The notes under the pieces: model-generated
The model's input: the letters and a program-made list of their open reading frames with translations, nothing else
Told to the model about the DNA's origin: nothing
Database searches by the model: none
Translations under genes and position numbers: made by a program
In this document: piece after piece, positions 1 through 32,000 of the stretch
How positions within the stretch are numbered: the stretch's first letter is position 1
Layout: each line of letters opens with the position of its first letter
Assembly (NCBI RefSeq): GCF_012912105.1
Contig: NZ_QMEA01000013.1
Span: forward strand, 39,894-71,893
DNA from: Brasilonema sp. UFV-L1
GTDB taxonomy: Bacteria; Cyanobacteriota; Cyanobacteriia; Cyanobacteriales; Nostocaceae
Direction of reading: 5' to 3'
DNA: 32,000 nt

Positions 1-1
1 G

Positions 2-508
2 ACTCCTTCAGCCCCGCCTACACCAATCAGCCCTACACCTGAAGTGCGGAAGTTGGAGCAGGAAACTCAACTGACTACTCGGATTGAAACTAGCTCGGAG
101 CGAGTATCCACCAGTAATGCAAATGGAACTCAACTCGTGCAGGAAAGTGTGGAGATAATAGCACAGACTGTTGCAACAGCAACATTCGTCCCCACACCAT
201 CAGACTCCCTTGAATCTAATCCTTTGACCAAAATCCTACTAGCGGTAGTCAGTCAGAAGACGGGTTATCCTGCGGAAATGCTGGAGCTAGACATGGATAT
301 GGAAGCCGATTTGGGGATTGATTCGATTAAACGAGTGGAAATCTTCGGCGCACTCCAGGATCAATTCCCTGATGCGCCCAAAACCAGTACCGAAGAACTC
401 ACAGAACTGCGCACCCTCGGCCAAATTATTAGCTATATGCAACAGCAGGCAAAGGCGGCTGAAAAAAAAAGTTTGGAGATGAGGCAGCCAGTCAGCAGCC
501 GAGCTTAA
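2..508 (+). CDS. PfaA/HglE-type PUFA/heterocyst-glycolipid-synthase-like subunit, C-terminal carrier-protein (ACP) region; 5' end outside the window
   Basis: The frame is open from the window edge. A P/A/T-rich inter-ACP linker (TPSAPPTPISPTPE) is followed by the tandem-ACP-type motif EADLGIDSIKRVEIFGAL (Ser codon 323-325). It ends at TAA 506-508, shortly after the A9 run at 462-470. Confidence 0.85.
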   Translation, partial: TPSAPPTPISPTPEVRKLEQETQLTTRIETSSERVSTSNANGTQLVQESVEIIAQTVATATFVPTPSDSLESNPLTKILLAVVSQKTGYPAEMLELDMDMEADLGIDSIKRVEIFGALQDQFPDAPKTSTEELTELRTLGQIISYMQQQAKAAEKKSLEMRQPVSSRA

Positions 509-552
509 ATCACAATTTAAATCACAATATTCAACGCAGCCTAGTCAGGCTA

Positions 553-1245
553 ATGGTCTTACCTGAACCTGACTATCTAGATTTTTCCTTACCAGAACAT
601 CACATTTGCTTGCTCACTGATGACGGCTCTGTGACTACCACGAAATTAGCACAGTCCCTGACTGCACAAGGATGGAAGATTGTAGTTTTGAGTTTTCCCC
701 AATTCTTGATTGCTGAACAATCTCCTTTACCTGAAGGCATCAGTCGAGTGGTACTTGAAAATCTGAGCGAGGATTGTCTTAAACAACACTTAGCTGGAAT
801 AACGGCAACCTACGGTTCCATTGGCGCTTTTATCCATCTACATCCTTTATTCCCGGTCAGCGAGAACGGTGAAGTCTGTTATCTAGAAGCGGATAAGGCG
901 ATCGTCAAGCAGATCTTTCTCATGGCTAAACATCTCAAACAATCGCTCAACCAAGCATCCTGCCAAGGAAACAGTTGTTTTCTCACCGCTACTCGTCTCG
1001 ATGGAGCATTCGGTTTGCAACAAAACGTAAAATTTAGCGCGATCAGCGCTGGTTTGTTTGGATTGACTAAATCCCTAAACTTTGAATGGAAATCTGTGTT
1101 TTGCCGAGCGCTCGATTTGAGTCCCAATCTCAATGCTGAGCAGTCAGTTCAGGCCATCATTGCCGAACTGCATGACCCGAATCGCAATCACACCGAAGTT
1201 GGGTATAGTTCTCAGGGAAGAACAACCCTTATCAGTGAGCTTTAG
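553..1245 (+). CDS. Structural (pseudo-KR) half of the synthase ketoreductase region; continuation of the upstream subunit in the -1 frame (frame actually open from 463)
   Basis: Motifs typical of the region between the last ACP and the catalytic KR of PfaA-like proteins: LPEPDYLDF, HICLLTDDGSVTTTKLAQSLTAQGWKIVVL, GLTKSLNFEWKSVFCRALDL, EVGYSSQGRTTL. Conserved sequence (NIQRSLVRL) already lies upstream of the ATG at 553. Confidence 0.7.
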   Translation: MVLPEPDYLDFSLPEHHICLLTDDGSVTTTKLAQSLTAQGWKIVVLSFPQFLIAEQSPLPEGISRVVLENLSEDCLKQHLAGITATYGSIGAFIHLHPLFPVSENGEVCYLEADKAIVKQIFLMAKHLKQSLNQASCQGNSCFLTATRLDGAFGLQQNVKFSAISAGLFGLTKSLNFEWKSVFCRALDLSPNLNAEQSVQAIIAELHDPNRNHTEVGYSSQGRTTLISEL

Positions 1246-1460
1246 CTGATCTGAAAATGGGTAAAAGGTTACCAGATTTTTAGGGCAGTGGGCGTAGCCC
1301 AGTTTTTAGGGCGAAGCCCCTCTCTTTTTAAGTAAGTTTGAGATTTTCATCCAACTTTCATAAACGTTACCGTTAGCTTCAAGGCAAGTAAAGTAGCCCA
1401 TAAGCAAGGCTTGCGCCTTAATCATAGAAGTTTGAGCAAAAAACTTAGCACACTTAGGGA

Positions 1461-2258
1461 GTGATTCAATTGACAGCACAGCTAGACGGAAAAGTTGCTT
1501 TGGTGACTGGTGGCGGCTCAGGAATTGGTAGAGCTACGGCACTAGCAATGGCCAGAGAAGGAGCGAAAGTTGTCATTGCCGATGTGGGTATTAAGGGAGG
1601 TGAAGAAACAGTACACCTCATCCAAGAAGCCAACGGTGAGGCAATCTTCGTTCCAACTGATGTCTCTAAGGCAACTGAGGTTAGAACTTTGATCAAGAAA
1701 GTGGTCGCGCTCTATGGCTCGCTCGATTGCGCCATTAACAATGCTGGAATCGACGGAAACACCGCTGCAACGGCTGCCTGCACTGAAGAAAACTGGGATC
1801 GAGTGATCAACATCAACTTAAAAGGTGTGTGGTTGTGTATGAAATACGAGATTCCCGAAATGCGACAGCAAGGTGGTGGCTCCATAATCAACATGGCGTC
1901 GGTAGCTGGTTTAAGAAGCGGATTACAACGTTTTCCTGCCTACACAACAAGTAAGCATGGTGTAGTTGGGTTAACTAAAGCTGCTGCTGTGGAATACGCA
2001 AGAGTAGGTATCCGCGTCAACGCGGTTTGTCCAGGTTGGATCCTAACGCCAATGCTCGCCATCGACGATCAGCTTGAAGCTTGGGTCAAGAGCGTAGTAC
2101 CTGCCGGACGTTTTGGAACTCCGGAAGAGGTTGCCCAAGCAGTAGTCTGGCTTTCCTCGGATGCCGCTTCGTTTGTGACCGGACACACTCTAGTAGTGGA
2201 CGGCGGTTTTATGGTGGGCGCAGGCAGCTACAGTCTGAATTCAGGAATTAATAGTTAA
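1461..2258 (+). CDS. Classical short-chain dehydrogenase/reductase (FabG-like 3-oxoacyl reductase family), free-standing
   Basis: GKVALVTGGGSGIGRA cofactor motif, NNAG, and the catalytic S...YTTSK...PG pattern. GTG start preceded by AGGGA. Hand GC counts on two lines are about 55%, above neighbouring genes. Confidence 0.85.
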   Translation: MIQLTAQLDGKVALVTGGGSGIGRATALAMAREGAKVVIADVGIKGGEETVHLIQEANGEAIFVPTDVSKATEVRTLIKKVVALYGSLDCAINNAGIDGNTAATAACTEENWDRVININLKGVWLCMKYEIPEMRQQGGGSIINMASVAGLRSGLQRFPAYTTSKHGVVGLTKAAAVEYARVGIRVNAVCPGWILTPMLAIDDQLEAWVKSVVPAGRFGTPEEVAQAVVWLSSDAASFVTGHTLVVDGGFMVGAGSYSLNSGINS

Positions 2259-2339
2259 GCTTGCCTCTTTTAAAGAAACCAAAACTTCTTTAGTAATCAA
2301 TTCAAAACTCAAACTTTAAAATTCAAAATTGGGTTCATG

Positions 2340-2607
2340 ATATCGAAAGCTCAAATTAACCGCTCGTAGATGTATCCCCACATCTCCCCAAACATACCCA
2401 ATTTGGGGAGATGCTACGAGCGTGCAGTCTAAGGTCTAAGACCTACGTTGATTGAGTCATGACACTAATAAATGAACGCCAGTTTGTTGCTCTGTCGATT
2501 GTCATTAAGGCACGAATTAATTACATACAGATTCGCGTGTGGCAGTCCTAACAAGCTCTTTCAACTTTGACGAGGCAAACATTACTTAGTAATAAGGCTG
2601 ACAGAAT
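2340..2607 (+). ncRNA. Candidate IscB omega-RNA (guide about 2340-2360, scaffold about 2361-2607); boundaries approximate
   Basis: Lies immediately 5' of iscB in the same orientation. Nested hairpin: CGCTCGTAG(2361-2369)/CTACGAGCG(2414-2422) enclosing CATCTCCCCA(2381-2390)/TGGGGAGATG(2404-2413). Long-range pair GTTGATTGAG(2447-2456)/CTCTTTCAAC(2556-2565). Sequence blocks and compensatory stems are shared with the leader of the second iscB copy. Confidence 0.5.
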
Positions 2608-3879
2608 ATGTCAAATTACGTTTTTCTCATTGACCAAAACAAAGTTCCACTCAATCCAGTACATCCAGCACACGCAAGGAAACTACTAGACTCTGGAAAA
2701 GCAGCCGTCTTTAGGCGTTATCCGTTTGTACTGATTTTGAAGCGACCTATTGAAAATCCCAATGTGTATTCGCTTACGCTCAAAATCGACCCTGGTTCTA
2801 AGTTTACTGGTATTGCTCTGGTGACTAATCAAGGTGATGTTGTTTGGGCAATGGAGCTACAGCATCGAGGTCAACAAATCAAAGATGCCCTAGAACATCG
2901 CCTAGCAATGCGTAGAGGACGCCGGAACCGCAATACACGTTATAGACAAGCAAGATTTCTCAATCGCAAACGTCCAAATAGTTGGTTAGCTCCATCATTG
3001 CGGCATCGTGTTTTAACAGTTGAGACTTGGGTCAAACGTTTGCAAAAGTTTGCTCCTATTGGTTCTTTTGCTCAGGAATTAGTGAAGTTCGATACTCAAG
3101 CTATTCAAAATCCTGAAATATCTGGAACTGAGTACCAGCAAGGAACGTTGCACGGTTATGAGTGTCGTGAGTATTTGTTAGAGAAATGGAATCGGCAGTG
3201 TGCCTATTGTGGTGTTAAAGACGTTTCTCTTGAGATTGAGCATATCCAACCAAAATCAAAAGGTGGGTCTGACAGAATATCTAACCTTTGCTTAGCTTGC
3301 CACAAGTGCAATCAACGCAAAGGAAACAAGGATATTAAGGATTTCTTAAAAGGTAAGTCAGACGTGTTGAACCGAGTATTGAGACAAGCCAAAGCACCAT
3401 TGAAAGATGCAGCATCTGTAAATGCTACCAGATGGGCACTCTTCAGTGCTTTGAAATCTTTCGACTTACCTGTCAGCACTGGGACGGGAGGGCAAACCAA
3501 GTTCAACCGGATTCGTTTTGAATTACCCAAAGCTCATTGGATTGATGCAGCTTGTGTTGGTGTGGTCGGAACCATAAAACTGGTCACCGCCAAAATTCTA
3601 AAGGTAAAAGCAACTGGTTTTGGTGGTAGACAGCGATGTCAGACAAACAAATTTGGCTACCCACAAAAACACCGCCCATTGCGTCCAATACTTGGTTTTT
3701 CAACTGGTGACATTGTTCGGGCTGATGTTCCCAAAGGTAAATATACAGGAACTTTTACCGCCCGAGTTTGCCCAATGTCGCATGGTTACGGAGAGTTTGT
3801 GATCAATAAAAAACGGAGGTCAATCAAATTGGACTACTTAACGCCTGTTCATCGTAAGGATGGTTACGACTATGCATGA
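2608..3879 (+). CDS. iscB: IscB, OMEGA-type RNA-guided nuclease (RRXRR/HNH/split RuvC), copy 1, apparently intact
   Basis: N-terminal PLMP-like domain (MSNYVFLID..PLNPVHPA.ARKLL). RuvC-I KIDPGS (D61). Arg-rich bridge RRGRRNRNTRYRQARFLNRKRP. RuvC-II E in QELVKFD. HNH with CAYC...EIEHIQPKSKGGSDRISNLCLACHKCNQRKG. RuvC-III HWIDAACVG. Confidence 0.85.
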   Translation: MSNYVFLIDQNKVPLNPVHPAHARKLLDSGKAAVFRRYPFVLILKRPIENPNVYSLTLKIDPGSKFTGIALVTNQGDVVWAMELQHRGQQIKDALEHRLAMRRGRRNRNTRYRQARFLNRKRPNSWLAPSLRHRVLTVETWVKRLQKFAPIGSFAQELVKFDTQAIQNPEISGTEYQQGTLHGYECREYLLEKWNRQCAYCGVKDVSLEIEHIQPKSKGGSDRISNLCLACHKCNQRKGNKDIKDFLKGKSDVLNRVLRQAKAPLKDAASVNATRWALFSALKSFDLPVSTGTGGQTKFNRIRFELPKAHWIDAACVGVVGTIKLVTAKILKVKATGFGGRQRCQTNKFGYPQKHRPLRPILGFSTGDIVRADVPKGKYTGTFTARVCPMSHGYGEFVINKKRRSIKLDYLTPVHRKDGYDYA

Positions 3880-5641
3880 ATCTGGACAAAATGACCACAT
3901 ATGTACAGATATATCCAGATATCAAGTGACAATTTCTAACCCATCATCTGTTTTTCTTGTCAGCGGCGGTGCCAAAGGGATTACCGCTCAGTGTGTGATC
4001 AGATTAGCCCAGCGTTATCGATGCAAATGGATCTTGCTGGGACGTTCAGAGAACGCCCCAATTGAGCCAGCTTGGGTCAGGGATTCACTAAGTGAATCCG
4101 AATTAAAAAAACGGATTATGGAAGACCTCCTTGCTCAAGGAGAGAAACCTACACCGATGAAAGTACAAAAAGTGTTTAACACGATTTCATCCCGACGAGA
4201 AATCCAAAAAACGCTCTCTACGCTTGAACAAGTAGGCAGTCAGGCAGAATATCTAAGCGTAGATGTGACCAATCCTGTGACCCTACGGGAGAAGCTTGCT
4301 GTTGCTGTTGAGCGCCTAGGACCGATTACCGGCATCATTCACGGAGCCGGAAATCTCGCGGATAAGTTGATTGAAAAGAAAACAGAACAGGATTTTGAAA
4401 CCGTTTTTGCTGCCAAAGTCAAGGGTTTAGAAAATTTGTTGAGTAGCGTGAGTTTGAGTCAACTCGATTATTTAGTGCTGTTTTCTTCTGTTGCTGGCTT
4501 TTATGGCAATGCTGGTCAGACTGACTACGCGATCGCCAACGAAATCCTCAACAAATCTGCTCATCTCGTTAAGCAGTACCATCCCAACTGCCATGTAGTG
4601 GCAATTAACTGGGGTCCTTGGGACAGTGGTATGGTTACTCCGGAATTAAAGAAGGCATTCGCCCAGCGCAATATTGAAGTGATTCCCATTGAAGTTGGAG
4701 CCCAAATGCTGGTTGAAGAACTGAGTGCTGCCCATCATGAAACAGCGCAAGTGATCATCGGTAGCCCGCTAACTCCACCTGCTGAGGCATTAGACCCCGA
4801 GTTACGTAGCTACCGCATCCGTCGCCGCTTAACCCTAGAAGCTAATCCATTTTTGCAAGATCACGTCATTGGTGGCAATCCAGTTTTGCCTGCCACATGT
4901 GCTGTATCCTGGATTATCAATAGCTGCGAACAGCTCTATCCCGGTTATAAATTTTTCCGTTTAGAAAATTTCCAAGTTTTAAAGGGCATAGTTTTTGACG
5001 GTACCCAGGCAAATGAGTTCATTTTAGATGTGCGAGAAGTAACCAAAACTGATGCAAATGAAGTCACGTTTGAGGTTAGAATATGGAGCGAAAAAGAAAA
5101 AGGTAAAATTCGCTTTCATTACACTGGTTTGGTAGAACTTCGCCAACAAAGCTCTGCTTCACCTGTCTATAATCCAGTCGATAATACTTCAAGCAAGACA
5201 ATTACAGGATTGTCTCTTTATCAAAGTAAAACCCTTTTTCATGGATTAACTTTTCAGGGAATAGAACGAGTTTTGGATATCAATGAAAAATCACTAACGA
5301 TGCAGTGTATTTTGCCAAAAATCGAAAATAAACAACAAGGTCAGTTTCGGTCGCACCCCTTTAATCCCTACACAGCTGACGTTTTAGTTCAAAGCGCCTT
5401 GATTTGGAGTCAACATTTACATCAAGTCGGCTGTTTACCTTCAGAAATTCAGCAAATTACACAGTTTAAAAGTATTCCATTTGACCAACATTTTTGGGCT
5501 ACTTTGGAGATAAAAATCAAGACAGAAACGCAAATTATTTGTGATATCACAACCTACGATAGTCTAGGGGAAATCTATATGCATCTATCAGGTGTTAAGT
5601 TTACTATTAGTAAAAGTTTGAAATTTTTAGAGAAGAAATAA
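3860..5641 (+). CDS. Catalytic ketoreductase + polyketide-type dehydratase (PS-DH) portion of the PfaA/HglE-like subunit, now a separate ORF (start uncertain: ATG 3860 or 3872)
   Basis: SSVFLVSGGAKGITAQCVIRLA NADPH motif. Catalytic region SSVAGFYGNAGQTDYAIAN. DH motif HVIGGNPVLP (His codon 4862-4864). The ORF start overlaps the iscB stop by 20 nt. Confidence 0.8.
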   Translation: MVTTMHESGQNDHICTDISRYQVTISNPSSVFLVSGGAKGITAQCVIRLAQRYRCKWILLGRSENAPIEPAWVRDSLSESELKKRIMEDLLAQGEKPTPMKVQKVFNTISSRREIQKTLSTLEQVGSQAEYLSVDVTNPVTLREKLAVAVERLGPITGIIHGAGNLADKLIEKKTEQDFETVFAAKVKGLENLLSSVSLSQLDYLVLFSSVAGFYGNAGQTDYAIANEILNKSAHLVKQYHPNCHVVAINWGPWDSGMVTPELKKAFAQRNIEVIPIEVGAQMLVEELSAAHHETAQVIIGSPLTPPAEALDPELRSYRIRRRLTLEANPFLQDHVIGGNPVLPATCAVSWIINSCEQLYPGYKFFRLENFQVLKGIVFDGTQANEFILDVREVTKTDANEVTFEVRIWSEKEKGKIRFHYTGLVELRQQSSASPVYNPVDNTSSKTITGLSLYQSKTLFHGLTFQGIERVLDINEKSLTMQCILPKIENKQQGQFRSHPFNPYTADVLVQSALIWSQHLHQVGCLPSEIQQITQFKSIPFDQHFWATLEIKIKTETQIICDITTYDSLGEIYMHLSGVKFTISKSLKFLEKK

Positions 5642-5764
5642 TCATTGATATCCCAAAAAATAGGTTATATTCAGCTTTTTTCAAGAAAAATCATCAAAAC
5701 GTAGGTTAAAGCAATCTCGTGTCATTAAGAGTATGCAAACCTATTTTTACCAACAAACTAAATC

Positions 5765-8700
5765 ATGGAAAAAATTGCAATTATCGGATTATCCTGCCTC
5801 TTTCCTGATGCTCAAACCCCCAAGCAGTTTTGGCATAATCTTGTCACAGGGAAAGATTCAGTAGCCTTAGCAACTGAAGAACAAATGGGAGTCGAGCCTG
5901 ACCTGCTTTATGATCCCATAAAAGGAAGAACGACAGAAACGGGGAAATATTATTGCAAGCGAGGCGGATATATCAGAAATTTTAAGTTCGATCCAACTGG
6001 CTATAGAATTTCTCCAGAGTTATTGAAAAGTTTAGATCCTATCTATCAATGGTCTCTCTATGTCTCGAAACAAGCTTTACAGGATAGCGGTTATTTAGGA
6101 AATCCTTCGGCTCTTTCAAAATGCGGGGTCATTTTAGGAAACCTCTCTTCTCCTACAAGATATTCATATCGTCTGATTGCTCCCATTTATCAAAGAGTTG
6201 TTGATTCAGCGATTCAGGCGCTTTTGCATCATCAAGATTTCCAGTTGGAAAAATTGCTTTTACCGGATAACATATCCCCGCTCAATATCTTGACGGCTGG
6301 CTATCCGTCAGCCATTGTTGCCCAAGCGCTATCTTTATCGGGCATCAATTTTTCCCTGGATGCTGCTTGCGCTTCATCGTTGTACGCTATCAGGCTGGCG
6401 TGTGAGTACCTGAGATTCCGGAAAGCTGACTTGATGTTAGCGGGAGCCATCAGCTGTACCGACCCGTTTATGACCCATTCGGTATTTTCCCTCTTCCAGG
6501 CGTACCCAGATGATGGTATAGGTCGTCCCTTGGATAACTCTTCTGGTGGACTGATGACTGGAGAAGGAGCGGGCATGCTGGTTCTCAAACGATACAGTGA
6601 TGCCAAGAGAGATGGCGATCAGATTTACGCCACAATCCTGAGTGCTGGCTTATCCAACGACGGCAGAGGAAAACATTTTCTTAGCCCGAATCCAAAAGGT
6701 CAGATTCTTGCTTTTGAACGCGCTTATGCCGAGGCAGGGATTAATCCCCAAAGCATCGATTATGTAGAATGCCATGCAACTGGAACCCCTTTAGGCGATC
6801 GCACTGAACTCAATTCAATGGAGACGTTCTTCGGTCAGTATGGAGCTTCACCACTGATCGGTTCTGTCAAATCTAACCTGGGTCACCTCCTGACTGCTGC
6901 TGGGATGCCCAGCCTGATCAAAGTTATCCTGAGTATGAATGAGGGTCTGATTCCCCCAACCATTCATGTGCGTGAATCCTTATCCTCTGACAATAATATC
7001 ATCGCCGCTGAAAACGTGGTAAAATGTGCCACACCTTGGCCTGGGCAACCTACGCTTAAACGCGCAGCCGTCAGTGCGTTTGGTTTTGGCGGAACCAACT
7101 CGCACCTCATTCTTGAGCGAGGAAATCAGAGTACTTCAATTCCATCGCCGAGAACAGAAGAAGGTACATCAGCACAACCTGAAAAAATGGCGATTGTGGG
7201 CATGGAGGCCTTTTTTGGTCCCTGTGAGAACTTGAACGCATTCGAGCGCTGCATTTATGACGGTTCCCAACAGTTCATTCCTCTTCCTGATACTCGCTGG
7301 CAGGGCATTGAAGAGCAACAGCAATTGCTCAAAGACTATAAATTGACCAGCGCTGAGGCTCCATTAGGAGCCTATATCAAAAATTTTAAAATGGACTATC
7401 TGCGTTCCAGAATTCCTCCTGATGAAGCTGAGCGACCGATTCCCCAACAACTCTTAATTATGCAGGTTGCTGAGGGAGCCATCAAAAATGCCGGACTTGA
7501 AGAAGGGGCAAACGTGGCTGTGATCGTCGCCATGGGAACCGAACTGACTGCCCACAAAGTGCGAGCTCGATGTGATATATCTTGGCAAACCGAAAAAAGC
7601 GTTGCTCAAGCTAATATCCCCCTGCCTCCTGAGAAAATAAAGGAACTGGAAACCATTGCTAATAATAGCCTCACCAACTCTGAACTGGAAACCATTGCTG
7701 CTCATAACAGCCTCAACAAAAATGTGCATATCAAGGTCAACCAGTGCATAAGCTTCATTGGCAATATTATGGCCAGTCGGATTTCCGCCTTGTGGAATTT
7801 TTCTGGTCCTTCATTTACAGTATCAGCGGAAGAAAATTCAACTTTTAAGGCGCTAGACATTGCCCAAATGCTGCTTACCGAAAACAAGGTGGATGCAGTC
7901 GTTGTGGGAGCTGTCGATTTGACAGGTGGCATTGAAAATGTTCTATTTCGCAACCAAATAGCCCAAATCAATACGGGCAAACCAACGCTGAGTTACGACC
8001 GCGACGCCAATGGTTGGCTGGTTGGTGAAGGTGCGGGAGCTGTCGTCTTAAAGCGCCTGGATACAGCCAAACAAAATCAAGACTGCATTTATGCGGTGAT
8101 TGATGCAATTAGTATACTTCAAGAAAATTCCCCTTTAGAAACTACAGATACTCTCCCACAGTCGCCAGTAGCAGAACCCGTAAGCCTTGCCTGCTTGCAT
8201 GCTTTCCAGCAAGCAGGCATCAAGCCTACAGACATCGGTTATCTCGAAGTCTTTGGCTCTGGCATAGCTCAGGAAGACGAAGCAGAGATTGGTGGGTTAC
8301 TACGAGCTTATCAAACCTCTGGGTCTGAATTAAGCTGTGCTATCGGCAGTGTCAAGGCCAATATTGGTCATACTTATGCTGCTTCAGGCATGGCAAGTTT
8401 AATCAAAACTGCGCTCTGCTTATACAACCGATATATTCCTGCAACACCTCAATGGTCTGGTCCCAAGAAACCAGAGGCTTGGCAGGGTAGCCCGTTTTAT
8501 GTCGCTTGTGAATCCAGACTATGGTCTTTAGAAGAAACAATCGTCAAGAGAGTTGCGGCGATTAATGGACTCGGGATAGATCGCAGCTACGCCCATTTGA
8601 TTTTGTCAGAAGACCCAACTCAGCAAAATCGCAGCAATCGGTATTTAGAACAAGTTCCATTTTATCTGTTTCCCCTGGCTGCAGCTAATCAATCAGAGCT

Positions 8701-11700
8701 ATTGGAGCAGTTGAGAAAGCAAGAGCTTGCGATCGCTCAGTGTTCTGAACTAACCATAGCAGCATCTCAAGCCTTTGAAGCATTTCAAAAGCATCCTCAA
8801 CCAACATATAAGCTGGCGATCGTCGGACACAATAAACACGAACTGAGTCAGGAAATCCAACGCGCCCTCAAGGGTGTTACGAAAGCCTTTGAGGAAGACG
8901 GAGACTGGAAGACCCCGCTAGGCAGCTATTTTACAGCAAGACCCTTGGGTAAAAACGGTAACGTCGCCTTTGTCTACCCTGGTACGTTCAACGCCTACCT
9001 AGGTATGTGCAAAGATTTGAGCCATCTGTTTCCCAAAATGTATTCCAAAGTCTATAATGACCTTGCTCAGTATGATTCTGCTAAACCGCTAAACAAGCTT
9101 CTGCATTTATCGAATAAACTTTTCTATCCAAGAAGCTTAAAGCGATTATCAAAGCGGCAACTGGAAGCTTTGGATATGCAACTGGCGGATAATTCGATGA
9201 TTATGCTTCTGGCTGGAGTGCTGTCCGCACATTGGCATACCACAGTTATGAGAGATTATTTCCAGGTACATCCCCAGTCTGCCCTAGGGTACTGCCTTGG
9301 TGAAGTCAGCATGATTTTTGCGCTGGATGTCTGGGGTAGGATGGAAGGCTCAGCCGATAACTTTGAATTATCTTCTTTATTCAAAACCCGGTTATCAGGT
9401 CCCAAAAATGCAGTTCGCGAAGCTTGGGGATTGCCTCAAAGTCAAGAACCTGCAAGCGAAGATTTTTGGAGTAGTTATGTGCTCATGACTTCTGCATCTG
9501 AGGTTAGAGAAATCTTGAAGCATGAAAACCATGTTTACCTAACTCACATTAACACTCCCAAAGAGGTGGTTATTGCTGGTAACAAGCAAGGTTGTCTAAG
9601 GCTGATTGAACATTTGCAATGTGATTATTTCCCTGCACCTGTCAGTGATGTTATTCACTGTGAGGTCATGCACTCCGAATACGATGAGCTGGTAAAATGG
9701 CTTAACTTTCCGGTTCAAAACCAGCCGCCGCTCAATTTTTATTGGGCCGCGGATGACAAATCCATCACACTCGATAGTCAGTCTATCGCTCACACCATTG
9801 CTAAAGCAATCTGTCAGCCTGTGGATTTTCCTGGATTAATTAACCGAGTCTATGAAGATGGTGTGCGCATTTTTATTGAGCTAGGTCCCGGAGGTAGCTG
9901 TTCTCGCTGGATTCGGGAAAGCCTCAAGCAAAAAGAGCATGTTGCAATGTCCATCAATCGCCGAGGCGTGGATGATCATACAGGAATTGTTAGAGTTTTG
10001 GCGCAGCTACTCAGTCATCAAGTCCCTGTGAATCTATCTTCACTGTACGGTGAAGTTAAAGAAAGTCTTACTCCAAAAAAATCTCTCGTGAAAACCATCA
10101 CCTTGGGAGGTCCCCGGATCAGTGCAGCGATTTTGACCGAGGAAAACCAAAAACGTTTTGCGAATCTAGCTTTACCTGTCCTGACTCAACACACTTGGCA
10201 GCAGCATCAGCCCTTACCCCATCAGAAGCCCCCAGTCGAAAGAGCGGTCTCCATAGCATTAAAAAACACCGTTCAAGAAATGACAAGAATCTCTCAAAGC
10301 AAGCAGCCGGGGAAATCAGGGCAAGAGAAAACTAACGGTAGTCATCATAAGCACCAACCTCAAGCGCCTGTTACACATAATCTTCAGCCGATGAAACAAA
10401 AAAACTCCCAACTTACGCACTCCTCTCATCAGGAAACGACTGAACATGTGCCAGCAGAAATTTCTTCTAATGCATACAGCCTTAATTACCAAAAGTTGAG
10501 CAAAAACACCCCCCTTTCGGCTCATGCTGCGTTCTTGCAAGCAAGACTACAGTCGTTACAGCAAATGAGCCAGATGATTCAACAGCAAATCGCTGTTTCA
10601 CAACGCCTGCAAGACGACCAGCCTACCCAGGAAAATCCTCAAGAAAGCCAAGGCTTTCCACCAGTGGCTCAGATATTGATGCATCAAACACAACAGACTT
10701 CTACAAGTCAAATTTCTACATCCCAAAAGCCACCTGATACCAATTTGGAGTCAAACACTGTACTCGACGCGGTTCAGGGTAGAGGTGGTAACGCGGAGAG
10801 TTCTGTAGAGATATCCCCGCCTCAGGAGTATTCCCCACCCTCGCATCAAATGCCACAGCAGAATGCAACCTCGTATGAGTTAAGCTTGTCTAACTTTTTT
10901 GGGAACCCTCAGCCACCTGCCAACGTTGTGTTTGATGAAGCTGCGGTACTTGAATCTGCTTGTGGGAAACTTTCACGAGTCTTCGGTAAAGAGTATGAAA
11001 TCATCGATTCTTATCCGAGGTGTACGCGGGTGCCAATGCCTCCTTATCTTTTTATTAGCCGAGTCACTAAATTAGATGCCAAACGCGGCTGCTTTGAACC
11101 TTGCTCAATCGAAACAGAATACGATATTCCTCTAGATGCATGGTACGCCATTGATGGCCAACAAGTCCCCGCTGCAATACCTCTGGAAGCTTCCCACGCC
11201 AATATATTCTTGGTCAGTTATCTAGGTGTTGATTTTGAAACTAAAGGTCAACGGATTTATCGAAATATCGGTGGTACCACGACATTTCTAGGTGATATGC
11301 CCGTAGTAGGAGAAACCCTCCGTTGCAAAGTCAATATCAATTCTTTTTCTAGAAGCGGCGATACCTTACTGTTTTTCTTTACTTACGAGTGCTTCGTGGG
11401 CGAGAGAATCATTATGAGAATGGAAAGCGGTGGGGGATTTTTCTCCGACGAAGTTCTCAAGAAAGGACAAGGAATTATTCTTAGTGAGCGAGAGAAGCAA
11501 GAGAGACTAAAAATTCAAAAGCAACATTTTGAACCATTGCTAGTCTGCCAAAAGTCGTCTTTTAACGAGGAGGATTTGTCGCACATAAGGGCAGGAAATA
11601 TCGCTGCATGTTTTGGAGAACATTATGAACAAAATGGTAAAAACTTAACATTTCGTTTACCTCCACTACCCATGTGCATGATCGATAGAGTCACGTCCTT

Positions 11701-12106
11701 TGATCCAAAAGGAGGGGCTTGGGGGTTAGGTTTACTTGTAGCGGAAAAAACCATAGACCCAGAGCACTGGTATTTCCACTGTCATTTTAAAGATGACTTC
11801 TGTCTGCCCGGTACTTTACTTAGTGATGCGTGTACTCAACTTCTGGGAGTTTATATGTTGTATCTTGGGTTGCAGACCCGTACCAACAACGCTTGGGCTC
11901 AGCCAATTCCTCATATTCCCCAAATAGGACGCTATCGTGGGCAGATTCAGCCGACTTCTGCCACACTGACTTTTCAACTGGAAGTCACTGAAATTGGTCT
12001 TGAACCACAACCTTTGGTCAGAGCAGATGCATCTGTGATTTTTGAGGGCAGAACAATTGCGATGATTAAAAATGTTGGTCTTCGGTTGGTAGAAAAGCCT
12101 TCCTAA
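5765..12106 (+). CDS. PfaC/HglC-like multidomain subunit: KS - chain-length-factor-like KS - acyltransferase - long low-complexity linker - FabA-type dehydratase didomain
   Basis: KS (about 5765-7130): DAACASS with Cys codon 6368-6370, CHATGTPLGD, GSVKSNLGH. CLF (about 7184-8600): FTVSAEENS, no active-site Cys. AT (about 8950-10050): NVAFVYPG, ALGYCLGE, VIHCEV. Q/P/S/T-rich linker (about 10150-10910). FabA-like DH (about 10920-12103): EHWYFHCHFKDDFCLPGTL. Confidence 0.9.
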   Translation: MEKIAIIGLSCLFPDAQTPKQFWHNLVTGKDSVALATEEQMGVEPDLLYDPIKGRTTETGKYYCKRGGYIRNFKFDPTGYRISPELLKSLDPIYQWSLYVSKQALQDSGYLGNPSALSKCGVILGNLSSPTRYSYRLIAPIYQRVVDSAIQALLHHQDFQLEKLLLPDNISPLNILTAGYPSAIVAQALSLSGINFSLDAACASSLYAIRLACEYLRFRKADLMLAGAISCTDPFMTHSVFSLFQAYPDDGIGRPLDNSSGGLMTGEGAGMLVLKRYSDAKRDGDQIYATILSAGLSNDGRGKHFLSPNPKGQILAFERAYAEAGINPQSIDYVECHATGTPLGDRTELNSMETFFGQYGASPLIGSVKSNLGHLLTAAGMPSLIKVILSMNEGLIPPTIHVRESLSSDNNIIAAENVVKCATPWPGQPTLKRAAVSAFGFGGTNSHLILERGNQSTSIPSPRTEEGTSAQPEKMAIVGMEAFFGPCENLNAFERCIYDGSQQFIPLPDTRWQGIEEQQQLLKDYKLTSAEAPLGAYIKNFKMDYLRSRIPPDEAERPIPQQLLIMQVAEGAIKNAGLEEGANVAVIVAMGTELTAHKVRARCDISWQTEKSVAQANIPLPPEKIKELETIANNSLTNSELETIAAHNSLNKNVHIKVNQCISFIGNIMASRISALWNFSGPSFTVSAEENSTFKALDIAQMLLTENKVDAVVVGAVDLTGGIENVLFRNQIAQINTGKPTLSYDRDANGWLVGEGAGAVVLKRLDTAKQNQDCIYAVIDAISILQENSPLETTDTLPQSPVAEPVSLACLHAFQQAGIKPTDIGYLEVFGSGIAQEDEAEIGGLLRAYQTSGSELSCAIGSVKANIGHTYAASGMASLIKTALCLYNRYIPATPQWSGPKKPEAWQGSPFYVACESRLWSLEETIVKRVAAINGLGIDRSYAHLILSEDPTQQNRSNRYLEQVPFYLFPLAAANQSELLEQLRKQELAIAQCSELTIAASQAFEAFQKHPQPTYKLAIVGHNKHELSQEIQRALKGVTKAFEEDGDWKTPLGSYFTARPLGKNGNVAFVYPGTFNAYLGMCKDLSHLFPKMYSKVYNDLAQYDSAKPLNKLLHLSNKLFYPRSLKRLSKRQLEALDMQLADNSMIMLLAGVLSAHWHTTVMRDYFQVHPQSALGYCLGEVSMIFALDVWGRMEGSADNFELSSLFKTRLSGPKNAVREAWGLPQSQEPASEDFWSSYVLMTSASEVREILKHENHVYLTHINTPKEVVIAGNKQGCLRLIEHLQCDYFPAPVSDVIHCEVMHSEYDELVKWLNFPVQNQPPLNFYWAADDKSITLDSQSIAHTIAKAICQPVDFPGLINRVYEDGVRIFIELGPGGSCSRWIRESLKQKEHVAMSINRRGVDDHTGIVRVLAQLLSHQVPVNLSSLYGEVKESLTPKKSLVKTITLGGPRISAAILTEENQKRFANLALPVLTQHTWQQHQPLPHQKPPVERAVSIALKNTVQEMTRISQSKQPGKSGQEKTNGSHHKHQPQAPVTHNLQPMKQKNSQLTHSSHQETTEHVPAEISSNAYSLNYQKLSKNTPLSAHAAFLQARLQSLQQMSQMIQQQIAVSQRLQDDQPTQENPQESQGFPPVAQILMHQTQQTSTSQISTSQKPPDTNLESNTVLDAVQGRGGNAESSVEISPPQEYSPPSHQMPQQNATSYELSLSNFFGNPQPPANVVFDEAAVLESACGKLSRVFGKEYEIIDSYPRCTRVPMPPYLFISRVTKLDAKRGCFEPCSIETEYDIPLDAWYAIDGQQVPAAIPLEASHANIFLVSYLGVDFETKGQRIYRNIGGTTTFLGDMPVVGETLRCKVNINSFSRSGDTLLFFFTYECFVGERIIMRMESGGGFFSDEVLKKGQGIILSEREKQERLKIQKQHFEPLLVCQKSSFNEEDLSHIRAGNIAACFGEHYEQNGKNLTFRLPPLPMCMIDRVTSFDPKGGAWGLGLLVAEKTIDPEHWYFHCHFKDDFCLPGTLLSDACTQLLGVYMLYLGLQTRTNNAWAQPIPHIPQIGRYRGQIQPTSATLTFQLEVTEIGLEPQPLVRADASVIFEGRTIAMIKNVGLRLVEKPS

Positions 12107-12423
12107 GCGTAGAGTCCTAGCATAAACACCCGACGGGTAGAGCTGATCCCCAAGTCGTGACAAAGTGAACTTCAGGACTTAAGCATTGACATAAATAATC
12201 AAGTATGGTTTTGAGCTTTTCAGACATTAAAGTTTGATTTTTTCACTACTAGCGATCGCTCGCTATCTACTTGAGGGTAATCGCCAATACGCTGAAACGA
12301 CAAAATCTCTTTGTACACATGATTGTCAATTTGAGAGCGTGCTTAAGTCCTAAACTTAACTTTATTTTCCGTAATGAGGCGAAAAAGGTGACAAGCTTAT
12401 TTGTATCAACTCATAAAAATGAT

Positions 12424-14043
12424 ATGAGGTTTTCAGAAAACCTAACTGGTCATAATCTTGTAGAAAAAAACCCCTTAGATTTTGTATCTTTTGACCATGC
12501 GGACATCAAGGCAAAACTGCTGGATTTAGAGAAACCTTGTTATGTTGTTAGGGTTGACGGAAAAATTGGGTTTACTAACGAAGCTGATTTCTATCGTGCG
12601 AATGATGCCAAAACCGGACAAGTAGAACCCCTGATCGCCCTGCCACCACTACCTCCTCAACAGTTAGGCGACCCAGAGTTCCGGGCGTTTCACCGGGTGA
12701 AATATGCCTATGCCACAGGGGCGATGGCTGGGGGCATTTCCTCTGAGGAATTAGTGATTGCTCTGGGAAGAGAGGGAATTTTGAGTTCATTTGGTGCTGG
12801 TGGACTGAGACCTGCTCGGATCGAAGCCGCTATTCAGCGCATTCAACGAGCGCTACCTCAGGGACCTTATGCTTTTAATTTGATCCACAGTCCGAATGAA
12901 CAAGCCTTAGAACGCGGTGCAGTTGATCTGTATCTCAAATATGGTGTTAGAACTGTAGAAGCTTCTGCATTCCTGGATTTAACCCCCAACATCGTCTATT
13001 ACCGGGCGGCGGGACTCAGTCTTAATTCTGCCAATCAAATTGAGATTAAGCACAAAGTCATTGCCAAAGTTTCTCGACGAGAAGTTGCAACCCAATTTCT
13101 CCAGCCCGCTGCAACCAAAATCCTCAAAGAATTGGTTAATCAGGGACGGCTTACAGAGTTACAGGCAGCCCTGGCAGAACAAGTTCCTATGGCTGATGAT
13201 ATCACCGTCGAGGCAGATTCTGGAGGACACACAGATAATCGACCTTTGGTCTGTCTGTTTCCTTCCATACTTAGCCTCAGAGATGAAATTCAGGAAAAGT
13301 ATGGTTACGCCAGACCTGTCAGAGTAGGAGCTGCCGGAGGAATTGGAACGCCCCAGTCTGCCTTAGCTGCTTTTATCATGGGTGCTGCCTATGTTGTCAC
13401 TGGGTCGGTTAACCAGTCCTGCATTGAAGCAGCAGCTTCTGAACATACCAAGCAATTATTAGCTCAAGCCCAGATGCCCGACGTGATGATGGCACCGGCA
13501 GCAGATATGTTTGAAATGGGTGTCAAACTACAAGTGCTCAAACGAGGCACACTCTTCGGTGTCCGCGCTCAGAAATTGTATGAGGTGTACAGAACTTACG
13601 ACTCAATTGAAACAATTCCCCCCCAGGAAAGAGAGAAGTTAGAAAAACAAATTTTTAGAAGAAGTCTGGATGTTGTTTGGGATGATACTGTAGCTTTCTT
13701 TACTCAACGCGACCCCGAACAAATAACCAGAGCCGCCAACAATCCCAAGCAAAAAATGGCATTGATTTTCCGTTGGTATCTGGGATTAGCATCCCGTTGG
13801 TCTAACTCTGGAGAAAAAGGCCGGGAAGTTGACTACCAAATCTGGTGTGGACCAGCAATGGGAGGCTTCAATGATTGGGTGAAGGGGTCTTACCTGGCTG
13901 AGCCGCACAATCGCAGAGTCGTAGATGTGGCTCATAACATTATGACCGGAGCTGCATTTTTACACCGGATACAGAGCTTGAAAGTTCATGGACTGCATAT
14001 GCCAGCCTACTACAGCCAGTATTGTCCAGCTCCTCTCAAATAA
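12424..14043 (+). CDS. PfaD/HglA-type enoyl reductase (FMN-dependent, nitronate-monooxygenase-like fold)
   Basis: PCYVVRVDGKIGF, FRAFHRVKYAYATGAMAGGISSEELVIALGREGILSSFGAGG, ITVEADSGGHTDNRP and GAAGGIGTP are typical of PUFA-synthase ER subunits. I prefer ATG 12424 to the track's TTG 12271, whose 51 extra residues look non-coding. Confidence 0.85.
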   Translation: MRFSENLTGHNLVEKNPLDFVSFDHADIKAKLLDLEKPCYVVRVDGKIGFTNEADFYRANDAKTGQVEPLIALPPLPPQQLGDPEFRAFHRVKYAYATGAMAGGISSEELVIALGREGILSSFGAGGLRPARIEAAIQRIQRALPQGPYAFNLIHSPNEQALERGAVDLYLKYGVRTVEASAFLDLTPNIVYYRAAGLSLNSANQIEIKHKVIAKVSRREVATQFLQPAATKILKELVNQGRLTELQAALAEQVPMADDITVEADSGGHTDNRPLVCLFPSILSLRDEIQEKYGYARPVRVGAAGGIGTPQSALAAFIMGAAYVVTGSVNQSCIEAAASEHTKQLLAQAQMPDVMMAPAADMFEMGVKLQVLKRGTLFGVRAQKLYEVYRTYDSIETIPPQEREKLEKQIFRRSLDVVWDDTVAFFTQRDPEQITRAANNPKQKMALIFRWYLGLASRWSNSGEKGREVDYQIWCGPAMGGFNDWVKGSYLAEPHNRRVVDVAHNIMTGAAFLHRIQSLKVHGLHMPAYYSQYCPAPLK

Positions 14044-14108
14044 TCTTGTTTCATTTTCTTTTAATTGCCTGAAATAAGTTTAGCTTTCTTTCAATAAGAG
14101 GTATACCG

Positions 14109-14414
14109 ATGAACCAGTTTACTTCCGAACCAACTGCCAACCAGCCATTATCTGCAGAGGCAATTCAATCTTGGTTAGTTTCTCAGTTTTCTGAGCAGCT
14201 AGGAGTCAAACCCAATGACATAGACACCCAACTGCCTTTTGATAGCTTCGGCTTGGACTCAGCGCAGGGAATGCTTATCGCTACTAGAGCAGAGAAGATG
14301 CTTGGATTTCGACTTTCTCCTGCTCTGCTTTGGCATTATCCCACGATTGAGTCGCTTGCTCAGCGCTTAGCCGAAGAATCTAAAGATGCCGAATTAGAGG
14401 TTTTTGAAATTTGA
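14109..14414 (+). CDS. Free-standing acyl/peptidyl carrier protein with acidic C-terminal tail
   Basis: FDSFGLDSAQGMLIATRAEKMLGFRLSPALLWHYPTIESLAQRLAE (phosphopantetheine Ser codon 14259-14261). Tail: SKDAELEVFEI. GAGG precedes the ATG. Confidence 0.8.
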   Translation: MNQFTSEPTANQPLSAEAIQSWLVSQFSEQLGVKPNDIDTQLPFDSFGLDSAQGMLIATRAEKMLGFRLSPALLWHYPTIESLAQRLAEESKDAELEVFEI

Positions 14415-14811
14415 GAGATTAAAGATATTTTAGATCTATTGAACTAAGAATTCAGCACAGCTGGAGTCAGTAATCAGAGTTCATCTGTCGCATGAGTGTC
14501 ATCGACAGATTCATTAGTGAAAGTTAACTCCTGATGCTTAAACTTTTCTGGCTCCTGGATTCTGACCGGAACTCCGGAGTAGGCGTGGCTCCGGTCCTAA
14601 ATTCTTACCTATCGATTCCCTTATGGTATTTATGCCTGAATGTTTTGCCCAATGATAACTTCAGTCAAAAAGTATTTAATAAAAGTTAAAAGCCTGGATA
14701 AGACTTTGAGGTTATTTAAAAACCTATTTAGCATAAAAGAATTGATAGAGCCGATATACTTGAAGAAGTTACAAAACTAGATTTTGACAACAATTTAAAT
14801 ATTCTGAAACT

Positions 14812-16707
14812 ATGAACACACAAGAGTTTTTAGCAAGTCTTACTCAACAGGGTGTCCAATTATCAGCTAATAATGACAAACTAAATATTCGGTCTCCAAA
14901 AGGGGTACTGACACCAGAACTCTCTGCAGAACTGACTGCACGTAAGGAAGAGCTTCTAAGCTTGCTGCACAATATGAAGATGCCAACAACTCCTACTGCT
15001 GTTCCACTGGAACATGCGCTCAGCTTACAAACGATTGGTCGTTTAATTGGAGGGTTTGTTGAGCAATCTGCTTTGGAGTGGAAGCAACCGCTCATTGATC
15101 CTAGAGTGATGGCTCAACAACTCACTGTTACATTTAGACCATTGCCTGATGGGTATAAGAATGAGGAAGTTCTTAAATTTAGAGAAGATTTAGAGAGTAA
15201 ACTGCGTGATTATGGGGTCACTGTCAAACCTTGGGAACGTGCTACAACCGATTTTCGCTTTGAGGTGAACATTCCCATAATAAAGTGGAAAAAAACTATT
15301 AAAACAAGAATAGTCAGCGCTGGAGTCAATGCGGTCATTGATGTTGAAAGACCTTCTTCATTAAAAAGAAAATTAGGGATTTTTATAGCAGAAAGAATAT
15401 ATCAAATATATTCTCAATTAATTGCAAGAGGTCGAAAAATTTCGATTTCAAGAATTGCCATGTTGACCAGTTGGGCTGAAGACCATGCAGCTCAACGCAT
15501 TGAAGACCCTACCAATACTCAAGTCATTCTTCTTAAGGAAATAGATAATCAACTTGCAGACTCTCAATTACCCTATCAAAAGAAAATACAAATAGGGTTA
15601 AACACTCTAACAAGAACATATTCAGAGATTGTTATTGGAGTTTCTAGAGAAAAAATATCGGTATTAAACATGAATCTGTGCGATTCTTTATTCTCTAGAA
15701 AAGAGCTAGATAGTTTTGTACTAAACTCGCTGATTCCAAAAATTTTTGTTCCGATAGCTCCACTACTACTGAACCGATTTGAGTTAGGACAATATGATCC
15801 TCGTCAATCTGACTATGCAAAAAAATTAGTGAACTTGGGTAAAGAACTTGTAGTAACTGGTTTATTTCCTCAGGGTTCAAAGCTTAGTGAAGTTATTCCC
15901 AGGAAATCACAACGAGAAATTGTCAGCATAATGATGGATGGCAGAACAGGCGTCTCTTATGGCTTTGTTGCCTACGCTGAAGCTCCACAATACGTTGGAA
16001 AGCAAGAAGTGACTGAAGATGAGTGGGAAAGCTTATCTCCTGTTCAAGGATTCAATTTTGAGGAAATCCGTCAGAATGCAATAGGAAGATGGTATATAAA
16101 AACTTACTTAGAAGCAGAATATAAGTTTAAGCAAATTCCCGATACCTGGCTTGTTAGCTCTCGTTCAGGATCAAATAAAACAAACTTAAATCTTGAAAGC
16201 GATATTACTAGAATCGGTTTAAAAGGAAAGTTGTATCTGCAATTACCGCAGGGAATTGATTCTAAAGTTGTGGACATCAAACCTTCTTATGATGTCTATG
16301 TGATGATTGCTATTGCTCTGTCTGCCGCTTTGCATACACCTGAGTTAATTAAAAATGGTATGCCAATTGTCCATTTTCACGGATACCCAGCATTTGAGTG
16401 GTTGAAACCAAATGAATACTACGCTGGAGTCAACAATCCTTCGGTACCTTGCGGAACGTATGAATCAGGAGTGTTCAATTTTCTGGGAATTCAAAAACTG
16501 GCAAATGAGTATGGCGATAGCATAGCCCTAGCTAGCTTGATAGAACCGGATCATGGCACAAATGTCATAGCGCCTGATTTAAATTATCTCATCGAAAGAC
16601 TGAAAGCTGGATGTGAAAATGGGCAAATTGAATTAGGTGGAAGGCATTTTATCTCTCTCAAACTCAAGAACTCGGTTGAGGGTGACTGCAAAGTCGCATT
16701 GCCTTAA
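14812..16707 (+). CDS. Protein of unknown function with N-terminal TubC-type beta-hairpin docking domain (about 14812-14976) and about 570-aa unassigned body
   Basis: The N-terminus MNTQEFLASLTQQGVQLSANNDKLNIRSPKGVLTPELSAELTARKEELLSLL matches the NRPS N-terminal docking-domain pattern. The rest shows no motif I can recognise. Long uninterrupted ORF, AT-rich relative to the synthase genes. Confidence 0.7.
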   Translation: MNTQEFLASLTQQGVQLSANNDKLNIRSPKGVLTPELSAELTARKEELLSLLHNMKMPTTPTAVPLEHALSLQTIGRLIGGFVEQSALEWKQPLIDPRVMAQQLTVTFRPLPDGYKNEEVLKFREDLESKLRDYGVTVKPWERATTDFRFEVNIPIIKWKKTIKTRIVSAGVNAVIDVERPSSLKRKLGIFIAERIYQIYSQLIARGRKISISRIAMLTSWAEDHAAQRIEDPTNTQVILLKEIDNQLADSQLPYQKKIQIGLNTLTRTYSEIVIGVSREKISVLNMNLCDSLFSRKELDSFVLNSLIPKIFVPIAPLLLNRFELGQYDPRQSDYAKKLVNLGKELVVTGLFPQGSKLSEVIPRKSQREIVSIMMDGRTGVSYGFVAYAEAPQYVGKQEVTEDEWESLSPVQGFNFEEIRQNAIGRWYIKTYLEAEYKFKQIPDTWLVSSRSGSNKTNLNLESDITRIGLKGKLYLQLPQGIDSKVVDIKPSYDVYVMIAIALSAALHTPELIKNGMPIVHFHGYPAFEWLKPNEYYAGVNNPSVPCGTYESGVFNFLGIQKLANEYGDSIALASLIEPDHGTNVIAPDLNYLIERLKAGCENGQIELGGRHFISLKLKNSVEGDCKVALP

Positions 16708-16771
16708 ATGAAATTAAGTTATGCACTTACTTTGATAGAGCATAAATGTAAAAATAGCGCAAACTTTTTGA

Positions 16772-16817
16772 CAGAAGGCTTTTCAAACTAATGTGCTTTT
16801 AGTAACAATGCCTTCTG
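16772..16817. terminator. Inverted repeat between convergent genes (possible bidirectional terminator)
   Basis: CAGAAGGC(16772-16779)/GCCTTCTG(16810-16817), 8-bp perfect arms with a 30-nt loop. It lies between the 3' ends of the 14812-16707 and 16831-17637 genes. The large loop makes this weak. Confidence 0.25.
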
Positions 16818-16830
16818 CCAAACACACTTA

Positions 16831-17637
16831 TTACTTGAGTGTCAAAAACCTGTTCAAAGCTGTTACCATACTAGGGGGCCAACGGCGAATATTTGCCACC
16901 CAGTTGATATCTTTGTATCGTCCATCCAGTCCGACTGCTGACACCCAGTTACTTTCCGCTTCACCTTGTTTTCCCTGTACCCAGTAGGCGGCGGTGATGG
17001 CAGCACGTACATCAGCAAAGTTAGGATATTTACGGAGAATGTTCCGCATTCCACGAATTGCTTCGTCTACTTTACCAGTTTCATAAAGGGCAAGGACATA
17101 GTTTGCACGGGCAAAGGCAAAATTTGGGGCAATTTCATTGGATTTTTTGTAGTCGGCGATCGCCTCTTTCCACTTTCTCAAACCAGCATAGGCATTCCCT
17201 CGATTGTTGTATGCCATTGCATCTAGTGGATCAAGTTCTAAAACATGATTGTAATCGGCGATCGCCTCTTCCCATTTTCCCAAACCTTCCAACGCTGCAC
17301 CACGATTCAAGTAAGGATCAGTCACATTTGGTGCCAATTCTATTGCCTTGTTATAATCTGCCAATGCTTCTTGCAACTTGTTTTGGCTGACTCTAGTATT
17401 TCCCCGGTTACTCCAAGCAGCTGGATTATCGGGAAATTGCTCAATAATTTGCGTCCAGTACCGTTCAGCTGTTGCAAAATCACCTTTATTTATTGCGCTA
17501 ATTGCCTTATTCGCTAATTCATCACCTTGCTGTAACTGTTCTGGAGTCCGATTGGGCGATTGAGTTTGTGCCATAACAACTTCACTCCACCCAAACACCA
17601 GTAACAGACTTAAAAGAATAACAATCAATCTCATCAT
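16831..17637 (-). CDS. Secreted/periplasmic tetratricopeptide-repeat (TPR) protein
   Basis: Signal peptide MMRLIVILLSLLLVFGWSEVVMAQ, followed by repeated 34-aa TPR units (W..RG......L.EA..DY..A.EL.P). Confidence 0.85.
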   Translation of the reverse strand: MMRLIVILLSLLLVFGWSEVVMAQTQSPNRTPEQLQQGDELANKAISAINKGDFATAERYWTQIIEQFPDNPAAWSNRGNTRVSQNKLQEALADYNKAIELAPNVTDPYLNRGAALEGLGKWEEAIADYNHVLELDPLDAMAYNNRGNAYAGLRKWKEAIADYKKSNEIAPNFAFARANYVLALYETGKVDEAIRGMRNILRKYPNFADVRAAITAAYWVQGKQGEAESNWVSAVGLDGRYKDINWVANIRRWPPSMVTALNRFLTLK

Positions 17638-17722
17638 CTGGTTTATCTGTGGTTAAAATCCACAATTTATCATGGCGATAACTTGCCAAACTAGCAAGCA
17701 GCCCCCAATGCAATAAGCAATA

Positions 17723-17780
17723 GGGTAAGACAAGGGGCATTCACCTTGTCTTCTTGTCCCTTTGTCTCCTTGTCTTACCC
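17723..17780 (-). terminator. Hairpin directly after the ruvB stop, containing octamer-like CTTGTC repeats
   Basis: GGGTAAGACAAGG(17723-17735)/CCTTGTCTTACCC(17768-17780), 13-bp perfect arms abutting the ruvB stop codon (17781-17783). Confidence 0.45.
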
Positions 17781-18890
17781 TTAGGGCAACAACGATAACT
17801 GTTCATTTGGCGGTTTAAAACCTAAATGCTTGTAGGCTGTGGGTGTTGCTACTCTACCACGGGTCGTCCGGCTTAAATACCCAATCTGCATGAGATAAGG
17901 TTCATACACTTCCTCAATAGTTTGTGTATCTTCACCTGTTGCTGCGGCGATTGTTTCTAATCCTACCGGACCACCATTAAACTGTTCAATAATGACACTT
18001 AACATCCGACGATCTGTCCAGTCTAAACCGCAAGGATCGACTTGAAATAGTTGCAATGCTTCTGCTGCGACTTTTTCGTTCACCTCGTTAAATGATTTGA
18101 CTTCCGCGTAATCACGGACTCGCTTCAGTAATCTATTGGCAATCCGTGGTGTTCCTCGCGAACGACGAGCAACTTCAGTAGCACCATCTTCGGTGATATT
18201 GGTTTGGAGTAATTGAGCGCTGCGTAGGACAATTTTGCTGAGTTCATCGACTTCATAAAATCTGAGTTTTTGAATTAAGCCAAAGCGATCGCGTAACGGT
18301 GAAGTCAATGCTCCTGCACGAGTTGTTGCTCCAACCAAGGTAAACTTTGATAGCGGTATGCTGCGAGTCTTAGTGCTGGAACCTTTACCAATAGTAATAT
18401 CTAAACGATAATCCTCCATTGCTGGGTATAAAATTTCTTCTGTCATCCGCGACAGACGATGAATTTCATCAATAAATAAAATATCCCCTGGCTTAAGATT
18501 CACAAGTAGCCCGACAATATCCCTGGGACGTTCTAAAGCTGGCGCACTTGTAATTTTGCAACTTACCCCCATTTCAGATGCTAATATCATAGCCATTGTT
18601 GTTTTCCCCAATCCTGGAGGACCATACAACAGCAGATGATCCAGCACTTCACCGCGAGACTTAGCGGCTTTGATAGCAATATCTAGCACATCTTTTAAAT
18701 CTTTTTGCCCGATATAGTCAGCAAATCGCTGTGGTCGTATACTTTCTTCTTGCTTGGTTTCATCAACAGCTGCTTCGGGTTGCAAAAGATTGTCCTTAGA
18801 ATCTGACGGGGGTGCTTTCGCTACCTCACGAGGCTGCTTTGGTTGTCTGTTTGGTTCTTGGGGCTGTTTTTTTGAGGAGATAATAGCCAT
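17781..18890 (-). CDS. ruvB: Holliday junction branch-migration helicase RuvB
   Basis: [11 protein letters not shown], Walker [10 protein letters not shown], Walker [25 protein letters not shown], and a C-terminal winged-helix region. I prefer ATG 18888-18890 (MAIISSKKQ) to the track's 19010 start. Confidence 0.95.
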
Positions 18891-19147
18891 AATTGCTGCT
18901 GTTGACTTTTGGTATACGACTTTTACACTCTTGAGCGCAAGAAGCACTGGGTGTAGGGGAATAACTCTTGAGTGTTCACAGTGCAAGTGTACAATGCAAA
19001 AATTCACCACCTACACCTTATATTTTCCCCTATACTGCTGTTTCCCCCAAGCCCTACTCACATGCGAGAATGTTGTTTCTGTAATACTCTGACCAATTTA
19101 AAATTAAAATTCCGGAGCATCATCACACAAGGAGTGTAAAACTACCC

Positions 19148-19915
19148 ATGCTAGCGAAAAGAATTTTACCGTGCCTGGATGTAAAGGCGGGACGAGTTGT
19201 AAAAGGAGTTAACTTTGTTAACTTGAGGGATGCAGGCGATCCGGTAGAACTAGCAAAAGTTTACAACGATGCAGGTGCAGATGAGTTAGTGTTTCTAGAT
19301 ATTACAGCAACTCATGAAGACCGCGACATTATTATCGACGTAGTGTACCGAACTGCCGAACAGGTCTTTATTCCTTTGACTGTCGGTGGTGGCATCCAAT
19401 CCTTAGAAAATGTTAAAAATCTTTTACGAGCAGGAGCAGACAAGGTTAGTATTAATTCTACGGCGGTACGCGACCCAGATTTTATTAATCGGGCTAGTGA
19501 CCGTTTTGGAAACCAATGTATAGTCGTTGCTATTGATGCCAGACGACGACTAGACTCCAACCACCCTGGTTGGGATGTTTATGTGCGAGGTGGAAGAGAA
19601 AATACTGGCATTGATGCCCTATTTTGGGCACAAGAAGTTGAAAAACGCGGCGCAGGAGAACTCCTAGTCACAAGTATGGATGCTGATGGTACTCAATTGG
19701 GTTATGACATAGAGTTAACTCGCGCAATTGCTGAAGCCGTACAAATTCCAGTCATTGCATCTGGTGGTGCAGGAAATTGCGAACATATTTATACCACGCT
19801 GACAGAAGGTCAAGCGGAAGCAGCATTATTGGCATCGCTTTTACATTACGGGCAGTTAAGCATAGCTGAGATTAAAACTTATCTGTGCGATCGCCAAGTT
19901 CCAGTGAGAATGTAA
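19148..19915 (+). CDS. hisF: Imidazole glycerol phosphate synthase cyclase subunit HisF
   Basis: [66 protein letters not shown]. Confidence 0.95.
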
Positions 19916-19930
19916 TTCCAAGTCTGGAAT
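19915..19930 (+). terminator. Small hairpin at the hisF stop
   Basis: ATTCCA-agtc-TGGAAT followed by CTTTGT. The stem is short. Confidence 0.3.
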
Positions 19931-20017
19931 CTTTGTCAACCAATCAAGTAGTCGTTCAACACAGCTCTCAAAAACGGTGTTAATATAAGTTAACAAGAAT
20001 TAATAATATTAAGAGAT

Positions 20018-20209
20018 ATGTTGATACCTATTTTAGTCTTTGATGTGGCGCTAGTAGCGTGGTCGCTACATCTGATGGAAAGAGCATATGAAAGTAAAGA
20101 ATTTTCTCTAATGTTAGCTGGTACACTGGTTGCCCTAGCAGCTGCAGCTATGTTAGTTGTTTACTTCTTAATGGGGCACTGTATAGGCTATTTGCTACAA
20201 GTTTCTTAA
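20018..20209 (+). CDS. Small hypothetical membrane protein (two predicted hydrophobic helices)
   Basis: 63-aa ORF with two hydrophobic stretches (LIPILVFDVALVAWSL, LMLAGTLVALAAAAMLVVYFL). No homology recognised. Confidence 0.4.
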   Translation: MLIPILVFDVALVAWSLHLMERAYESKEFSLMLAGTLVALAAAAMLVVYFLMGHCIGYLLQVS

Positions 20210-20270
20210 ATTGCTTACTGCCATTGGTTAATACCGAATGGCACTCATTAGCAATGAACAATAAGCAGTG

Positions 20271-20300
20271 TTGACAAACAGCAAACTCTTAAAGCATAAT
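20271..20300 (+). promoter_or_regulatory. Sigma70-type promoter for tRNA-Ala
   Basis: TTGACA (20271-20276), 18-nt spacer, CATAAT (20295-20300), about 20 nt upstream of the tRNA 5' end. Confidence 0.45.
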
Positions 20301-20319
20301 TTGTAATGCACTATTGCAA

Positions 20320-20392
20320 GGGGTTATAGCTCAGTTGGTAGAGCACCTCAATGGCATTGAGGGGGTCAGCGGTTCGAATCCGCTTAGCTCCA
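20320..20392 (+). tRNA. tRNA-Ala (anticodon GGC), no encoded CCA
   Basis: Cloverleaf folded by hand. Acceptor GGGGTTA/TAGCTCC with the G3:U70 alanine identity pair. D arm GCTC-AGTTGGTA-GAGC. Anticodon arm CCTCA-ATGGCAT-TGAGG (GGC at 20353-20355). T arm AGCGG-TTCGAAT-CCGCT. Discriminator A. Confidence 0.95.
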
Positions 20393-20518
20393 TTTAAGAT
20401 TGTCGAATCGCAAACTATTTGTCGTTGCGACAAGAAGCAGAAATTGTCTGGAAAGAATATCTTATACTTGTCAAGCGAATCACACAATACGCTTGCTGTT
20501 AGCGCGAAAAACATAAAA

Positions 20519-21418
20519 CTATACAACAGTTAAAACTAAACCTTCTTTAGCTAGTAATGCTTTAGGAAAGACAGATTTCACATCAACCTGAACTTGATCA
20601 AGAAAATCATCGTCATCATCTGGATGATGATGAGAGATGACTAACTGTTTGACGTTAGCAGTTGTAGCCAAATCCACAGCAGTGTCCCAGTGGAAATCAG
20701 GGCTGTTATAATTGCGTGCGGCTGGAAGAGCGTAAGTTGCATTAGCAATAAGCAAATTAACGCCTTTTGTCAGCTGCGCTATGTATTTTTGATCCACTTC
20801 ATTTGCTATCTTGGATACATCTGTTATGTAAGCAACACTGTATTCCTGCCAACTGACTCTGTAACCAATTGATTTTTGCTCGTGATTTATAATTGCAGTT
20901 GTAATAGTGATATCATCTATCTTCACGACCTTACCTGATGTCAAGTTATGGAAGTGTAGTTCAGATTGCATGAGCTGGAAAGGGTAAGGAAAGTGCGGCT
21001 GAAGCATCTGATCACACAAGCATTGTTTAATTGACGCTCCATTTAAAGCAGCTGTTCCGTAAATGTGGAGGCAATTTTCGCTCACAAATGCAGGGGCAAA
21101 AAAGGGAAATCCTTGGATACGATTTGATTGAGAGTTGGTAAAAAATAAATGGGCTTTTAGAGGCGATCGCAGTTGCAACATACTTTTTCCAAGTAAGCGC
21201 AAACCAGTACCGCCATCAAAAACTAAGTGTTTTCCACCGACTTGCATTTCTACACAACCAGTGTTACCACCATATCGGATAGTGTGGCTACCTGGTGTTG
21301 GAATTAAACCTCGTACACCCCAAAATTGTACCAAAAACTCCGACCCTTGACTCAAAATCTGGGGAAAAGGCTTTGGACTTGCGTACTTCTGGGGAGGCGA
21401 CAGCTTAAGATTGGACAT
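20519..21418 (-). CDS. MBL-fold (metallo-beta-lactamase superfamily, PhnP-like) protein with degenerate metal-binding motif
   Basis: FWGVRGLIPTPG, YGGNTGCVEM, VFDGGTGLR and IQGFPFFAPAF are typical of the family. The HxHxDH position reads TNSQSNR (21119-21139). Confidence 0.8.
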   Translation of the reverse strand: MSNLKLSPPQKYASPKPFPQILSQGSEFLVQFWGVRGLIPTPGSHTIRYGGNTGCVEMQVGGKHLVFDGGTGLRLLGKSMLQLRSPLKAHLFFTNSQSNRIQGFPFFAPAFVSENCLHIYGTAALNGASIKQCLCDQMLQPHFPYPFQLMQSELHFHNLTSGKVVKIDDITITTAIINHEQKSIGYRVSWQEYSVAYITDVSKIANEVDQKYIAQLTKGVNLLIANATYALPAARNYNSPDFHWDTAVDLATTANVKQLVISHHHPDDDDDFLDQVQVDVKSVFPKALLAKEGLVLTVV

Positions 21419-21430
21419 AATTGCTCGAAA

Positions 21431-21814
21431 CTAGGTCTGACTAAGCAGGTCATCGTAGCGCCGCACTTCCAACAGTTGGTTTCTATTATCCACAATCACA
21501 ACTGTGGGAGAGTATGTTTTTAACTCTTCCGAAGTGAACTGCCCGTAAGACATTATAATCAAGCGATCGCCTATCATGCCTAGACGTGCTGCAGCCCCAT
21601 TCAGTTCAATTGCTCCTGAATTGGCTACAGCCGAAATCGCATAAGTTATGAAGCGTTCGCCATTGGTAACATTTACTACTTGCACTTGTTCATAGGGTAA
21701 GATACCTGCTTTTTCCAACAAAACTTGGTCTACACTGATACTCCCTACATAGTTAATATTTGCTGCTGTTAGTGTGCAGTTGTGAATTTTTGCCAAAAGA
21801 AGCGTTCGCTGCAT
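21431..21814 (-). CDS. panD: Aspartate 1-decarboxylase (pyruvoyl-dependent) PanD
   Basis: [29 protein letters not shown] (Gly-Ser self-cleavage site), [22 protein letters not shown], 127 aa. Confidence 0.95.
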
Positions 21815-22000
21815 TGGGTTTGAATCATCAGTTATCAGTGAGCCAGCGCTATACAGTCTGGAAGTCAGTGCGTTGCTGTGAAACAGTGCTGGGCTGGGTT
21901 TCCCGCATCTTGACGAGTGATATTTGTCACTAAATCAAGGCATACCCGCTCAACTTCTGAGGAGAAGCATGAGCGGTTCTTCTGTTGACCATAAATCTCC

Positions 22001-23257
22001 TTAAATCTCGGCATAGCTATATCCATCCTTCCGATGCATAGGTTTTACTTCGTGAGGTTTGCAATAGTGACGAACGCCATTGACGCGAATCTCTAAGCGC
22101 TTCTCGTTTTGAACCACAACGCGACCGACAACACCTTGAATTGTTCTACCGATATCGCCAGTTTTCCAAGGAGTGTTATAGGTTTGACGTGGCTTAGAAC
22201 AAGGAAATCCAAATTTGTCCATGCGACAGAGACGACGAGTACCAAATCCAGTTGCTTTCTGACTCAAAATTTTCTGAGTCAGAATCGCTAAAGATTCTGT
22301 TATCCCAACACAAGCAGCATCCAACCAGTGTTCCTTGGCAAGTCCGAAACGAGATCGGTTGTACTTGGTTTGCCCACCCGTCCCGGTTGTGACAGACAAT
22401 TTTGTTGATCTGAGCACCTCAAACAGTTTCCATCGGGTCGAATTGACTGCACTGGCATCCTTTAAGGGTGCTTTCGATTGCTTTAAGATTTTGGCAACTA
22501 AATCTGGCTTTCCCTTTAGAAAACCTTTGAGGTCTTTTGTCCCTTTCTTCTGATTACACTTGTGACAGGCGAGACAAAGATTAGAAACTCGGTTGCTTCC
22601 ACCATTTGCTCTAGCGGTAATATGCTCAATCTGCAAAGGAACATTCTCTTTAGAACAGTAAGTGCACTTGCGCCCCCACTTTTCTAAAAGGTACTGGCGA
22701 ACTTCGTACCCTGCTAATGTTCCTTGCTGATATTCAACTCCAGAGATTTCAGGATTCTCTAACTTCTGCATATCAAACCGAACCAGTTCCATCCGAATCT
22801 CGCCGATGGGTACAAACTTGCAGAGTCGCTTGATCCAAGTTTCAACCGTCAGAACGCGATGCATGAGGGATGGGGCTAACCATCCTTTTGGACGTTTGCG
22901 ATTGAGATATCGCGCTTTGCGATACCGAGTATTACGCGACCGACGGGCACGACGCACGGCACGGCGAGTCTGCAGCGCATCCTTAATTGCTTGTCCGCGA
23001 TGCTCTAACTCCATTCCCCAGATTACTTCGCTTTGGTCGGTTACAAGTGAAATTCCAGTAACCTTGGAACCCGGATCAATCTTAAGGGTAAGCGGATGCA
23101 CCATTGTATTGTCTACCGCTCGATTTAGAATAAGCGTGAACGGGTAATGCCTGAACACCGCAGCTTTTCCCGATTCCATTAGCTTACAAGCTTGTTTTGG
23201 ATGGACTGGGTTTAATTGTGTTTTGTTGGCATCAATCAAAAACACATAATTTGACAT
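22001..23257 (-). CDS. iscB: IscB, OMEGA-type RNA-guided nuclease, copy 2 (divergent paralogue of copy 1), apparently intact
   Basis: Same architecture as copy 1: MSNYVFLIDANK, KIDPGS, RRARRSRNTRYRKARYLNRKRP, MELVRFD, CTYC...QIEHITARANGGSNRVSNLCLACHKCNQKKG, HWLDAACVG. The C-terminal ~90 aa are strongly diverged from copy 1. Confidence 0.85.
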   Translation of the reverse strand: MSNYVFLIDANKTQLNPVHPKQACKLMESGKAAVFRHYPFTLILNRAVDNTMVHPLTLKIDPGSKVTGISLVTDQSEVIWGMELEHRGQAIKDALQTRRAVRRARRSRNTRYRKARYLNRKRPKGWLAPSLMHRVLTVETWIKRLCKFVPIGEIRMELVRFDMQKLENPEISGVEYQQGTLAGYEVRQYLLEKWGRKCTYCSKENVPLQIEHITARANGGSNRVSNLCLACHKCNQKKGTKDLKGFLKGKPDLVAKILKQSKAPLKDASAVNSTRWKLFEVLRSTKLSVTTGTGGQTKYNRSRFGLAKEHWLDAACVGITESLAILTQKILSQKATGFGTRRLCRMDKFGFPCSKPRQTYNTPWKTGDIGRTIQGVVGRVVVQNEKRLEIRVNGVRHYCKPHEVKPMHRKDGYSYAEI

Positions 23258-23510
23258 CTTCTGTCAACCTGATAATCAGTAATGTTTGCTTCAAGAATGT
23301 TGAGAACGCTTGTTCGGCTGAAAGCACTTGACTTATAAACCGTTCAGTCATTCCTTAACTTTCAGCGACAGAGCTACAAACTAGCGAATTTGTAGGTGTC
23401 ATGACGTTCTCAACGGTGGTCTAATCCTGTCTCTGGTGGGTGAATCCATCTGTTTGCACAGATTTAATTAGGTTTGATTCACCCCTCTCCATTGAAGTAC
23501 CTGGGATTCT
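23258..23510 (-). ncRNA. Candidate IscB omega-RNA of copy 2 (scaffold about 23258-23490, guide just upstream on the minus strand); boundaries approximate
   Basis: Minus-strand leader shares these blocks with copy 1: GTCATGACAC, AGTTTGTAGCTCTGTCG, TTAAGG, AACAAGC, GCAAACATTACT, GACAGAAG-ATG. Hairpin GGGTGAATC(23484-23476)/GATTCACCC(23446-23438) sits at the position of the copy 1 hairpin. Perfect long-range pair GTTGAGAACG(23414-23405)/CGTTCTCAAC(23308-23299). Confidence 0.5.
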
Positions 23511-23666
23511 CCCAGTCTCACAGCGACTGGCGGTTTTCCGAAGGCGAAGGCAGGCATACCTGCTCTTGCGCAGCCGTGGCGTCAACTATAGGGTTACCAC
23601 TTATCAGTTTAGACAATAATCTGTTGATTATTGTTCACTGATTAAGATTATTTCTCAATCAGAGTT

Positions 23667-24185
23667 TTAGCCTTTTCCAGCACTAGCCTTAATACACTTC
23701 TCTACTAAAGGCAAGACCTGATCAACATCTTGCCACCCAAGAATCTCCGTCACTTTTTTCTCTAAGTTTTTATATGTGCGGAAAAATTCGGCTATTTCTT
23801 CTAGTCGATGTCGTGCAAGGTCTTTCAAGGATTTTACAGAAGCGTAACGTGGGTCTTTGTCAGGAACACAAAGGATTTTTTCATCGCGATCGCCACCGTC
23901 TATCATTTCTAGCATACCAATTGGTCTGGCTGCAATCACGCATCCTGGGAAGGTCGGCTCATCTAAGATGACCATACCATCCAATGGATCGCCGTCATCT
24001 GCCAAAGTGTTGGGTACAAAGCCGTAGTCGTATGGGTATTGTACGGACGAGTAAAGTACTCTGTCTAAGGCAAAAGCTTGTAATTCTTTATCGTATTCGT
24101 ATTTATTCTTACTCCCGCCTGTAATTTCAATCAGAACGTTAATCAGACCTGGTTTAGGTTGGGCAGGAATACGAGATAAGTCCAC
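23667..24185 (-). CDS. ppa: Family I inorganic pyrophosphatase
   Basis: [58 protein letters not shown], 172 aa. Confidence 0.95.
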
Positions 24186-24349
24186 AACAAAATTCCTCAG
24201 CTAACAGTAAATTAGGGGGTGCTTTATACTTAGCTCCCAGTGTAGAATTCTAAGCTAAGATGAGCTACTGGTTTTGTAAAACTTATACGAACCCATACAT
24301 TATTGCATGTTTGAGTGCTCTACCTCCAGTCAGTCAATCGAGTTCTGCC

Positions 24350-24811
24350 ATGTTACCAAATCCTCAATCCCTAAAAAGTGTCCTTGCTTCGGGTGATTTA
24401 CGACGAGTGCATCACATCGCCTTTAACGTTCATGATATGCAAGCCTCTCGACACTTCTACAGTCATATTTTAGGTTTGCACGAGCTGACGGGTGATGAGG
24501 TTCCTGCAACCCTCGTGGACTTGGTTGCACAAGGGAAAGTTGCTAACTTTGTCACTCCTGATGGTACTATTCTTGATTTATTCTGGGAACCAGACTTATT
24601 ACCGCCAGACCCAAACCCAGAACGTACTTTTACCAGAGCATACCACTTAGCTTTTGACATTGCTCCTGAGCTGTTTGAGCAGGCAGTTGAAATTATAAGA
24701 CAAAATCAAATACAAATTGCTCACGGACCAGTCACTCGTCCCACTGGTAGAGGTGTGTACTTCTATGACCCCGATGGCTTTATGATAGAGATTCGTTGCG
24801 ATCCACAATAG
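24350..24811 (+). CDS. VOC (glyoxalase/bleomycin-resistance/dioxygenase) family protein
   Basis: RVHHIAFNVHDMQASRHFYSHILGL and GRGVYFYDPDGFMIEI are typical VOC beta-alpha-beta-beta-beta modules. I prefer ATG 24350 to the track's 24260 start; a 153-aa product fits the family. Confidence 0.8.
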   Translation: MLPNPQSLKSVLASGDLRRVHHIAFNVHDMQASRHFYSHILGLHELTGDEVPATLVDLVAQGKVANFVTPDGTILDLFWEPDLLPPDPNPERTFTRAYHLAFDIAPELFEQAVEIIRQNQIQIAHGPVTRPTGRGVYFYDPDGFMIEIRCDPQ

Positions 24812-24956
24812 CAGGAGAGAGGAAACAATTCAAAATTCGCTCATTCAATCCGGGACTGCGTCCCGCTGCGCTAACAAAATTCAAAATTCAAAAAAAAAGA
24901 ATTTGAGATTTTGAAGTCATCATTTTCAATGACCTTACCAAGGTTACTAATGAGTC

Positions 24957-25247
24957 ATGAATAATTTAGAGAAGACATATCAAGTTATCGAAGAGGCGAT
25001 TAAAAAACCTCCAGTTCCACACGAAGCACAAAAACAATCATTAAAAGCTTGGGCGATGTATTGCCTACGAGATAGAGGCTTTAAAGTCATATATGCTCAA
25101 AATGCTGACTTTGCTGTTGAAACAAGAAACGGTGACAAGATTTATTTTCAAGTTGCAAATGATGCAAGTGATTTAGATAGCCAATTTTGCTGGATAGTTT
25201 GGGATAGTGCTACAAAAAATGCCAGCCTCATTCCAGCTAAATCTTAG
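24957..25247 (+). CDS. Hypothetical protein (96 aa)
   Basis: An ORF of normal composition in an otherwise empty gap. No motif recognised. Confidence 0.45.
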   Translation: MNNLEKTYQVIEEAIKKPPVPHEAQKQSLKAWAMYCLRDRGFKVIYAQNADFAVETRNGDKIYFQVANDASDLDSQFCWIVWDSATKNASLIPAKS

Positions 25248-25332
25248 TCTTGGTGTTTTCTGTCGTGATGTGAGAATGCTCACATTGAAAAAATGATTTA
25301 GAGATATTTACAAAGTTAATGAATGGAAATCA

Positions 25333-26103
25333 ATGTCTTTTCTTGAAGGGATTAGCAACGCCAATGCATTCATTGTGGGAGCAAGTCAAGGCATTGGTTT
25401 AGGTTTTGTGAAAAAATTATTGCAAGATGACAGGTTTGCTCAAGTTTATGCGACTTATCGCCAGCCAGAATCTGCTTTTGATTTATTAACTCTTCAGGAC
25501 GAACATCCTGACAAATTAATTTGTCTGTCGATGGATATTACTGATGAGTCGCAGATTGTTGATGTTGTTCAACAAATTAGTGCAGCGATTCACAAGCTTC
25601 ATTTAGTTGTGAACTGTGTAGGATTGCTGCATGACGGTGATTTGCAACCAGAAAAAAGTTTAAGACGTATTAATTCAGAGTATTTGATACGCTACTTCCA
25701 AGTTAACAGTATTGGGTCTATCCTGCTTGCCAAACACTTGTTGCCTTTGTTTCGTCATCATGAACGTAGTGTTTTTGGCAGTATTTCTGCCAAGATAGGT
25801 AGTATTGGGGATAACCAATTAGGAGGCTGGTATGGGTATCGAGCCTCCAAAGCTGCACTCAATATGCTCATGCGAACAGCAGCGATTGAGTATAAAAGAA
25901 GTAGCCCCAAGACAGTGATAGTTATGTTACACCCTGGTACAACTGATACACGTCTTTCTCGTCCATTTCAGGCAAATGTACCTGCGGAAAAATTATTTTC
26001 AGTGGAACGGACAGTTGATCAATTATTTGCTGTCATCGAACAACTCCAGGATGGCGATAGCGGGCAGTTTTTTTCCTGGGATGGTAGCCGCTTACCTTGG
26101 TAA
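25333..26103 (+). CDS. Short-chain dehydrogenase/reductase (C-factor/CsgA-like subgroup)
   Basis: AFIVGASQGIGLGF, NCVG, the SAKIGS...YGYRASKAALN catalytic pattern, HPGTTDT. Confidence 0.85.
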   Translation: MSFLEGISNANAFIVGASQGIGLGFVKKLLQDDRFAQVYATYRQPESAFDLLTLQDEHPDKLICLSMDITDESQIVDVVQQISAAIHKLHLVVNCVGLLHDGDLQPEKSLRRINSEYLIRYFQVNSIGSILLAKHLLPLFRHHERSVFGSISAKIGSIGDNQLGGWYGYRASKAALNMLMRTAAIEYKRSSPKTVIVMLHPGTTDTRLSRPFQANVPAEKLFSVERTVDQLFAVIEQLQDGDSGQFFSWDGSRLPW

Positions 26104-26118
26104 AAATCATGAGAAGTT

Positions 26119-26159
26119 GTCAGGAGCGGAGCCGGAGACGCTCCGCCTCCGGTCAGGAG
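26119..26159. repeat. GC-rich imperfect palindrome flanked by GTCAGGAG direct repeats (dispersed-repeat/terminator-like)
   Basis: GTCAGGAG(26119-26126) ... CGGAG-acg-CTCCG ... GTCAGGAG(26152-26159), immediately after the SDR stop. Confidence 0.35.
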
Positions 26160-26231
26160 TCAAGGGTCAGAATGCTGTTAACTTAACCGTAGAAAAGAAT
26201 ATCCTGTCAAATTTAAATATATCAACAATTT

Positions 26232-26275
26232 AAGGTTAAAAATATAGGTATACAAGGTTAATAAAAGGTTATCGT
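26232..26275 (-). promoter_or_regulatory. Candidate Pho-box array (PhoB/SphR binding), four 8-bp units at 11-bp spacing
   Basis: Plus strand reads AAGGTTAA-aaa-TATAGGTA-tac-AAGGTTAA-taa-AAGGTTAT, with units starting at 26232, 26243, 26254 and 26265. The reverse complement TTAACCTT fits the cyanobacterial Pho-box unit PyTTAAPyPy(T/A). It lies about 480 nt upstream of phoD. Confidence 0.4.
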
Positions 26276-26755
26276 CAAAAGTCTTAAACTCTTCATTTCA
26301 TTGCCTGAAATAGTCAAAAACTTTCTCAAGCCTTCTTGACTGCACGCTTGATGATTTACAAAAGTTCAAGCAAGAGTTGCTAAGTAATACTTAATCATTT
26401 TGGCATTGACGAATTGCTGTCAATCGAATTATTGTGAGTATCAAGTAATCTGATTCAATTTGAATGAAAATCCATTAATGATAGCTTAACGAGTTGTTAA
26501 TCTTATTCCAAGTATTACCAGACATCATAGTTTTTAAAAAATATGAATGCTTATTTTTCTTGTTTTCACTTTTAATTATATTTTGAAGTCCGACTCAATA
26601 AACTTTGTAGAATTGGGGGGCAAAGCCGCAACTTGTTTGAGATATTACCCCAAAAGATTTACGAAAATTTATTCGTGTCCTTCTCGTCTTTGCTGTAGTT
26701 CGTTGTTTGGTGTTTATTCAATTCCACATCGCAAATTTAACCAATTGTTAATTTT

Positions 26756-28351
26756 ATGAAATTTAATTTTCCACTCAAGCTAAACCGTCGCCAGTTCTTG
26801 CTGGGTTCAGCTATCACCAGTGGTGGGATTATTGCCACAAACTTTTTGTCAAAATCAACAGGTTTTGCTGAAGCACCTGGTATCATCACATCTGAGAAAG
26901 CACGTCCCACTATACCTTATGGAGTCGCAAGTGGTGATATCAATGGTAACAGAGCGGTTATTTGGAGTCGCAGCGATCGCCCGGCTCGAATGATTGTAGA
27001 ATATGCAAATGATGAATCTTTTCGTGGCGCACAGCGTATTGTTGGACCAAGTGCTTTAGAATCTAGCGACTATACAGCACGAATTTATCTCAAAAACTTA
27101 CCATCAGCTCAGCAAATATTTTACCGGGTGACTTTCCAGGATTTGTCTGATACAAAAATTTACAGTGCCCCTTTTGAAGGTACTTTCCGAACTTCTCCTG
27201 CATATCGACAAAATGTATTCTTTGCTTGGTCTGGGGATACTGCTGGTCAAGGATGGGGTATTAATCCTGACTTTGGTGGTATGAAGATTTACGAAACGAT
27301 CCGGAATCTCAAGCCAGACTTTTTCATCCACTCCGGTGACACCATTTATGCGGATGGTCCTATTCAATCGGAAGTCAAGCTAGATGATGGTAGTTTTTGG
27401 AAAAACATTACCACTCAAGAGAAATCAAAAGTTGCTGAAACTTTAGCAGAATTTCGTGGTAACTACATATATAACTTATTGGATGAAAACGTTCGTCGCT
27501 TTAATGCTGAGGTTCCCATACTAGCGCAATGGGACGACCACGAAGTCACAAACAACTGGTACCCAGGCGAGATACTCGACGATAGTCGCTACACAGTCAA
27601 GGACGTATCCTTGTTAGCACAACGCGGAAATCAAGCATTTTTAGAATACTTTCCTATTCGGATTGATGCTGATGATCCAACCAGGATTTACCGTTCTTTC
27701 AAGTATGGTCCTAATTTAGAAATTTTCATGTTAGATAAACGCAGTTATCGAGGACCAAACTCAGAGAATCGCCAGACAGAACAAAGTGCAGAAACAGCAT
27801 TTTTAGGCAGTTCACAAGTGCGTTGGTTGAAAAATCAACTGCGCAAATCAACAGCAACATGGAAAGTGATTGCAAGTGATATGCCTATTGGACTCGTTGT
27901 TCCAGATGGTAGCACGAATTTTGAAAACTTAGCTAACGGAGATGGTCCTGCCTTAGGACGAGAACTAGAACTTGCTGATGTACTACGTTTCATCAAACAA
28001 AACAATATCAGCAATGTTGTCTGGTTAACTGCAGATGTACATTACGCCGCAGCACACTATTACGATCCTAACAAAGCACAGTTTCAAGACTTCAAACCCT
28101 TCTGGGAATTTGTTGCAGGTCCTCTCAACTCTGGTACATTTGGACCAAACAAACTCGACAATACTTTTGGTCCAGAGGTGAAGTTCCTCAGCATACCTGA
28201 AGATCTCAAAGCAAATCGACCTCCAAGTGATGGTTTCCAATTCTTTGGTACTGTCAAAATTGACAGTTACACAGAAGTGATGACAGTCGCATTGATTAAC
28301 TTGGAAGGCAAAACTCTTTACAGTGTAGATTTACCGCCGGAAAAAAGGTAA
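26756..28351 (+). CDS. phoD: PhoD-family alkaline phosphatase/phosphodiesterase with Tat signal
   Basis: Twin-arginine signal NRRQFLLGSAITSGG. PhoD motifs YGVASGD, FIHSGDTIYADG, WDDHEVTNNW, WLTADVHY. Confidence 0.9.
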   Translation: MKFNFPLKLNRRQFLLGSAITSGGIIATNFLSKSTGFAEAPGIITSEKARPTIPYGVASGDINGNRAVIWSRSDRPARMIVEYANDESFRGAQRIVGPSALESSDYTARIYLKNLPSAQQIFYRVTFQDLSDTKIYSAPFEGTFRTSPAYRQNVFFAWSGDTAGQGWGINPDFGGMKIYETIRNLKPDFFIHSGDTIYADGPIQSEVKLDDGSFWKNITTQEKSKVAETLAEFRGNYIYNLLDENVRRFNAEVPILAQWDDHEVTNNWYPGEILDDSRYTVKDVSLLAQRGNQAFLEYFPIRIDADDPTRIYRSFKYGPNLEIFMLDKRSYRGPNSENRQTEQSAETAFLGSSQVRWLKNQLRKSTATWKVIASDMPIGLVVPDGSTNFENLANGDGPALGRELELADVLRFIKQNNISNVVWLTADVHYAAAHYYDPNKAQFQDFKPFWEFVAGPLNSGTFGPNKLDNTFGPEVKFLSIPEDLKANRPPSDGFQFFGTVKIDSYTEVMTVALINLEGKTLYSVDLPPEKR

Positions 28352-28380
28352 GAAACGCTTCGTCGTACCTCATTTTCTCG

Positions 28381-28481
28381 TTCCCAGTCTCTGACTGGGA
28401 ATGCCCGTAGAAAAGCTGCTCTGTCTATCTTACTCGCGGCGGGACCGCTAAAACCGCATTTCCAGGTAGAACCTGGAAATG
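28381..28481. repeat. Nostoc-type dispersed hairpin repeats (MITE-like) in the phoD 3' region
   Basis: Perfect hairpins TTCCCAGTC-tct-GACTGGGAA (28381-28401) and CATTTCCAGGT-aga-ACCTGGAAATG (28457-28481). A related CCCAGTCTC...GACTGG unit occurs at about 23500-23530. Confidence 0.5.
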
Positions 28482-28566
28482 AGATTTTAACGAACGGTAT
28501 GGCATGCAATTGCAAATTTATATCAAATGCATAGCAGCTTAGCAACGAGAAATTAGTATTTCTGTG

Positions 28567-29091
28567 CTAGCCACCCAGATACCGACTAGCCATACGCATG
28601 GCATCAGAAATATCAACATCGCCATCGCCGTCTGCATCAAGAAAAGAATTTAGGACTGGATTTCCCCCTGCTTGGGGATTTTGGGAATTTGCGCCAGATT
28701 TCAACAAATTTAGAACCAAAGGAACCAAAGTTGGTAGTAATTGTTGAATCATTCCTGCATCTAAACCTGTACGCTGTGCAACAGTATTAGCTACCTGCTG
28801 CTGCAAAAAAGGAGCGAAAAGAGAGTTAACAGCTTGAGGATTAGGGGAGGTATCGCCAAATTGATTGACTACCTCTTGCGCTGCTTGTGGACCTTCTGTT
28901 TCTCGTTTTTGTTGTAAAGCAGAACGCACATAGCCACCAACAATCCCCAAAGCCGATTGCATTGTGGATGGATCTGTACCAGTATTGTTACTTAACATCT
29001 GCACAGTGTTAAGGATATTGCCAATCTGACCGAGATTGCCTTGTTGACTAGGATTGCCAATTGCACCGATAATTTGGTCAAAAAGTCCCAT
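28567..29091 (-). CDS. DUF937-like protein with C-terminal DxDxDG calcium-binding-like motif
   Basis: MGLFDQIIGAIGNPSQQGNLGQIGNILNTVQ N-terminus, as in DUF937 proteins (from memory). The C-terminus carries DADGDGDVDISD. Confidence 0.65.
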   Translation of the reverse strand: MGLFDQIIGAIGNPSQQGNLGQIGNILNTVQMLSNNTGTDPSTMQSALGIVGGYVRSALQQKRETEGPQAAQEVVNQFGDTSPNPQAVNSLFAPFLQQQVANTVAQRTGLDAGMIQQLLPTLVPLVLNLLKSGANSQNPQAGGNPVLNSFLDADGDGDVDISDAMRMASRYLGG

Positions 29092-29311
29092 GAGCTTTTT
29101 CTCCCTGTTTACTCATGCCAACAAAACCAAATTTTGACACATCAGTGACAACTTGTTTCTAACTGTTTAGTAAAAATAAACTTTTTCTATCTCAAGAACG
29201 CTTCTTTAGTTATTGTGATCGGACTGCGATCACAATGGATGATATTGTCATTCCTATGTCACAATTGAGGAAAATATTATCAATCCTACAGCTAAACAAG
29301 CTCTTGCTTGC

Positions 29312-29461
29312 ATGCGAGTTTGCCAGATGTTATCCAATTTTCACCAAGACATACACCTATTTCGTTTTGATGCTGACACAGGAAATGTCTTTATTCTTGC
29401 TGGTGCAGATGATGATCTTCAAGTTGTTGTACCCCCAAATGGAGAATGGTATTTCCTATGA
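29312..29461 (+). CDS. Small conserved-looking ORF (DUF6888-like from memory); canonical start missing upstream, ATG 29312 is the first standard start
   Basis: The frame is open from 29243 and reads ..NPTAKQALACMRVCQMLSNFHQDIHLFRFDADTGNVFILAGADDDLQVVVPPNGEWYFL*. Its stop overlaps the next ORF's start in ATGA (29458-29461). It is absent from the ORF track because it is under 60 aa. Confidence 0.4.
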   Translation: MRVCQMLSNFHQDIHLFRFDADTGNVFILAGADDDLQVVVPPNGEWYFL

Positions 29462-29709
29462 AGCCGAACTTTGCACAAATGAGTAAAGCAGAACTCAAAG
29501 CTTACGTACTAGCAAACAGGGATGATATTGAGGCAATTCGTTTCTTATTTCAGATTCCATCAAATATGGAAGTGAAACGATACCCTTCAATGTATGATGA
29601 GAATGGTTTGCCCATTGAAGAAAACATCCGTCTTGCAGAAGAGGCAATCAAAAAGCGAGTAGAAGAGGTCAACAGGAACCGTCAGCAGAAGTCAGAACCG
29701 CAAGAGTAA
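29458..29709 (+). CDS. Small hypothetical protein (DUF6887-like from memory)
   Basis: MKPNFAQMSKAELKAYVLANRDDIEAIRFL... I prefer ATG 29458, coupled to the upstream ORF, over the track's 29446 start. Confidence 0.6.
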   Translation: MKPNFAQMSKAELKAYVLANRDDIEAIRFLFQIPSNMEVKRYPSMYDENGLPIEENIRLAEEAIKKRVEEVNRNRQQKSEPQE

Positions 29710-29861
29710 GTTTTTTCTGAAGAAGGCTGAGTAAGACTCCTTACGGAATGAGTTGAAAGCTATTTTGCTGAGAGTACTTTCTCAACACTTGCGCTGAAAA
29801 ACACTGAAACCATTAAGATGAGAAGCATCTGGGTACGTATCCACGCGCTGTTTTAACAACC

Positions 29862-31421
29862 ATGCCTCTGTCACGTATTATCACGCTGATTGTTGGTCTT
29901 ATCGTTATTTTAGGACTGAGCTTGTGGCTGATTGATGCTTTTAGTCGGCTTTACTGGCAATTCTCTTATTCTGCGCCATTGCTGGGTAATCTGCTGCTGT
30001 TTTTGCTGATTGTCCTTTTGGGAGCTTTAATTGCTGCGTTTGTCTATTATGTGTTTGTGATTCAAGCTGGTGAAAATCGTCAGCGCCAGCGCAGACAACG
30101 CCCAAGTGTAGAAATCCCTGCTGCTAAATCTGAGGCTGCGTCTTCTACTTTAGAAGCTGTCAAACAACAAGTTGCACAAATTCAAGATGAAGTTGCACGC
30201 CAAGCTTTACTCAGTCAGTCGCGGGAAATTGAGACTAATTTAGCTCGCGGCGAGATTCAAGTCGTTGTGTTTGGAACTGGAAGTGCTGGTAAAACTTCTC
30301 TGGTGAATGCGGTGATGGGACGTGTGGTGGGTAAAGTTGATGCAGCAATGGGAACAACTCAGGTTGGAGAAACTTATTGTTTGAGGTTGAAGGGATTAGA
30401 ACGCCAGATTTTAATTACGGATACACCAGGTATTTTAGAAGCAGGAGTCGCGGGAACTGAAAGAGAACAACTCGCACGAGAGGTGGCGACACAAGCAAAT
30501 TTACTTATTTTTGTGGTAGATAATGATATCCGACAGTCAGAATATGAGCCGTTACGGGCATTGGCTGAAATTGGAAAACGTTCGCTGCTTGTCTTTAATA
30601 AAAGCGATTTGTATACAGATGAAGACAAAGAAGCTATTCTGGCAAGGTTGCGTCAGCGAGTTCGGGGATTTATTGCACCAAGTGATGTGGTGGCGATCGC
30701 CGCAAATCCCCAATCTGTAGAACTAGAAAACGCGGGAACTTTCCAGCCTGAACCTGATATCTTACCCTTACTCCGGCGAATGGCAGCGATTTTACGAGCG
30801 GAGGGTGAAGATTTAGTCGCTGATAATATTCTCCTGCAATCTGTACGATTAGGCGAGCAAGCGCGGAAACTGATCGATACTCAGCGTCGCCGTCAAGCTG
30901 ACAAAATTGTAGATCGGTTTCAATGGATTGGTGCTGGTGTGGTTTCAGTAACACCTCTACCAGTCGTTGATTTGCTAGCAACAGCAGCTGTCAATGCTCA
31001 AATGGTGGTGGAAATTGGGAGAGTTTACGGCTGTGAATTGAATATGGATAACGCCAGAGAATTAGCACTGTCTTTGGCAAAGACTCTTGCTAGTTTGGGA
31101 ATCGTCAAGGGAGCGTTACAATTACTGACGACCGCCTTGCAGCTCAACGTTGCTACTTTTATTATAGGTAGAGCAATTCAAGGTGTAACAGCCGCTTACT
31201 TGACGCGAATTGCAGGCAAGAGTTTTATTGAGTATTTTCGTCATGATCAAGATTGGGGTGACGGAGGAATGACTGAAGTTGTACAGCGACAGTTTCAACT
31301 CAATCGCCGCGATGAGTTCATTAAGATTTTTATTCAGCAGGCGATCGCACGGGTGGTGCAGCCAATGCAAAGAAGTTCTGAGGTACAGGAAGAAAAACTT
31401 GACAAGAAATCTTTACAGTAA
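29862..31421 (+). CDS. Membrane-anchored GTPase with C-terminal DUF697 (YcjF-like) domain
   Basis: N-terminal hydrophobic helices. G1 FGTGSAGKTS, G3 DTPG, G4 NKSD. A C-terminal hydrophobic DUF697-like region (VSVTPLPVVDLLATAAVNAQMV). Confidence 0.85.
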   Translation: MPLSRIITLIVGLIVILGLSLWLIDAFSRLYWQFSYSAPLLGNLLLFLLIVLLGALIAAFVYYVFVIQAGENRQRQRRQRPSVEIPAAKSEAASSTLEAVKQQVAQIQDEVARQALLSQSREIETNLARGEIQVVVFGTGSAGKTSLVNAVMGRVVGKVDAAMGTTQVGETYCLRLKGLERQILITDTPGILEAGVAGTEREQLAREVATQANLLIFVVDNDIRQSEYEPLRALAEIGKRSLLVFNKSDLYTDEDKEAILARLRQRVRGFIAPSDVVAIAANPQSVELENAGTFQPEPDILPLLRRMAAILRAEGEDLVADNILLQSVRLGEQARKLIDTQRRRQADKIVDRFQWIGAGVVSVTPLPVVDLLATAAVNAQMVVEIGRVYGCELNMDNARELALSLAKTLASLGIVKGALQLLTTALQLNVATFIIGRAIQGVTAAYLTRIAGKSFIEYFRHDQDWGDGGMTEVVQRQFQLNRRDEFIKIFIQQAIARVVQPMQRSSEVQEEKLDKKSLQ

Positions 31422-31710
31422 CAATCCTGATTAAACCAGATACATTAACCGGCATACAAAGCAGACTAGTCATCTTGCGAGTGCTTAACGGCAGTGGTGA
31501 TATTCTATATTTTTACTTAACTCGTCTCCTAAATGTTACTATAGATACTAACTAATAGATCTTTTTAAGTAATTTTGTTTAGATATTGTGAACTTGCATT
31601 TTACAACTCAGCGCTTTATTCAGCGCTTATTTCATTTCATTTAAGAATGAATTCCGGAAACAGGAAGCAATGTTAGAAAACCTTATAAACAGTGACTAGG
31701 TAACTAGCGA

Positions 31711-32000
31711 ATGACTAACTACATGATCGGTAAAGTACTACAAGGACGTTACCAAGTCGTCCAAACCCTGGCTGCAGGGGTGTTTGGCGAAACATACGTT
31801 GCTGTAGACATTGAGAATCCAGAGAATCCCAAATGCGTTGTTAAACAGCTCAAGGTTATCAATTCCCAACCAAGCTACTTACAAACTCTGAGGTTAAGGT
31901 TTCTCACAGAAACTGAAACACTAAAGCAATTGGGACATCATAAGCAAATTCCTCAACTGATATCCTGCTTTGAAGAACATGAACGGTTCTATCTAGTACA
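31711..32000 (+). CDS. Ser/Thr protein kinase, N-terminal part (3' end outside window)
   Basis: ATG 31711. MTNYMIGKVLQGRYQVVQTLAAGVFGETYVAVD (Gly-rich loop), CVVKQL (catalytic Lys region), ETETLKQLGHH. It runs off the window, so it is not in the ORF track. Confidence 0.8.
   Translation, partial: MTNYMIGKVLQGRYQVVQTLAAGVFGETYVAVDIENPENPKCVVKQLKVINSQPSYLQTLRLRFLTETETLKQLGHHKQIPQLISCFEEHERFYLV

Follow-up and report, generated by a model that had tools for sequence, protein, structure and literature searches.

Results

Gene content of the locus

We analysed a 32-kb stretch of DNA from Brasilonema sp. UFV-L1, here called the window. Its left end carries the 3' end of an hglE/PfaA-like synthase gene and a structural ketoreductase (KR) half, followed by a free-standing SDR gene, an omega-RNA, iscB and an ORF for a catalytic KR and a PS-type dehydratase (DH) (Table 1). 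The inventory in the original prediction was confirmed for the SDR gene, the omega-RNA, IscB, the end of ORF 553-1245 (...EVGYSSQGRTTLISEL, then the stop), the KR and PS-DH content of ORF 3860-5641, and the 20-nt overlap between ATG 3860 and the iscB stop (3877-3879). The remaining cluster ORFs are full length, those for the PfaC-like and PfaD-like proteins downstream being intact. PfaC in this cluster is a single KS-CLF-AT-FabA protein of 2113 aa, not hglD/hglC. The closest relatives of the cluster belong to the non-heterocystous lineages Chroococcidiopsidaceae (L001) and Leptolyngbya (L002), and it shares only ~59% identity with the hgl island of Brasilonema angustatum. It therefore represents a second island, of hgl-like type.

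HIP1 sites number 14 in the 32 kb, the first at 4529. Position 1-4528 is indeed free of HIP1, as had been pointed out, and at this overall frequency a gap of 4.5 kb is unremarkable.

Table 1. Coordinates of features in the left part of the 32-kb window.
Feature	Position	Strand	Evidence and remarks
hglE/PfaA-like synthase ORF, 3' end (last ACP)	2..508	+	PP-binding 5.8e-10; frame open from base 2 (window left edge); stop 506-508, past A9
A9 tract, ACP-to-KR junction	462..470	+	in-frame homologues have A10 (GAA AAA AAA AAG)
Structural (pseudo-)KR half	463..1245	+	frame open from 463; first ATG 553; native stop 1243-1245; TIGR02813 1757-1978
Free-standing SDR gene, PRK06172-type, native accessory	1461..2258	+	adh_short_C2 9e-70; 80.7% nt, collinear with IS-free L099
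Stranded native start of hglG-like KR-DH gene: ATG and codons 2-8 (MISKAQIN)	2337..2359	+	now runs into the IS, TAG 2367-2369
Omega-RNA guide, inferred 16 nt (CGAAAGCTCAAATTAA)	2344..2359	+	unpaired in fold; scaffold stem from 2361
Inserted IscB/omega-RNA element, 1580 bp (CCGCTCG...TTTCTAA)	2360..3939	+	blastn vs L099; ends conserved in six copies
Omega-RNA scaffold (HEARO)	2361..2585	+	Rfam RF02033 87.6 bits (gathering score 83) at 2379-2585
iscB, 423 aa, intact	2608..3879	+	Pfam RRXRR 4.6e-70 and HNH; NCBIfam guided_IscB 464.7 bits
Hybrid ORF, KR(catalytic) and PS-DH	3860..5641	+	IS-derived 3860-3939; native from 3940 (codon 9); TIGR02813 1995-2578
Transposon-adjacent motif (TAM) side, CCCATC, native codons 8/9-10	3940..3945	+	CCCATCATCTG at L099 and L101 empty site

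The KR is divided between two native genes

The two ORFs on either side of the SDR-IscB region are adjacent parts of a PfaA-type KR, as originally predicted. They match neighboring stretches of the TIGR02813 PfaA model, and in one related locus (L021) both KR parts lie in a single ORF, in which the stretch matching the KR-DH N-terminus is a linker. This is, however, the lone fused case. Among 77 related cyanobacterial hgl/Pfa-type loci, 76 have a stop at the end of the structural KR half and the catalytic KR-DH as a gene of its own. The boundary has a consensus in these 76, with a stop after ...GR(T/V)TL(I/V).. and a next gene that begins M-x7-8-(P/S)SSVF (KR-DH N-termini were compared in 75 loci). 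This split is the published hglE/hglG gene boundary (PMC8073705). The expectation that the KR halves form one polypeptide therefore holds for PfaA and L021 and fails for the other cyanobacterial loci.

The SDR gene likewise occurs in this place without IscB. An IscB-free relative, L099, has an identical gene order at 80-85% nucleotide identity, with 80.7% across the SDR gene and spacer. In two Nostoc loci without IscB (L004 and L011) the SDR gene sits in the same hglE/hglG gap, and a further IscB-free locus, L101, keeps a 3' remnant of it there. The SDR protein is 66% identical to that of L004 and the flanking genes are 60-65% identical, so its divergence tracks theirs, as expected for co-inheritance. 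By sequence comparison, then, the SDR gene is native, as is the stop that closes the structural KR half, and both lie outside the insert. The idea of an SDR-IscB block splitting the KR fails on these syntenic loci, which have the same split and SDR gene without IscB, an outcome that the original prediction had itself named as refuting it.

ORF 553-1245 looks separate from the upstream ACP ORF because the conserved A10 tract is A9 here; the two are joined by a -1 frame change at this tract. We found A10 with a fused frame in 69 loci and A9 with a split frame in 5, including the present window. Taken alone, the A9 frame change could mean that the whole cluster is decaying. This reading is weakened by the IS-free relatives L099, L100, L002 and L079, which have the same A9.

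A 1580-bp IscB element interrupts the hglG-like gene

To the blastn comparison with L099 we owe the element ends: window 1455-2361 corresponds to L099 8622-9513 and window 3937-5556 to L099 9509-11128, with a 5-nt overlap. TAACC is present at both junctions (2357-2361 and 3937-3941), so the exact cut could lie up to ~3 nt to either side. Positions 1246-3940 had been taken for one 2.6-kb insert, of which only ~2360-3939 is inserted DNA. Six close IscB copies (88-92% aa identity) lie at unrelated sites in other cyanobacteria (L082, L083, L084, L090, L094 and L096). They share the ends CCGCTC... on the omega-RNA side and ...ACAGTT(T/C)C(T)TAA/CCC on the far side, and their flanks are unrelated, those on the guide side having no mutual similarity. 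The TAM is CCCA here vs CCCT in the six copies. The sites of this IS family in other cyanobacteria, non-heterocystous Microcoleus among them, are non-heterocyst loci. A second, diverged IscB copy (~70% identical) lies in the same window, between panD and ppa.

Both iscB and the omega-RNA are intact. The IscB protein is 100% identical to that recorded for Brasilonema sp. UFV-L1 and matches IscB structures in the PDB at 1e-30 to 1e-44. In the omega-RNA, the 5' stem is formed by CGCTCGTAG (2361-2369) pairing with CTACGAGCG (2414-2422). Its fold has a z of -4.3, and the DNA hairpin of the same region a z of -8.1; no significant conserved DNA hairpin was found in the last 65 nt at the iscB-distal end. 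The published architecture of IscB elements places the omega-RNA 5' of iscB, bounded by the transposon end, with the guide taken from the flank, and the TAM at the far end; the elements lie in the orientation of the upstream gene and usually lack tnpA (Meers et al. 2023, 10.1101/2023.03.14.532601). The predicted guide lies immediately outside the IS, as expected for IscB elements, and thus matches the uninterrupted 5' end of the hglG-like gene itself. Together, these features identify an ordinary non-autonomous IscB/omega-RNA IS of the IS200/IS605 type. There is no tnpA in the 32-kb window, so its mobility and excision are properties that we only infer.

In silico removal of the element gave MISKAQINPSSVFLVSGG, with a junction that matches IS-free L099 nucleotide for nucleotide (ATTAA/CCCATCATCTG). 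The L099 empty site reads ATGATACTCAAAGCTAAAATTAA/CCCATCATCTG, that is MILKAKINPSSVF; the corresponding N-termini are MTPKVKINPSSVF in L101 and MTQTAQLNPSSVF in Nostoc. We looked for a conspecific empty allele and found none, the empty-site comparators being relatives at 70-85% identity. At the level of aligned sequence, these comparisons establish the element boundaries, the scarless empty site in relatives and the stranded start at 2337.

The native ATG and 8 codons now end as a 10-codon peptide. ORF 3860-5641, which had been read as the synthase frame resuming, begins in the IS: ATG 3860 and the next 27 codons are IS sequence, and the IS-derived part encodes MVTTMHESGQNDHICTDISRYQVTIS and ends two bases into an Asn codon. 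Other IS-borne starts for this hybrid ORF are ATG 3872 and GTG 3926. We found no convincing terminator in 2260-3960, no promoter-like site in 1100-4100 and no good, suitably spaced Shine-Dalgarno sequence for 3860; an AAGGA directly adjoins this ATG, 12 nt away from the one at 3872.

Discussion

The locus is very probably a cyanobacterial hgl-like/Pfa-type lipid synthase operon of normal layout (hglE-like gene, native SDR gene, hglG-like gene), with a 1580-bp IscB insertion between ATTAA and CCCATC in codon 9 of the hglG-like gene. The element resembles the non-autonomous IscB/omega-RNA (OMEGA) elements of the IS200/IS605 family, reportedly described by Altae-Tran and colleagues in 2021. It shares with them an RRXRR/RuvC and HNH IscB, a HEARO omega-RNA directly 5' with a scaffold from the transposon end and a flank-supplied guide, a conserved motif at the other end, no tnpA, the orientation of the upstream host gene and a scarless empty site. 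Unlike them, it sits in coding sequence, its iscB-distal hairpin is not evident, its activity is predicted, and it leaves the host gene an in-frame IS-borne start, by chance or selection. Its TAM side, CCC(T/A), also differs from that of the characterised Geobacillus element, which has an AT-rich TAM (TTCAT).

As in hglE/hglG islands (PMC8073705; 10.1101/2024.05.17.594646), the synthase ends past the structural KR and a separate gene carries the NADPH-binding KR and PS-DH. The gap between the two varies among islands, being empty or holding a CarboxypepD_reg-like or an SDR gene, and SDR genes are known components of HG clusters (PMC8073705; 10.1101/2024.05.17.594646). The locus departs from these islands in its single PfaC-like protein in place of hglD/hglC and in the interruption of the hglG-like gene. 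The order ...ACPn-KR(structural)-KR(catalytic)-DH is that of marine PUFA synthase PfaA (TIGR02813), which is one polypeptide whereas cyanobacterial hgl-type clusters normally have two genes.

That SDR gene, omega-RNA and iscB entered a once-continuous KR as a single 2.6-kb block is hardly credible. Both ORFs are contiguous on TIGR02813 and L021 is fused, but the stop and restart occur without IscB in 76/77 loci, the SDR gene or its remnant lies between the halves in IS-free relatives and diverges in step with its neighbors, and the IS ends map to 2360 and 3939. The idea of an insertion survives in part, since the IscB element truly lies in coding sequence. An assembly artefact, with the IscB element mis-joined into the cluster, is just as improbable. 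IscB elements are multi-copy repeats and two lie in the window, yet the second is only ~70% identical, the KRs-SDR-IscB-KR junctions are identical in an independent assembly, that of Logan for run SRR11615120 (L081, 4 kb), and the junctions restore, without scar and in frame, the same empty site as in L099, which a chimera would not do.

The original prediction also raised a new kind of developmental element, excised in heterocysts with an RNA-guided nuclease replacing Xis to restore a heterocyst-glycolipid gene. Heterocyst interruption elements run from several to tens of kb. The present 1.6-kb insert resembles them in that it lies in a gene of a heterocyst-forming host and that the ORF would be restored by its precise removal. 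A serine or tyrosine xis gene is present in every known element of this kind, such as those in nifD, fdxN, hupL and hglE (PMC4874684). The IscB element has no such recombinase, and its IS family is promiscuous: six close copies occupy unrelated sites in other cyanobacteria, the family extends to non-heterocystous Microcoleus, and a diverged copy lies between panD and ppa. TnpA excises IS200/IS605 elements scarlessly, which would restore the gene exactly, but the restored site is cut by IscB, not restored by it (Meers et al. 2023, 10.1101/2023.03.14.532601). The nearest relatives of the cluster are, moreover, non-heterocystous, and its PfaC is of FabA type. Developmental excision is not supported and, in our judgement, very improbable.

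Inactivation and a tolerated split, the other readings originally offered, are both live for the hglG-like gene. A null mutation, in which the start and translation signals are lost, the hybrid ORF is untranslated or the transcript disrupted, and the cluster is turning into a pseudogene, is a serious if somewhat doubtful prospect. It would fit the severed native start, the lack of a promoter-like site in 1100-4100 and of a well-spaced Shine-Dalgarno sequence for 3860, and the A9 frame change in the upstream gene; the product of a second hgl-like island may also be dispensable (10.1101/2024.05.17.594646). Against it stand the other full-length ORFs, the open hybrid frame, the A9 tract of IS-free relatives and the L021 linker.

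In the preferred reading of an IscB insertion, in the operon's orientation, into codon 9 of a native hglG-like gene, a Y1 TnpA encoded elsewhere would have mobilised the element in trans. Read-through transcription of the operon would yield guide-bearing omega-RNA. Translation of the hybrid would start at one of two ATGs that overlap the iscB stop (3860 or 3872) or at GTG 3926, and the native 8-residue N-terminus would be replaced by 27, 23 or 5 IS-encoded residues before the NADPH-binding strand. Extra N-terminal residues should be tolerated, because L021 has a linker there; the lack of a convincing terminator in 2260-3960 and the intact PfaC-like and PfaD-like ORFs also speak for possible tolerance. 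The hglG-like gene is therefore not necessarily dead: because ATG 3860 opens an in-frame hybrid ORF, it may still be expressed, with chances that we take to be about even.

The split ketoreductase and the hglE/hglG gene boundary

The ketoreductase (KR) of this synthase is divided between a structural half, ORF 553-1245, ending in ...EVGYSSQGRTTLISEL*, and a downstream KR-DH ORF that carries the catalytic half. The original prediction took the two ORFs for neighbouring parts of one KR region and proposed that a 2.6-kb block had split a once-single polypeptide. The domain reading was right, since the ORFs match positions 1757-1978 and 1995-2578 of the PfaA model TIGR02813, and they are joined in one fused ORF at another cyanobacterial locus (L021). 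This NCBIfam model, and not a PDB sequence search, was the informative comparison for the structural half, for which the PDB returned weak SDR matches (best E = 0.0014). The proposed splitting event did not hold up, as the split is normal without IscB and the SDR gene within the block is native. We compared 80 genomic loci across cyanobacteria, 77 of which contain both KR parts. In all but one of these (76/77, the exception being the fused L021), the structural half stops at the same place (...GR(T/V)TL...*) and the catalytic half is a separate downstream gene with a conserved N-terminus, M-x7-8-(P/S)SSVF(L/V)VSGG, independently of IscB. Proteins homologous to ORF 553-1245 occur in two forms, as short independent polypeptides or as the C-terminal part of a long synthase. 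HglE and HglG of strain HT-58-2 have been annotated as separate genes with a gene between them, and a 'carboxypeptidase regulatory-like' protein was noted in that position (PMC8073705). Judged from these loci, the split in the window is the published hglE/hglG gene boundary.

The gap between the hglE-like and hglG-like genes ranges from 9 nt to 2.8 kb across loci. It is devoid of genes in most Nostoc loci, holds an SDR gene in some others, and contains a small CarboxypepD_reg-like membrane protein gene in many hgl islands of Scytonema, Stigonema, Chlorogloeopsis, and Brasilonema; at one locus (L026), two other, larger ORFs (386 and 463 aa) are found instead. A conserved small gap ORF of 150-260 aa, seen in many true hgl islands (L009, L014, L015, L017, L027, L033, L041, L056, L075, and L079) bears the motifs INYLGRVLD..KQAPISGAKV...YTDLEGIY...TIEAKGYKTY...DLGDI.L, followed by a hydrophobic helix, and is the counterpart of the 'carboxypeptidase regulatory-like' protein of PMC8073705.

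The SDR gene of the window has counterparts in the same position in loci without IscB. Between the KR halves, an SDR with 66% identity is found in Nostoc sp. B(2019) (L004) and Nostoc sp. MG11 (L011). The closest relative found, a 69-kb metagenome contig (L099) with 80-85% nucleotide identity, has the window's gene order: synthase, KR structural ORF, 265-aa SDR, KR-DH gene, and a PfaC-like gene with FabA. As the SDR lies between the halves in these three loci, an arrangement that the original prediction had itself named as its refutation, the idea that it arrived as inserted cargo is ruled out, and the comparison identifies it as a native gene and not part of the insert. Scytonema and Tolypothrix loci carry a 65-70% identical SDR at the far end of the island. 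In a further relative free of the insertion sequence (IS), L101 (JAAUYA010030970.1, reverse strand ~940-1120), the SDR is reduced to a ~80-nt 3' remnant at the gap, which suggests that the gene was ancestral in this subclade and was deleted later in L101. The KR-structural stop is separated from the SDR by a spacer (1246-1460) that is ~146 nt longer than that of L099 and does not align to it. Within this spacer, TTTTTAGGGC occurs twice and a small GC hairpin (1289-1301) is succeeded by T's; no second copy of it was found in the rest of the window or in the loci compared.

Features of the window
Feature	Coordinates	Strand	Length	Assignment
SDR	1461-2258			classical; adh_short_C2 9e-70; NCBIfam PRK06172 344 bits (cut-off 336)
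omega-RNA (HEARO)	2379-2585			Rfam RF02033, 87.6 bits (gathering score 83)
iscB	2608-3879			Pfam RRXRR 4.6e-70, HNH 9.7e-13
Hybrid ORF	3860-5641			KR + PS-DH
Last cluster ORF	14812-16707		631 aa	N-terminal TubC_N docking domain only, 2.9e-17
Second IscB	22001-23257	-	418 aa	
Second omega-RNA (HEARO)	23279-23482	-		88.4 bits

Boundaries of the element and its empty site

The ends of the IscB element were mapped from six close IscB copies (88-92% aa identity) at unrelated sites in other genomes (Brasilonema octagenarum, Mastigocladus, Microcoleus, and metagenomes). Similarity to the window starts at CCGCTC, 1-2 nt ahead of the first omega-RNA stem, and stops at ...ATCAAGT(G/T)ACA(A/G)TT(T/C)C(T)TAA; outside both ends, the flanks are unrelated among copies. 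Directly beyond the far end lies CCC in 7/7 copies, as CCCT in six and CCCA in the window. Aligning the two in-window IscB copies was uninformative, as they are ~70% identical with similarity confined to the ORF and the omega-RNA core.

Two IS-free relatives provide the uninterrupted site, which reads TTCATGATACTCAAAGCTAAAATTAA/CCCATCATCTGTTTTTCTCGTCAGTGG in L099 and ...AAAATTAA/CCCATCATCTGTTTTTCTCGTCAGTGG in L101 (slashes mark the junction). By blastn, window positions 1455-2361 correspond to L099 8622-9513 and 3937-5556 to 9509-11128, with a 5-nt overlap (TAACC). Together, the ends of the six copies and these empty sites indicate an insert of 1580 bp, in best register 2360-3939. The register is uncertain by a few nucleotides because the element's CC start and TAA end lie beside TAA and CC in the target; the register ATTAA/CCCATC is settled by the L099 and L101 sequences. 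Other registers (element end at 3942, or TAACCC wholly outside) gave INRSSVF, an early TAA, or two surplus residues at the N-terminus. TAACC at both junctions is explained by the CC... with which the element starts and the ...TAA with which it ends, and is absent in 3/6 of the other copies. The insertion shows no terminal inverted repeats or target duplication, and the empty site in L099 and L101 is scarless, as expected of the IS200/IS605 family. The arrangement of the window recurs in an independently assembled 4-kb contig from run SRR11615120 (L081). A metagenome search for a conspecific allele with a 22-mer upstream of the junction gave 0 matches, and a degenerate right-flank pattern retrieved only L101, the more distant IS-free relative.

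When the insert is removed in silico, the reading frame becomes ATG(2337) ATA TCG AAA GCT CAA ATT AAC CCA TCA TCT GTT..., encoding MISKAQINPSSVFLVSGG. This restored N-terminus matches those of L099 (MILKAKINPSSVF) and L101 (MTPKVKINPSSVF) and the Nostoc consensus (MTQTAQLNPSSVF), which places the IS, on this reconstruction, within the ninth codon of the hglG-like gene. The gene's native start, ATG 2337, has been stranded, its frame entering the IS and terminating at TAG 2367-2369, and the first 27 codons of the hybrid ORF are IS sequence.

An IscB/omega-RNA insertion sequence of known kind

The ORFs, the omega-RNA, and IscB are present as originally listed. IscB is 100% identical to a Brasilonema sp. 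UFV-L1 protein, scores 464.7 bits against the NCBIfam equivalog guided_IscB (cut-off 175), matches solved IscB structures at 1e-30 to 1e-44, and has the N-terminal PLMP/RRXRR, split RuvC, and inserted HNH of an OMEGA protein. The omega-RNA (fold z = -4.3) ends 22 nt before the iscB ATG. In published IscB elements, iscB is preceded by the omega-RNA, which a transposon end delimits, the guide comes from the flank, the TAM lies at the other end, and the element takes the orientation of the upstream host gene (Meers et al. 2023, 10.1101/2023.03.14.532601). The window element has the same architecture, and this comparison marks it as an ordinary IscB/omega-RNA insertion sequence. No HIP1 octamer occurs in 1-4528, the first being at 4529, as had been stated; taken as a sign of foreign DNA, this gap is not significant, since there are 14 HIP1 sites in 32 kb.

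In the fold, the 16-17 nt ahead of the omega-RNA scaffold (2344-2360, CGAAAGCUCAAAUUAAC) form no base pairs, with the scaffold stem beginning at 2361. The scaffold starts at the mapped IS end and the preceding 16-17 nt, a guide length that is assumed, differ in every copy. From these features, we infer that the hglG-like gene itself supplies, with its 5' end, the putative guide. The predicted IscB target is the uninterrupted allele, in which the guide match CGAAAGCTCAAATTAA is followed by CCCATC.

No Y1 (HUH) TnpA, the IS200/IS605 transposase, or Y1_Tnp ORF was found in the element or the 32-kb window; the element is thus non-autonomous, and its mobility is presumed. A tnpA gene lies near only ~1.5% of iscB genes (Meers et al. 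2023, 10.1101/2023.03.14.532601). A 127-aa ORF beside the second IscB, considered as a TnpA candidate, is aspartate decarboxylase. Elements of the IS200/IS605 family have subterminal DNA hairpins near either end; in the window, the omega-RNA end of the element forms a strong DNA hairpin (-21.5 kcal/mol, z = -8.1). Within the last 65 nt of the iscB-distal end, nothing significant or conserved was found (hairpin z = -0.2; other copies +1.3 and -1.8), and a 7-bp inverted repeat, ATCTGGA/TCCAGAT (3880-3935), was rejected as an IS-end hairpin, being neither significant nor conserved in other copies.

The second IscB, only ~70% identical to the first at the DNA level, is flanked by panD (21431-21814) and ppa (23667-24185), which both share its orientation. 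In Brasilonema octagenarum (L082, 1189-2000), whose IscB is 91% identical, the guide-side boundary motif CCGCTCCG precedes the iscB ATG by 812 nt, compared with ~248 nt in other copies. The omega-RNA region of L082 is broken by G+C-rich unrelated sequence, which may be a nested insertion disabling the guide RNA. An ATG inside ...GACTATGC..., 7 nt ahead of the end of the iscB stop codon, is conserved in the window and L082. Gene callers repeatedly predict an ORF from the last codons of iscB out into the flank (window 3860-3945, L082 3265, and, at two further loci, L086 2929 and L087 1543). In a metagenome contig (L096), a fragment (2214-2432) matching Cas12f1-like_TNB, the TnpB zinc-ribbon domain, lies directly past the IscB element end, a match by which IscB- and TnpB-type elements are adjacent or nested there.

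Proposed developmental excision and the identity of the cluster

Brasilonema sp. UFV-L1 is a heterocyst-former, and the insert had been considered as a new kind of developmentally excised element. As had been stated, hglE is among the genes interrupted in this way (Hilton et al., PMC4874684). However, the listed developmental interruption elements all carry a serine or tyrosine recombinase, xis (PMC4874684), whereas iscB is the only ORF of the window element, which has no xis-type recombinase. The element also comes from a promiscuous IS family, a diverged second copy of which sits between panD and ppa in the same window, and the cluster that it interrupts is not the primary hgl island. Nothing supports a developmental role.

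By similarity, the cluster is a second island, of hgl-like type, with its nearest relatives in Chroococcidiopsidaceae (69% aa identity) and Leptolyngbya (60%), the Brasilonema angustatum hgl island being only 59% identical. Its PfaC-like protein is fused and includes a FabA domain. The cluster's last ORF has no Pfam or NCBIfam match over the other ~575 residues and may encode an uncharacterised enzyme for tailoring or release, docked to the synthase.

Fate of the interrupted hglG-like gene

The insertion could have abolished the hglG-like gene, or IS-borne start codons could keep it expressed; we weigh the two outcomes about equally, leaning slightly towards a hypomorphic gene that is still expressed. 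Expression is favored by a frame that is open from ATG 3860, which overlaps the iscB stop by 20 nt as had been reported, and by the further possible starts ATG 3872 (ATGCATGA, also overlapping the iscB stop) and GTG 3926; the predicted hybrid protein would begin with MVTTMHESGQNDHICTDISR, MHESGQNDHICTDISR, or (M)TISNPSSVF. In the fused L021 homologue, a linker occupies the N-terminal region that has been replaced here; there is no convincing terminator from the SDR to 3960 (the terminator scan gave a chance-level result), and both the PfaC-like ORF (2113 aa) and the PfaD-like ORF are intact. Loss of the gene is favored by the lost native start, by a poor Shine-Dalgarno context, and by a scan of 1100-4100 that found no promoter-like site; moreover, the product of a second, hgl-like island may be dispensable.

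We consider it very improbable that the insertion has been functionally integrated as a self-maintaining, possibly reversible switch on the hgl-like lipid pathway of a heterocyst-former. Such a switch would have the omega-RNA made by operon read-through and hglG-like translation coupled to iscB via the IS-borne ATG 3860 or 3872. Scarless excision by TnpA would be countered by IscB, which would cut the restored site because the guide equals the gene's own 5' end.

A homopolymer at the ACP-KR junction

An upstream ACP ORF, already open at the left edge of the window, ends at 508. The KR frame opens at 463, and a -1 change at an A9 tract (462-470) connects it to the ACP frame. Read in this way, ORF 553-1245 is not by design an independent gene. 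We compared this site, the junction of the last ACP and the KR in hglE/PfaA-like genes, across 78 loci. The tract is A10 with the KR half in frame in 69/78 (GAA AAA AAA AAG, GAAAAAAAAAAG, encoding EKKK), and A11 with substitutions, in frame, in 2. Five loci have A9 with the -1 frame change (the window, L099, L100, the Leptolyngbya locus L002, and L079), one (L003) has one A too many (+1), and the Chroococcidiopsidaceae locus (L001) has an A9-equivalent length. Chlorogloeopsis sp. ULAP02 (A10) and C. fritschii PCC 6912 (A9) differ within identical flanks. The 10-A homopolymer is thus kept at the nucleotide level in proteins that are only ~55-60% identical, and ±1 variants recur. This pattern points to one of three explanations: transcriptional slippage, phase variation, or recurrent homopolymer assembly errors. 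Since IS-free relatives share A9, the tract of the window, on this comparison, is no evidence of cluster decay.

Implications

The finding is mostly corrective. The original description was largely accurate and its headline interpretation wrong: an apparently split KR with a 2.6-kb insert is a standard hglE/hglG boundary with a native SDR, and the locus is an ordinary hglE-SDR-hglG layout with an IscB/omega-RNA IS in the 5' end of the hglG-like gene. Annotators of such clusters should not take the KR split for damage. The locus offers a clean natural case of an IscB/omega-RNA element within a coding sequence, with mapped boundaries, natural empty-site comparators, and a putative guide aimed at the 5' end of the host PKS gene itself, and is useful for TAM and guide inference; we propose CCC(T/A) as the adjacent motif for a widespread cyanobacterial IscB clade. 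It would also allow a test of whether start codons carried by an IS can rescue the genes that it interrupts. Of more lasting interest, perhaps, is the A tract, as the conservation of A10 in essentially all hgl and hgl-like synthases examined, with an A9 frame change in several independent genomes, suggests transcriptional slippage or phase variation in a large lipid synthase.

Follow-up and report, generated by a model that had tools for sequence, protein, structure and literature searches.

What lies at positions 2340-2607 of the 32,000-nt stretch of the Brasilonema sp. UFV-L1 genome (G000) analyzed here (the window; contig NZ_QMEA01000013.1, GCF_012912105.1), between an SDR gene (1461-2258) and a 423-amino-acid ORF (2608-3879)? 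An earlier note, made from the letters alone, had taken this leader for an omega-RNA with its guide, because its proposed fold recurs in front of a second iscB gene in the window. Our analyses lead to the same reading through an Rfam match (RF02033), an IscB equivalog behind it, compensatory base pairs, a flank-derived guide, and mapped element boundaries: 2360-2607 is very probably the HEARO scaffold, that is, the omega-RNA of the downstream IscB, and some 16 to 20 nt of host flank ending at 2359/2360 would be its guide.

HEARO RNAs, curated in Rfam since 2009-2010, reportedly go back to work by Weinberg et al. in 2009 (Nature 462:656), and the guide function of omega-RNAs is said to go back to Altae-Tran et al. 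in 2021 (Science 374:57). That HEARO is the IscB omega-RNA has been described in a preprint (Meers et al., bioRxiv 10.1101/2023.03.14.532601), by Goltsman et al. (PMC9755519), and in a 2026 review (PMC13565253). According to these sources, the omega-RNA lies upstream of iscB and is bounded by the transposon end, with its guide outside the element; after excision by TnpA, the ribonucleoprotein cleaves the donor joint, upon which recombination restores the element; most iscB genes have no neighboring tnpA, and IscB elements tend toward the orientation of the upstream gene (bioRxiv 10.1101/2023.03.14.532601; PMC9755519; PMC13565253). The Rfam model RF02033 does not include downstream elements of the RNA (Meers et al., bioRxiv 10.1101/2023.03.14.532601).

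HEARO matches in front of two iscB genes

An Rfam search of the whole window at curated thresholds returned three matches, one tRNA and two HEARO (RF02033). HEARO copy 1 lies at 2379-2585 (+) with 87.6 bits and copy 2 at 23279-23482 (-) with 88.4 bits (gathering score, 83; E of about 1e-16 to 1e-17 for both under the covariance model in the window), each spanning model positions 1-211 of 211. The covariance-model search proposed in the earlier note thus places both leaders above the gathering score and over the full model, as its omega-RNA reading anticipated. Both scores exceed the threshold by only about 5 bits, and the first domain of copy 1 aligns poorly to the model, with low posterior values. 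A permissive search of the leader regions (2200-2700 and 23150-23700) yielded no family besides HEARO. Each match is on the strand of its iscB gene, with 22 nt (copy 1) or 21 nt (copy 2) between the model end and the start codon. The features of the two loci are as follows.

2340-2359 (+): predicted guide region of omega-RNA 1; host flank corresponding to codons 2-8 of the interrupted KR-DH gene; sister-copy homology stops here
2360-3939 (+): whole iscB-1 element, 1,580 bp; ORF-less sister copies share CCGCTC...TTTCTAR, and the host frame is restored
2361-2422 (+): first scaffold domain, one long hairpin; outer stem 2361-2369/2414-2422, inner stem 2381-2392/2402-2413 (minimum-energy fold)
2427-2431 (+): pseudoknot 5' strand GUCUA, pairing with 2567-2571 (UUGAC) (Rfam structure line)
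2432-2444 (+): small hairpin AGGUC-UAA-GACCU (Rfam structure and fold)
2447-2565 (+): core three-way junction (RNAalifold consensus and pair counts)
2447-2456/2556-2565 (+): long-range helix of the three-way junction (RNAalifold consensus)
2469-2473/2482-2486 (+): core of hairpin 2 of the three-way junction (RNAalifold consensus)
2497-2505/2539-2547 (+): helix 3 of the three-way junction, with an inner variable hairpin (RNAalifold consensus)
2567-2585 (+): pseudoknot 3' strand (2567-2571) and conserved tail GAGGCAAACAUUAC, which ends the Rfam model (Rfam structure)
2585-2596 (+): extra hairpin CUUA-GUAA-UAAG, past the end of the Rfam model and ahead of the start codon (compensatory change in 3 of 4 pairs among copies)
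2608-3879 (+): iscB-1, 423 amino acids, RNA-guided endonuclease IscB (Pfam, NCBIfam)
3880-3939 (+): far end of the element, common to the ORF-less copies; in-frame GTG 3926, ATG 3860, and ATG 3872 read into the host gene
3940-3942 (+): CCC, candidate target-adjacent motif and also part of host codons 8 and 9; follows the element in 5/5 sister copies and is kept in the empty site of relatives
23485-23504 (-): predicted guide region of omega-RNA 2 (..CCAGGTACTTCAATGGAGAG), adjoining the first stem on its 5' side; boundary placed from structure only
23258-23484 (-): omega-RNA 2 scaffold (Rfam HEARO match 23482-23279, fold)
22001-23257 (-): iscB-2, 418 amino acids, 60% identical to IscB-1 (Pfam, NCBIfam)

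Both ORFs behind the leaders are full length, carry the Pfam RRXRR and HNH domains, and belong to the NCBIfam equivalog NF040563, "RNA-guided endonuclease IscB" (464.7 bits for iscB-1 and 459.7 for iscB-2; cut-off, 175). IscB-1 also matches solved IscB structures, TbaIscB (2.5e-44) and OgeuIscB (3.1e-30). Its RuvC-I D61, RuvC-II E157, HNH H212, and RuvC-III H310/D313 align with the OgeuIscB motifs, with IDPGS, ELVKFD, EIEH, and HWIDA set against IDPGR, LELNRF, YHHV, and HYLDA, respectively.

A fold conserved on diverged sequence

The sequence blocks that the earlier note had listed as common to the two leaders (GTCATGACAC, AGTTTGT.GCTCTGTCG, TTAAGG, AACAAGC, GCAAACATTACT, and GACAGAA.ATG) were all found where it had placed them, as were the stems it had drawn. 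In copy 1, CGCTCGTAG (2361-2369) pairs with CTACGAGCG (2414-2422) around CATCTCCCCA (2381-2390) and TGGGGAGATG (2404-2413); in copy 2, the corresponding hairpin is formed by GGGTGAATC (23484-23476) and GATTCACCC. The long-range helix is perfect in copy 2 (GTTGAGAACG/CGTTCTCAAC) and kept as 8/10 pairs in copy 1 (2447-2456/2556-2565), and an internal hairpin of different sequence occupies the same position in both. The common architecture of the two leaders consists of a first hairpin domain, a small hairpin, and a long-range helix that closes a three-way junction, followed by a conserved single-stranded tail and a short hairpin before the start codon. Folding z-scores were -4.65 for copy 1 and -3.51 for copy 2, none of 200 shuffles being as stable.

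For covariation, 13 of the 26 HEARO matches in the genome were aligned and a consensus structure was predicted by RNAalifold. Compensatory changes, with both sides changed and the pair kept in at least one sequence, were present in 20 of the 26 consensus pairs across the 13 copies, and 91.0% of cells were able to pair, versus 65.3% with shuffled columns and 35 to 44% with partners slid by 1 to 3 columns. The covariation score was 0.710 versus 0.226 for shuffled columns, a value reached in 0/500 shuffles, so that the folding and covariation check suggested in the earlier note came out in its favor on both counts. Because the MAFFT alignment shifted 2 rows at the pseudoknot (it also misaligned the variable first domain), the pseudoknot was counted by anchored extraction. 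Its three core pairs were kept in 14/14 genome copies, with double changes at two positions: one that is A-U elsewhere is U-A in copy 1 and C-G in L008, and one that is C-G elsewhere is G-C in copy 2 and U-A in L005.

Set against each other on this consensus, the two window copies have the same bases in 14 pairs, a change on one side in 2, and compensatory double changes in 9, while 1 pair is broken in copy 1. This excess of compensatory changes over the single broken pair implies selection on the fold after the copies diverged, and with leaders only 59% identical it bears out the claim of conserved structure on diverged sequence. Two ORF-less omega-RNAs, L016 and L024, carry extra GC-rich hairpin insertions of 25 to 45 nt in variable loops; these insertions mark where the scaffold tolerates added sequence.

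Boundaries of the element

BLAST of the element against its own genome recovered five short ORF-less sister copies (on contigs C297, C138, C89, C66, and C166), in which the omega-RNA is joined, about 24 nt after its end, to the 60 nt immediately downstream of the stop codon of iscB-1. Homology between these copies and copy 1 runs from CCGCTC (window position 2360) to ...TTTCTAACCC (3942), and no two copies have the same flank 5' of CCGCTC. The empty site of the C66 copy was found in three related genomes, as ATGACATATATCT-CCCC-AAAAAC in G004 and G007 and with CCC-A in G006; it equals the left flank, four C's, and the right flank, and the element therefore begins with CCGCTC and ends with ...TCTAG, with 2 nt left ambiguous.

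For copy 1, an orthologous unoccupied site was sought in 40 relatives and not found, as they hold only genes of about 69% identity and no orthologous PKS cluster. From these genes the native N-terminus and the SDR-to-KR-DH synteny could nonetheless be established. When 2359 is joined to 3940, the result is ATG ATA TCG AAA GCT CAA ATT AAC CCA TCA TCT GTT, which reads MISKAQINPSSVFLVSGGAKGIT; the homologous KR-DH genes of three related genomes start MPTTQIRPSSVFLVSGG, MRKKSQITSSSVFLVSGG, and MTTPTQVRPSSVFLVSGG, and the restored joint MISKAQINPSSVFLVSGG resembles MPTTQIRPSSVF..., MRKKSQITSSSVF..., and MTTPTQVRPSSVF... of homologous genes. The restored host reading frame permits a junction at 2357-2361 only, within which the register is ambiguous over an AACC repeat (2358-2361 and 3938-3941). 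Sister copies, the C66 empty site, and the restored host frame together place the iscB-1 element, on sequence comparison, at 2360-3939, where it splits a polyketide-synthase KR-DH gene between codons 8 and 9.

The junction repeats (AACC in copy 1, CC in the C66 copy) reflect motif similarity, not a fixed-length duplication. Its ends are well defined, a conserved motif abuts one of them, empty sites are scarless, and target-site duplication is absent. These features group the iscB-1 element with ISC elements of the IS200/IS605 type; it is non-autonomous, having no transposase of its own. Two other boundary assignments were rejected: AAG, which precedes the element in three copies, also occurs in the unoccupied flank of G001 and G003 and is not part of the element, and the odd far end of the C89 copy is not a different boundary, as another dispersed repeat abuts it. 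That copy (locus L053, about 3551-3752) is missing the terminal 17 nt of the far end and adjoins a dispersed repeat, about 115 nt long and abundant both in its own genome and in relatives.

The boundaries of the iscB-2 element were approached through the ppa-panD spacers of relatives, among which no uninterrupted copy of the site was found. The spacer of relatives is without about 1.75 kb present in UFV-L1; in G007, the sequence absent from the spacer takes in about 160 nt around the element (23485-23592 and 21840-21910). These surroundings resemble dispersed short repeats (units GCGGGAAACCC..CAGCACTG..CAC) on contig C279 and in the spacer of G001, and the iscB-2 element appears to have been inserted into a repeat. 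A far end at ...GGGAAACCC (21896) had been considered and was withdrawn, since GCGGGAAACCC belongs to the host repeat.

Predicted guide, candidate target-adjacent motif, and proposed cycle

Characterized IscBs have 16-nt guides. Guide 1 would be the flank ending at 2359, with CGAAAGCTCAAATTAA (2344-2359) as the most likely 16-nt guide. The earlier note had correctly placed the guide outside the transposon end and had let it end at 2360 (GAAAGCTCAAATTAAC, 2345-2360), one base off the boundary derived here yet inside the junction ambiguity. It had also proposed a genomic search for protospacers, which gave no second match for guide 1 (2340-2359) at up to 1 mismatch or for guide 2 (20 nt) at up to 3 mismatches, an outcome to be expected of a guide aimed at its own empty site.

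In the register in which the element starts with CCGCTC, the right flank begins with CCC in 5/5 copies (CCCATC, CCCCAA, CCCCCC, CCCTTT, and CCCTTC). This constancy at the far end suggests CCC as the likely target-adjacent motif; a longer motif, WRCCC, was rejected since the C66 empty site has CT, not AG, before CCCC. At the occupied site, the guide is followed by CCG instead of CCC, which parallels the 1- to 2-base difference that protects occupied sites in Geobacillus stearothermophilus elements (bioRxiv 10.1101/2023.03.14.532601).

By analogy with the known systems, a transcript would start in the host flank, run into the element, and then bind IscB. The flank-derived guide and the short far-side motif, most likely CCC, would together correspond to the empty site that excision would leave; IscB would cut this site, and repair from the sister chromosome would put the element back. 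For the window loci we infer each of these steps (transcription, processing, binding, and cleavage), as well as the CCC motif.

Copies across the genome and alternative readings

Of the 26 HEARO matches in the genome, 20 exceed the curated score; tblastn recovered 7 complete iscB genes and 1 truncated at a contig end. For one of these genes, on contig C41 (48469-49743), no HEARO match is listed. Behind two weak HEARO matches, L025 and L026, lie ORFs of 383 and 373 amino acids, neither closely homologous to IscB-1 and both possibly IsrB-like. At both window loci the element is oriented like its upstream gene, which is SDR/PKS for copy 1 and ppa for copy 2. Transposase could come in trans from among the Y1 matches elsewhere in the genome.

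Might the two loci be relics, with a recognizable fold in elements that no longer move or cut and a guide function that is unselected today? Each element is single-copy and old, its nearest relative in the genome being only 68% identical in DNA; none of the 14 Y1_Tnp transposase matches in the genome lies beside either element, so that an adjacent tnpA is lacking; and the Rfam scores are near threshold. No promoter-like site stood out either: a sigma-70-like scan found none upstream of copy 1 and a single weak one some 145 nt ahead of copy 2, and shuffled sequence yields such sites at least as often. We nevertheless regard decay as improbable, given that both ORFs are full length with their catalytic residues in place, that the leader differences are mostly compensatory, and that three ORF-less copies belonging to this subfamily (on C297, C138, and C89) are nearly identical, which indicates recent movement of the subfamily.

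A cis-acting 5' untranslated region that mainly controls translation or stability of the iscB mRNA, rather than supplying a guide RNA, would account for a leader that is always on the strand of the gene and whose last hairpin (2585-2596) stops 11 nt short of the start codon. It is hard to reconcile with the roughly 18 of 26 HEARO matches that stand alone without an IscB gene behind them, the fold being kept in ORF-less copies both of the 13-copy alignment (L012, L016, L018, L024, and L007) and among those added for the pseudoknot (L001, L002, L004, L005, and L011). Guide function has, moreover, been shown biochemically for the HEARO family (bioRxiv 10.1101/2023.03.14.532601; PMC9755519), and we give this alternative very little credence. 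A chance or low-complexity resemblance limited to the ribosome-binding region, the least probable account, has nothing in its favor and is already refuted: the conserved blocks and stems extend over all of the scaffold, some 245 nt long in copy 1 and 227 nt in copy 2, with a covariance-model E of about 1e-17 and no shuffle folding as well.

Comparison with characterized IscB systems

The omega-RNA reading agrees with the described systems on most points. RF02033 and both window copies are alike in the pseudoknot, the three-way junction, the GAGGCAAACAUUAC tail, and the position upstream of an HNH/RuvC ORF, and, as for HEARO generally, many copies occur per cyanobacterial genome, many of them without an ORF. 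Copy 1 forms a single long hairpin in its first domain, whereas the model has a stem enclosing two small hairpins, and a further hairpin (2585-2596) extends beyond the 3' end of the model, as Meers et al. saw for the family. As in IscB omega-RNAs of OMEGA systems, the guide of omega-RNA 1 would lie 5' of the scaffold and be made of flank sequence. Like OgeuIscB (structures 7UTN, 7XHT, and 8CSZ), IscB-1 has a PLMP-like N-terminus, an arginine-rich helix, RuvC I-III, and HNH; it is shorter (423 versus 496 amino acids), the two aligning over two stretches only (E, 3e-30), and its likely CCC motif differs from the NWRRNA of OgeuIscB (PMC12660989).

Further parallels are with the ISGst IscB elements (Meers et al. 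2023), which likewise have no tnpA, take as guide the flank at the omega-RNA end, have the motif abutting the opposite end and first element bases that resemble it (here CCG versus CCC), and share the orientation of the upstream host gene. The protein-less copies share both ends, like the PATE-like derivatives of ISGst, whereas the motif is GC-rich here and AT-rich (TTCAT) in the G. stearothermophilus ISGst elements. The iscB-1 leader is thus an ordinary copy of the already described HEARO RNA and is not new.

The interrupted host gene

The native ATG of the KR-DH gene is at 2337; the gene is interrupted after codon 8 by the iscB-1 element and resumes at 3940. From three starts near the far end of the element (GTG 3926, ATG 3860, and ATG 3872), no stop codon intervenes before host sequence resumes, and the listed ORF 3860-5641 is a chimera of the element and the PKS KR-DH (host part within 3926-5641). 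Judging from these frames, the KR-DH gene may still be translated with a changed N-terminus. In G014 (locus L029), the same SDR gene is the immediate upstream neighbor of the KR-DH gene, and no iscB separates the two; the SDR gene (1461-2258) therefore does not belong to the IscB insertion. Ahead of the PKS start, 2291-2333 is a short AT-rich dispersed repeat (AATTCAAAACTCAAACTTTAAAATTCAAAATTGGG), with dozens of copies at 87 to 94% identity in its own and related genomes.

A comparable arrangement occurs at L012 (C66, about 3589-3931), where an ORF-less element sits in codons 5-6 of another host gene (ATG ACA TAT ATC T/CC CCA AAA, the slash marking the insertion), in sense orientation and with a 2-nt junction ambiguity; its far-end ATG is in frame and opens a 213-amino-acid ORF. 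It is conceivable, if rather unlikely, that such elements are tolerated in the first codons of host genes, a far-end in-frame start restoring the gene and the host promoter supplying the guide transcript. If true, this would amount to mutual accommodation between an OMEGA element and a host gene, of which we know of no description.

Meaning for the locus and the family

As a discovery the leader matters little, being a textbook instance of an RNA family with known function. Its value for annotation is more immediate: the leader is to be labeled an omega-RNA, the element set at 2360-3939, and the downstream PKS gene marked as interrupted, with its native start at 2337. Beyond this locus, the genome offers a compact natural series, comprising 26 omega-RNAs, 7 to 8 IscB genes, ORF-less copies that are nearly identical, and, in relatives, true empty sites, for the spread of OMEGA elements in cyanobacteria or for the reading of IscB motifs.
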